64,000 bases of DNA, taken from Paraphysomonas bandaiensis. Taxonomy: Eukaryota > Protista > Chrysophyceae. The notes under the pieces were generated by a model. That model was not told the DNA's origin, searched no databases, and saw nothing but the letters and a program-made list of their open reading frames with translations. How positions within the stretch are numbered: the first letter of the stretch is position 1; each line of letters opens with the position of its first letter. The stretch spans positions 1 through 64,000 of the forward strand of contig CBFFRP010000357.1 in assembly GCA_965644295.1 (NCBI GenBank), written 5' to 3'. This document shows positions 1-64,000 of this stretch, in pieces. The position numbers were made by a program, and so were the translations under genes.

Positions 1-224
1 ACACTGTTGATAGTCCTCACTCGTGTCTGTGAGTAGAGGCAGCAGCAGAGCCTCTGAATCATGTACTCATATATGCATATATCCACATCACATTCACTTC
101 GAAGTCACTCAGAGGTATACACTCATATACGTACACGTATACCTATGTATTTCATAGACACAGTATACAGAGAATACGTTGATTCACAGTTGTAGTAAAA
201 AGTTTCACATATACACTCATTATA

Positions 225-2491
225 TGTATGGACTGCATATGTGAAACTCTGTGGGTTTTTTCCTCATCTAGAAACCCCACCTGTGAAAGGAAATGTTTCA
301 CATATGCCTCGAATACGGACAAAAATATAGTAGATAATCATATTCGATGCATATGTGAAATATTTCCTTTCACAGAAAAACCGGCACTTTTATATGAGGA
401 AACTACAACTTTATAGGGAAATAGCCACTTTATTAGTTGTAAAACACTGTTAAAATACTCTACTATTCTCCTTGAACGTCATATCCGTTAGTGGCATATA
501 TCAATATTCGACCATACTTACTGCAAACATGAGTGAGACAGATTCAGACAGGGAGGAAGCATTGCTTCAATAGTGAAGAGGAAGTGGCCGTATACGCCGA
601 CAGCCGGTTGTGTCTGTTAACTCCAATGCTGATAATGTATCTGACTATAAGATGAAACGAACAAAAGCAGGAATGAAAGCAGCATACTAGAAAAAGGTTG
701 GCCATATTGTAGCGTGGTGTATAACAGCGTACCCTGAAGCTCTGATGATGATGAAAATTTGAAGATTCCATTCCCGAAAGACATCTCTCTTGAGTACTTC
801 GGCCATCTGTTCACACCGGCTCACGAAGGAGCGAAAGAGGGAAGCTAAGGGCCCCAGATGACATTCCAGAAAGTGAACCTGACCCCTCTAGTAGATCCCA
901 CATTAAGGGATATAGAAGCCCTATTGTCTACTTATATACCTTAAGAAATATGAAGCTAGTCGTGGATGTAGTCTTAGACTTAGAACTAAGCCAGGCGATA
1001 GATGGCTATGAGAAAGACATCAATGAACTGAAGAAGGAAGGACTCATGAAACCAGAAGAGGGTAAAAGTCCGTTAAAAATGAATGGCTATAAAATTTTAG
1101 CGACGAATATGATGTTGATGGTTCCCTGTGCTATTGCAGGCAGTTAGTCCTATATCTTGTTCATGTAGGCATATTTTGTACTGATGTGGAATATAATGAG
1201 TAGATCTGATTCAGTAGCTTGATTGATGTTTGAATATTTTGACTGGAGAGGTGATGCAACGCTTGTTCAAGAGCAAGGAGACACAAACTGGACAAAATAG
1301 ACTAGTAATGAAACATTCTCTAGTGCGCTGAATATAATTGTGAATCATATCGTAAGTGTTCATAAGTTAAAGCATATGGATACAGTTTCGTACGGTAGCT
1401 TGTACAATGCAATCTGCAAGTTGAAATGTGTATGGAATTGATAAATGTCACTTCTTTAAATTTAAGCAGTAGAAATCAAACTCTTGACAAACAGCTCTAT
1501 AAGGCTGACAAATATGTATATATGTTGTCCGTAGATATGTTATAACATTATGTGATATACGATATACTTACATCTACATCGGCATCTTCATCTTGATGAA
1601 GGATTAGTAGGCAGCTCTACATTACAGTGTCTGATAAACACTGATAGTAATATATGATATAAGTTGTAAGTAAGTGGTAAGTGGATACGTATGCTATAGC
1701 ATTATGTAATATACGATATACATCCATCTCTTATCTACGACAGCACCTTCATCTTGATGAATGATATATGTAAACCTCAGTCATATTTACAGGACACAAC
1801 AGATCATTACGAATGATAGAGTATTAGGAGTCATATGGTCGACAGGCTCTTCACTGGATGGGTCGTAAGAGGCGTCCCTATACCACATACATATACTCCC
1901 ACCACTTCCACAACTTATCCACACTCTCATACTATTCATATGCTATCCTTATAGAGGAAGTCCTCATATGGATGATCACCACCAGCTCCACTAACAACAG
2001 CGTCACAGTCTTCTAACGGATACTATGCTTCCACAGCACCATTAATGCAGATACACCACATAAAATAACATACTCAGAGGCGCATTAGTGGTGAACGCTT
2101 CTGGTTCAGCTATATGACTATTCAGGGTGCTCCATGCGGTCTATGCATGTATGTGTGTGGGGGTGTTCTGTATGTATGTGTGTGTATCTGCTGCGGTATT
2201 ATTCATATGAACATACGAGTCTCTCTCCTCATGAGGAGCACACACCACTATACACCACTATGACCACACACTGTTGATAGTCCTCACTCGTGTCTGTGAG
2301 TAGAGGCAGCAGCAGAGCCTCTGAATCATGTACTCATATATGCATATATCCACATCACATTCACTTCGAAGTCACTCAGAGGTATACACTCATATACGTA
2401 CACGTATACCTATGTATTTCATAGACACAGTATACAGAGAATACGTTGATTCACAGTTGTAGTAAAAAGTTTCACATATACACTCATTATA
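225..2491 (+). mobile_element. Defective Crypton-type (CryptonS-like) tyrosine-recombinase transposon, copy 1
   Basis: Broken ORF ~530-1300 reads GYEKDINELKKEGLMKPEEGKSPLKMNGYKILA...AYFVLMWNIMSRSDSV..FEYFDWRGDA, resembling the N-terminal half of oomycete/diatom Crypton recombinases. Left end TATGG-ACTGCATATGTGAAACT; right end AGTTTCACATAT(A/G)CACTCATTATA. Contains stops and frameshifts. Confidence 0.8.
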
Positions 2492-4758
2492 TGTATGGAC
2501 TGCATATGTGAAACTCTGTGGGTTTTTTCCTCATCTAGAAACCCCACCTGTGAAAGGAAATGTTTCACATATGCCTCGAATACGGACAAAAATATAGTAG
2601 ATAATCATATTCGATGCATATGTGAAATATTTCCTTTCACAGAAAAACCGGCACTTTTATATGAGGAAACTACAACTTTATAGGGAAATAGCCACTTTAT
2701 TAGTTGTAAAACACTGTTAAAATACTCTACTATTCTCCTTGAACGTCATATCCGTTAGTGGCATATATCAATATTCGACCATACTTACTGCAAACATGAG
2801 TGAGACAGATTCAGACAGGGAGGAAGCATTGCTTCAATAGTGAAGAGGAAGTGGCCGTATACGCCGACAGCCGGTTGTGTCTGTTAACTCCAATGCTGAT
2901 AATGTATCTGACTATAAGATGAAACGAACAAAAGCAGGAATGAAAGCAGCATACTAGAAAAAGGTTGGCCATATTGTAGCGTGGTGTATAACAGCGTACC
3001 CTGAAGCTCTGATGATGATGAAAATTTGAAGATTCCATTCCCGAAAGACATCTCTCTTGAGTACTTCGGCCATCTGTTCACACCGGCTCACGAAGGAGCG
3101 AAAGAGGGAAGCTAAGGGCCCCAGATGACATTCCAGAAAGTGAACCTGACCCCTCTAGTAGATCCCACATTAAGGGATATAGAAGCCCTATTGTCTACTT
3201 ATATACCTTAAGAAATATGAAGCTAGTCGTGGATGTAGTCTTAGACTTAGAACTAAGCCAGGCGATAGATGGCTATGAGAAAGACATCAATGAACTGAAG
3301 AAGGAAGGACTCATGAAACCAGAAGAGGGTAAAAGTCCGTTAAAAATGAATGGCTATAAAATTTTAGCGACGAATATGATGTTGATGGTTCCCTGTGCTA
3401 TTGCAGGCAGTTAGTCCTATATCTTGTTCATGTAGGCATATTTTGTACTGATGTGGAATATAATGAGTAGATCTGATTCAGTAGCTTGATTGATGTTTGA
3501 ATATTTTGACTGGAGAGGTGATGCAACGCTTGTTCAAGAGCAAGGAGACACAAACTGGACAAAATAGACTAGTAATGAAACATTCTCTAGTGCGCTGAAT
3601 ATAATTGTGAATCATATCGTAAGTGTTCATAAGTTAAAGCATATGGATACAGTTTCGTACGGTAGCTTGTACAATGCAATCTGCAAGTTGAAATGTGTAT
3701 GGAATTGATAAATGTCACTTCTTTAAATTTAAGCAGTAGAAATCAAACTCTTGACAAACAGCTCTATAAGGCTGACAAATATGTATATATGTTGTCCGTA
3801 GATATGTTATAACATTATGTGATATACGATATACTTACATCTACATCGGCATCTTCATCTTGATGAAGGATTAGTAGGCAGCTCTACATTACAGTGTCTG
3901 ATAAACACTGATAGTAATATATGATATAAGTTGTAAGTAAGTGGTAAGTGGATACGTATGCTATAGCATTATGTAATATACGATATACATCCATCTCTTA
4001 TCTACGACAGCACCTTCATCTTGATGAATGATATATGTAAACCTCAGTCATATTTACAGGACACAACAGATCATTACGAATGATAGAGTATTAGGAGTCA
4101 TATGGTCGACAGGCTCTTCACTGGTTGGGTCGTAAGAGGCGTCCCTATACCACATACATATACTCCCACCACTTCCACAACTTATCCACACTCTCATACT
4201 ATTCATATGCTATCCTTATAGAGGAAGTCCTCATATGGATGATCACCACCAGCTCCACTAACAACAGCGTCACAGTCTTCTAACGGATACTATGCTTCCA
4301 CAGCACCATTAATGCAGATACACCACATAAAATAACATACTCAGAGGCGCATTAGTGGTGAACGCTTCTGGTTCAGCTATATGACTATTCAGGGTGCTCC
4401 ATGCGGTCTATGCATGTATGTGTGTGGGGGTGTTCTGTATGTATGTGTGTGTATCTGCTGCGGTATTATTCATATGAACATACGAGTCTCTCTCCTCATG
4501 AGGAGCACACACCACTATACACCACTATGACCACACACTGTTGATAGTCCTCACTCGTGTCTGTGAGTAGAGGCAGCAGCAGAGCCTCTGAATCATGTAC
4601 TCATATATGCATATATCCACATCACATTCACTTCGAAGTCACTCAGAGGTATACACTCATATACGTACACGTATACCTATGTATTTCATAGACACAGTAT
4701 ACAGAGAATACGTTGATTCACAGTTGTAGTAAAAAGTTTCACATATACACTCATTATA
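2492..4758 (+). mobile_element. Defective Crypton-type element, copy 2
   Basis: Near-identical to copy 1, offset +2267. Confidence 0.8.
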
Positions 4759-7025
4759 TGTATGGACTGCATATGTGAAACTCTGTGGGTTTTTTCCTCA
4801 TCTAGAAACCCCACCTGTGAAAGGAAATGTTTCACATATGCCTCGAATACGGACAAAAATATAGTAGATAATCATATTCGATGCATATGTGAAATATTTC
4901 CTTTCACAGAAAAACCGGCACTTTTATATGAGGAAACTACAACTTTATAGGGAAATAGCCACTTTATTAGTTGTAAAACACTGTTAAAATACTCTACTAT
5001 TCTCCTTGAACGTCATATCCGTTAGTGGCATATATCAATATTCGACCATACTTACTGCAAACATGAGTGAGACAGATTCAGACAGGGAGGAAGCATTGCT
5101 TCAATAGTGAAGAGGAAGTGGCCGTATACGCCGACAGCCGGTTGTGTCTGTTAACTCCAATGCTGATAATGTATCTGACTATAAGATGAAACGAACAAAA
5201 GCAGGAATGAAAGCAGCATACTAGAAAAAGGTTGGCCATATTGTAGCGTGGTGTATAACAGCGTACCCTGAAGCTCTGATGATGATGAAAATTTGAAGAT
5301 TCCATTCCCGAAAGACATCTCTCTTGAGTACTTCGGCCATCTGTTCACACCGGCTCACGAAGGAGCGAAAGAGGGAAGCTAAGGGCCCCAGATGACATTC
5401 CAGAAAGTGAACCTGACCCCTCTAGTAGATCCCACATTAAGGGATATAGAAGCCCTATTGTCTACTTATATACCTTAAGAAATATGAAGCTAGTCGTGGA
5501 TGTAGTCTTAGACTTAGAACTAAGCCAGGCGATAGATGGCTATGAGAAAGACATCAATGAACTGAAGAAGGAAGGACTCATGAAACCAGAAGAGGGTAAA
5601 AGTCCGTTAAAAATGAATGGCTATAAAATTTTAGCGACGAATATGATGTTGATGGTTCCCTGTGCTATTGCAGGCAGTTAGTCCTATATCTTGTTCATGT
5701 AGGCATATTTTGTACTGATGTGGAATATAATGAGTAGATCTGATTCAGTAGCTTGATTGATGTTTGAATATTTTGACTGGAGAGGTGATGCAACGCTTGT
5801 TCAAGAGCAAGGAGACACAAACTGGACAAAATAGACTAGTAATGAAACATTCTCTAGTGCGCTGAATATAATTGTGAATCATATCGTAAGTGTTCATAAG
5901 TTAAAGCATATGGATACAGTTTCGTACGGTAGCTTGTACAATGCAATCTGCAAGTTGAAATGTGTATGGAATTGATAAATGTCACTTCTTTAAATTTAAG
6001 CAGTAGAAATCAAACTCTTGACAAACAGCTCTATAAGGCTGACAAATATGTATATATGTTGTCCGTAGATATGTTATAACATTATGTGATATACGATATA
6101 CTTACATCTACATCGGCATCTTCATCTTGATGAAGGATTAGTAGGCAGCTCTACATTACAGTGTCTGATAAACACTGATAGTAATATATGATATAAGTTG
6201 TAAGTAAGTGGTAAGTGGATACGTATGCTATAGCATTATGTAATATACGATATACATCCATCTCTTATCTACGACAGCACCTTCATCTTGATGAATGATA
6301 TATGTAAACCTCAGTCATATTTACAGGACACAACAGATCATTACGAATGATAGAGTATTAGGAGTCATATGGTCGACAGGCTCTTCACTGGTTGGGTCGT
6401 AAGAGGCGTCCCTATACCACATACATATACTCCCACCACTTCCACAACTTATCCACACTCTCATACTATTCATATGCTATCCTTATAGAGGAAGTCCTCA
6501 TATGGATGATCACCACCAGCTCCACTAACAACAGCGTCACAGTCTTCTAACGGATACTATGCTTCCACAGCACCATTAATGCAGATACACCACATAAAAT
6601 AACATACTCAGAGGCGCATTAGTGGTGAACGCTTCTGGTTCAGCTATATGACTATTCAGGGTGCTCCATGCGGTCTATGCATGTATGTGTGTGGGGGTGT
6701 TCTGTATGTATGTGTGTGTATCTGCTGCGGTATTATTCATATGAACATACGAGTCTCTCTCCTCATGAGGAGCACACACCACTATACACCACTATGACCA
6801 CACACTGTTGATAGTCCTCACTCGTGTCTGTGAGTAGAGGCAGCAGCAGAGCCTCTGAATCATGTACTCATATATGCATATATCCACATCACATTCACTT
6901 CGAAGTCACTCAGAGGTATACACTCATATACGTACACGTATACCTATGTATTTCATAGACACAGTATACAGAGAATACGTTGATTCACAGTTGTAGTAAA
7001 AAGTTTCACATATGCACTCATTATA
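4759..7025 (+). mobile_element. Defective Crypton-type element, copy 3; ends in (TATG)4
   Basis: Near-identical to copy 1, offset +4534. Right-end IR at 7002-7016 is followed by tatgtatgtatgtatg. Confidence 0.8.
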
Positions 7026-7047
7026 TGTATGTATGTATGTAGGAATG

Positions 7048-7421
7048 ATTGTGTCTCTGGTTTGTATAGTAAACGCAATTATTCCTCCTAAACCAATCGA
7101 GTATCCTGTGAACAAAGTTATACCACGACTGTGCTCTTCTAACTTTTTGAATGATTCGTATGAACTGCCTATATGTATATTTCCATGCATATAACTATGA
7201 TTGAACGTAACACTCATACATATATTAAATAATTCTCTAATGTATCAATATCGGTCTTTTATACGTTCATTTAGTTTAAGACGGCAAGCATCTACTTCAT
7301 CAAGTGCATACGAATCATTCAAAAAGTTTGAAGAGCACAGTCGTGGTATAACTTTGTTCGCAGGATACTCGATTGGTTTAGGAGGAATAATTGCGTTTAC
7401 TATACAAACCAGAGATACAAT
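7048..7421. repeat. 115-bp inverted repeat (arms 7048-7162 and 7307-7421, 144-nt spacer)
   Basis: The left arm is the reverse complement of coding sequence 7307-7421 with 3 mismatches; the ORF track shows the same peptide on both strands. Confidence 0.95.
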
Positions 7422-7626
7422 TAAGCTCAACGAAGAGATTGCGAAGAGAGATGTTGAGATGGCACAGACGATTGCGAAGAAAGATGTTGAGGCGGCGAAG
7501 ATAGATGTTGAGCTCAGAGCTCTTAAAAATTTGCTTCTATATGGCCAGAGCGAAGAGTTTAGAAGCATGAGAGAATCATGTGCCAGCCGCGAAATGGATG
7601 AGGCGTCGACGGATAAGACGGAATAA
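7240..7626 (+). CDS. Small (128 aa) hypothetical single-pass membrane protein with coiled coil, possible mitochondrial presequence
   Basis: MYQYRSFIRSFSLRRQASTSS is R/S-rich with no acidic residues; hydrophobic GITLFAGYSIGLGGIIAFTI; then heptad-like EEIAKRDVEMAQTIAKKDVEAAK. Confidence 0.55.
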   Translation: MYQYRSFIRSFSLRRQASTSSSAYESFKKFEEHSRGITLFAGYSIGLGGIIAFTIQTRDTIKLNEEIAKRDVEMAQTIAKKDVEAAKIDVELRALKNLLLYGQSEEFRSMRESCASREMDEASTDKTE

Positions 7627-8526
7627 AAGTAGCAAATCCAAGACACTTGCCTTCACAATATAGCGTGCTTTGTTTGATCGAATATTTAGATATTCTTTTT
7701 TTTCTTCTTTTTCACTATTTTCTGGCAGTTTGCAGCGGGTAATTTTTAGAACTCGGTTCACCCACAACCAAGTAACACAATATTCATAAGTGGCCATCGT
7801 AGCTAAATGAAGCTAAAACCGTACCCATTGTAATTTATTTGACACAATCATTTGATTTTTCATTTGTCTCCTTAAATGTTAATCAGGGAACACCTATTTT
7901 TCTAGTTCCCGCAAGCTATGCATTCTAGTTATTATGTTTTCAGTATCATGAGAATAAGCTACAATTTAACCTAGGGATAAGGATTTTCGTCTCTTGTCGA
8001 AATTTTAAAACTCAGGCTCTGCGTCTACTTATAAACCATAACTATAGCTTAAGATATTAGAATGATGCGACAATGATGCTGTTGCCTACTTCGGTTAATG
8101 CATACCTTGTTGAGAAACGCTCATCCTTGACTTAGTATTGACTATTAACCGTTTTCAGACAATGAAGATCGTTTTAAGAGAAGTTAAAGTTAATCAAACT
8201 AGATAGATTATGTTATCAGAATTGTATACATAATTGTGTGCGTTGTCAAGTAAAACTCATTAACAACATGATAATATACTTTGTTCATGTCATCCACTGA
8301 TCAACTTCCGTATCTTGTAGAGTCGTGGTACAATACTTCAGTTTCACAGTTATAGCTATATAATAATAATATTGTTGTATTCACCGTATTCTATAGAAAT
8401 ATCTTAGAGAGACATACGTATTCCAACGCTAACGTGCGTATTCCAACACTCCCACTCAATGTAGAAACGGATAATCGTCATAATACTCAAGCTATACATA
8501 TTTTCTAAATATCTAGTCATAACATA

Positions 8527-8562
8527 GTTGTAGTAAAAAGTTTCACATATGCACTCATTATA
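8527..8562 (+). mobile_element. Isolated Crypton right end abutting a microsatellite
   Basis: gttgtagtaaaaagtttcacatatgcactcattata is identical to 6990-7025; sequence further upstream is unrelated to the array unit. Confidence 0.75.
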
Positions 8563-8940
8563 TGTATGTATGTATGTATGTATGCATGCATGTATGTATG
8601 TATGTATGTATGTATGTATGTATGTATGTATGTATGTATGTATGTATGTATGTATGTATGTATGTATGTATGTATGTATGTAGGTACAGTATGTAGGTAT
8701 GTATGTATGTATGTATGTATGTATGTATGTATGTATGTATGTATGTATGTATGTAGGTACAGTATGTATGTATGTATGTATGTATGTATGTATGTATGTA
8801 TGTATGTATGTATGTATGTATGTATGTATGTATGTATGTATGTATGTATGTATGTATGTATGTATGTATGTATGTATGTATGTATGTATGTATGTATGTA
8901 TGTATGTATGTATGTATGTATGTATGTATATATATATATA
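8561..8940. repeat. (TATG)n microsatellite, ~380 bp, two TAGGTACAG interruptions
   Basis: Read directly from the sequence. Confidence 0.99.
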
Positions 8941-9301
8941 TTGAAGAATTCTATACACGGTGTAACAAAAAATGGTGAGCTGTTCGCATATGAAAAATAG
9001 GGCATGATGGACTCTGTTTCGTTTGAGAGGAGAAACGACTGTTGCAATATACATATATAAGAAGTCGAAGTTATTCCTATCTGTATACATATATATATAA
9101 GTTCATAGTATTGACTTCGAAGGAAGTCAGTGGAGTTGATAGGAAGTATATGAAGGTATGTAGCGGGTCATACTGTATATAATTGCCCGTATATTTAGAA
9201 TAAGCTTCCCAGTAGCAGTACAGGAATATCATACACTACATGCTGGAGTCTATTTGGTATTGTTGAACTGAGACTCTGATTATTGCATTATTTGAAGAAA
9301 T

Positions 9302-12300
9302 ATGCCGCGACAAGCGTATCATAACGCTTCCATTCATCCTAAAGCTAAAGGACGTAAATCACAGTCATCTGAAAGACAAGATACTCAGTATGATGAGGAA
9401 ATTGGATTGATTCGAGAGCTTGGTGGGTCGAATGGTATGTCTGAGTGGGAGATAGAGGCACTAATACAAACATGCCGCGATAAGAACTGCTTCAAGAAGG
9501 CGTATCTCGTGCTGTTGGAATATAACCAACTTCAAAATGACATTCAGAAGCATATAAGTAAGAGACAGTCGTATGTCATGAAGCTATTGAATATTATATC
9601 TCGTAATGACACTGAAAGTAAGTTTGAATTGCCGTTTATTGTCGGGAAGGTTGCGGAATATTCATTGAAGTGTTGGATATCTATCTGTCGCTGGAGGCAG
9701 CTCCAGTGGAACCCTCGTCCCATATTTGTTTACTCTAGAAAAACACCAGACGGTCAATGCAATTTGATATTAGAGCTTCATCAAGAAGTGTGCATGTTGG
9801 TTGATAAAATTCGTGAATCTGGGATATCTATGGTGGACTGTGATGTGGAACCCATCCATGTAATTTGCATACTTTTTACTGCGTTGCCCAGTGCTTGTGA
9901 GAACCGCAACGTATTGCATGTATTATTTCGATCGAAATTATCTCCTTCACGTTCTCAGCATGAAATGTCTGATTTAATTCATAGAGTACTACTACAGTCG
10001 AGGGGTGCTGTAGAATGCATGATCCGAATTGTACAAGCAGAAACCTCTGCGGACCAAACGTGGCGACAGTTCTGTAGTCTTAATGGGGGTTCCAGTGATG
10101 CCTGTACGGATATGTTTCCGATACTGGCGATACAGTATGGCGATGTAGCCCCACCTGGCGAAAGTATATCGACTGCTAGTGCTGGCACATACATGCGCGG
10201 CTGTGAAACTCTGTTAGATTTTTTCTATGCACATTTTTCGAGCACCCCTCGTGGTCAAGGGAGGGATAAGCACGAGTCTGTATTGAATGTATTGCGATCT
10301 ATAAATAATACCCAAAGCCGAAGTACACATTATGTTTCGCCAAATCGGGGACTAAGTGGAAATAATGATATTGAGACTCCGAACGTTTCATCGAGACCAT
10401 TAACTTCACCTACGAGGCACACTGCCGCTAATCACAGCTCTTACAGTGTAGGCGTTTCTTCTGGAGTACGCCCAGGTTCCGCTCCTATGCAACGTACCGT
10501 GTCACGTGGTCAATATACAAACCGCAAGCCGGCTGGTTTACATATTACGGTTATTGATCAGCCTACCACAGTTCAACAAAGTCATGACCTGAGTCCGTGG
10601 CCGAAACACCCACCTCTCTCGCAAGAGCTTGTGTTTGATGTTCATATTCCCTTGTACCGTTCGGGCGATGTGATGTTAAATCTGGAATGTGTGCGATTCA
10701 ATGTGACTATCACCCGTGTGTTGGTCACCGGATACTGTGGTGGATGCGCGCGGGCTACCATGCTAAGTGTGCACATAGGAGATGAATTGTTGGCCGTGGA
10801 TGGCACATCTGTTGAGGGAAAGAGAATTAAAGATGTCCGCGGAGTGTTGAAGTCGGCCTACAAGCGCAGTAGGGGGGTATCGTCCGTATCCGTCAAGCTC
10901 CGCAGAGGATACCCTGGATGGGAGAAGTATTCCACACAGGCTACAGACTCTGAACATAGGGATGACTTCGGGTTACCTGTTTCGAATCATGATGCACACA
11001 GAGCGGTGTCGAAGAGACACATGAACTCGACTTCGATTTCTGATGGAATTGATGTCGTCTCTATAGATGATATTAACCGAATCATTCTTCTCCTAAAAGA
11101 AGAAATTGCTACTCTCGAAAACGAAATGTCAGTATCTGGTCCTCAGAAATTTCACGAGTTAAAAGCGAAACTAATGAGTAAGTTTACAGATTTACAGTTC
11201 ATGCAACAGAAATTGGTGGATGCTACAATTGCAAGGAATATCACACCTGAGCCAGAGATTCAAGCAAAGGGTACTGGAGGTGTCTGTGATACTCCGGTGG
11301 TTAATGGCATTGCACCTAATATGCTCCCATTTCAAGAATTCAATGATGAGGGTTTTCCCAAAGTAGCCGATAGTGTACCGTTCGATTCCAATCTGAGCGT
11401 TGTTGAAGGATCATTGGAGAGAAATTTCAACAGCGGTGAGTTTTTGATACCTTCTCATACTTGTATCAACGAAGAGGATATATATCCTCAGGACGACAAG
11501 ATTCGACATGTCAATGATCAACAGTCGGATGAGTTTGACGCAAACATGAGTGACATGTCATGTGACGTGGAATATTTTGAATCTGGCCAGCTGGCGCAAA
11601 ATATTGGTGGGTGTGAAGTAAATTCTTCCCCTAGAATGCTATCAACGGTCAATACAAGGAAGCCTATAACTGCCAGTGATGCTGCCGTACAGACATCGAT
11701 ATCAAGTGTAGAGGAGGTCGACAACAAGACTGGCCTTGTGGCACAGGCCAGTGGCACTCTAACCGGATGCAGTTCGAATATGCAAGATGATCTTGGTTCT
11801 CCTATGCAGCTAAATGCTGATGTAGTCGTTCCCAAAGATACAGAGCATACTGAAGGCAGTACATGCCTCGTTTCTGAGAGCCAAGTCTCGGTCGATGCAG
11901 CTAAAACTGGAATTGTACCTCAAAGTGCTCCTACTGTTGATAATATGGATGACGAAAATGTAATTATAAGAGATGAAAAGCTTATATCAAGTGTAGAGGT
12001 AGTCGATAACAAGACTGGCCTTGTGGTACAGGCCAGTGGTACTCTAACCGGATGCGGTTCGAATATGCAAGATGATCTTGGTTCTCCTATGCAGCTAAAT
12101 GCTGATGAAGTCGTTCCCAAAGATACAGAGCATACTGAAAGCAGTACATGCCTCGTTTCTGAGAACCAAGTCTCGGTCGATGCAGCTAAAACTGGAATTG
12201 TATCTCAAAGTGCTCCTACTGTTGATAATATGGATGACGAAAATGTAAATATAAGAGATGAAAAGCTGGACAGACCAGAAGTGGAACAGCTAAAAAGTGA

Positions 12301-15300
12301 ACTACCAGCGCTTCGTAGTGATGACATTGTGAATGATCCAGGAGAGCAGTCTAATGCTACAGTAACTGCAGATAAATCAAAACCGTGCAGTTCACTAGAG
12401 AGTACAATAAATTCATCACCTGTAGTTGACACTGAACGTACTGCAGAGAAATTAACAAATCATATATCTGAACAGATTTATCAGGAGGCAGTGTCGGATA
12501 CAGTAACAGATAACGAACATTCTACCCCCACCAATTCAAGTAAACGTTTGAATGGTAGTTTGGTGAGCGTGGCATCTCTTAATGGCCTCCAGAGTATTGA
12601 TGAGCATAAAGAGGATAACAGTGGTGGAGATCGGGCGGAATCGTTGCAACAGCCGCCACCCCCACTCACGCGCTCTGATTCTGAAGATATTGTTTCTCCT
12701 CAATCCTCGCCTAGCACTAGATCAACCCTCTCAAAGCGCCGCAGCTCTGGTGTGAAAACACCATGCGATTCAAGAGAATACCGCACCCGATCTCCGTCGC
12801 TGATGCCGTTTAGTCGAAAACGATCAAATACAGATGGTGGATATGATTTTTTGGCGGCAAAGCGGAGGAACGAAGAAGAGAACAAGAGACTGAGAAGTAT
12901 ATCCAATGGACACACTAAACTCCGAGAGTATAATGAAAAACGGACGTATGCACCGCGTGCACTGATTTCAGAAAAACCGAGAGCCGACTGGTTCAGGCGA
13001 ATGTCTAGGGCGGCATCAGGGTCTCTGAGAGATGCTTTGATGCTTATCGAGCAAAAGTATGCATCTGAAAATATAAATGTGCGTGCTGTGAACAAGATAT
13101 CTGTTTGGTGGCAACTACTTTACCCTCAGAAGAAACTTAACTATCGCATGAGAGTGCGCGCTATGTGCCTTGAGTTTGTCGACGAAGCCGTGGATAGGGC
13201 TGTGATAATTGGGTACCGGATTGTGCGACAGCGCATTAACATGATGCGTCAGGGTGCTGCGCAAATAATTCAGGCTGCGTTTCGTAACTGGAAATGGACT
13301 GTGCTAATTCAAGTTGTAAAGCTTCAACGAATGGTGAGGCGGTATTTTGCTCGGAGAGCAGTGAGAGCTCTGGTCACTCGAACGCGGACGGGGATTTTAA
13401 TAGCACGATATGTATACCATCGTAGACTGAGGAAACGCCAAGCAGTGGGAAAGAAGAAGCTTTACAAACGTGTAATACGTCACTACTTCGACTACATTGG
13501 AATCATGGCACGGGACAAGAAGCACAGAGAGTTGAAGAAGTTAGAGTCGAATCCTTTTTCACTTCGTCGGCACTCGTCCACTACACAATTACGGCTCGCG
13601 GAAGAGTATGTTAAACGGTTGGAAGCGTGCTGTAGAATTCAGTCTATGTTTCGCATGAAACTAGCTCGGCGAGCATTTGAGAATGCTATCATGGAAGAAC
13701 ATTTGCGCCGAAGGTTAACATCGTTGATGGCCATGGTTAAGATGCGCCGCCATATTCGATGGCGGAGGGAAAGAAGAAATGCAGCAATAGTTTTGCAGCG
13801 AATGTGGAGAGGAGCTGCACTTCGCTATAAAGTTATGATTCAGGTTCTGTGTGGTATTCGAATTAACAATTGCTGGCACAAATACAGACAGTATTGGAAG
13901 CTAAAGCGGTGTTTACGAAGGGTTGAAGTTCCAGTGCAAATAGTTCTTCATGGAGTACGTAATATACCGCCAAATCATATGACGACAAAGATGTTCAAGA
14001 TCCGAGTTTCTGTATGGTGGACCGGACTGCTTCACTTAGTAGAGCCGAAAGATTTTATGACAGTAGTGACTACAAAACATCCGAATATTGTCCGGACTAC
14101 GTCTGTTTACCCATGTACTGAGCGTATGGTGGATGCCCCTTCTCCAACGAAAGTCTTGGCCTTCCCTCGGAAGACCGCTCCTTGTCCTGCTCGAAAACCT
14201 TCTCTTGTTGAGACGGCACGTAGGTTCTCTGCCAACGACCGAGTTACACCCAAAACAGCTGCAGAGTGCTTACTAGAGTTTGCCAGGCTTCATGGTGTTC
14301 AAGGTGCAAACGTTAAAATGGCTGGAGAAAATATTGATAAAGAAGAGAAAACAGTGACTAGCAATCCAATAGCGAAGAAAAATTTCAGGTCGGCTGTGTT
14401 AAAGACGGTGAGTTTACAGAAATTAGCTGATTTACGGCAGTCCCAATCGATCAAAGAAGAACCATCATGTAGCAGCTCGTCATCAGACAGTGATAGCGAC
14501 GCAGATGATACGAAATCTTCTTGTAGGAACCCCGTGTTCATTAAAGGTTCTTCTAGAGTATCGGAGAAAGAACGCGAGAGTATGATTGATAGAGTAGGTA
14601 TTGACAGTGTCAATCTGCTCGGACACAACCTACTCTCACAGAGCTCACAAAACTCAAGAGGTCTATCACTCTTTGGTGAAAACAAAGACATCAATGCGTA
14701 CAACGTACCTGCCCCCCCTAGGCATTCTCTGAAGCCTGTAGTTAGAAAGAAAGACGAAGAACCCTCAGCGCGAGAAGATCCTAAACTGTGGGAGAAAATT
14801 ATGAAGCGTTCTGCGTCTTTGCCCCCCAGTCCAATGACTGGTTTCAATCCAAGCGGGTTCGAGCGTGGGACCGATGTGCCAGATATAAACACATCAGGAA
14901 CTCCAGGTCAGCGGTTGACATATACCGTTGATTTAGACGACGAAACACTCTACATTCCAGGGTGTCATGGAAATAGTATCATTAGATTTGACTTCTTCGA
15001 TGACGAGTAAGTACTGTCTTCGTAGCAATTTCTTTACTCTTATTCCATACGATATATCTATCAGCTTCACCTTTATACTTGTGATGACTAACTATTATTA
15101 TAGTCGAAAATTTGCGACCAATATGTTTCAGCTCTCCTCTAGCAAGGGCCTTATGTTCTGGGGCGGTGAAATGGAGCAAACAGTAACAGTTGTAGAAGTT
15201 AAAAACATGCCGAAGGGGGGGCGTCGTACTGTAGTGTCGCCGTGTGCACAGTCGGCCCAGCCAATTTTAGAGCTCAAGATTCAGGCCGGGGCCGCTGGAA

Positions 15301-15960
15301 GATCACGGTTAGTTACAGTATATATGGGACCCTGTGTTTCGTTAATGCATCTGGTGTGCTTAGTCAACGAAGACGACTGTTACACTATTCTTTTTACTAT
15401 ACCTGCTTTTATTTTGTTATTCCATTTTACAGTGTGATATATACATGTAGGTGTGGCTGGGCCCAAGTTAGTTTTCGCGGAACGGGTCCAATTAAGCTTC
15501 GTATGCGCTCTAAAGGTTTTTTCAAGTCATTCCTTGCTGTGTGGGATACCCTATTTCTCTCCTTGGATGGAGAGTTTTTATTTTTCTATACTTCTAAAAA
15601 GGCTCCAGAACCGTTGGCTTACATGTCTTTATCGAATATTAAGAGCTTTCACATCGAACTCGCTGATAATCATATCGAGAGAGGAAGAAGCAAACAAACT
15701 GCGATAGACGATAGATTTGTTGTTGTGTTTACTACGAATTCGCGAGATGTAGTGCACATCAAGTATGTAATTTGCTGATATAGTACGCACTGTGTATTTT
15801 TAGTTACTTGTATTCAATCTTTTATTGACTTGTAACATTTTTGTATAGATTTGCAGAGCCAATGGCTCGAGAAGCGTGGGTGAGAACGATAGTTCATGCA
15901 GTTGAGTACAAGAGGAATGACCTTGCGAAGCGCTTATCCCAGTCCCACGCAAGATCATAA
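9302..15960 (+). CDS. Large (~2100 aa) multidomain protein: PDZ, internal repeat, several IQ motifs, C2-like region, C-terminal PH domain (exons approx. 9302-15006, 15104-15307, 15451-15763, 15849-15960)
   Basis: 1902-aa first exon. PDZ-like VHIGDELLAVDGTSVEGK; IQ motifs IQAAFRNW, IQSMFRMKLAR, LQRMWRGAALR; PH-like exons ...WDTLFLSLDGEFLFFYTSKK...FAEPMAREAWVRTI; GT-AG junctions. Confidence 0.85.
11699..12267 (+). repeat. In-frame 285-bp (95-aa) tandem duplication inside the PDZ/IQ/PH gene
   Basis: ISSVEEVDNKTGLVAQ...IRDEKL occurs twice with few substitutions. Confidence 0.95.
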
Positions 15961-16484
15961 GTGTTTAACAGTTCGTATTGGGATAAATGGCAGTGATAGT
16001 TTTCTGTCCATCGTTGTCTTTGTTAGAATCCTTGTTCCACTTCAATATAGAATGCGTGTACATATGTCAATGTGTGTCCAGGATCGCGGATATATGTTCA
16101 TATAAGATATGTACATATCGATCGTACCTTATTTCCTGCGGAAGTGGCAGGTGCGTATTTTAAACTTAAGCACTTACAATATCATACCGTTTTATTAGCC
16201 CTAGCCGTGTTTTTTCAGTCTAGTCAATCTAATTTTAAGACAATTATTTATCTTGGTGTTTTTTGTGTTTAAACATTTGTAACATTTACAACCAATACAT
16301 CATCATTATGATGATTCTGTGGACCCTGATACTGATTTAAAACAACTTTTTACATTTAATGAAGTAGTGAATGTCTGATTATTTAGCAATAGGCGTTGAG
16401 ACCTTGCATCAATTAGTGGCTAGAAGAATGCTAGTCATACTAGTTAGACCACTACCCGTAACTAATCAATACAAACTCTTTTAT

Positions 16485-16548
16485 CCTACTATTTAACGCT
16501 ACGAAAGCTGCTTGTGCGTCGCCGCAAGCACCAAGGTGCAACCACTTC
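16485..16548 (+). mobile_element. Helitron-like 5' end, dispersed repeat copy 1
   Basis: A|TCCTACTATTTAACGCTACGAAAGCTGCTTGTGCGTCGCCGCAAGCACCAAGGTGCAACCACT; related copies near 17146, 37438-37511 (minus) and 38095. A TC start after A resembles Helitron 5' termini. Confidence 0.5.
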
Positions 16549-17127
16549 CGTTCTTTTTTGTGTGATATGAAATTCGCCTTTATCGTGTGTCCGTGGACTC
16601 ACCGGCGCTTTTGATCTGGGGGTCTCCCTTTGGGATGGGTCTCCATTGGTTTTGGAGGGGGCTCAGCATTCTGAATTAGGGTCCTGAGTGCACCTAGTTC
16701 CAGATGTGTGGGTTGAGAGTGGTGGGGATTGTTGGGAGGAGTTGGGTTTGTAGTCTGTGTTACTGTGCTCCTGTGGGGCCGCGGGTGTAGATAGAGTTGT
16801 CGAAGCCGTCGGCGTTGTGGAGGTCTGGGCAGTCCAGTGCTCTGTCGGGTAGGACCTGTGAGGTGTGCACGTGTGTCTGGAGTCGGATACGCTGTGGGGG
16901 GTCTTCGTTGGACCCCTAGTAGTCGAAGGACTCTCGGACGTTGTCTTGACTGACTGCGTTTCGGACGGGGTCTCGGGAGTAGCCTGGGCGGCCTTTTGGA
17001 CATGGTGATATAGCGACAACCTACATTTAATGAAACCATGGTCCCAAACAAAATGAAGAAACTTAAAAAACAGTCCATCTCATTGTAAAATAGTAGTAAT
17101 ATCTGTTTATTAGTCGTGTAAGAGTCA

Positions 17128-17269
17128 GTGCTTAACTCTGATAAGCTACTATTTAACGCTACGATATCTGCTTGTGCGTCACTCAACGCAAACACCAAGG
17201 TCCAACCACTTTCGCACTATCACTCAAAGCAAACGCAGTGAGCAAGCATAATGTTGATAGACCTGACAT
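17128..17269 (+). mobile_element. Helitron-like repeat copy 2, interrupted by a hAT end
   Basis: Same core; similarity to the reverse complement of 37375-37500 continues ~65 bp past the core, up to 17270. Confidence 0.5.
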
Positions 17270-17379
17270 CAGGGCTAGGGAACAATATATTGCAATACTA
17301 TTGTTGGAGTGCGTCTCATCAATAATATTGATGGAGTTTTTTAACCGACCCAACAATACTATTGCAATATATAATGTAC
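17270..17379 (+). mobile_element. Left end of hAT family A element (truncated)
   Basis: cagggctagggaacaatatattgcaata matches the end of the hAT element at 62967. Confidence 0.7.
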
Positions 17380-18910
17380 CAGGGCCTAGTAACCATTAAT
17401 GGTAATGCCATTATAATTGCCGGTAACCGGACTACCATTAATGATATCCCATTAATGACCTGTACTGCTATATATAGAACTGAGTGTTATTAAGATAATA
17501 TAGAATATAGTATCTCCTCTATACTCCGAAGAAACTCTAAACAGTATTAGACAACAATGCTCATGCAACTCTACTGGCACTCTGTGGCAACCTTGTTCAC
17601 TATCTTCTCAATGCATTCTAAAGTTAGAGAATAGTGTCCTGAGCGATATCCAAAGCAACGTACTCATATACCCAAAAACTCTAAAATAATCATTGAAAAT
17701 ATGCATATTTCACCTCGAAACATTCATAAAAACACTATTTTTCCCAAAAGTTGAAGGAAGATACAGTACCAGTACACAACTAAGCAAAGTACTTATACCA
17801 TCCCACATCCAGCATATTAAGCAACGATGATGGCCAAAACAATTGATGGCAGTGTAATTTACAGAGTCTTCTTCCGAGTGGTTTCAGAGAATCCTCTCAG
17901 TGCTCTGTATCATATTTGCTCGTTGTGCAATGATCGCCTTGAACGGGGAGGTTACACGACTTATGTGAATCATAGAGCCAAGAAGGGCACCAAACATGCG
18001 GATTTTTCTTGGCGAAAGGAACTCAAGAGAATTTTGGGAGAAGTGGAAGACTTCACGGGGGCGATTTACTGTCTTTTGTACGAAAGAAAGTATCTCCTGC
18101 TGCAAGGAACTTATTTCGGTGGCTGGAATGGATAGTTATGAACGACGAACCATTTTCTATGGTGGAGAATAAGTATGTTCGAAAGAGGTGGAACCAATTT
18201 GTACCAAGCCCACCAGTTATTTGATATACTAGTACAAGAATTTCCAGAGCTGCATCTATTCCTTTCCCCGAATGCAAGCATTGTTGCCAGTGCAAATTTT
18301 GAGAAGGCAGTGGCTAAAATTAAAGGGAACGATGAAAGAGAGTTGACAGGCAATGAGAGAAGAGCAGTTAGACATTTGCAACTGGATTCATTCATGGAGG
18401 TTAGTGTACCCGACAGAAATAATGAGGACGAGAGTGAAGGAACTGATTTTGCACAGGGTGTTCTGGACAGCGCCGAGGTCACCAAGAGAGCTCGACTTGG
18501 TACCTATTACCTATGAGTCCAACTACCGCTGCTTGCTTCATATTGAAGCACAATCTAATGTTATTGAGAGGCTCTCTAGTCGTACAAAGTTGATTATGAC
18601 ACCTGAGCGTAGAAACATGAATCCATATCGTCTAAAATCGTTGCTATTCCTACGAGCCAATTACATGTTGTGGGATGTTTATATCCTCCATAAAGCCCTG
18701 CAAGAAGATCCTGATGTGCCAGTAGAGAGCGAGAAGAAGTTAAAATTTGTAGTCTGCTATTTAACTAAAAATTAGTATTTAAGGAAGCACAACACTATCT
18801 ATTATATGAGTGAGTGGTGCTATCTACTTTAAGTTAGTAGGTATTAATGGCCATTAATGGCCAATATAATTGCCAGGAAATGGACTACCATTTATGGTTA
18901 TCAGGCCCTG
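17380..18910 (+). mobile_element. hAT family B DNA transposon, internally deleted (transposase pseudogene ~17827-18775)
   Basis: TIRs CAGGGCCTagtaaccattaatgg / ccatttatggttatcAGGCCCTG; 8-bp TSD taatgtac / taatatac; BED-finger remnant, WLEWIVMNDEPFSMVEN, and C-terminal SNVIERLSSRTKLIMTPERRNMNP..LFLRAN. Confidence 0.92.
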
Positions 18911-19131
18911 TAATATACTAGTATCGTTATTCAGCAATTAAACACTTGACTAGATTCCATATTCAGTACTAGTCATTAAGACAGCATGATAACCAAAAAC
19001 ACTACTCTCTTAGACAAAGACTACATACTGCTTTTAGCTAGTCACAACTCTGCTTCTACTCATTCTCTGAACCATCATTGGTGCTGTCATTACTACCACA
19101 TTCATTCAAAAAAATTGAAAATAAAATACCG

Positions 19132-19435
19132 CTACCACACACTGCATGCCTATACTCCACTACCACACACTGCATGCCTATACTCCACTACCACACACTG
19201 CATGCCTATACTCCACTATCACACACTGCATGCCTATACTCCACTACCACACACTGCATGCCTATACTCCACTACCACACACTGCATGCCTATACTCCAC
19301 TACCACACACTGCATGCCTATACTCCACTATGACACACTGCATGCATCCATTGCACATCACACACTGCATGCCTATACTCCACTATCACACACTGCATGC
19401 CTATACTCCACTACCAAACACTGCATGCATCCATT
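19132..19435. repeat. 28-bp minisatellite (CTACCACACACTGCATGCCTATACTCCA), ~10-11 units
   Basis: Read directly from the sequence. Confidence 0.97.
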
Positions 19436-19850
19436 GCACAGCACACTCATTGGAGGTTAATCCCATAATGTTATCCATATCGATACGTTTTCCTGTACTA
19501 GTGTTGCAGTCTATATCTCATGGGAGCTATGAGTATAATGAAAACATCATGTTCAGTACTGTGCTCTCGCTGCATGCGTATCGGCCCATCTCTATTAACA
19601 CACTCTGCATCTGAGGTAGAAGCACAGCAAGATATGGAAATATTGTCCAGACAAAAATTACAAATATCTAAATATGTGTGGTTCTATACTGCAGAATACG
19701 TATGTAATTTTGTTTTGCAACTCTCAGTAAAAAATGTCTTTGAGGAACTGTCTGTAATCAGTAAACGGACAGTGGTCCGGTTAATTTTCCGTGTTTCCTG
19801 GAAGGTTGAAGATATTTTTTGGCATTGTCTTTTGAAGATACTTTCCGCAT

Positions 19851-19982
19851 CGGCATCCTTTGCGTATTTTGTTCAAATATGCCTCTAATATTGAGACAAC
19901 AATTATCTGTATTCCAGCCGTAGTTGTATATCAGTACTAAAGAGTATATTTGCTTCAATTGTTTTCCGCAAAATAAGATGCT
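19851..19982 (-). repeat. ~130-bp dispersed repeat; inverted partner at 25443-25574
   Basis: Shared ...caactacggctggaatacagataattgttgtctcaatat...; both translate YNYGWNTDNCCLNI in the ORF track. Confidence 0.85.
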
Positions 19983-20171
19983 GATGAAGTGATACTTTCC
20001 ATATGATATCTTCGTGTACATACACAGGCTGCACACACATGCACTCATATCTTGGATATAGACTACACACACATCATACACACACTCATATAGACTCCAC
20101 ACACATCTATCCATATACTGTACAAGTATATATAAGTAGCTATTGTCTCATCTGCCCTCTATCAGAGTCAC

Positions 20172-23100
20172 ATGGGACAGACTCAGAGTCAGACTACAAC
20201 TCAGACTCAGAGTTCAAGCCAGAGTCCGAGCTCCGTTGAATCCGAGAGAGCTGAACCATCTCTGAATGAATCAATCTCAGTAAGTATTGATTCTGAAGAG
20301 TTAAGTGAAGCAATAGACTGTGATGATGAACCATGCGACCGTCCATCAGACTGGTACATCTCTATTATCAGACAATGATATCTTGTGATGTGATCGTATC
20401 CCACAGGCTGTTAGTTCATACCATCGCTCTCTGTATGGCGTCCTATGACGAGAACCCTACTCAGACACTCTGTAGTAGTGATTTCATATCTCATTCATTT
20501 AATAAATGTTCAGTTTCGGATCAAAGTTGTTATGATGGCCGTGTGATTGTTGCAGAAGCGACCGATCCCGATGGTACAGAGTACCATTTTGTATGCTTTC
20601 GTGGAACAGTCAACTGGAATGATGTACAGGCAGATATCAATGCATCGCCGCAGGTATGTGAGCTTGGTGTTGTTCACACCGGTTTCTTAGAGCGGAGTAA
20701 AGTGGTGCCTATTCGATCTTTATTTGAGGCTTGTCGCAACAAGAAAGTTGTTATAACAGGCCATTCATTAGGCGGTGCATGTGCAACCCTCCTAGCAGCT
20801 CGATTTTTTTCGGCATACAGCCACTATGGCTACGATGATAACCAAGTGACAGTTATAACTTTTGGTAGCCCTCTGGTGGCTGGTCCATCCTTTGGATCCT
20901 ATATGAAGAGTCGTAAAAGGCATTTCCATAACTTCATCGTTGGACATGATATTGTCCCACGTGTGTTGACAGTTATGAAAGTGATTCTTCCATCTGTTGC
21001 GGAGTATCTGTTATCTGCTGCCTCACTTGCCTATGATAGTGCTACTATAATGCAGAAGGCTATGGACTCTTTGACATTGTTTAAGCACTTTGGAAACTTT
21101 TATCATCTCGATATACATCGATCTCTAAAAGGAAACCACACTGTCGAGTGTTCTGTTATGTCCACAAGTGAAATTAAGTCTTTCTTTGAGGACGTGGAGT
21201 CCAACAGAAGTATAACTGATCAAATGATTACCGATCACTCAATGGTTATATATAAAAATGCTTTGTGGCATGGAGCCATTGACCCACAGAAAATACACCC
21301 ACATCATATCCTACGGGTTTTGCCAACATGGGCTCCTCCTGATATTCGCTATTGCAGTATTCGTGACTTGGTTCTCTATGTATATGGAAGTAATATGATA
21401 TATGCGGTATGCTGTGAGTTGTGGTCCTCCAGATTACCAGTGGTTGCTACAGATAATACGTGGGCATCGTTTCAATGTAGTAGCCAAGTGGCGAAACGTT
21501 TACAACGTTCTGCCGGCCGTTTTTCCGTTGATGTTGCAGTCGTCGATTTATTTGGCTCCCGTTCTGGCCATAAGGATGTAAGTTGTCGCCTGCAATCAGC
21601 CAGCACAGTATTGACTCCCGATAAGGTGCTCAGCAACGTCCTCCCTTTAGTCAGCCTTCTAGTTCGAGCAGATGATGGCAGTCAAGAATATAGAGCAGTG
21701 GACTCGGTGCTGGGGCTTATGTACAGCGAATGTGTCAGTCTAGGTCAAATTATACCTATTGAGTTTGCATTTCGTACAATGGAAAGTAACTATGAGGGAG
21801 ATGATGATGTTGTGGTCACTACTTTTTTAAATCGTGTGAGACAAGTTGATATGGACTGGACGAAGTTATGTTCTGATGTAATGGTAACTACCATTATGAA
21901 TTCGATCAGACGACTTCACGATAAAAGTTTGAATGAGGAGCAAATTACTCAGCGATATCGTCAATACTCAATGGCATTTGGAAAGTTTATGCAAGACGGA
22001 GCTATGCCATGTGTAGACATTGAAGACAAGTACTTCATTGCAAATGAGTTTGTGGATACCAGGGATCGAAGAAAGTTCTGGCATACTATATGTGTTGAAG
22101 GCATTGAAGTTGTTGTCGACTTGTATGGCTCTACAGATAAATCTTGTATGAATTTTATGCCAGTACGTAAAGAGCGTCTCTACATTGATGACGGCTATGA
22201 AGTTACAAAGTCTTATCATTCTTTATCACCTAGCCGCACGCTTAAAATGTTTGTACTATTGATTGAGCAGAAGAGTACATTTTCAAAACGATTGCTACAC
22301 TACTATTGCTTGGATTGGGGAGAAGATGAAGTGCTTCCATTCGGGGAGAATTCATTCTTGCAGTTGATTTATTATACAACCGTGCATAGCGATCCTGGTT
22401 CGCCAAGAAATGTACTCGTCTACGACAGGAATATGGTATCGAATCGTACTGCCATGTATCTATATACTTGTGGGTTGTTAAAACTATCATCCACTAAGTG
22501 TGTGGATTCCAAAGAACAGCAAATTGTGTTCGATGAGCTCGAGATTAAAGTTAATGGTACATTTGAGTTTTCGGATGCCCAGAGAGATATAGCACATGAA
22601 GCCGCAAAGAGAATGAATGATGCGAATTTCTTAAAGAATATGTTGTCTTCATTCCGATCCCGTGGAGGAAGAGATTCATTTCGTATCAAAGCTGAAAATA
22701 TTCTTAACAGCTTACTGGTGCATATATCATCAGATTTTACGTTAGCAGACTGTCAATATCTCTGTGGTCAATCTATCATGATGCCTGTAGAAGATATTTA
22801 CCATCCCGGAGAGAATAATCCCTTCTTGGATCTCTTCCCGAAACCCCTGACTGTCTCAGAACTTCAGGTGTCTTCTTTGGAGCAAAAGAAGAAGTTATTA
22901 AATCATGCTGCTGAGGCGGCTGCGAAAGCAAAATACCTTGGAATACTTCTTGAGGACGCCATTGTGTTTGGTGACAAGGCGATGGAAATGGAGCGCCCAT
23001 CTCTTGAAGCGGTGGGATATAGTGTTGCTGCCACTTTTAAAGCGGCAGCATCTGTTCCTTGGGGTGTATTTAAAAGTACTGCTGCTCTGCTTACGTGGAA

Positions 23101-24309
23101 TCGGAAGCACATTGTGGATGTGGGAAAGTATATGTCGGGGCTTTTCCATTATGCATTCTACGCACCTACTGGTGTCAGCACCTATCCGCAGGTTGTTCAA
23201 TGTTTGTGCGAACGATTGAACATGCAGTCACCCTTTACTGCAAGCCTGGAAGAGCAAGAACGATTCATTGTCAACACACTTCCATCCAAAGTTAAAGAAG
23301 AGTCACTAGACAAGTTGATTAAATACAAAGATGATTATTTTAAAGACAGCGTTCTCCTTCCGTATGTACAAGGAAAGTCTTGCGGGTTGGTAATATTCTT
23401 TTTAAAAACCCTATACCATTGCCACAATCTACGGATTTTACGTAAAAGTGTGACTCTAGTGACAATAAGTGGGATTCAGAATGCTGGAAAGACGACCCTT
23501 GTGAAGGAAATATTTGGGCCTGATGTTGTGAAGGCGCCAACGGGTAGAGAATGCAATATTTATCACGTTTCATGTAAAAGTTACATATATTATATTCTAT
23601 CGATTATTGGCAATGATGTTTATTACTATTGATATATTGTTTATTATCGATATACTTCTGTTGACTTGTTTGTGATTTTCATTGGTTAATGTCAAAAATG
23701 TTGCTTGTAGGATCTAACACTCTTTCTACAACGATATTTCCATCTGCATATTTTAATCCGAATCAGCGAAATGTCGTTTACTGTGACCTTCCTGGCTGTA
23801 ATGATGCTGAGACTGCTCGGATATGTAACTTATTCCTTACACTAGGTGATATCACTGTATTTTTGCTGCCGCAGTCGCTCTCAAAGAACCCCCAAGGTGA
23901 TGTGTACCATACGTTTATAAATAAAGTGAAGTCTTGTGCTGGACCGGTTCTGGTATGCATCAACAGTTGTGACGTGTGCTTTCGTATTCGAAAAGGAGAA
24001 ACTGTGTCTGACGATGAATTAAAAAAACGGCTTTTGATCGAAAGAGATGATTGGCGGAGCAGTTCGTTATTTTCCTCTAACGACAGACCGACCCGTCACA
24101 GTGATGATCTGTGGGAATGTGAAAAAGGTCGCGAGTGTTCTGTAGTTTTTTCGACTAAAGACGGTCATACGAGTTTTAGTGTGTGGCTGACTTCATTTGA
24201 GGTTGAGTATAACCCGGAATTGACTGAAAGACTACTTTTTCTTCCGAGTCACGTCCAACAATGGGTGCAAGAGGTTCAGCCGCTATGTGTCCTAAAGAAT
24301 GCGGAGTAA
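20172..24309 (+). CDS. Lipase class 3 - P-loop GTPase fusion protein (~1300 aa); exons 20172-20353, 20407-23543, 23711-24309
   Basis: Lipase_3 motifs VCFRGT, VHTGF, GHSLGG, TFGSP, HDIVP, DHSM; GTPase G1 GIQNAGKTT, G3 DLPG, G4-like NSCD. Both GT-AG introns restore frame; N-terminus MGQTQS. Confidence 0.88.
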
Positions 24310-24809
24310 AATATTTTTTGGTGAGACAATGTAGTTCACGTGCTAGCACGGTTGCACTGTGATGTGTTTTGAAGTTTAATCTACGATAATAGTTACTTCG
24401 TCGTGTAGGAGAAAGTAAACAGAGACGACAGAATTAAAAAAAACAGCGACGATAATTTTTTCTTGTAAATTTGCTACATTGACACCACTACTTCAGCCTA
24501 TCTGAGCAGATACAGTCGCTACAGTTTAGTTTACCTCATATATTTCATCCATTACACTCCTGACTATTTTGTTGAATAAACAAATTGAAATTACTTAAAG
24601 CTGAGGTGACATCGTTGATCTTTGCTATAGTTTAAGGTTTTGAAATTATAACCGTTGGTGAAAAATACAGTAGTTTAATACAGTATTACGTCACTTTGAT
24701 AAAGTACTTTGACGTATAATATATACTAGATAAATTGAATTATAGGTAGCATTGTGATTGTCTAAGATTGTAATTGATTGAGAGAGTGAAACCAATGAAA
24801 AGTATAGCA

Positions 24810-25095
24810 AGTTGCAGTGAAAGATGAGAAATGGTACACGTTATCATAACACCAATCGAGACATTTGTGAGGTACGACACTGCCGACTCAGATATACTAC
24901 AGTGTAAAGTCGACTACTAAATCAGACGGGACAATATAAAAGACTTGTCAGCCACCAATCTCAAGAGAGGATGAACCTTTCCCGGCTATTAGCACTGTGT
25001 TCTTCACTGTGCACTCGATGATGCTTCAATGGCTAGTCTTGCATCCACTTCATTGGAATCATACAGCAGATGACATGTCTGGTGCATTGAGATAC
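24810..25095 (+). mobile_element. Possible highly decayed Copia reverse-transcriptase relic
   Basis: TLPTQIYYSVKSTTKSDGTI and FFTVHS...WNHTADDMSGAL loosely match Copia RT segments (KWVFKVK..SDG.I; FSP...W...MDV..AF); many stops. Confidence 0.3.
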
Positions 25096-25442
25096 ACTGT
25101 TGGAAGCATTGACTTGCACCTGTGTGTTGATGACATCACAGGAGTGCACAGCGTTGAGTAGCATCAACACATACAGCACCATATCCAGATATAGATATCA
25201 GGATATCCATACATACATACATCATTACATTGAGTGGAGTGGAGTGTCTGTGTGCATAGCTATTTGTATGCTGTACTGGTATACCGGTAGTAGAGTACAG
25301 TGTAGCAGTGGAGTACACACAGTATACTCAGAGGTGTATAAGTACAATACGTAGTATGGCATGGTATGGTATGGTATACATAGAGGTGGTGTACAGCATA
25401 ACCTGGAGATGGACACACACCATACATCTAGTATGGATGATA

Positions 25443-25574
25443 TGCATCTTATTTTTTCGGAAAGCAATTGAAGCAAAAACCTTCTATACTACTAACATAC
25501 AACTACGGCTGGAATACAGATAATTGTTGTCTCAATATATATGCATCTTTGAACAAAAATATACAAAGGATGCC
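25443..25574 (+). repeat. ~130-bp dispersed repeat; inverted partner at 19851-19982
   Basis: See partner copy. Confidence 0.85.
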
Positions 25575-25715
25575 AATACGATGTACTGGACTGCAGTCTC
25601 CATATCTATCTACTGGCTGTATAGGAGTACACGCCTGCTGCCTCTACATATACATACATACATCAACAGCCGGCGTTAACACACCTCCACAAAGCCCCCC
25701 CCCCCCTCCCATACA

Positions 25716-26414
25716 ATGATATCCCAGTTCTTTGAGAGTAAACGCATGGCATGCATGGGCACTGTGGTGTTCTTGACCGGCCTGTCAATGGTGTTTTATA
25801 TAGTGGGGCTGTCCGCCTGGTCAAACAACAGCGACACGGTATTAAACACACACTGGGCGTACTCTCTATCAGGAAGAGACAATGATCACATAACTGTCAT
25901 TGGATTACGTTCAGTGTTTTCATTTGATCTGGATAATGATGACTATCAGCGGACTGATCTGTCAGACTGTGACAGTGATGATGACTCATGTAAGAACTGT
26001 ATGAATGCCGGTGAAACTGCTCTTGGAATGTGTATTCTGGCCTTCTTTTGCTGTATGTTGGCAGCTGTATTCAGCATTGTTCGTTTATTTAAATTTATCG
26101 ACTCTGCCCTGTGGAGAAAGGTGTCCATTTCCGTTTTCTCACTCACTCTATTTTGGACAATCATTGCAGTCAGTGTCTTCACTAATCAGTGTGTAAATAA
26201 CCTTGGTGTTATTGTTGGGTATACTATCACGCGTTATGGACCGGGATATAACTGCGTGACTTTCAATATCTGCTGGCTTTTGATTGGTTTAGTGGTGCAT
26301 ATATTAACTCCTGCCGGAGGGCCCAAGGAGAAGGACGACACGCTAAATGACCCCCTTCACGTACCAGCGGAGGAGGAGAGAGGCTCCGAAAAAGACTCGT
26401 CTAACCAGGTGTAG
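25716..26414 (+). CDS. Claudin/amastin-like four-TM membrane protein (232 aa)
   Basis: Four hydrophobic helices; first loop has W...GLR..C...C..C; acidic C-terminal tail. Confidence 0.8.
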   Translation: MISQFFESKRMACMGTVVFLTGLSMVFYIVGLSAWSNNSDTVLNTHWAYSLSGRDNDHITVIGLRSVFSFDLDNDDYQRTDLSDCDSDDDSCKNCMNAGETALGMCILAFFCCMLAAVFSIVRLFKFIDSALWRKVSISVFSLTLFWTIIAVSVFTNQCVNNLGVIVGYTITRYGPGYNCVTFNICWLLIGLVVHILTPAGGPKEKDDTLNDPLHVPAEEERGSEKDSSNQV

Positions 26415-27188
26415 GTTGTTTTCGCTAACTATCTCTAATTGGAATTGTTTCCTGTGTTGTCATTCTTGTAATCGAGTATCTTCGGTAATGTTTGGTAGTC
26501 ATTACATGTAACATCACTTTAAAATTAAGTAATCAACTGAGTTTATGGTTTAAATTAATGTTTACACTCACGAATTAAGATTTTACTTGATTATTCAATT
26601 TTAGTAGTATGTGTATTTTATATTGCAATGTACAATATACAATATATTGTTTCAAATCAATGGATACAAATTTAGATCACTTGCACTGCTAACGTCATTA
26701 CGAAGGTTGGAATATACGGTTATCTTATCATTGTGGATTACCTATAACTGTGTAATATATCGTTAACTCACTTTTAAATGGATGCAATATCATTACTAAG
26801 ATAGAAGACAGTATATGTTTTTACCTAATAATGAAGTTAAATGTCTAAATTCTCTCCTGGTGCCTGGTGCTAATATGAGCACTGTTTTGTTTAATGGATA
26901 CCTCACCATTATTGTTCGAAACTTTTTCAGGTGCTTACAAAACAGAACATATAAATTCGTGAGGTATTATATTTAAAAGATCGATAGCTACATAACCATA
27001 TATAGAAAATATAATGTTAGAGAAAATTCGACGGGTGGAAGGAGTAAACAATAATCTATTATGTTACTATTCGTACACGAGGAAGGTAGCATGACAAGTA
27101 ACAGTAGTACAGAACCAACTATACTTGTGGTATCTAGCTCTAACAATCTAGTTCAGCGGATGACTAGAAGAATGTGAGAATAGATTAG

Positions 27189-30100
27189 CTAACTACCTTT
27201 GCTCTTCTTTCCTGAACTAGCTTTAGTCGTCACTACATCACCTCTTCCCCTGGATTTACCCCGACGCATAGGCTCTTCCCCGACGCTCTGTTCCAGCTCA
27301 GCAAGCTGCACAATAACCGGCAAGACATCCTCATATCGCCGCTGACTGATGCTGAAGGCAATGCGTTTTATCTCTTTATCGGACAGCGGCTCGCGGCTGA
27401 TTGGCTGAGCAGAACCTGAGAACGCATTCATGTTACCATCAAATAATGAATTAACGTATAATAAGAAATATTATAGGACACTAGTCGTAGACTACGTTCG
27501 CACGCCTTACCTGTGACCTCTACACATGGTGGTGTGGAATTATCTTCGCTTTCGTCTGTATGGGTCACAAGGTCACCATCCATATTTACCAATCCCATAG
27601 ACCACATTTCCACAGCCTGCTTTTTCCAGTACACACTAGTGCGACTATTCAAGCAACATGTTAGCAAACAGAATATTACATGAAAACATAGATGGTACTA
27701 CGTCATATCACTAAAAATAGCAACACAATAAACCTTGACGCTACACACACCTGTAGAACTCTCGCAGACTTTCTACACCCTCCGCAGGAGTGGCGGCCAT
27801 TGCAGCATTTTTACCAACACATAATGGAATTTGTTGTTCATCTTCCCCACCCATCGGCAGGCGACTACGTAACTCTGCCATCTCCGCTCGAATTCCCATT
27901 CCACTACCACCACCGGCAGCGCGATCATGTTTCGATTTGCCTCCCTTGGAAGACTTCTTTTTCTCCTTTCGCGATTGCTCCTCTTCCTCATCAGAGTCGC
28001 CATCAGAACAACTATCTTCCTCACTATCGCTACCTTCCCCTGTCATTTCACTCTGGTCATCATCCTCCCCTTTCCAGACTAACTCACTCATACTTCCCTC
28101 TAAGACGCGTCGCCAACAGTCCCGTTTGTTGAGATCTAAGCTCCAGCAGTCGTCCAAAGTTACCTCCACATCACCAATCTCCGTCACGCCACCATATACG
28201 TGCAGAGTGCACCCTTTCATGACCAAGCATGGATTGATGCGCCCTACTGGTGCCAGAGAATGCTCCGCAAAATATCTCTGTAAGGGGTTCGAATATTCCT
28301 GTACTTCATCGATGGGGTCTTCTTTGGAATGTATCAAAACCACATCAGACAGGTCAGCTTGACCGACAGTATCATCTGGGTCACGTGATGTCTCAGGGGC
28401 ATGAACTAATACCGTAGAGCTATCCATTGCACATGGTGCAGACAAAGATAAATGCTCGAGGTTGCGTGCTATCTCGGAGGAGTCAGAGGGGGTACCTACA
28501 GCACATCACACCGTTACAGTCCTTGCCACTTCACATTCGCAAGGCTTAATTAAACTGAAGCACGTACTCTACTAAATTCATAAAAAGAAGTCCATACCAT
28601 GATTAGGAGAGCGTAATTGCGCTTTCTCATCCACTTTCACCCAATCGTCGTCTGCACTACTCTCCGTACGCACCCTTTCCGGCGCCTGAGACATATCTTC
28701 CTCCTTTTCATTCCGTACTTCCATATCTTTATGCTCAACTCCATCCATCCCATCGTCCTCTCCAAAGTCTTCGTCGATATTGACATACACGACATTGCCA
28801 CTGTCGTCAATATACCCAAAAAAATTTCCTGTGTTGGCGAGATCGTTTTCATCCTGATCTACCTCATCCTCATCATCACTACTCCCACTGTCATCTTCCT
28901 CTTCGCTGATCTCACCCTCCTCTCTTTCCTCTACCATGCCTTTCTTCTTATCTCTACGTTTCTTTTTCCCTCCATCCACACGGGGTTTCTTTAATCCTAG
29001 CTCATACCAACGCTTTCTTTCGAAGTCGAATGCATAGAGGTCGTTGTAAAACATGCTCTCTATAGTATGCCTCGGACCCTCTCGGTCATACACACCACCG
29101 AAGTATATGCCTTTGTTCTTGTACGTTATCATACTAGCCCCGCAGCGGGGAGTAGGGGCATTTCCTTTATTAGATATCTACAGAAAATCACCAATCATAT
29201 GACAAATACTACATGGAATATGGTAAAATGTTTATATATTACATACAGGTATCAACCAAAATCGGGTAAACATTTACCTTTTGCCACGTCGCTTTACTTG
29301 TGTCGAGTCTCTGCACACCACCTCCAGACGCAACGACTCCTCTCAGACTGAGCATCCACATATCATTATGAATTTTTCCCTCGCTTTTGCGAGAGGCGTT
29401 CTTCTCTTTCGAGTAACCACCGTACACAAATATGGCATCCTCTGCATAGGACGTAAATTACAAACAAGAACGCAACTTTTATGGTATCTCTGATGAAAGG
29501 ATACCGACAACATTAAAGAGCTGTGCTATCAGGACCAAACATATATATACATATATATGACATCACTCCACTACAGCAGTACCTGCAGGGTGGATAGTCA
29601 TAAGGAAGCCACTGCGGGGTTTGGGTGCTGGGGCGTACATCCGCTCTGCGTATCATCGTGAGAGTGTAAAGTGTGCACATGCAACAAGACAGACTGTGCA
29701 TTAGAATGTGGAAGTTTCGATACACTGGGCACATTACCTGGCACTTGAATCCATCGCTCGTCCTGCAATGAAAATATGTACAGATCCCCGAACCACCTCA
29801 CCTGATGACCCAGAAACGAATTACAGCCAGTCGTCACGACTCAAATATCAAAATAATAGTAGCAGCAGAGAAGCAAACATGAACACTCATATTAATAGAA
29901 ACTTCACACATATTAGTTGTATTTGATTCAATTATATACACTCGGTAAACAGACCGACCTCTTTTAGAGCTTCATAAAATCCTCCAAATAAAACGATGAA
30001 ATTTCTCCACACTACCATACGGTGCCCCGATCTAAAGTAGAGTGAAAAAAGAACAACAAGATAACGCACAAATTCATCACAGGAATGGCTCATCACAAAT

Positions 30101-30734
30101 AAATAGTGATAAACTCACCTGGCACTAGGAGCCTCTCCCTTGCATGGCACTTCCCTCCAAACATTGGTCTTTAGGTTTAACGCCCACATGTCTCTGTAGT
30201 GATGGAACTGATCCAGGGTAGCATACTCGCCTCCGAATATGTATAAGTGATCCTAGAATATACAAGTCACATTAACTCGACTCACAGTACATAGAGGTTC
30301 TTATGTTCATTGGAATACGCATTTCGTACCTTGAAAAAGACAGCCTGGTGGGAGCACCTCGGCGACGGAGTATTTAGGGACTCAATCTGCTTCCATTCAC
30401 CTTTCTCAATATTCCATCGATACAATTCATTGTAGACTACTGTACTCTCACCATCACAGAACTCACCCCCAAACATCAGCATCTCATTATTCGGTAATGC
30501 AGTTAATGAGAAATTACTACGAGGTGATGGCTGTGAACATGGTGTGATAGTAACAGCTGTACGTGCTTTATCTTTCTGTTGATATTCCGCTAGAATGGAT
30601 TCGATGTCATCCTCTCCCTGGTCTTTAATCTCTTTCTTAGCACGCTTTAATGTGGCTTTCTGTTGTTTGGCTGCTATACGTGCTTTCTTAGCTGCAATCT
30701 TTGCTTGATCGTTACTCTTATCTTTCTTTCCCAT
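27189..30734 (-). CDS. KLHDC4: Kelch domain-containing protein 4 homolog with DUF4110-like C-terminus, multi-exon
   Basis: MGKKDK...EDDIESILAEY...PSPRSNFSL...LMFGGEF.DG...PSPRCSHQAV; later kelch repeats; TPAEGVESLREFY and KEIKRIAFSISQRRY. Confidence 0.93.
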
Positions 30735-31281
30735 ATCTGTGTGATGATAGAGAGAGATGTGGTTAGTGTGGTGTGTTAAGGCTTCTCTATCACTGTGTCT
30801 GTGTGTATATGTATGTGTATGTACATATATGTATGTGTGTGTGTGTATGGTATGAAGGAATAGAGAGGGGTGTGTACTGACCACTCTATACATACATACA
30901 TATAGTACATGTACTTCGTACTGCTGCGGTGTTCTGTCCATGTGTAGATGTACAGCGCGGTACAGTAGTACGGCAGCATGTATACCTATATCTACACATG
31001 GACACCCACCTCTACAACAGTGTACGGTATACCGGTATACAGCGTCATTCACGTACTGCTGCATGGTACTGCACTATATACTATATACCAGTATACCAGT
31101 ACACTATACACTGAAGTGAACCATATATATGTATGCATCAACCAGTACATATAGTGGAGTGAGTACAGAACTGCACTGTGCGTATATATGGATCCACATG
31201 CATACATATATATCTAGTATATCACCCATATCTAGACTCTTCAAACCAGGCTAAGGGAGAATTCTATTAATCATTGATAGC

Positions 31282-32408
31282 ATGAGCCATTTCAAAGCAC
31301 TGGGATTCGCTATAGCTCTATTGGTTGGGTGTCTTGAGGTGCGCAACATGTGGTTCATGTCCAAACAGGTTCACTCGCACAGCATAACCACAAAAACAAG
31401 TGAAATACAGATACCTATTCTATACAGCAACAGTAGCTTTGCTGCTGCTTATTATTTGGTAGATTCGAATGTGGCTCAACAGTTTTTACCTGAGAAGCTT
31501 GAGATAAACTCGTTGCCATTCACTAGCAGTGTATTTGTTGGTTTGTATGTGTTTGACTATCGTAATAGTTCGATTGGATCATATAAAGAGATATCACTGG
31601 TTGTCCCAACAAAGAAGAAAGGTGTACATGTGTCAGTAAATATTGCCTGGTATGACTTCTTGGCTAGGATGTACCATGCATCATGGGTGCTACCATCCAT
31701 TGAATCGAAACACACAGGTATACTCCACATATTTTGACTTTAAAACATAAGATCTTGATTTCCTGTGTGAAGCACACTGTCTTTATCCATGTGTTCTGTA
31801 AATGCAAGTACCCCACTGTAAACTATAGAGATATATTGACACATGTAACTGGATGCTATCAGGGGTCTATTATATTTCATCGGCTGTTACTGCCCCCCAT
31901 GTTGCATCTCTTAGTTCAGAACTATGGGGTATCCATCGTTACGTGGCAGATATTTCTACTGATTTCTCTAGCATAAGTAGATTTGAGGCGGATATAGCAG
32001 GTGAACTGAAGACATCTGGCAATACTGGATTTTTTTCCTTCAGTGGATTTCCGTTTTCTATCCTGTCACTCCACACTGCTGATGACATGCAAGGTAAACA
32101 AAGTATTTTGCGGACATCAATGGAGGTTGGACATAAATTGATATGGGGGGGACATGTAAGTGATATCTTATATCTGCTATATCTATACATGCGTGATTCG
32201 ATTGTGGTCGTGGATGCCATTTCTAATGTTGTTTGTTGTGGTTATATATTTCCCGTAGAGATCATGTAAAACATCAGTCACTGGCAGTGGGCCACTATCT
32301 GATACATTGAGTGCACTCGGGTTGCACGATATTGCTCCTGTATTCACCGCTCGGTCCGATGAGTTTAGTGGAGTTTTACCGCTAGGAAAGTTTGTCGATA
32401 AAACGTAG
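31282..32408 (+). CDS. Acetoacetate decarboxylase-like superfamily protein with N-terminal hydrophobic anchor, 3 exons
   Basis: AYYLVDSNVAQQFLP, FDYRNSSIGSYKEISLVVP, ELWG; last exon ends FSGVLPLGKFVDKT*. Confidence 0.72.
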
Positions 32409-32900
32409 AGTTCAAGATACTGAACTTGAAAAGTACTATCGCGCTTTCCAGTTTACGATGAAATATATGGCTTTGCTGTGATGGTGTCTGTTGTACATTT
32501 TTTGAGGACGTGTTGTGGAGAGAGATATCTGTCATCCAGCGCAAGTTATTAAGTTATAGGAACATTGTATAGAAGTGTATTTATACATTTATACTTTGCA
32601 GTATAATGGTTAAATCAGTTAAGTATTAGGGCACTTGCATTAAAGAATACGAATCTGTATTCGATTAGGGTTACTTTACTACACAGCAAAGGTGCAATCT
32701 GTACGGTTTTCAAGATTTGCAGCCGCATGTGGCATGCGCCACTAGCTGCAGCAATTTTACTTTTATCAATAACACTCCATTGATACACATATAAAACTGC
32801 ATTAAAGAATGAAAAATGTTTTACTGTAGGCCAATTCAATACTCTAAAGACTCACAATATAAAATATAATATATATAAATTAGAAATTAGTATCTGCGCG

Positions 32901-33629
32901 CTATAATTTAATATGGTAATGATACATTAACTGATCGTCGTCGTATGCGTGTTCTTGTCCAACAGAAATACATTTACGGGCTTTTATATGCAATTCAGGC
33001 GAGTACGGCTTGCCTACTAATAAACTGCGGCAGCACTCAATATCAGCGACAGGCACTGTTAAGTTGCACAGAGGTCGCAGAGAATGTAGCTCTGATGCAG
33101 ACTTCCAACTAGAGTGAAGAACAATTGCAAACCTCAATCCAAACCAAGGGCCATAAACAGGATGAAGTACAAGCTGCAATTCATCCATAAATACACCAAT
33201 ACCGGTTTCCAGGGCCAAGTGCTGAAACGCTACTAGAAATGGGTCTGCAGTGTGAGAATAGTGCACATTGCAGTTAATGTTATTTCGTAAAGCAATGTCA
33301 GCACACCCATTTGCAATAGTTGGGGTTAGAATAGAATCAAAAGGATTTTTGTGGCCTTTCTCCAAGAGGTTTTTAGCTGCGGGCCACAACTTACGGGAGT
33401 TCCCAACACATAATACAATGCAATCGGCTGGTAAACATTGCATTGGCTGACTAAAACCTTTGATCCTTGAATTGTATGCATCTGTAGAATTAAAACCAAA
33501 TACATCAAAGTTATTGGTCGAAAGATATTCGCACATTTCGTTTACTGCACTGCCAATGCTATATTCTCGCTTCGTCATTGTGATTCCAATACTATTACGA
33601 TATTTCGGCAAGTTTGTTAAACGTAGCAT
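32901..33629 (-). CDS. MMACHC: CblC/MMACHC-like cobalamin-processing protein
   Basis: LCVGNSRKLW, NPFD, VAFQHLA..TG, LHPVYGPWFGLRFAIV. Confidence 0.85.
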   Translation of the reverse strand: MLRLTNLPKYRNSIGITMTKREYSIGSAVNEMCEYLSTNNFDVFGFNSTDAYNSRIKGFSQPMQCLPADCIVLCVGNSRKLWPAAKNLLEKGHKNPFDSILTPTIANGCADIALRNNINCNVHYSHTADPFLVAFQHLALETGIGVFMDELQLVLHPVYGPWFGLRFAIVLHSSWKSASELHSLRPLCNLTVPVADIECCRSLLVGKPYSPELHIKARKCISVGQEHAYDDDQLMYHYHIKL

Positions 33630-33994
33630 AGGGTACAGGTATGACCAGTGCTCCGTTGATTACAGTAAGCACAGCATTCAGCTTTTGCAAGCTTATAATC
33701 CGTGCATTGTTCTTGTCATGGCATGCACACCTATGCATCGCTTGCAAGCCCTGCCTATATTTGTCCACCATACTAAAACTGAAACTTGTGTCTGTTTAAG
33801 ATATCGTTCAGTGTTATATGGAACAAATAGGAAGAAAGAATTATTATAACGAACGCACTACTACGTAATTATACCGTACATCTACTGAATAAACACGAAG
33901 AAGTTGACTCTCTCCAGCTACATGCGTATCAGTTAAGTGACCATATCATCTACACACATACATATACATACATACATAGAGGGAGATACTTCAT

Positions 33995-35786
33995 ATGAAT
34001 TCGAATGATATAATCAACACTAATCCATACGATATGTCTGATAATGATACAACTGATCGATCTCCACGTAAAAGACGGAGAACGAACTACTCGCTATCGG
34101 ATAATAAGACCAAGATAGAACACGCTGTAAAGTACCTCTTAGAGTGTAATCTACAGAAGCCGAATGTCAGAGCAGTAGCTGAACGAAGAGGGATTCCATA
34201 CAATACACTGGTGAGGGGTTACATGTGTGTAGATATGTGTGTGTGTGTGTAGATGTGTGTGTGTGTATAGTCACTGATGTTGCTGTGTGTTATCAGAGAG
34301 ATCACTACAAGAAGGCACAGGGACTTATGCCACCCCCTAGAAGGACACAATTCGAATACCCGATTCTATCAGAGTATACGGGTCCACCATTGTCTTGTGA
34401 GCGGAAGTCTCGATTGCCTTCTAGGTCATGCACGTCGTATGCTCCTTTCGATTCAAGGAGAAGAGGCCGTAAGCCTGTGTTGCCTCGTCTGGTGGAGTTT
34501 ATGCTAAAAGTATTTACCACTGAGATGGGGAAAATTGATCTTCCAGTTGATCGAACCCAGCTGAAACAAGTACGTATATCCCTTTCTCGTGTTGTGTTTG
34601 TTGATATGGTGCCCACTCTCCATCCGTCACGTAGCATAGTTTGTCATATGCTATACTTGTAGGTTGCTTTTAAACTGGCTTCGGACCTTGAATATCATGA
34701 CTTTAAGGCGACAGATATGTGGCTACAAGCGTTCCAGGTAGGATTAAATTATCCTTACATGTGATCCGCTGAACACATCTATATATAGGCGAGACATGAC
34801 ATCACTGTGGCCAATGGCAATTCTGTCAAGCGAAAGGTGAGTTAAACCGTTATGAGTGGTATGTTGACAATCGTTTATAGCTAAGTGTACTATGAATAAT
34901 TGAGTGCTTGCTTTGTAATGTAATTTGAATGGCACAGGGTTGGCGTCTTCATGATATTCCTGTGTATGGGTCCAGTAACTATGGTCCCAACGCTACCACT
35001 AATCGTGCAGCATCTGAAAACTCGGATCCTGCTTCTACTAATGAGAATACCCAGGAACAAGTGGTTGAGTCCAGTCATAAAAAAACCGATGATAGCTCGA
35101 GGGAAGGAGGAGAACGGGGAGAGAATGGATCTCTGCAGCCAGTGATGACTGAGAATGAGCTCCGTCATCGGGCGGTGGCCAGTTTCCGCTCCATACTGTC
35201 AGCCATACAGCAGTGCTTACATCAACTTCCGGAAACCACATGCCCAACAGGCACATATAGTACGGATACTCTCCCGTCTAAGCCGTGCGAGACCATTGAT
35301 GTTATGTCGATTCTCCCTGCGATATCGGAATGTGTCTGCGTTAACACCCCTATCCAGACCCAATTCCGAGAGGATGTCGTTGCCAGTACCCCTTCGTCTA
35401 GCCACCAGGCATTGTTCTCGCATATGGGTGGGCCAGGTATGGGCTTGTGAATCACGTTCTGTATGAATCGCGTTGTAATGGTTATTATCGTGTCAGACTC
35501 TACTGCTGTGTCCTCTGCACCTCCAACGCGACCGTCCTCATCAGCGCAAGAAGGCCAGTCTAACCGCGTCCTTTCTCTCTCAATGTTTACATCTGATGTT
35601 GGCCATGGAGGTACCGGTAGTATTCTGTCGGAAAACAACTCCTCCTCAGCAGCGTCTGCGTTGGCCGCTGCACAGGCGCTGTACCAAACTCCGTCTTCAT
35701 CTGACAGCGTGAGCGACATTCTTCTTCGCACAATGGGCATTAGAACCGGGTCCAACAAGAGATATAACGATGTCGCAATAGTGTAA
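33995..35786 (+). CDS. HTH_psq + CENP-B-type HTH DNA-binding protein (pogo-derived, no DDE domain), ~6 exons
   Basis: VRAVAERRGIPYNTL|RDHY; RRGRKPVLP..VE..L; QLKQ|VAFKLA...FKATDMWLQAFQ|ARHDI; low-complexity S/A-rich C-terminus. Confidence 0.8.
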
Positions 35787-36082
35787 TGGATGAAGGATTG
35801 TCATATTAAATATATACAAGGAATTGGGGATCTCCTATAGTGTGCGATGTAGTTCCTTGATTCTGAAGCTGATGTATTATGGATTGGTGTATTTCTTTGT
35901 GAAGTATACAGTCAAACACTGGTCGAGTGTAGTTTGAATGATTGACATTTATAATGATATGCTATTGTCTATTGTAGAACTCGCATGCATGGTGATATGA
36001 ACCCACATGGTTATGCATGTGGAGTTGCTGCGAAGGATATTACACTATATTATTACTCTTTATAATGATATTAATATATATT

Positions 36083-36618
36083 TTTACCTACTAATTTAAA
36101 GTAGTTCATACCGCTCATATAATAGGTAGTGTGGTGCTCCCTTAATTACTAATATTGAGTTAAATAGCAGACTCTACAAATTTTAACTATTTCTCGCTCT
36201 CCACTAGTACATCAGGATCTTCTTGCAGGACTTCATGGAGGGTATAAGCATCCAAGCATCCCACAACATGTAATTGGCTCGTAGGAACAGCAACAATTCT
36301 AGACGATATAGATTCATGTTTCTACGCCCAGGTATCATAATCAACTTTGCACGACTAAAGAGACTCTCAACAACAACATTACATTGTGCTTGTAAAGGAG
36401 ATACTCTATAAACTATAAAGTATCTTAATAACACTCAGTTCTATATATAGCATATATCAAGTACCAGTACATACATGTCATTATTAATGGGATGCCATTA
36501 ATGATCCATTAATGGTAGTCCGGTTCTCAGCAATTATAATGGCATTAATAAATAATGTCCCGGAAAATATAATGGCATTACCATTAATGCCATTACCCTT
36601 AACGGTTATTAGGCCCTG
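36083..36618 (-). mobile_element. hAT family B deletion derivative (one TIR retained)
   Basis: Ends ggttattAGGCCCTG at 36618; NVVVESLFSRAKLIMIPGRRNMNLYRLELLLFLRANYMLWD is homologous to 18550-18700. Confidence 0.88.
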
Positions 36619-37299
36619 GTACGTCCTCTAACTCTTACACTTTGACTACAAATTCATAGCGTTGACCTTGTTTTTTTAGTAGAAACGCAGCTGTGTACTG
36701 AGGACATGATTTATTATAGTATGGTTAGAGTTCGAAAGTATTTGGTAATCGCTAATACTCAATTTCAGATCTCTAGTAATATAACTGTTAGTAATATGCA
36801 TTGTCACTGAAATACTGAATACTGTTGACACGGCGCAGAATCATAATATTATTGCAATACAATGTTCCTTATTACAAGTAAATTCAATTACGAATGTGCT
36901 TATTATTATGTGTATACTGTATACAGTATCCTCATATTCCGTGGGTGTGTCTCACTAATGTAGTGATTGCGTTAAGTAAATAAACTATATGAGATATACA
37001 TTCATACAACAACCTCAGTAGACTACCGGCGCATATTTGTGTGACGTAAAGCAGCGGCCCTAACTAGCTAGCTATAACTAGAAGTACGCAAAAATCTAAC
37101 TTACATACTCCAAGCAGCCAAAGATCTTATTTGCATAACCTATTCCTCAACGAATTCGGGCTCGCACCTTTTCGTGGTTCTGGGGGATGAGTAATGGAGT
37201 AAACTAACGTGCAAACATAGATTATCTGCTATCAGCTTTTGTGATACAAGCGACACTACTAAGTGCCATTTGTGTAGATGTCGTCTTGACAAGAGTACA

Positions 37300-37511
37300 G
37301 GAATGGGCCCACCTCAAGGGCATCCGGGACTGGGCCCACTTGAAAGGTAACTGGGGCATTCAGGTTCCAAAATCCTGAAGTCAGATATATCAACATTCTG
37401 CTTGCTTACTACGAATGCTTTGAGTGATAGAGTGAAAGTGGTTGCATGTTGGTGCATACGGTGACGCACAAGCAGATTTCGTGGCGTTAAATACCATTAG
37501 TAGTAGGATAA
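37300..37511 (-). mobile_element. Helitron-like repeat copy 3
   Basis: Reverse complement matches 17146-17270; begins aTCCTACTA on the minus strand. Confidence 0.5.
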
Positions 37512-38078
37512 TGTCAGCGTTAATTATAAAGCACTATTTAGTTAATTTATTTTTTGCAGCACTAGTAGTTCTGTCTCTCTTACACTATATTGCTAATAAT
37601 CAGGCATTCACTACTACCAAAACACTGCACAGATATATAACCCTGAAACAGATAGAAAATATACGGAAGTCTATATCCGTGGTTGCTACTATCAAAATGA
37701 GATGAGCTTTAAGTAAAATTACAACATAGTTGTGTATGCAATAATAATCTATCTATAGTCTGACGACGTTTGTTCAGCGGCCAAAATAAGATGACATATA
37801 TGTCATAACAAATAAATGGAGTCTTAGCCTCTTTTCAAAATAATAAAAAATTATTATTTTAGACTGGGCAACTTTAGAGTTTTAGACACCCATAGTTGCT
37901 TCACTACTAGTCTATATCAGTAATTGCCAAGTGTTTCCTGAAGTATACGGTGCCGGTTCATGAATATAACTGTAAAGAAAGCTGTAAAATTTCGCTGGGC
38001 TTAGGTGCAAAATCATGCATATCTTCATGTATGTAAGGGATATATGTAGTTTGAGAGTCAGAACTACTTAACTTACTA

Positions 38079-38200
38079 GTGCTTAACTCTGATATTCTAC
38101 TATTTAATGCTACGAAAGCTCTTGTTCGCCACCGCAAGCACCAAGGTGCAACCATTTCTGCTCTCTGTCCTTAAGGTGAACTAGCCCGGATGCTTGACTC
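38079..38200 (+). mobile_element. Helitron-like repeat copy 4
   Basis: gtgcttaactctgatattCTACTATTTAATGCTACGAAAGC...GCAAGCACCAAGGTGCAACCA. Confidence 0.5.
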
Positions 38201-38631
38201 AGTAGGCAGTAGGCAGCCCAATACCCCGGAAACGTTGTATAGAGTCCTATCGTAGGAAACATTCGTAATCCAACAAATCTCAACCATATAGTTTATTTAA
38301 TGGCAGATATTATATTATATTCGCATTCCGTGTTGATGTTATTGCAAAGTTCTGAGCATATTTTCACCCGGAAAGCTACCTCCAAACTTAATATAGAGAA
38401 TCACTACTTCCTGCACAATACTGGTGGAGTAAAAAAGTGAAGGAGTTACTTTGTTAATAGTTACTTATTACACACATGGCATTATTTCGTTAGAAGTGAA
38501 AAGCAAGCATATGTCAACCTTGTAGTAGCCGTCCAGTATCTATCTAAAAATTCTAATATATAACTGCCTGCTGGTTGCGCTTACTAAAACAAAACACCAC
38601 GAAATAAAACTCCTATTGTCATTCGCTTTAT

Positions 38632-40146
38632 TTACATTTGTAGAGATGCATTGTAACCAACAGATAATTGGCGCGATGCTTGCGCCTTCGTTTTGTGTTC
38701 CAATGCATAATCACACAGTCTACATAGTACATTAGGGTGACAATATGATCGCTGTGTAATATCCAAAAATGCTTCCGAGAGTGGCTCTGACTTGTACGCA
38801 AAGTATTTATTGTATTCCTCTTCATTCTGTGATAAGCGGATGATAAGGTCAGCAATCTGTCGAGCAGTCATTTGGTTGGCGTTTATAAAAGAATCACGAG
38901 ATGGCATAAATTTATTGATTCCCTCCGCCCCCCTGTAAATAGGAAGAGTACCAGCTATCAATCCTTCATATACCTATATAGACGGAGACCGGAACACAAG
39001 TAAGGTACAGATACAACAAATAGCAATACACGCTACATACCTTCTCGGAAACATAATCAGCAACTCCAAGATTCTCGAACGCCAAATAGAACTTGTAATT
39101 CTCAAGGGTCTTCAACTTTCTTGCGCGTCTTTGGTCATGGGCTGGCCACCTGGGATCATTCGGGATCTCTTTTTCTTTGCGGTTGTTGAGACAGCCTCCG
39201 TAAGAATGAATCTAAAAATAGAGAACATTACGCTAAATTTAAGAATTACAGAAAAAATGAGGCCAACCGGTATATAGGACATAAGTTCTTTAATGAACTT
39301 TAGTCGGTTTGCGCCACCAGCTTTCTTGCAGTTGCTTATGAATGCCACAACATTAACACCTAATATTTTAAAACATTGAAAAGGGCACAATATACTCAAA
39401 AGACATAAAATTTGTAGTAATTTCACTACATTACAATCGATGCGCAATGTAAATTAATCACATATCGACAAGAGTGCTGCATGGCATGATCAAATACCAG
39501 TTCCATATCCAGTCTTCTCTTTAAAAGTTTTAGGACTGTTTTGAACGGCACTTGCATCATAAACATGCAAGGGATAGTAGGTCAGAGGTAGATTTGGCAC
39601 TCCAGATCCGGGATAGGTGGTCTCCTGCGAGTACGTGGCCAAGAGATCAAAGTTGGCTTTCAAATACTGTTGCTTGTTGAGTATAGTAGCATACATCGGC
39701 TGTTCCATTGTGTGCATAACAAAAAGAGAGGTTGGAAAAGGCTTTTTAGGGAAAAGCGGATGCTTTCGATTAAAGGTTGATGCAAGAAAAACAATAACAT
39801 CTGCAGTTTTAACCTGCATATGAGAGAGATAACCTCATGAGAATATTGTGAGAGTCATATAGGCTCATAGACGTACAGCTTCAGGCTTCATAGAGAACAA
39901 ACACTTCGTATTACATCGCTCCTTTGCGTATGTATAAAACCAATCCTCTTGCCAATTTAAGAATCCGATTATGTTGTTATACGTGGCGATGCGTATCGTT
40001 TGTTTCTCTTCAGTGAGATGTCTGTATGGATATGAGTGTATAGAGGGAGACACTGAGACATTAGACAACACTGAGCCTCTGCATACACAGAGAATTACAC
40101 TCAGGAGGGGAAGAATGTAACGCTGTGTATATGTAGAGGGGGACAT
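38632..40146 (-). CDS. Alpha-1,3/4-fucosyltransferase (GT10), ~5 exons
   Basis: N-terminal signal/anchor; TMEQP, ATYS, VAFISNC, YKFYLAFEN...DYVSEK|VYEGLIAGTLPIYRGA. Confidence 0.92.
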
Positions 40147-40237
40147 GACCAGAGGTGAGATATGGTGATAGAGTTATAAACTACTTAACACAAACCCGCA
40201 CCTAGAGTACCATACGTACTACTGTATACACGTACTT

Positions 40238-40721
40238 ACATACCTACATACATACCTACCTACCTACCTACCTACCTACCTACATACATACATACCTACC
40301 TACCTACCTACCTACCTACCTACCTACCTACCTACCTACCTACATACATACATACATACATACATACATACATACATACATACATACATACATACCTACA
40401 TACATACCTACCTACCTACCTACCTACCTACCTACATACATACATACCTACCTACCTACCTACCTACCTACCTACCTACCTACCTACCTACCTACATACA
40501 TACATACATACATACATACATACATACATACATACATACATACATACATACATACATACATACATACATACATACATACATACATACATACATACATACA
40601 TACATACATACATACATACATACATACATACATACATACATACATACATACATACATACATACATACATACATACATACATACATACATACATACATACA
40701 TACATACATACATACATACAT
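40238..40721. repeat. Compound (TACC)n/(TACA)n microsatellite
   Basis: Read directly from the sequence. Confidence 0.99.
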
Positions 40722-40954
40722 AGATCTCAGTTGATCATTGTGGTATTTTGTATCTTTATCGCAGTGGAGTTTGCGTATCTATTTATTTATATTTCTGTGG
40801 ATGGAATGCAGTAGTTGTGTGTTATTAACCTCTGAGGGTTTTATAATGTGCTTATGAGGTGTCGGGTCTCTCGTGCTGTGGTCTCACACATGACCTGGCT
40901 CATACTCTGTGTGCCTCATAGGTCGTTACAGTTACTATTGAGAGTGTTTGCAGT

Positions 40955-41329
40955 ATGGAGATGTTATCAGGGCCTCTTTTAGCATCTAACACTATTTCGA
41001 GTAATGGAACCAGCCACTCTCATCATCATACAGACAGTGTCAATGCTTTGGAATTTGGAATAGGACTTACTCTAATCATTCTGGGCATTGTCGCAACTGC
41101 AGTAATCATTGCTATGTTTCGAAACAGTACTGTGGCTGATTCACGATCATTACACGCTAAGTGTCTTCTCGCCACTGCGGAGTCTGATCATGAGAATAGC
41201 CCTGTCGAGGTGGATGTTCAACGGCGGGACATGCGTACTTCGTGTACTTCAGTAAGAACTACACACCGTGATCGCAGTAACACAAAGTTTTACCGGCTGT
41301 ATAATGATGATGACATATATTGTGTTTGA
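40955..41329 (+). CDS. Small single-TM hypothetical protein (124 aa)
   Basis: TM segment FGIGLTLIILGIVATAVIIAMF; clean ORF. Confidence 0.6.
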   Translation: MEMLSGPLLASNTISSNGTSHSHHHTDSVNALEFGIGLTLIILGIVATAVIIAMFRNSTVADSRSLHAKCLLATAESDHENSPVEVDVQRRDMRTSCTSVRTTHRDRSNTKFYRLYNDDDIYCV

Positions 41330-41826
41330 TGACTTGCTACAATTAGTATGAATTTGTTAGAAGTTTATCGCATTGTTTTAGATCCAATGTTTTTCATATG
41401 CATTGGTAAATAATAAACTGTCTTTAAATAAAGGAGCATATCTGCTTTATATTGAATAGGGGACATATTTTGTTGTTCCTATCCTATGTTATATCCTAAG
41501 TTTATTGCGTTTATGAATGTAGTTGAGATATTGAGACACGAAAATGTACCCATTCGTAAAAGATAATAGTGGTGGTGTTGTAGTAATTTCTCCCACAAAC
41601 GTGGAACGAGTAGGCCTAAAGTAAATTTGTAAAGTAGAACCAAAGTACTGAATATTAACAGTTTGCTACAGCAACGTAGCATGCAAATTTACCAACAAAA
41701 ACTTTTCAGAATTCCAACAGGGAAACGGTCACAACGAAAAAAACAGAGTATTACAGAGCACATATTACTCTTCTGCTCCACACCATGGTGGTAAACGCCA
41801 AGTGATATCACAATGACTTTAACCAT

Positions 41827-42917
41827 TTAGTGCGCCGACTCGTCTGCAGGGTTGTGGAAGTGGAATTTCTGGGCACCGGTGATATCCATGACAATATCGA
41901 ACAGCAAGAATTGGCCGGCAGTCAGAGAACCAATCATGACACACCTGGGTCCGAGACCGACAGTACAGAGCTTGAAAAATCCGATCTCAGAGGCGATATT
42001 AAATAGACGTGAAGCAATCGATCCACTTCCTCCAGCACCTTGTTTGTTAACCTTGGAGAGAAGTGTATCGGCTGGGTGGGAGATGATGGCTGCAGCAACA
42101 CCAGCAATAACACCAGAGCCAAGGGCAACTCCAAGTTTGGTACTGCCAGTGAGTTCAGCTGTTGTCTTTCCAAGAGAGGCAGCAATCTGCTCTGCCGCAG
42201 CACCCTGGACAGCAAATTTGGCCATGGTATATGGAATCTGCTTGAAAAGGATAGGACCAAATCCAGAGTAAAAACCATTAATTACACCTTCCTCCTTGAC
42301 AAGACGGGCAGCGCATGAAGCAAGTCCATTGGCAAAGGAAGGGTTTGAGACCAATCGAATACGAGTGGCTTCAAGAGGACAAAGAAAGATGTCAGCGATG
42401 AATTCAGCCATTGCGGATGCTCCAAGATAGATTCCGGTACGGTTATCCCAAGCTGCCTGCTCGCCTAGTGACTGGGCAATGTTGATTTTGAAGAATTCCA
42501 CACCTCCAAACTTGAACCAACCTATTTATTCACAATTGATTATGCATACTATAATTAAGAAATATTGAATGTAATACCTTGAACAAAGTATCCAACAACA
42601 GTAGGGCCGAGTCCAGTAAGAAGCCCCATGGCACCTTCTTCGGCAACAACTTGACCGAATCCACCCACCAAGCCTCGGTTGTACTTAATTGGATCTAACT
42701 GGATACGGGTCTTGACAACATCAACTGGGGTCAGTGCACCATGAGTAATGGAACAACAAATTCCACCAGCTAGTGCACCCTTGAGGTAGTACATGATGTC
42801 ATATTTCTTCGAAGCTGAAGTTGCAACAACTTTACTGTCGTGGGATGGAGCAAAGTGGCGAGAAATTGATGGCATTACTGCCGATGTGGGCATCATTAGA
42901 GAAGAAAATCCAGGCAT
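41827..42917 (-). CDS. SLC25A3: Mitochondrial phosphate carrier (SLC25A3/MIR1 family), 2 exons (intron ~42522-42578)
   Basis: GGICCSITHGALTPVDVVKTRIQ, AEFIADIFLCPLEATRIRLV, KQIPYTMAKF, SHPADTLLSK. Confidence 0.97.
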
Positions 42918-43394
42918 CTTGAAACAAACAAACTATCGTATAATGCAATTCAAGTGTTATATCCGTCTGACTATATCGCTGATACGATGGATTCTAGATT
43001 TCGACTGTTAGCCAATCATTCAGCATTCTTTCTTGTTTATATACGGTAGTTTGGAATATCTCTAACGGCCACAAGAATTTTCATTTTATGTATTCAATTT
43101 TGCATATGAAGTTAATTGCTGATATATACGGTCAGCTGCCCGTATATAGCAGAGATAAAGGGGGATGAGAACCAATCATAGTCAAGGAAATCTAAATAGA
43201 GGGTTTTAATTAGTTCATTCATGTCAGCCTTTTTCGGTTACATCAACCCAGAATTTGATATAATAAGCATGCCATAATATATGCAGATCTGCAGTCTGTA
43301 TGTGTTGCACTATCAGCCCTTTGTAATGTACGATTAGGGCATATCTCGGGGCTGCGAATTTCTAAAGATATATACACTTGTTCCTTTTACTACA

Positions 43395-44540
43395 ATGGGT
43401 GCGGGTGCGTCTACTATGCCCTCGAAACTGACTAAGGATGATTTGTATAAAGTCTGTGATGAAATGTATGATTCTTTCAAAGATTCGGATGGGCTCGTGG
43501 ATAAAGAAATGCTTATTGCAGCTGCTTTTTCCGGTCAAGAAAAAGAAGTATATGATCTTTATTGCAAATTTGCACCCGATGGAAAATTGGACGCTCAGGG
43601 CTTCATGAGATTGTGCAAGGCTGCGAAATTATTGCACAAGAAAACATTTACAATTGCAGATGGGGTTCGTGCATTTGAAAAATCTAGAAATACTTCAAGT
43701 ATTGATAAAGGAGAAAAGGTCCAATACATTAACTACAATATTTTTAGAAATCTACTAGTACCTGATATCGCATCGAAGAAGGAAGTTCATATAGACAACC
43801 TGATATTCAAATTATCCCGAGTTGAAGCTCGTGTGCCAATGCTACTCCGTAAAAAAGATGATGATTTTGATTTAGGGGATTTAGTTGTACATGTGCAGGC
43901 GGAAAATGTGGATGATGATGACGATGACACCTCTGTTCACGCTGCAGGTACGCCGCAACAACACAAGGCAGCTCGCCGAATACAAAGCTGTTCTCGTATG
44001 CGAATGGCATCTCGATATGTTAATGGACTCAAAGAGGTATGCTTACATAATTTGTAGTCGTATATATAACCCTCTACACGTAATCAGATAAATAGCACGG
44101 CAAATGTAATAAAAGAAGAGGACTTTGATAAACCTGTGGATAAGGAGTCTGAAACAGAGGCTACCCTGGAAAGGTACTTCAAAAAGATTTGCCGTACTGG
44201 CGAAATGGATCTTTCTAAATTTGTCAAAATGTGTCGCGATTGTGGTATTATTGATAAATGTTTCACTAGTGTCGATGTGGAACTCTGTTTTTTGAAAGCT
44301 CGTATCAAAGCTAGCTCTAAAGAATGCCCGGAGTACAACAGCGGAGTGTTTCATGGGAAACGTATTTCATATAAAGTTTTTCGTGAGATTCTTCTACGAT
44401 GTATTGTAGAAAAGAAAGGAGTACCGATGCAAGTAGTCACCCATCATCTTGTGAATGGCGAGGCCAACCTTGTTTCGAAGAATACCACACCAGTTATTCC
44501 GCTCAAGACTGTTATTGCGGCAGTTGCTCAGCCTAAGTAG
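43395..44540 (+). CDS. Protein with two p25alpha/TPPP-like (EF-hand-like) domains and an IQ motif, probably N-myristoylated; intron 44037-44087
   Basis: MGAGAS; LDAQGFMRLCKAAKLL..TFT..D and MDLSKFVKMCRDCGIIDKCFTSVDVELCFLK...KRISY; AARRIQSCSRMR. Confidence 0.8.
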
Positions 44541-44935
44541 ATAGCTTATTATATTCTGTGTCTATTTGAATTTACACTTCAAAAGTTTGATACACACAGC
44601 TTATTGGTATTATTTATCTGAAGTATTAGAAAGATTGCATCGCGTATGTATAATAGTATTCCTCTATAAAACAGTGCCAAATGTAGTTGAAAGCAGAAGA
44701 ATATGGACATCGTCTCACAAAATGATGAATATATTTAACGCTATAGAGCATACTGCATTGACCCCAAACTACGGTACATCGATTAGGTCAACTAGATAAT
44801 GTATTAGTGATATATAACGGAACGAATTAGAATTAACCTACATAAACAAAATCGCATAGCACATATACAAAAAAATTTCATCACTCACGCAAAATGAGGT
44901 CAACAACGTTATATGATTTTGAGTTTGCAACAATG

Positions 44936-45739
44936 CTAGACATACAGCTCCACCATCTCTTCATAGCATCGAATAAATTCCCGAGAAAACACGACGACAT
45001 CTGCAGGCTCGTCCTGCTGCCATGCTTTTGACACTCGCTTCTGTAGGCGTTGGTACACATACTCTACTGAAGAGTCGAGAATACGCGATTCTAGCACCGG
45101 AAGTATAGAAAAAACCATTGTTCGGTCGTACCCAAGATCGGCCAGCCCTTGTAATGACTTTATCATGCCTTTCCATAGTTCGTTCTGGCGATGAAAAACA
45201 TCTGCTGGTGATACACTGGAGGCAGAACAGCTTTTATCGTCACTTGGCATCATAGGTTCACTAGCAATTCTTGACTCTTCTGCAGGACCTTCAGGGGCGG
45301 CATCACGATAACCAGGAGAGCATTCACATTCTCGGCCTGATTTTACAACAGGTTTGGCTCGAGCCAAACTGGCCCTGGTTTCTCTATACTCTGGCCGCCG
45401 AGAATGCTTTGGTACAGTTTTGTGTTCCTCTGTGGACTGATTCTGACCACTCATGCCACTGGATCTATGTCTATCGGCTACATGTCTATCTGATATAGGT
45501 CTATCTGCTACATGTTCATCTGCTTCATGTCCACCTGCTACATGCTCATCTGCTTCATGTCCACCTGCAGTACTGCAAGCAGCATCTTTCTCGATATAAT
45601 CACATGGACTCACTGGAGGTATACGAATATCGCTTCGACCCACTAGAGTATCAGACGCAGTGTGTATAGTGAAGGGGGCGTATACATTACTGGGACTCCT
45701 CTTTGATGTGGCGTAGAAATCCATATACAGATATCTCAA
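44936..45739 (-). CDS. Hypothetical protein (mostly disordered, short AGGHEADEHV repeat, helical C-terminus); start uncertain
   Basis: Long open frame with coding-like composition; TACA-rich region upstream. Confidence 0.6.
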   Translation of the reverse strand: MRYLYMDFYATSKRSPSNVYAPFTIHTASDTLVGRSDIRIPPVSPCDYIEKDAACSTAGGHEADEHVAGGHEADEHVADRPISDRHVADRHRSSGMSGQNQSTEEHKTVPKHSRRPEYRETRASLARAKPVVKSGRECECSPGYRDAAPEGPAEESRIASEPMMPSDDKSCSASSVSPADVFHRQNELWKGMIKSLQGLADLGYDRTMVFSILPVLESRILDSSVEYVYQRLQKRVSKAWQQDEPADVVVFSREFIRCYEEMVELYV

Positions 45740-48235
45740 TACTGTTCCTAACGGGTGACTGTGTTATGTATGAATGCACTTATACAGAGCCAGTGACTAT
45801 GTGATGAGCTGTGATGTATACATAGAGACTGTGATAGCGGACAGTGCTATATGTATGTATATGTATGTATATGTATGTATATGGGAGATGATACGAGCGA
45901 TCTGTACATACTGCTGTACATACATACCATACCATATATACTGTAGGTATATACCGCATACACGGTACAGAGCACACACATAATCATACATACATAATCA
46001 TATAAAATCCTTCGATTCGAATATCTTTTTTTCTTTTCTTTTCGAATATTCTGTTGAACTTCAATGAGTGAGCTAAAAAAGCGGTAGATTTCCAGAAAAC
46101 CAGTGAATTATATATAAATTGTATTTCGAAAATCCAGTTTTTGAGTCGAAACATGAAACAAAAAACATGGATATTTCATGAAGATGAGCATATTTTTAAG
46201 CTTTTCCAGAAATCTAGAGCTTTTTTGGCCTATCAAGCACACGCTTGTTATAACCTACAGAAAAGAGGACATAAGAGTCGACTATCGCCAGCACCAGCGA
46301 GCCATATGATCAGAGTTCTATTCTTCATTGCATTGATTTCATTTCAAGTGCACTCTATCTCTCATATAGAGACATCTGTGGTCCGTATATCAGACTGAGA
46401 GCTTCAGGAGCATCTATGAACTACATACACATGCACAAACAGCACACTGACATTACACATATAGCTCTAGTCGTCGCAGACACAGGAGGAGTTCTCATGA
46501 TCAATTGAGATCTCATGGGAGATTCCTTCTCTCCCTCTGCCTCGGAAGCATCCACATTCCGTCTTGCAGAAGCCTCCCTCTTCTTATTCCTCGCTATTAG
46601 AGACTTTAGGTCCCTCCTTCGGGCCTGCCATTGTCTCTTCGACTCCTATTTCACGTAGTTTTGCGCACAGTATGTATGTTATTAATGGGGTCCACAAACA
46701 CGATATGAACCAACAGCTACTTATATACAGAGAAGAATAAAGCTGTCCCCACTTGGTGTGCATAGACGATCTTGTATTTCCAATTGGCTTGCAGCAAACT
46801 CTATTGATTATGATAATCAAGAACTGAAAGGCATGTTGGTGGATGTCATACACAATGCATATCAACTGAATAGCAAAGCGAAGGAAGGAACTGATAAATG
46901 CACTATGCACTAACGAGCTAATAATTCCATGTCTCTTCAGACTAGTCGCTTGCTGCTAAGGTTCCAGAAGTAATGGTTGTTACTTCTGCATAAAGTACCG
47001 CTGTAGTTGCGTCACATATCATATTATTACTATTATGTGTAGCTATATATTGCTGTTAGCTATTAACATGATGCGTCTCAGACTTCTTTTAATTTTTAAC
47101 GAAGGGCATTTAATTCATCAAACTCAATATATACTAAGATATTGTGGCTGAGAACTATATATATTTCTAAGTATTACAAGCCGCGAAGGTGACCTTATTA
47201 TAATTAATATTTAATATATATTAGGATTCATCTTTACAGAAGATAATATATGTGAAATATAGAAAATAGTGTTCAATGCAATATATTATTAACTGAATTA
47301 ATGATTGTATCTGTTGGAAGATACTTGATCGTCATCATAACGATCGTCATTGTCAGTTATACTTCTCACTATTCCGTTGTGTGTAATAGTTATGTTCTAC
47401 ATTATTATTCACTCTTTCTACATTACTGTGTTCATCACTTTACATTTTAATATCACAACATACTATTAGAATATGGATTTTATTTTAGTATATTCAGTAT
47501 GTCACTTGAAGACAATATACGAGAATACAGTGAAATATAGTGATGTACAAATGCTGTGATGGTATTGAGAAACTAAAATCAAGATATGTTTAGTAACGAG
47601 AGGTTCACATATGTAGGAGATTATGCGTGGAACAAAATGAGTTTGTCACAACTTCGTGTAAACGATATTAATTAATCTATCTAGTCTAACGACAAATTCT
47701 CTCTGAGATCTAGTTAAGAATGAGCAATTTCCAACACATACTTCCTACTGTTACTAAGCTTAAATCTGCATTATATAATATCTGAAATATACCCAAATTA
47801 AAGAAAAAAGTGAAACAAAGGAAGTTAAGATACCATAGCAGCGAACAAAGAAAATTATAATATTGTAGGCTACAGAATATCAGTACTCTACCAGCAAACT
47901 ATATGCTCGAGTCACTTTAGCGCCATTTTTGACCTCGTTCTCTGCATGTTTTTAGAAGTACTCAAAGCAACAAAACGAGCGGATGCAGGGGTAATACAGA
48001 TTTACAAACTCACAACGTATGTGTAGTGTCTGTAACCATAACTGAATGCATCAGGATCAATGCGTTATTAAAATTCACTTTCACACACTAACTTTCTTAA
48101 ATTTCAAAACGATTCATACCTTCACACCATACGGACCGTTCGTAAGTTCAGCCCTACACTGATGTACCTATGTTAAACCAACAACATTTTCATATGTTCC
48201 AACTGTTCATATCAGCTATCTACATCACATTAGGT

Positions 48236-51200
48236 CTACTTTGCCTCAATCAGCGCTTTAACCATATTTCTTAGCTCTTCGTTTTCCTTGGCTAATTTTT
48301 CCATGTCCCTTCGCAAAACATCTATGTCACGTTTAAATTCTTGAGCATCGTCCTCTGGTAGATGTAATGGCTTCGTAGACGTGCATTTGCATTCATCACG
48401 CAGCTCTTTAATAGCTTCGCCAAGGACAGCAACGGCACGGGAGTAGGCAACATGCTTGTACCCTTGAGCATCCTCTTCCACCAGTTCAGGGATCACCGAC
48501 TCTACTTCATCCGCAATCCACCCCATCTGAGGCTGATCAGAAAACTTTCTGTCAGGGTACTCATCGACTTTGTTGTCATAAGTGACCTGCCATGATACAG
48601 CATGAAAAGAAATATAAAATATGAGAAGGCTAGCAGTGCAATACGTACCCCTCTCAGAGACGAAACCATATCAAGTGCACCAGATATAGTCGAAATATTA
48701 GTTTTAAACCTTCGATCCGAACTGTCATAGTAAGGCCCAGACCCAGATACTGTTCCACGAACCGTTAGAGACCCTTCAATGTGTACATTACTCCCAAACT
48801 CTGCAGGGCCAGATGTAGAGAGGCCTTCCGCTGTCAATTCAACGGCTGAAATTCTCGCATCTGTGATAGTAGCGGTCTTCAGTTGCGCCCTGTCTAGGAC
48901 AACCTCACCATCATCGTCAATATGAGAGATGCGGGCCACTTTAAGTACGCCACTCTTAGTGATTTCGACTTTATTGCTGTGTCCGATTAAACCAGTCCCC
49001 TACATGAAAATATATTTAATCACTGAACAAATATCACTGCAATAGTTTAAGACTTACATCCTGAACGACAATGTGGCCGCCGTTCTGAACTGCGTTGGAA
49101 CTCAAGTACACATTCGAATTCTTTACAGAGGATGACTCAATAATGGCCTCAGTAATCTTGTTTCCATCGAGTGAAACATCGTCCCGTAAAGAAGTGATTT
49201 TCAGCTCCAAGTTTCCGTCTTTACCCACATTGACGCCATCCACAGCAATTATGTCACCGGCCCCGTCAGTGGCTAGCAAGGATGAACGAACATTAGGCAA
49301 CTTCATCGACCCCACAGTGGCTGATCCATCGATGGTTAACTCTTTCCGGATTGTCAGAGTAGGCACAGAGGGTTCGTTAGTCGGCCTCAAGTAGCCTTGC
49401 CTATCTATAGATATCAAAAGACCCTCCTCAACCTGGGTGTCATCGCCAATTATTCTGTAACCTCCCGCTGAGAGCAAGCCGTCCACACTGAGCTTGTTAA
49501 AAGAGCCCTGTGAAGCGGACACAGACCCCACAGTGGAGTGGGATGATACCTTTCCGTCCGCACCCACAACCAAGAGCTCTGCGCCAGCTCTCTGAGTTTT
49601 GGAATCCAAAATGAGGGACTGTGCATTGACAACACCAATGTGAGCATCACCAGCAACATTAATACTCTCCGCCTTCATACTGTCAGTATGAAGATTCGAT
49701 GACGTGGAAACTGTTCCAGCCTCGTCAACACTGAGCACACCTACACCCAGTTTCTTTAGCTCCAACTGTGCCGCGGAAACTCGGCCTTCCACCATTAAAC
49801 TATCAGCCCGTACGGATCCCAGGGAAGAGTCAGAGGCGGGCACCACCTTACCATTGGCATCAACTGACAGTACAGATGACTTCATTCCAGTCAACTGAAG
49901 GGATTGCATAGAGGCTGTGCCCAACACATTCAGGTCATCGGACGACACACTCTGTACAGTGATTGAGGAAGCTGGTACAACTCGCCCCATCTCATCCGCC
50001 CGTAAGAGCGTGGAGACCACATCTGACCGCAGCTCTGACGCAGACATGACTCCAGAGAATGTTGCCTCTTTCGCTGTAATTGAATTCACGTCAATATCAC
50101 CGGATACAGTTACAGCTCCTTGGGTATCACTGGTCAACACTCCGCCGGGCTGGGACGACGAAAAGGAGAGTGCAGCCAGTACAGCGGTGCCTCCTACGGT
50201 TAGTCCATCCGCGACATTAACATTCGTCACAGATATAGTGTCGGCTACTGACACGCTGCCCTCATTCGATGTCAACACGCCACTCGGAGCGGTGAAATCC
50301 TTTCCCCCGTGTATACGTAACGACGCAAACGACCCATGCCCAGAAATAACCTTCGCAGTGGTCAGAGAATCAACTTCGAGCGTATCAGCCGATGATACGT
50401 AACCCTCAGCATCCACCGCAAGAAGAGTAGACTGCAGCCCTCCAAGACGAACAGTATTAAATGCACCTTCATTTGCCGTTAATGACTTCGATAGTGAAAT
50501 GCTGTTAAGAGAGATATCCGCTTCACTAGATACACCACCCTTTGAATCTGACATAAGAACACCTTCAGTTGTGAGTCCAGAAATTGAAAGGGATGCCAGT
50601 GTAGCCGCATCTTCTACATTCAGCGTCTTCGAGAACACAGTATCAACATGCACTGTCGGCACGGAAGAAACTAAGCCGTCTTTATCAGCCATCAGGACAC
50701 CGGATTCAGAACCTAATAATTGAACTGACCCAGCCGAAAGCTTACCCCTCACCGTGCTAATATCTGTAGTTATAGACGTAAGTTCTGCGTTTTCAGTGCT
50801 AACTACTTCGCCAGTAGCAGTTCCCATAAGCATTCCTGCCTCCTTAAGCCCCGTTATCGACAACCCTTGTACAGTGGCACTCTCAGATTTAACACTTGTG
50901 AACGAAGCGTCTGTCGCAGGCACTACTTTGCCCTTCGAATCAACAGCAAGTACTGAAGACGAAACGGTCGCTAGCTCTAACTGAGAGAGAGAGGCAGCGC
51001 CAGTGACAGCTAAGGTCCCTGTTTCAACATTATCGAGAGTAGCAGACTTCGTGGCAATAACTGTGCCCTTGCTGTCCGTAGAAAGCAAAGCTGATTGAAT
51101 TCCAGATAGTTCCAATAGTTCAGTTCTAGCATGCTTGAACGAACCTCCTGCTGCCTCAACTACGGCATCCCTAATAATTGCACCATTGGCCACCACTAAC

Positions 51201-54200
51201 TCTCCTTTCCCATCCACACCTACAATAGTGACAGTTGAGTCTTTCGCCGCTTTCTGTGTTGAAGCATCTAAGTGAACAGACTTCAAAGAAGCACCAGAGA
51301 GCGTAGCCCCCGTCATGTCAACCAAATTAGACACCATGATAGACTCAGCAGATATCGAGGAGAGTCCAACTGCCACTCCGCCAGCAATAGACACATTACT
51401 CAGCGTATTACCATTGAAATCCACGGCCCCACTTTGAGCATAAGATCCAAGCTTCGAAACGTGCAACGTATTGTCGTAAAAACTCATAGATGAATCAAAT
51501 CCAATCTCTCCGGACGCAGTAACATGGACAATGCCACCAGCAGATGGCTCATCACCAAGGAATAGATGTCTAATAGTCGCACGATCCACTCCTTCTATAG
51601 ACTCAACCGACATGGATTTCGCATTTCGAATATTGAATTCATGGAAGTCAATATCATCCCATAAATCAGTGATTTTCAACTGACCCTCTTCTGACAACGC
51701 AACTGACGGAGAAGCTTTGAGCAATCCATTCTGATTGAAATACGCAATACCAGAAGCCTTTGACAGAGTGATATCTGTGGCGACTATACTAGCATCATGG
51801 ATGATTGACTTCGCAATCACCGCATTCCTGAAAATATACTTATATAAAATAGACAGTGGAAAAACACACTTACGAAATGGTCTTGGACTTGGCATCCACG
51901 TCAGCTTCCAATGTTGTAAACTTCAAGCCCGGAGCTGAGAGTACTCCATTCATGTAGGACAAGCCAGAGCGACCACGCAATAGACCTCCGACACCCCCCA
52001 CTACAATCTCTCCTCGGTTCAGTGACGAAAGCTTAAATCCTCCCGCCTCAATAGTGTAGTTGCCAATATTGATATCATTTGCCACTTCGAATTTCTTTAC
52101 ATTGGAAATCGAATCAAGTGGAGCCGCAAGAGCCTGCACGTCAACCCACCGAGAGCCATCGTAAACCAGCATGACAGTACAGTCCACAGGAATATGCAGC
52201 TCCCCCCCACCCGTAGTAGCCCGTACAACAGAATTGTCACTGTTATGAATAATTATAATCTGACCTTCAAAAGCGCCGTCAGGGCGGGTTGGTAGTGTTG
52301 CAATATTAGCTTTCTCTGATTTATCGTCTTGAATATCAACAAATGATGCATCGAAGGGGATGGAAATGGAGTCCCCAGCACTCAGAAGTAGTTTAGCAAC
52401 AGAAACACCTCCTTTCATACGGGCGTGCTCATTGACCTCTAACCCACTCGCCGTGGTAATACTACCTGCCGTCTTAAGGCTTCCATCACCACCAACAGAA
52501 AAGACTCCCTTGTCATTGACTTTTGCATCGATGAGACTGAAGTCATCTTCATTCGACTGCATATCTATTACAAAAGCGTTGCCAGTAAAATCTCCATTGG
52601 AATACTCAACAACGAGAAGAGGTGCGGCCGCATCATCACCTGACGCATGCAGTGACTTCGCACTTAGTTTTGTATTTTCTAATGACAGTCCGCCGGATGC
52701 GACAGATAATCCACCTTGCACAAACAAACCACCAGAAGAGATATGTACTCCACCGGAATCAATCTCTAGGCCTCCCGAAAACATTCTTACACCTGCTAGA
52801 GACAGATTCCCCCGTGAGGTCAAGTCAAATGTCGTCACACCGTCTACAATCCCGCGGATCATGCTCGAATTATCACCAGTGATAGCGTTGATTTCTAGCA
52901 GAGAACCGTTAAATTGCTCCTGCCCGGATCGTAGCTCCAGCAAAGGGCCACTGTGTCTAAAAACAATATTATCAAGAACACAAGTCGTAATTGATAGGAT
53001 ATTGATGCAACAAGGTATTCCAATGTAGACAAATATAAAAAAATCGAAATTTTACCACACATTTTGCAACGTACTTGTTCGTATCAATGGTCATTCCCTC
53101 AGGATTAAGTGCAAAGCCTGAACCAATTGTGAGGGAGTCTTCAACAACTGCAGAGCCGTGTACATCAAGAGAGTTCACAATATTGATACTCTGTGCGGTC
53201 ACAAGGCCATCCTCGACAGCAAATGACTCATTAGCTGCAGTGAGTTTCCCGATTGTGTGGATATCACCACCACCAGTGATGTTCAGCACACCCATCGTAC
53301 GGAGAGGAGACACCTCCCCCGCAGTATTCAGCGTTCGAGGAGCAAAAGTGCGCAACTCCAAATGTGTATCCGACAACTGCGCAGCGGTACTCATAACCTG
53401 CACACCAACACATAACCAAAGCAGTATTCATGGCCATATACAATTCCTATACCATTACGGAGGAGCTGGTGTCCCGCGTCTCCGCGTGATTTTTCGACGG
53501 TTCTAAGCTCAAGAGTGTGGAGCCTTTCGCCGGTAGTTCCATCCCAACAGCCCCAGTAACTCCCATGTCGCCATTGTGAATGAACTTTTTATCACCGCGA
53601 ATTGTGGTCACAGGGCGTTGCAAGTCGCCCTCACTATACGACAGTGCGGCTTGGAAGAAGTTAAACTTTTCCGAGTATGAGCGCACCGCCACAGCTTTGA
53701 GAACAGTTCCGGTAAAGAAAGGTCCATCGTGCGTCACGACAGTATCATCCTGAAGTGTGATGCAAAGTTAAAGGGATGAGGCAACACACAACTAAACTGA
53801 TGTCGAACTTCCAAAATACGTGCACACAAGGAAATATACAACGCGCAGTACATAGGTGGTAAGTACCTTTGTGTCAGTTGTGTCATCACAGGCAGGGCCA
53901 TGGAAGCCTCGGTCACAAATACAACTTCCAATGCGCATGTCACAAGTTCCATGATTTCCACACTCATAGTATCCTATAATCATAGTACTCAAAAATAACA
54001 CGAAGAATATGTTTGGCAAAAGCATACACCAACCGCACCTGGTACATTCTCTGCTACAACATCAGTAACTTCACAATATGGTTCGATAGCCTTGAATTCA
54101 TCGACACGATCCACATTACAACCAAATGCGCTCAAGGGAGGGTTTCCTGAATGGTTGAACAAATTGTTCTCGAACGGAGTTGTGGACCAAGAATTGAATG

Positions 54201-54732
54201 TTATCAAATAAGAATACGAGGAGGTTTGTTCCGCGCCAATTCGTTCATTAACACAGGTTGCATCTCCAACGCCTTGCATTTTACGCACAATTCGGGTGCA
54301 TTCTTCGGACGATAAATTGTCAGGGTTGGCATCAAGTAGCACTTGTGCACCGTTGTAAGTCAAGGCCGCCCGGCCTTCAAGTTTTCCCGATTCACGACCG
54401 ATAGTGAGTCGAATTGCTCGACGTGGCATATCATCCGTAACAGTTGTAGCATCAAATGCTTTGGGGCATATACCTGTGTACCATCTCATTATTATGAGCA
54501 TATAGTGTATATACAGCACTCACGTCTCGAGCAGTCCGCTCCAGTGTATCCATTATTACATATACAATACCCCGCATCTCCAGGATCTGTACACACACCA
54601 TTCTTGCTACACCAATTCATACATCTGTATATAATATGAGCTCTATCCGTGTGTAGTGGGAGATGATAGATAGACATACCTTGCATGAGCAGTTGCAGCC
54701 CATAAGATGCTTATTAATGCGGTTAATTTCAT
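48236..54732 (-). CDS. Secreted ~1950-aa protein: signal peptide, EGF/tenascin-like domains, long beta-repeat fibre region, C-terminal peptidase S74 intramolecular chaperone domain and coiled coil; ~10 exons
   Basis: Exon 1 MKLTALISILWAATAHA; CMNWCSKNGVCT...CICNNGYTGADCS; ECGNHGTCD...CICDRGFHGPAC; repeats like L.L.G..S.LL..D..G.V; SSDRRFKTNI...LRGV...MGWIADEVESVIPELV...HVAYSRAVAVLGEAIKEL. Confidence 0.9.
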
Positions 54733-55280
54733 AATAATCGAGTGATATTAAATAAACATACGTGTATATAGTAGAGAGTGTGTTTGTATTAGTATATCAT
54801 CCATATGACGCAGATTGAGAGGAGTGTGTTAATGTTATTCCAGTATGCTATGCACACAGACACACACATACATACATATGCAGACTAGCGTACACACGCA
54901 TCAGTGGATACTGCTGTATGTATGTACAGTATGATCCACTGCATCAACACAACTCTACGTGTGTTTTCATATAAAAAATCTAGAGGAGATTTTGAAATCA
55001 TTTACACCAGTACGAACTCCGTACATTGAAATATCAGAAGAAATATCAATGAACACCTAAAACCCATAGTTTTTTTCTATGAAAACTTCTAATATCTACA
55101 GTTTGTAACCAAATCCCTACTATTTAGCGTGTTAGAATATGGACTAAACTAAGCAGTGTGATAGATCAGAGATGTACGGCAGATGCCATATGTTACCATC
55201 TCACCTCCCTCTCCTTAATATCATCACATCACAATATACCATACATACATAACATACTCCATACTATTCCCTTATATACC

Positions 55281-57957
55281 ATGATATCATCATACAGTTT
55301 ATGTCCGCTATTAATCCTGTTGTTTGTTAGTGTAACTGTTGCTAAGAGAGTCACGTATGACTCCTCATTACCACACCCCTCACACATACTGCCATTACAT
55401 CAACAGCCCTTTCGACACAATAGACGTTTATCATCTGCAGAGTTAGCCCCATTATATCCAGGATATGGAACACATATATCTTATATATATGTGGGTACAC
55501 CTGCACAGCGACAGTCTGTTATTATCGACACGGGCAGCTCCTACACTGCATTCCCCTGCATAGGCTGTAAGGACTGTGGACAACACACAGATCATTATTT
55601 TGATCCAAAAAATTCATCAACTGCTGTAATTCCGAAATGTGGGAAATCTGTTTGTTCGATATCACAGTCATACTCTGAGGGAAGCTCCTGGAAGGCGTAC
55701 AAAGTGACAGACAAACTCTGGGTAGGCGGACTTACAGAAGGGCTTGTAAAAGATGCTCAAAATTTGGCTATTGACTTCCTATTCGGCTGTCAGACGAGTG
55801 AGACAGGACTATTTCGCTCGCAATTGGCAGATGGTATTATGGGTATGTCCCGATCAGCCTCAACTCTTGTCCCTCAGCTGTATGAGCACAAAGTTGTCGA
55901 CTCCAAAATTTTTGGATTATGCTTTCGTATCGGAGGTGGAATTATGACCCTAGGCGGGATAGATCAGCGCATTCATTCATCCGACATTTTGTATGCGAAG
56001 ATATATCCGAGTTCCTCGAACTGGTTCACTGTGCGTCTGTTGGAACTAGCATTGGTGGAAAACACAGTGAAAAAGGAAGTGCACATCGTAAGCTCCTCGG
56101 CTAGTATTCTCAATTCTGGTAGTGGAGTTATCATTGACTCGGGTACAACGGACACCTACTTACCCTCTCGTCTTAGTGCTGATTTCGTAAGGGCTTTTGA
56201 ATTAGCCACTGGGATTAAGTACAGTAACAAGCCCATGACTCTGACCGCCAAACAAATTGAAAAGTTACCCAACATTCGAATCAAACTCCAAGGGGTTTCT
56301 GGACATGATGATGATGTAGTAGAACTCATAATGCCGCTGAGTAGCTATGCAGACACCGATGGCAAGGGCAAATATACATTCAGAGTGTATTTGACAGAAT
56401 CTTCCGGAGGAGTACTTGGAGCGAATTTTATGCGCGGTATGAATATTATTTTCGACGACTATCACCAGAAGGTTGGATTCGCTTCCTCGTCGTGTCGCTA
56501 TGAGGATTACGAGGACATAGAAGTTACTCCCCCTGCGTCAGTGTTTACGATGCCCCCCATCCCTGCTCCTGTGCCATTGCCTGTAGATTCGAACAACTGT
56601 ACTCTGTCACCGACTGGGTATTGCACTGCCACATGTCGTAGGAACGTTGGTACGAAGCCTAAACCCTACGTTATGCTGGGAAATCAATCTTTTTTCGATG
56701 ATTGCACATTTAAAGAGATTCAAAAACCCTGCAGGGAGTTCTGTCGCAGTGATAACACGATCGCCCGCGGGCCGTCATTGAAGTGTCTTAACACAGTGTG
56801 GTCGGAGTGTGACCATCATTGCAAGCAGACTCGCATGGTCGCCACAGGAAACGAGAAGAAATGTAAGATGAAGAAGGAAGTACGATCTTGCACCACCGAC
56901 AACTGTCCAAAGAACTTGGAGGACTTTTTTGTGCTAGCGGACTTGAAATTTTGGTTTCCACCTGTAGTGCCACCTGGCAAATGGGACAAGATATATGAGG
57001 AGGATCTATTCACTGCTCTATCAAAAATTCTGGAGGTACGTTATGTTGCGATGATTACGTACTTGTTTCGAATTGTTGTATTTGCTGGGTTAGTGTTATA
57101 TCTTTGCAAATGTGCATCGTGAGATTAGATTGCAACATCGTCAATGCGTGCTGCAGTTGTTCTTATTTATCATTAGGTGCCTGTCGGCAATATGGACTTG
57201 TTAGTGGATATGGAGGCTGATAGCAGTGATAGCTCATTTCGTCGACTTTCTTATAAGCGGTTCGTAAAACTCCAGCTTCAGGTCTTCATATCACGCGCGG
57301 CATATCCCCGCGTGGAGTACTTCAACAACCAAGTGCAATACGTTTTGGATATTTTGAATCTACCCAGTCTTAAATTCGGTGAGCTGGTTATGCCAATATT
57401 GAATGAAATTTGTGCAGAGCGTGACGGAGGTCGTGTTATCCGTTATGCAGCTTTGTTTCCCGAGGATATAGTGGTTCAACGAGCAGTGGCGCTCCCTATG
57501 AGTAATCAACGCGATCCTTTCAACATTCCTAATGCCGTACCGTCCGCAACTACCACTTCTGATTCTGCCGGAGGACTGTCGATGAACGAATACTTTCTTA
57601 TCGGTATTGCTCTAGGCGCTGTGGTGATAATGATTGTAGTATTGGTGATGTACTACCGCCTAAAACTGGAGCATGCTGCACTGGCAAAAGACAAGTCCAT
57701 ATCTGGTGGGACATCTATGGTGCAGATGTGGAACAGGTGAGTGCATGTGTGTATGCCCATCATGTTAAGAATACTAGTGTTGTGTTTTTTATGTTTAAAC
57801 TCCTGTCCACAGGCTTAAAGCAGCAGACAGTCGACGTACCACACGGGCCAATCCTCAGATGTTTCCCTCTGCCGATGCTGGCAGTAGTCGTGGGCTAATG
57901 GCCGCCGCAAATGACGATAGTGACGACGAAAATGACAGTGAGTTTGGTCTCAAATAG
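55281..57957 (+). CDS. A1 aspartic protease, plasmepsin V/ASP5-like, with Cys-rich (TSP1-like) region and C-terminal TM; exons 55281-57035, 57177-57736, 57813-57957
   Basis: Signal peptide; IIDTGSSYTAFPCIGCKDCGQH; SYSEGS; FGCQ..ETGLF..Q.ADGIMG; IIDSGTT; LGANFM; WSECDHHC; TM YFLIGIALGAVVIMIVVLVMYY. Confidence 0.92.
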
Positions 57958-58334
57958 GACAGCTTCTTACGCAAATGTAATTGTGTGTTTTGCGCAAAAA
58001 CTTCGCTGCGTGTTCAATCAGTAGGTGTGGCGTAGTAATATTAGATTTGAGTTTAATCAGAGAAGTATTTCCATTGAATAATAATTGTTTATTGCTAGTA
58101 CAGAAGTTTGTACAGAAGGAGACAGGTCTTCTGGTATGCTTTGTACTTTATACTTTATACATCTCAATAATACTTAGAAATTATATAGATGTGCAAAATA
58201 TAAAAGTAGGTGATAGGTGAACATTGTTTTCCTTAAGATACACAATTCACGAAAGTATTCAGCATGATAAGCTACTAGAATCTAAAATATTAATTATAGA
58301 CAGGATATATTAAGTGTTAGGTCACTAGGATTGT

Positions 58335-58450
58335 ACTATCTTCAGCAGTACAATAACCCGAAACACACAGCAAAAACGTGAAGTGGGTAGAGGATAACGT
58401 AGTCACGCCGCTAGATCTCCCTTCTCAATCTCCCGATTAGAATCTTATAC
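58335..58450 (+). mobile_element. Tc1/mariner transposase relic
   Basis: LQQYNNPKHTAK...KWVEDNVVTPLDLPSQSPD*NLI matches the Tc1 motif QQDNDPKHT...WPSQSPDLNPI. Confidence 0.75.
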
Positions 58451-59162
58451 ATTCTTCTATATACCTGAGCAATGTTGCATTGGTTTGACCTCAATGATGT
58501 AATGTTTTGCTAGAAATATGCATAATTGCTTTATAAGTTCTTTACTAAAAGTTGACTAATTCAAATCATTTTTAATTTAGTCTAAACCAAGTCTATTTCA
58601 ACTGCATTGACTGGATTCAAATTAATATCCATTTCTCGCTTAACTTCATACATTGCAACTACATTGACCCTTCACATTCGAAATGTGTTCCTAATTATAA
58701 TGTATGTCTTATGTTACCAGGAAGAGTTGCCCATTTAATATATTTGATATTTCCATGCTAGGATGAGAGTGTTTCACTTATCTCTAAGAGACTATTCTCC
58801 TTTGAAGCAATGGTTAAACAGGGTGGTGTTCCAGAGGCCTGGAGCACTGTAGAGCATATGATGTAGTTGACACATGCCTGTGTCAGTACACCCTCTATCA
58901 CAAGCTTATCATATCATCACATCATCATAAGCTTATGATGCAGCAGAGAGACAGCACGCTTGAAGCCTGTGTGTCCTCTAGAGTATCCAAGTGGGTTTTC
59001 AATGACCTCTTCCGCTTCATTTGAAGGGTGTTCAAACCATCTTGGTGTGTCTGTGTGTCGCTTACTTATATCACTCATAGCAGTGTATGACCTTACAAAA
59101 GATACATACACACCAACTATCGTACCGTATCCTACCACTCATCAGAAAAACAATAGGGTTTT

Positions 59163-59771
59163 ATACATACATACATACATACATACATACATACATACAT
59201 ACATACATACATACATACATACATACATACATACATACATACATACATACATACATACATACATACATACATACATACATACATACATACATACATACAT
59301 ACATACATACATACATACATACATACATACATACATACATACATACATACATACATACATACATACATACATACATACATACATACATACATACATACAT
59401 ACATACATACATACATACATACATACATACATACATACATACATACATACATACATACATACATACATACATACATACATACATACATACATACATACAT
59501 ACATACATACATACATACATACATACATACATACATACATACATACATACATACATACATACATACATACATACATACATACATACATACATACATACAT
59601 ACATACATACATACATACATACATACATACATACATACATACATACATACATACATACATACATACATACATACATACATACATACATACATACATACAT
59701 ACATACATACATACATACATACATACATACATACATACATACATACATACATACATACATACATACATACA

Positions 59772-59800
<29 letters not shown>
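59163..59800. repeat. Perfect (ACAT)n microsatellite, ~640 bp
   Basis: Read directly from the sequence. Confidence 0.99.
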
Positions 59801-59804
<4 letters not shown>

Positions 59805-60289
59805 CATTAATCAAGATTAAGGTGATGTCGTACATAAGATGTGTGTGCATGTTTGTATGAAGGTGTTGTCGTAGATAACGTATGTATGTACATATGTTAC
59901 TATCATTGTGTGTCATACCGTGTAGAGTTGTTTACTTATCATTTATCAAGATGACGTTGTTGTAGCTAAGAAATTGTAGCTTTTGATATGCACACTTAAA
60001 ATTAAAGAACTATCAATGCCGTACACGATTCAACATGCAGATTTCATTGTACAAGCTACGTACGAAATTCACAATTATATCCAGCACACTAGAATATATT
60101 TCATCATTAGCACGTGGAGGAACATTATTGAAGTTGCTGTATCCATCTGGAAGCAGCCCATTATCACTCACGATGGTATTAACAAATGACATCACGCACT
60201 GTACTAGCTCGAATAAAAGCAATAACATCACTCTTCTGTATGTCAAACGTCAAACCGACGACTTATGAGACGATATGGTCTTATTCAGC

Positions 60290-61358
60290 TCACCCTATCT
60301 CCATAGAACCATAAATCATACAGACAGATCAATGGTATTCTGGCTGTAAATCTCCAACCCTTTGGAACGAAGTGCATAATCTGACCATCTTGTCAGTTAA
60401 AGGTTTTCCACCATTGCACATTACATTTACATTTTTTGTCTTGCATGATGCTCTTCTTTGTCACTGACTCTTCTGTCCGCTTTGTGTCCTTGGTCTTGAA
60501 CAAGCATTGAGTCACCTTCCCAGTCAAAAGTTCAATCATCAAGGAAGCTACTGAATCAGATCTACTCATCAAATTCCACATCAGTACAAAATATTCCCAC
60601 ATGAACAAGATATAGGACCAACTGTCTGCAATGATACCATTAACATCATCTTCGTCGCTAAAATCGTACAGCCATTCATTTTTAACGGACTTTTAACCCC
60701 TTCTTCTTTCATGAGTTCTTTCTTCTTCAGTTCATTGATGTCTTTCTTGTAGCCATCTACGGCCTGGCTTAGTTCTACATATGGCCAAAGTAATCAAGAC
60801 AGATGTCTTTCGGGAATGGAATCTTCAAAATTTCATCATCATCTAGAGCTTCAGGGTACTCTGCTTTACACCACACTGCAATATGGCCAACCTTTGCTTG
60901 TATGCTGATTTCACTCCTGCTATTGTTCGTTTCTTCATATAGTCAGATACATTATCAGCATTGGAGTCAACAGACACAACCGGCTGTCGGCGTATACGGC
61001 CACTTCCTCTTCCCCTTTGAGGTAACTCTTCCTCCCTGCCTGAACATGTCTCACTCATGTTTGCAGTAACTATGGTCGAATATTGATATGCCACTAACGG
61101 CTGTCATGTTCAAGGAGAATAGTAGAGTATTCTAACAGTGTTTTACAACAAATAAAGTGGCTATTTCCCTATAAAATGGTATTTTTATTATATAAAAGTG
61201 CCGGTTTTTGTGTGAAGCCTAAAGCTTCACATATGCATTGAATATGAGTATCTACTATATATTTGTCCGTATTCGAGGCATATGTGAAGCTTTTGGCTTC
61301 ACACTAGGGGTTTTTAGATGAGGAAAAAACCCATAGAGCTTCACATATGCAGTCCATA
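60290..61358 (-). mobile_element. Second, diverged and internally deleted Crypton-type element
   Basis: Homologous to 227-1290 (FMWEYFVLMWNLMSRSDSVASLM); keeps a C-terminal piece WWKTFN*QDGQIMHFVPKGWRF; left end TATGGACTGCATATGTGAAGCT is fused to the microsatellite. Confidence 0.8.
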
Positions 61359-61544
61359 CATACATACATACATACATACATACATACATACATACATACA
61401 TACATACATACATACATACATACATACATACATACATACATACATACATACATACATACATACATACATACATACATACATACATACATACATACATACA
61501 TACATACATACATACATACATACATACATACATACATACATACA
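61355..61544. repeat. (TACA)n microsatellite directly upstream of the sterol oxidase gene
   Basis: Read directly from the sequence. Confidence 0.99.
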
Positions 61545-61578
61545 GTACATATGATATGGATATGTATGTATAGCACTC

Positions 61579-62505
61579 ATGGTTGTTCATATTATATCTA
61601 CAATGTCGGCATCTCTCTATCAAACTATATATACATCTTTCCAATCAAATCCTCAACTCTTCTTCACTCTTTGTGTATGTGTCAGTCACACTCTGCCTGT
61701 ATTACTGCATCAGTTGTTCCTCTCGTTCATAAGATACTTCCATCTGTTCAATGAGTGTGCTATCCAGCCAGGAAAGAGTCCTTCATATGCATTAGTCTCT
61801 CAATGTATAATCAATTCTATTTTAAATCATTTTATTGTCATTCCAATCTTCATATGGCTGACATATCCGTTACTGTCTGATGTCCTTCTCATGTCACCAG
61901 AAACACTCCCGAATACATCAACAATCATATGGCACTTAATAGTTTGTATGCTACTGGAAGATTTCACGTTTTATTGGTCTCATAGGACACTGCACCATCC
62001 ACTTCTATATAAGAGAATCCATAAGAAGGTACTCCGCAGTTGCCGTTCAGGGCGAATGTCTTGTATCTTGTATCGATATTGCAAGTCATCTTCATTACCT
62101 ATTATACGCATTTTATACGTATTTACCTGACAGCTCTATTTGTAGCACCACGAGTTTAAAGTCTTGCATGGTGTGAGTTTGGCGGCAGAATACACCCACC
62201 CAATAGAGAGTCTACTCGGAAATATAATCCCTGTATTGGCAGGTCCACTGCTGCTGGGAAGCCATCTGTATACATTTTCCTTGTGGCTTTTCTTGAGGAT
62301 GTGGAAAGCATGTGACGCACACTGTGGTTATGCATTTAAGTGGTCACCTTTCGGCTTGTGCTTTCCTCTAAATGCTGCAGTTCGACATGATTTTCATCAC
62401 GAAACTGGGCTGGGGTCATATGGGTCTTTTTTCATTTTTTGGGACACACTATGTGGGACTGATGCTGATTATTTACAGAGACAAGCAAAGATTAAAGCTT
62501 CATGA
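61579..62505 (+). CDS. Fatty-acid hydroxylase superfamily protein, sterol C4-methyl oxidase (ERG25/SMO)-like; intron ~62029-62146
   Basis: His boxes HRTLH, HKK|HH, HDFHH; EDFTFYW, AAEYTHPIE, DAHCGY, WDTLCGTD. Confidence 0.9.
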
Positions 62506-62966
62506 TTTATGCAGTATGCCACAAAAAATAAATCTGTATTCCTGAATTGAAAGAGCAGACGGTAAATATACAAAATTACCTAATGTAAATTGAGTAACAA
62601 CAGAAATATGGTCGGTATAAATATAAGAAGCACTGCTCTATTGATATGTTATTTACGATATTTTGATTTTTTCCATGTATGCAGTGGAGTTTCTAGCAGG
62701 TAACTTCACATTAGCGATTAGCGCAAGTAATAGTACTAATTTGCAATGTTGAGTACTTATCGAAAGCTTAGAACAGTATGGCTTGTAGCTTGTAGTAATG
62801 CAATACACTTTACAAAATTCAAGTAGTCGTTTCTATTCCATAACTATTGTTATTATTGAAAAAGGTGAGTTTCGTTTCATGTTGTCACATTTCTTTTTCG
62901 TTAGAATGTCACCAGTCTCCAGTACAAATTTTTAGTACTGGTATGAAGTATTCGATCACTCTAAAA

Positions 62967-64000
62967 CAGGGATAGGGAACAATATATTGCAATATATTGT
63001 AAAATATATTGATTGGTGGACTGGTCAAATATTCCATCAATAGTGTTTCTGTTAATAGAGCTCACAATACTATTGCAATATATTGCAATCAATATTATGA
63101 TAGTCATATAAGAGAAGATCCTCAACTGTATGGTGCAAAATATACGCCTCTGTATACAAATATCCGGAAAATAAGAAAAAAAGCCTATTTTTGATGTTAT
63201 TTTCTATTTTTTATGTATCGCCAGCTCAAACAGCACTCTACACCTCTCCACATGTATGTACAGTACTTCTCTTAATATAGTATATATATCCTATAGTGAC
63301 AAGAAGAGACAACTGAATGATGAGTGCATACAAGAGTAGGGACATTTACCGCTGTTTTTGGAGTCCGGTCGAAGGTGTCCCGAACAAACACGAGTGTAAA
63401 ATCTGCGGACGTAAACGACAACAGAATATTCGGAATGGATACAACAATCTAAAGGATCACACTTTCTCTCATGATGTGTGGGAGGAGACATTGAAGAGGT
63501 ATTTACGGGCTGTCTGCACCAATGGTCCCATGGATGCTTTTGTTCTGCAGCCTTCAGACAAGGCGAAAACAATTTATGAGTGGGTGGAGTGGATTGTCGA
63601 GGAAAATCTTCCATTAAATTTCTGTGAGAAGAAATTAACTAGAAATAAGACTTCTTTGGGTAAGATAACTACAAAAACACTGAAAAAATATATGAGACTG
63701 TTGGAACTGAAGCTACGTGATATGATTAAAGATGCGTATAAAAGATCATGTATTAAAAATTGAAGACTTACCGCTTGCAGTTACTGATATGATTCCTACT
63801 CCTCGACAGAATACCGAAATAATCGCCCTTGTAGACGACCTGAGGAAGTTTGAAAGCGTCTCGAAATTGCTTCAAACTGGAGGATCAAGTCAAGTGAATC
63901 TTTATGAATGCCGGAACATATTTGATGGCTTATTGAGGGACTTTAGGCCAAAGTATCCACTATCTGCTTTACAGAAAAACAGTCCCATTGTTAATGATCC
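62967..64000 (+). mobile_element. hAT family A element, internally deleted transposase (63317 onward); runs off the window end
   Basis: End CAGGGATAGGGAACAATATATTGC with caatatattg subterminal repeats; BED finger HECKICG...YNNLKDH...H; YEWVEWIVEENLPLNFCE; later FESVSKLLQ. Confidence 0.88.

What the first reader, a model, noticed from the sequence alone, without database searches (positions are those of the whole stretch)
48236..54732. Eukaryotic secreted protein built like a phage tail fibre (EGF head, beta-repeat shaft, self-cleaving S74 chaperone)
The C-terminus has the S-D-x-R-x-K catalytic motif (SSDRRFKTNI) of the intramolecular chaperone that trimerises phage tailspikes and fibres and then cleaves itself off. 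In eukaryotes it is best known from MYRF/MrfA transcription factors. Here it ends ~1500 aa of G/S/V/T/D-rich ~35-45-aa repeats, and the N-terminus has a signal peptide and an EGF-CP-...-EGF module resembling stramenopile mastigoneme proteins (Ocm1/Sig1 type). About nine spliceosomal introns show it is a resident host gene. Inference: a virus-like trimeric fibre used as an extracellular filament (flagellar hair filament, stalk, or prey-capture adhesin).
Basis: partly seen in the sequence, partly recalled or inferred. Interest (0 to 1): 0.85.

Follow-up and report, generated by a model that had tools for sequence, protein, structure and literature searches.

The report
Flagellar-hair-headed, phage-style self-cleaving fibre gene
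A golden-alga relative (Paraphysomonas) expresses a secreted 1,956-residue protein that joins a module of its flagellar-hair proteins to a long rod ending in the self-removing folding cap that phages use for tail fibres. This makes it a good but untested candidate for the thin filaments on those hairs.

Summary
Window 48236-54732 (minus strand) holds one 10-exon, 9-intron gene with a 5,871-nt coding sequence (1,956 aa).

- **Transcript support:** a public Paraphysomonas transcript (MMETSP1103; P0186/L009) matches it at 1,953 of 1,956 residues and lacks all nine introns. The locus is one expressed host gene.
- **Architecture:** signal peptide; an EGF / alpha-beta cysteine domain / EGF head; a neck with a phage-tailspike-type beta-sandwich; about 15 repeats of about 45 aa; Peptidase_S74 (50.1 bits; Ser1817/Lys1822); a terminal coiled coil.
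- **Head:** it is collinear with tubular mastigoneme proteins (hhalign 98.4%, E 9.8e-15).
- **C-terminus:** it matches phage long-tail-fibre ends (up to 46% identity) far better than MYRF.
- **Trimer model:** three copies of the last 274 shaft residues score ipSAE 0.73 against a best control of 0.00. This supports trimerisation but does not show it.
- **Family:** four members in this genome, all with both head and S74, plus Mallomonas and metagenomic homologues. One orthologue lies next to a canonical mastigoneme gene.

Best reading: a secreted homotrimeric fibre folded and then released by its S74 cap. A role as a mastigoneme lateral or terminal filament is plausible but unproven.

The scan had already reported three paralogues on other DNA of this genome. 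I found no paper describing the family.

The parts
48051..54811 (-). Whole transcript: 5'UTR 54811-54733, CDS 54732-48236 in 10 exons, 3'UTR 48235-48051
   Evidence: cDNA contig L009 aligned to the window; exon model
54680..54732 (-). Exon 1: start codon and signal peptide MKLTALISILWAATAHA
   Evidence: Sequence read directly; identical to P0186 residues 1-17
54524..54624 (-). Exon 2: first EGF-like domain
   Evidence: Pfam EGF 25.7 bits, EGF_Tenascin 25.7 bits
54039..54473 (-). Exon 3: 144-aa alpha/beta cysteine domain of the head, opening with the CPKAFD motif
   Evidence: AF2 pLDDT 74, pTM 0.71. Only 4 copies in the genome, all in S74 genes. Aligns to the central domain of mastigoneme proteins within the head profile
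53867..53973 (-). Exon 4: second EGF-like domain; the mastigoneme-like module ends here
   Evidence: Pfam EGF_2 34 bits; aligns to the C-terminal EGF of mastigoneme proteins
53075..53749 (-). Exons 5-6 (53749-53453, 53397-53075): conserved start of the neck (HDGPFFTGT motif)
   Evidence: 45-69% identity to P0002 and P0007
51874..52956 (-). Exon 7: neck, with short Gly-rich strand repeats and an inserted beta-sandwich
   Evidence: 41-51% identity among homologues; AF2 monomer is poor overall, pLDDT 41
52116..52403 (-). Phage-tailspike-type beta-sandwich (exon 7 residues 185-280; protein residues ~624-719)
   Evidence: VIA-align Z 10.8, rmsd 2.1 A, 87 aligned residues to the phage Solidus tailspike depolymerase C-terminus; Z 9.8 to CBA120 TSP4. 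Weak Pfam Phage_depo_C match. Local pLDDT 58-77
49058..51827 (-). Exon 8: shaft, 923 aa, Ser/Val/Leu/Gly/Ala-rich
   Evidence: only 31 hits among 1.84 billion representative proteins
49277..51226 (-). About 15 repeats of about 45 aa, each with a VL-x-x-D-x-x-G-x-V motif
   Evidence: Autocorrelation peaks at lags 45 and 91; motif spacing 40-55 aa
49058..49879 (-). Last 274 aa of the shaft, modelled as a homotrimer
   Evidence: ipSAE 0.73 against a best control of 0.00; pLDDT 82; about 1,450 contacts; the three runs agree in at least 96% of their contacts
48649..48999 (-). Exon 9: pre-chaperone strand region plus the first half of Peptidase_S74 (from 48720). Ser1817 codon 48720-48718; Lys1822 codon 48705-48703
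   Evidence: Pfam profile positions 1-25; PHROGs tail-fibre families; alignments to 6F45 and MYRF 7DC3
48479..48586 (-). Exon 10, first part: second half of Peptidase_S74
   Evidence: Pfam profile positions 26-57; collinear PHROGs matches; the homologue in L001 is uninterrupted here
48236..48373 (-). C-terminal coiled coil and stop codon
   Evidence: Weak coiled-coil Pfam matches; heptad-like sequence; a helical tail is also present in paralogues and orthologues

Best explanation
The gene encodes a secreted protein that most likely forms a homotrimeric extracellular fibre.

Proposed steps:
1. The signal peptide takes the chain into the ER.
2. The C-terminal Peptidase_S74 intramolecular chaperone and its coiled coil bring three chains into register. 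They nucleate folding of the upstream strand-rich shaft (about 15 repeats of 45 aa) and neck.
3. The Ser1817/Lys1822 dyad cuts off the ~140-residue cap. This leaves a ~1,800-residue (~186 kDa per chain) mature fibre.
4. The N-terminal end carries three copies of a disulphide-rich EGF / alpha-beta domain / EGF module homologous to tubular mastigoneme proteins. My preferred reading is that this head docks onto, or co-assembles with, the mastigoneme tube, so that the fibre projects as a lateral or terminal filament.

Shown here: gene structure, transcription, domain content, catalytic motif, homology of the head and the cap, and family conservation.
Modelled: trimerisation.
Inferred: cleavage, secretion and location.
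For: - One spliced mRNA: the cDNA lacks all 9 introns, and 1,953 of 1,956 residues are identical.
- S74 scores 50.1 bits at residues 1817-1876, with S-D-R-R-F-K. It aligns to the phage S16-type long tail fibre 6F45 (E 1.3e-5) and to the MYRF ICA domain at the catalytic positions.
- 606 phage records match the C-terminus; the best is 46% identity to cyanophage long tail fibres. PHROGs tail-fibre matches are collinear across intron 9.
- Shaft trimer model: ipSAE 0.73 against a best control of 0.00, partner pLDDT 82, with interface stretches spaced about 45-52 residues apart and same-residue contacts between copies. This mark was reached by 21 of 30 proteins solved as pairs of one chain and 0 of 23 solved as single chains, in a calibration that used two copies rather than three.
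- Head profile against the tubular mastigoneme family: 98.4% probability, E 9.8e-15, 208 columns. That family includes an NCBI-named tubular mastigoneme protein.
- Distant member P0192 carries the full mastigoneme N-terminal EGF array (E 9e-35).
- All 4 copies of the head domain in the genome lie in S74-terminated genes.
- Orthologue L002 keeps the exon plan and lies tail-to-tail with a canonical mastigoneme gene.
- There is a full-length homologue in Mallomonas.
- Ochromonas mastigonemes carry lateral filaments of two sizes and 1-3 terminal filaments (PMC2108286).
Against: - No localisation, proteomic or cleavage data exist.
- The trimer result is a model's confidence only, and it may partly reflect remembered phage fibres.
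- Much of the head-profile score comes from the EGF cysteine patterns. The central domain alone scored only 2.9% probability (P 0.016).
- In this genome the gene is not next to a mastigoneme gene, so the adjacency rests on a single locus.
- The taxonomic range beyond chrysophytes and synurophytes was not established.
- Read-level RNA evidence could not be obtained.
Confidence: 0.75

Rival explanations
1. It is the same S74-matured trimeric fibre, but it is used elsewhere on the cell surface. Possible roles are tethering the siliceous scales of Paraphysomonas, forming a stalk or adhesive thread, or capturing prey. In this reading the mastigoneme-like head is just a reused EGF adhesion module.
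For: - The architecture does not specify a location.
- The gene is not adjacent to mastigoneme genes in this genome.
- EGF modules are general extracellular interaction domains.
- The head fold also resembles many diatom and oomycete EGF-protein clusters.
Against: - The head is collinear with the mastigoneme family across EGF, central domain and terminal EGF.
- P0192 has the whole mastigoneme N-terminal array.
- In L002 the fibre gene is adjacent to a mastigoneme gene.
- The named homologues come from flagellates with tripartite hairs.
Confidence: 0.3
2. It is a MYRF-like membrane-tethered factor, in which the S74 domain trimerises and releases an N-terminal signalling or transcription fragment.
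For: MYRF is the best-known eukaryotic user of this domain, and the MYRF ICA structure 7DC3 aligns weakly (E 0.13).
Against: - Pfam finds no Ndt80-type DNA-binding domain.
- No transmembrane segment follows the S74 domain; only one marginal hydrophobic 19-mer exists, and it lies inside the shaft.
- An N-terminal signal peptide and 16 head cysteines point to the secretory lumen.
- The cap is much closer to phage fibre caps than to MYRF: 28.3 against 15.2 bits in the same search.
Confidence: 0.02
3. It is viral or bacterial DNA: phage contamination, a giant-virus insertion or a recent transfer, rather than a working host gene.
For: - The C-terminal ~150 aa and the neck beta-sandwich are phage-like.
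- Language-model neighbours of exon 7 are viral clusters, though only as a weak lead (score 0.90, 149 shared features).
Against: - Nine spliceosomal introns are removed in a transcript from a eukaryotic transcriptome.
- EGF and mastigoneme-type domains are eukaryotic.
- Exon plan and an aspartic-protease neighbour are conserved in L002.
- The flanking genes are host genes.
- The shaft has no phage relative.
- An ancient capture of a phage fibre cap remains likely as the origin, not as the present state.
Confidence: 0.02

Closest known systems
Phage long tail fibres and tailspikes with a C-terminal intramolecular chaperone (endosialidase CIMCD / Peptidase_S74; e.g. the T4-like long tail fibre distal subunit, PDB 6F45)
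   Same: - C-terminal S74 domain with the Ser/Lys motif, followed by helices.
- 46% identity over ~110 aa to cyanophage fibres.
- A tailspike-type beta-sandwich in the neck.
- A long repetitive rod that models as a trimer.
   Different: - It is a spliced eukaryotic gene with a signal peptide.
- The N-terminus is an EGF/mastigoneme module, not a virion anchor.
- The shaft repeats have no detectable phage homologue.
Stramenopile tubular mastigoneme proteins (Sig1/Ocm1/PnMas family, ~360-410 aa)
   Same: The head is collinear with residues ~100-387 of these proteins: EGF, the C-S-x-R-x-C-P-x-x-x-D link, a central domain, and a terminal Y-E-C EGF. Distant family members keep the whole N-terminal array.
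   Different: - Mastigoneme proteins end right after the last EGF. This protein continues for ~1,720 residues of fibre and chaperone.
- The window protein lacks the first two EGF units.
- Homology of the central domain on its own is not significant.
TLP-12 glycofibril candidates of alveolates (CryoSeek preprint, 10.1101/2025.09.30.679562)
   Same: A eukaryotic extracellular fibril made of three chains, whose candidate proteins end in an ICA (S74) domain proposed to fold a triple beta-helix.
   Different: TLP-12 candidates have dodecapeptide repeats, are alveolate, and have no mastigoneme-type head. Here the repeats are ~45 aa and the lineage is Chrysophyceae.
MYRF / MrfA membrane-bound transcription factors
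   Same: Eukaryotic use of the S74/ICA domain for trimerisation and self-cleavage; the catalytic positions align.
   Different: There is no DNA-binding domain and no transmembrane helix after the ICA domain. The product is secreted rather than nuclear, and the similarity is weak (E 0.13).
Paralogues in the same genome (contigs C664, C297, C427; earlier scan findings s1-445062, s1-440724, s1-455840)
   Same: Same head domain (33-38% identity) and an S74 end.
   Different: - Head-to-S74 spans differ: 4.4 kb and 14.5 kb, against 5.8 kb here.
- Their S74 domains are not split by an intron.
- C664 keeps more of the mastigoneme EGF array.

Membership tests
Peptidase_S74 / intramolecular chaperone auto-processing domain proteins | Match to Pfam PF13884 above the gathering score | tested here: met
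   50.1 bits against a cut-off of 22 on P0186 residues 1817-1876. On the exons, 20.8 and 19.5 bits for collinear halves
Peptidase_S74 / intramolecular chaperone auto-processing domain proteins | Catalytic Ser, with Lys five residues downstream (S-D-x-R-x-K) | tested here: met
   Ser1817 and Lys1822 in SDRRFK. They align to the same positions in 6F45 and MYRF 7DC3 and are conserved in all paralogues and orthologues
Peptidase_S74 / intramolecular chaperone auto-processing domain proteins | Sits at the C-terminal end of a trimeric fibrous region | tested here: inconclusive
   The position is met. Trimer formation is supported only by a model: ipSAE 0.73 against a best control of 0.00
Peptidase_S74 / intramolecular chaperone auto-processing domain proteins | Autoproteolytic release of the domain after folding | not testable with these tools
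   Needs mass spectrometry or a western blot of the native or recombinant protein
Stramenopile tubular mastigoneme proteins (Sig1/Ocm1/PnMas) | Collinear EGF array, central domain and terminal EGF | tested here: met
   hhalign 98.4%, E 9.8e-15, head 10-229 against mastigoneme residues 100-387 of 390. The first two EGF units are absent. The central domain alone is not significant
Stramenopile tubular mastigoneme proteins (Sig1/Ocm1/PnMas) | Protein of about 360-410 aa that ends after the last EGF | tested here: not met
   1,956 aa, with ~1,720 residues following the last EGF. It is therefore not filed as a member, only as carrying a homologous module
Stramenopile tubular mastigoneme proteins (Sig1/Ocm1/PnMas) | Located on the flagellar hairs | not testable with these tools
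   Needs immuno-EM or proteomics of isolated mastigonemes
MYRF-type membrane-bound transcription factors | Ndt80-type DNA-binding domain before the ICA domain and a transmembrane helix after it | tested here: not met
   No such Pfam domain. No transmembrane-grade segment after residue 1876
Phage tail fibre / tailspike genes | Encoded in a phage or prophage genome among tail genes | tested here: not met
   Nine spliceosomal introns, a eukaryotic transcript and host neighbours
TLP-12-type alveolate glycofibril proteins | Concentrated dodecapeptide repeats before the ICA domain | tested here: not met
   The repeat period is about 45 aa. The description of TLP-12 comes from the preprint

The most novel reading that the evidence does not exclude
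This family supplies the hitherto unidentified thin filaments of chrysophyte tripartite flagellar hairs. Trimeric S74-matured fibres would dock by their mastigoneme-type heads onto the tubular shaft. The discrete paralogue lengths in this genome (head-to-S74 spans of 4.4-5.8 kb and 14.5 kb) would then correspond to the two size classes of lateral filaments, and/or the terminal filaments, described for Ochromonas in 1971. That would mean a defining structure of stramenopiles was built with a folding device captured from phage tail fibres.
Probability: 0.35. Interest if true: 0.85.

Novelty: new variant of a known kind. Interest (0 to 1): 0.68.

Why it matters
Tripartite flagellar hairs define the stramenopiles and reverse the thrust of the flagellum. 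Only the tube proteins (Sig1/Ocm/PnMas) are known to me. In the library searched I found no paper on the protein make-up of the lateral and terminal filaments, and none linking S74 domains to stramenopiles or mastigonemes.

A gene family that fuses the tube-protein module to a self-cleaving trimeric fibre gives a concrete, testable candidate for those filaments.

It also adds a second eukaryotic lineage, after the alveolate TLP-12 candidates, in which the phage fibre chaperone appears to build extracellular fibres rather than to release a transcription factor.

Tried and rejected
- **RNA reads:** No read-level RNA evidence was obtained and read laying was not used. Transcript evidence came from the database transcript L009/P0186 instead.
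- **Joined exons:** Exons were searched one by one by reference. Full-length analyses used protein P0186, which a search returned.
- **Head search, short proteins:** a word-based search with a homologue's head (P0002:1-260) found one hit, so it said little.
- **Head central domain alone** against mastigoneme proteins gave only 2.9% probability. The full head profile was needed.
- **Head fold against the PDB:** Foldseek found nothing significant. The VIA best match, Z 9.2 to a Bxb1 tail-tip protein, is within the usual background, and I draw no conclusion from it.
- **Exon 7 as a monomer** folded poorly (pLDDT 41). Only the beta-sandwich at residues 185-280 is usable.
- **Shaft (exon 8)** had no PDB, Pfam or PHROGs sequence match.
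- **Atlas neighbours of exon 7** are viral, but below the reliability marks.
- **Paper searches** for Ocm/PnMas names returned unrelated papers. Armbrust 1999 is not held.
- **Rejected readings:** a MYRF-like factor and a viral or contaminant origin (see rivals).
Full report
**Gene structure**

The finding lies on the minus strand. Reading the sequence and checking each exon in its own phase gives ten exons:
- 54732-54680
- 54624-54524
- 54473-54039
- 53973-53867
- 53749-53453
- 53397-53075
- 52956-51874
- 51827-49058
- 48999-48649
- 48586-48236

The nine introns are all GT-AG and 46-118 nt long. The exons sum to 5,871 nt, which is 1,956 codons plus a stop, and no exon has an in-frame stop.

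Exons were searched singly by reference.

**Transcript evidence**

A search seeded with a homologue (P0002) returned P0186. This is a 1,956-aa complete ORF from transcriptome MMETSP1103 of Paraphysomonas, taxid 36769.
- Exon translations 1-7 and 9 occur in it exactly, at the predicted offsets.
- Exon 8 differs at two residues and exon 10 at one.
- The five split-codon residues (R18, R52, G197, K439, S800) are as predicted.

Its cDNA contig L009 is 6,135 nt with the ORF at 80-5950. It aligns to window 54811-48051 with all nine introns absent, which gives a 79-nt 5'UTR and a 185-nt 3'UTR.

Comparative evidence agrees:
- P0002 is a single 2,269-aa ORF collinear with exons 3-8. A 217-aa ORF holding an uninterrupted equivalent of exons 9 and 10 follows it.
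- P0019 spans the end of exon 8, exon 9 and exon 10 without a break.

**Domain content, from N- to C-terminus**

1. Signal peptide: residues 1-17, judged by inspection only.
2. Head: residues 18-232, with 16 cysteines.
   - EGF in exon 2.
   - A 144-aa domain in exon 3.
   - EGF in exon 4.
   - The exon-3 domain folds as an alpha/beta sandwich (AF2 pLDDT 74, pTM 0.71). It has no convincing PDB counterpart.
   - It resembles predicted folds in diatom proteins and in EGF-rich oomycete proteins (TM 0.5-0.65).
3. Neck: residues 233-800 (exons 5-7), conserved at 41-69% identity among homologues.
   - The monomer model is poor overall (pLDDT 41).
   - Exon-7 residues 185-280 (local pLDDT 58-77) match phage tailspike and fibre beta-sandwiches: Z 10.8, rmsd 2.1 A over 87 residues to the phage Solidus depolymerase C-terminus, and Z 9.8 to CBA120 TSP4.
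   - Six rows reach Z 8 or more, and five of them are phage proteins.
   - Weak Pfam Phage_depo_C matches in this protein and in P0007 agree with this.
4. Shaft: residues 801-1723 (exon 8). It is rich in Ser, Val, Leu, Gly and Ala.
   - Autocorrelation peaks at lags 45 and 91.
   - About 15 units of 40-55 aa each start with a VL-x-x-D-x-x-G-x-V motif.
   - It has no Pfam, PHROGs or PDB sequence match.
   - It has only 31 relatives among 1.84 billion representative proteins.
5. Cap: residues 1817-1956.
   - Peptidase_S74 scores 50.1 bits at 1817-1876.
   - On the exons it appears as two collinear halves either side of intron 9.
   - Ser1817 and Lys1822 lie in S-D-R-R-F-K.
   - The best solved relative is a phage long tail fibre distal subunit, 6F45 (E 1.3e-5, 28.3 bits). 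MYRF 7DC3 scores 15.2 bits in the same search.
   - PHROGs tail-fibre families match exons 9 and 10 collinearly at their C-terminal ends.
   - 606 phage records match; the best is 46% identity over ~110 aa to long tail fibres of T4-like cyanophages.
   - A coiled coil ends the protein.
   - No transmembrane-grade segment follows the S74 domain.

**Is the head of mastigoneme type?**

- The orthologous locus L002 keeps the same exon plan, the same intron inside S74 and the same aspartic-protease neighbour as the window.
- Tail-to-tail with its fibre gene, L002 carries a 390-aa EGF protein. That protein has 2,124 relatives. They include one that NCBI names tubular mastigoneme protein of Ochromonadaceae sp. 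CCMP2298 (58% identity) and a Paraphysomonas transcript (71%).
- The exon-3 domain alone, compared with this family, is not significant (2.9%, P 0.016).
- A profile of the whole head from nine full-length family members aligns collinearly with mastigoneme residues 100-387 of 390. The probability is 98.4% and E is 9.8e-15 over 208 columns. EGF cysteine patterns carry much of that score.
- More specific support comes from the distant member P0192. It is homologous to the window protein through head and neck (28% over 515 aa, E 4e-38) and ends in S74. It also carries the complete mastigoneme N-terminal array: 34% identity over 204 aa (E 9e-35), including non-EGF spacers.

I conclude that the family's head is a homologue of the mastigoneme protein module, and that the window copy lacks the first two EGF units. 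It is not a mastigoneme protein in the family sense, because those proteins end after the last EGF.

**Family**

In this 62.6-Mb genome the exon-3 domain occurs four times: in the window and on contigs C664, C297 and C427. All four copies lie upstream of an S74 domain. The head-to-S74 spans are 5.8, 4.4, 14.5 and 14.5 kb.

The canonical mastigoneme genes lie elsewhere, on C281, C17, C265, C69 and C363.

Full-length homologues with EGF plus S74 include Mallomonas annulata P0188 (32% identity over 1,732 aa) and several metagenomic proteins of 1,763-2,598 aa. One homologue comes from a marine metatranscriptome catalogue.

The scan had already reported the three paralogues on other DNA. Those notes led me to expect Paraphysomonas and a mastigoneme link, and I tested both independently here. 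Their claim that the family reaches oomycetes was not tested.

**Trimer test**

Three copies of the last 274 shaft residues were folded three times.
- Score: ipSAE 0.73 in each run, against 0.00 for the best of three controls.
- Partner pLDDT was at least 81, and the runs agreed in at least 96% of their contacts.
- The interface stretches are spaced about 45-52 residues apart, close to the repeat length.
- The tightest contacts include the same residue in two copies (49, 103, 156, 202). I read this as chains running in parallel and in register; that is my inference.

The tool's calibration: 21 of 30 proteins solved as pairs of one chain reached the mark, and 0 of 23 solved as single chains did. 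That calibration used two copies, not three, and a pass may reflect remembered complexes. This supports trimerisation but does not show it.

**Mechanism**

The established behaviour of S74 domains is that they trimerise, template the upstream triple-stranded fold and then cut themselves off at the conserved Ser with the Lys as base. This is summarised in the CryoSeek preprint with its references; the rest is my own knowledge of endosialidase and MYRF work.

On that basis I propose ER entry, C-terminal nucleation of a three-chain fibre, and self-cleavage at Ser1817. That would yield a ~186-kDa-per-chain fibre with three mastigoneme-type heads at one end. Cleavage, secretion and location are inferred.

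By rough analogy with T4 long tail fibres (my own knowledge), the fibre would be of the order of 100 nm long and the 14.5-kb paralogues several times longer.

Bouck (1971) described Ochromonas mastigonemes with lateral filaments of two sizes and one to three terminal filaments, the lateral ones being added in the Golgi. The match to paralogue size classes is suggestive only.

**Literature and novelty**

I found no paper that combines S74 or the intramolecular chaperone with stramenopiles or mastigonemes. I found no structure of a stramenopile tubular mastigoneme.

The nearest precedent is the alveolate TLP-12 glycofibril, whose candidate proteins end in an ICA domain.

I rate this a new variant of a known kind. 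The folding device and fibre logic are known. What appears undescribed is the fusion to a mastigoneme module in a conserved chrysophyte family. Because three paralogues were already reported by this scan, this window adds a well-documented fourth member with full transcript support rather than a first discovery.

Noticed in passing
window 55158-57122 (+): The divergent neighbour ~425 bp upstream of the fibre gene is a pepsin-type aspartic protease ORF with an N-terminal hydrophobic segment and a Cys-rich C-terminal extension. The same Asp-protease neighbour sits beside the orthologous fibre gene in L002, so the pair is syntenic.
   Followed up: partly
L002:10421-11593 (-): A canonical 390-aa tubular mastigoneme gene lies tail-to-tail, ~560 bp from the orthologous fibre gene, in a related organism. 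This adjacency is not kept in the window's genome.
   Followed up: yes
G000 contig C616:101260-165201: Five Peptidase_S74 matches lie on one strand within ~64 kb, reported inside a single open frame of 34,637 aa. An earlier scan note reads this as a giant fibre polyprotein with internal S74 domains. I did not check it, and a run of N could also explain the open frame.
   Followed up: no
G000 contig C641:5184-5363 (-): There is a further S74 domain in a 2,466-aa open frame, with no detectable exon-3-type head domain in the genome search. This may be a different S74 fibre family.
   Followed up: no
G000 contig pairs C281/C17, C265/C69, C212/C410, C358/C235, C23/C132, C78/C296, C297/C427: Mastigoneme-like and fibre genes come in near-identical pairs on different contigs. 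This suggests that the assembly keeps both haplotypes or a recent duplication.
   Followed up: no
P0010 cluster: A metagenomic protein family of about 780 aa matches the start of exon 8 at 27% identity. JGI annotates it as a bactofilin-family cytoskeletal protein, CcmA, on contigs up to 181 kb. It may be a prokaryotic or viral relative of the shaft's N-terminal module.
   Followed up: no
window exon 3 model (54039-54473): The head alpha/beta domain's best solved-structure neighbours are mycobacteriophage Bxb1 tail-tip and capsid-associated chains (Z 9.2 and 8.2). These values are within the usual background, so the match may be chance.
   Followed up: partly
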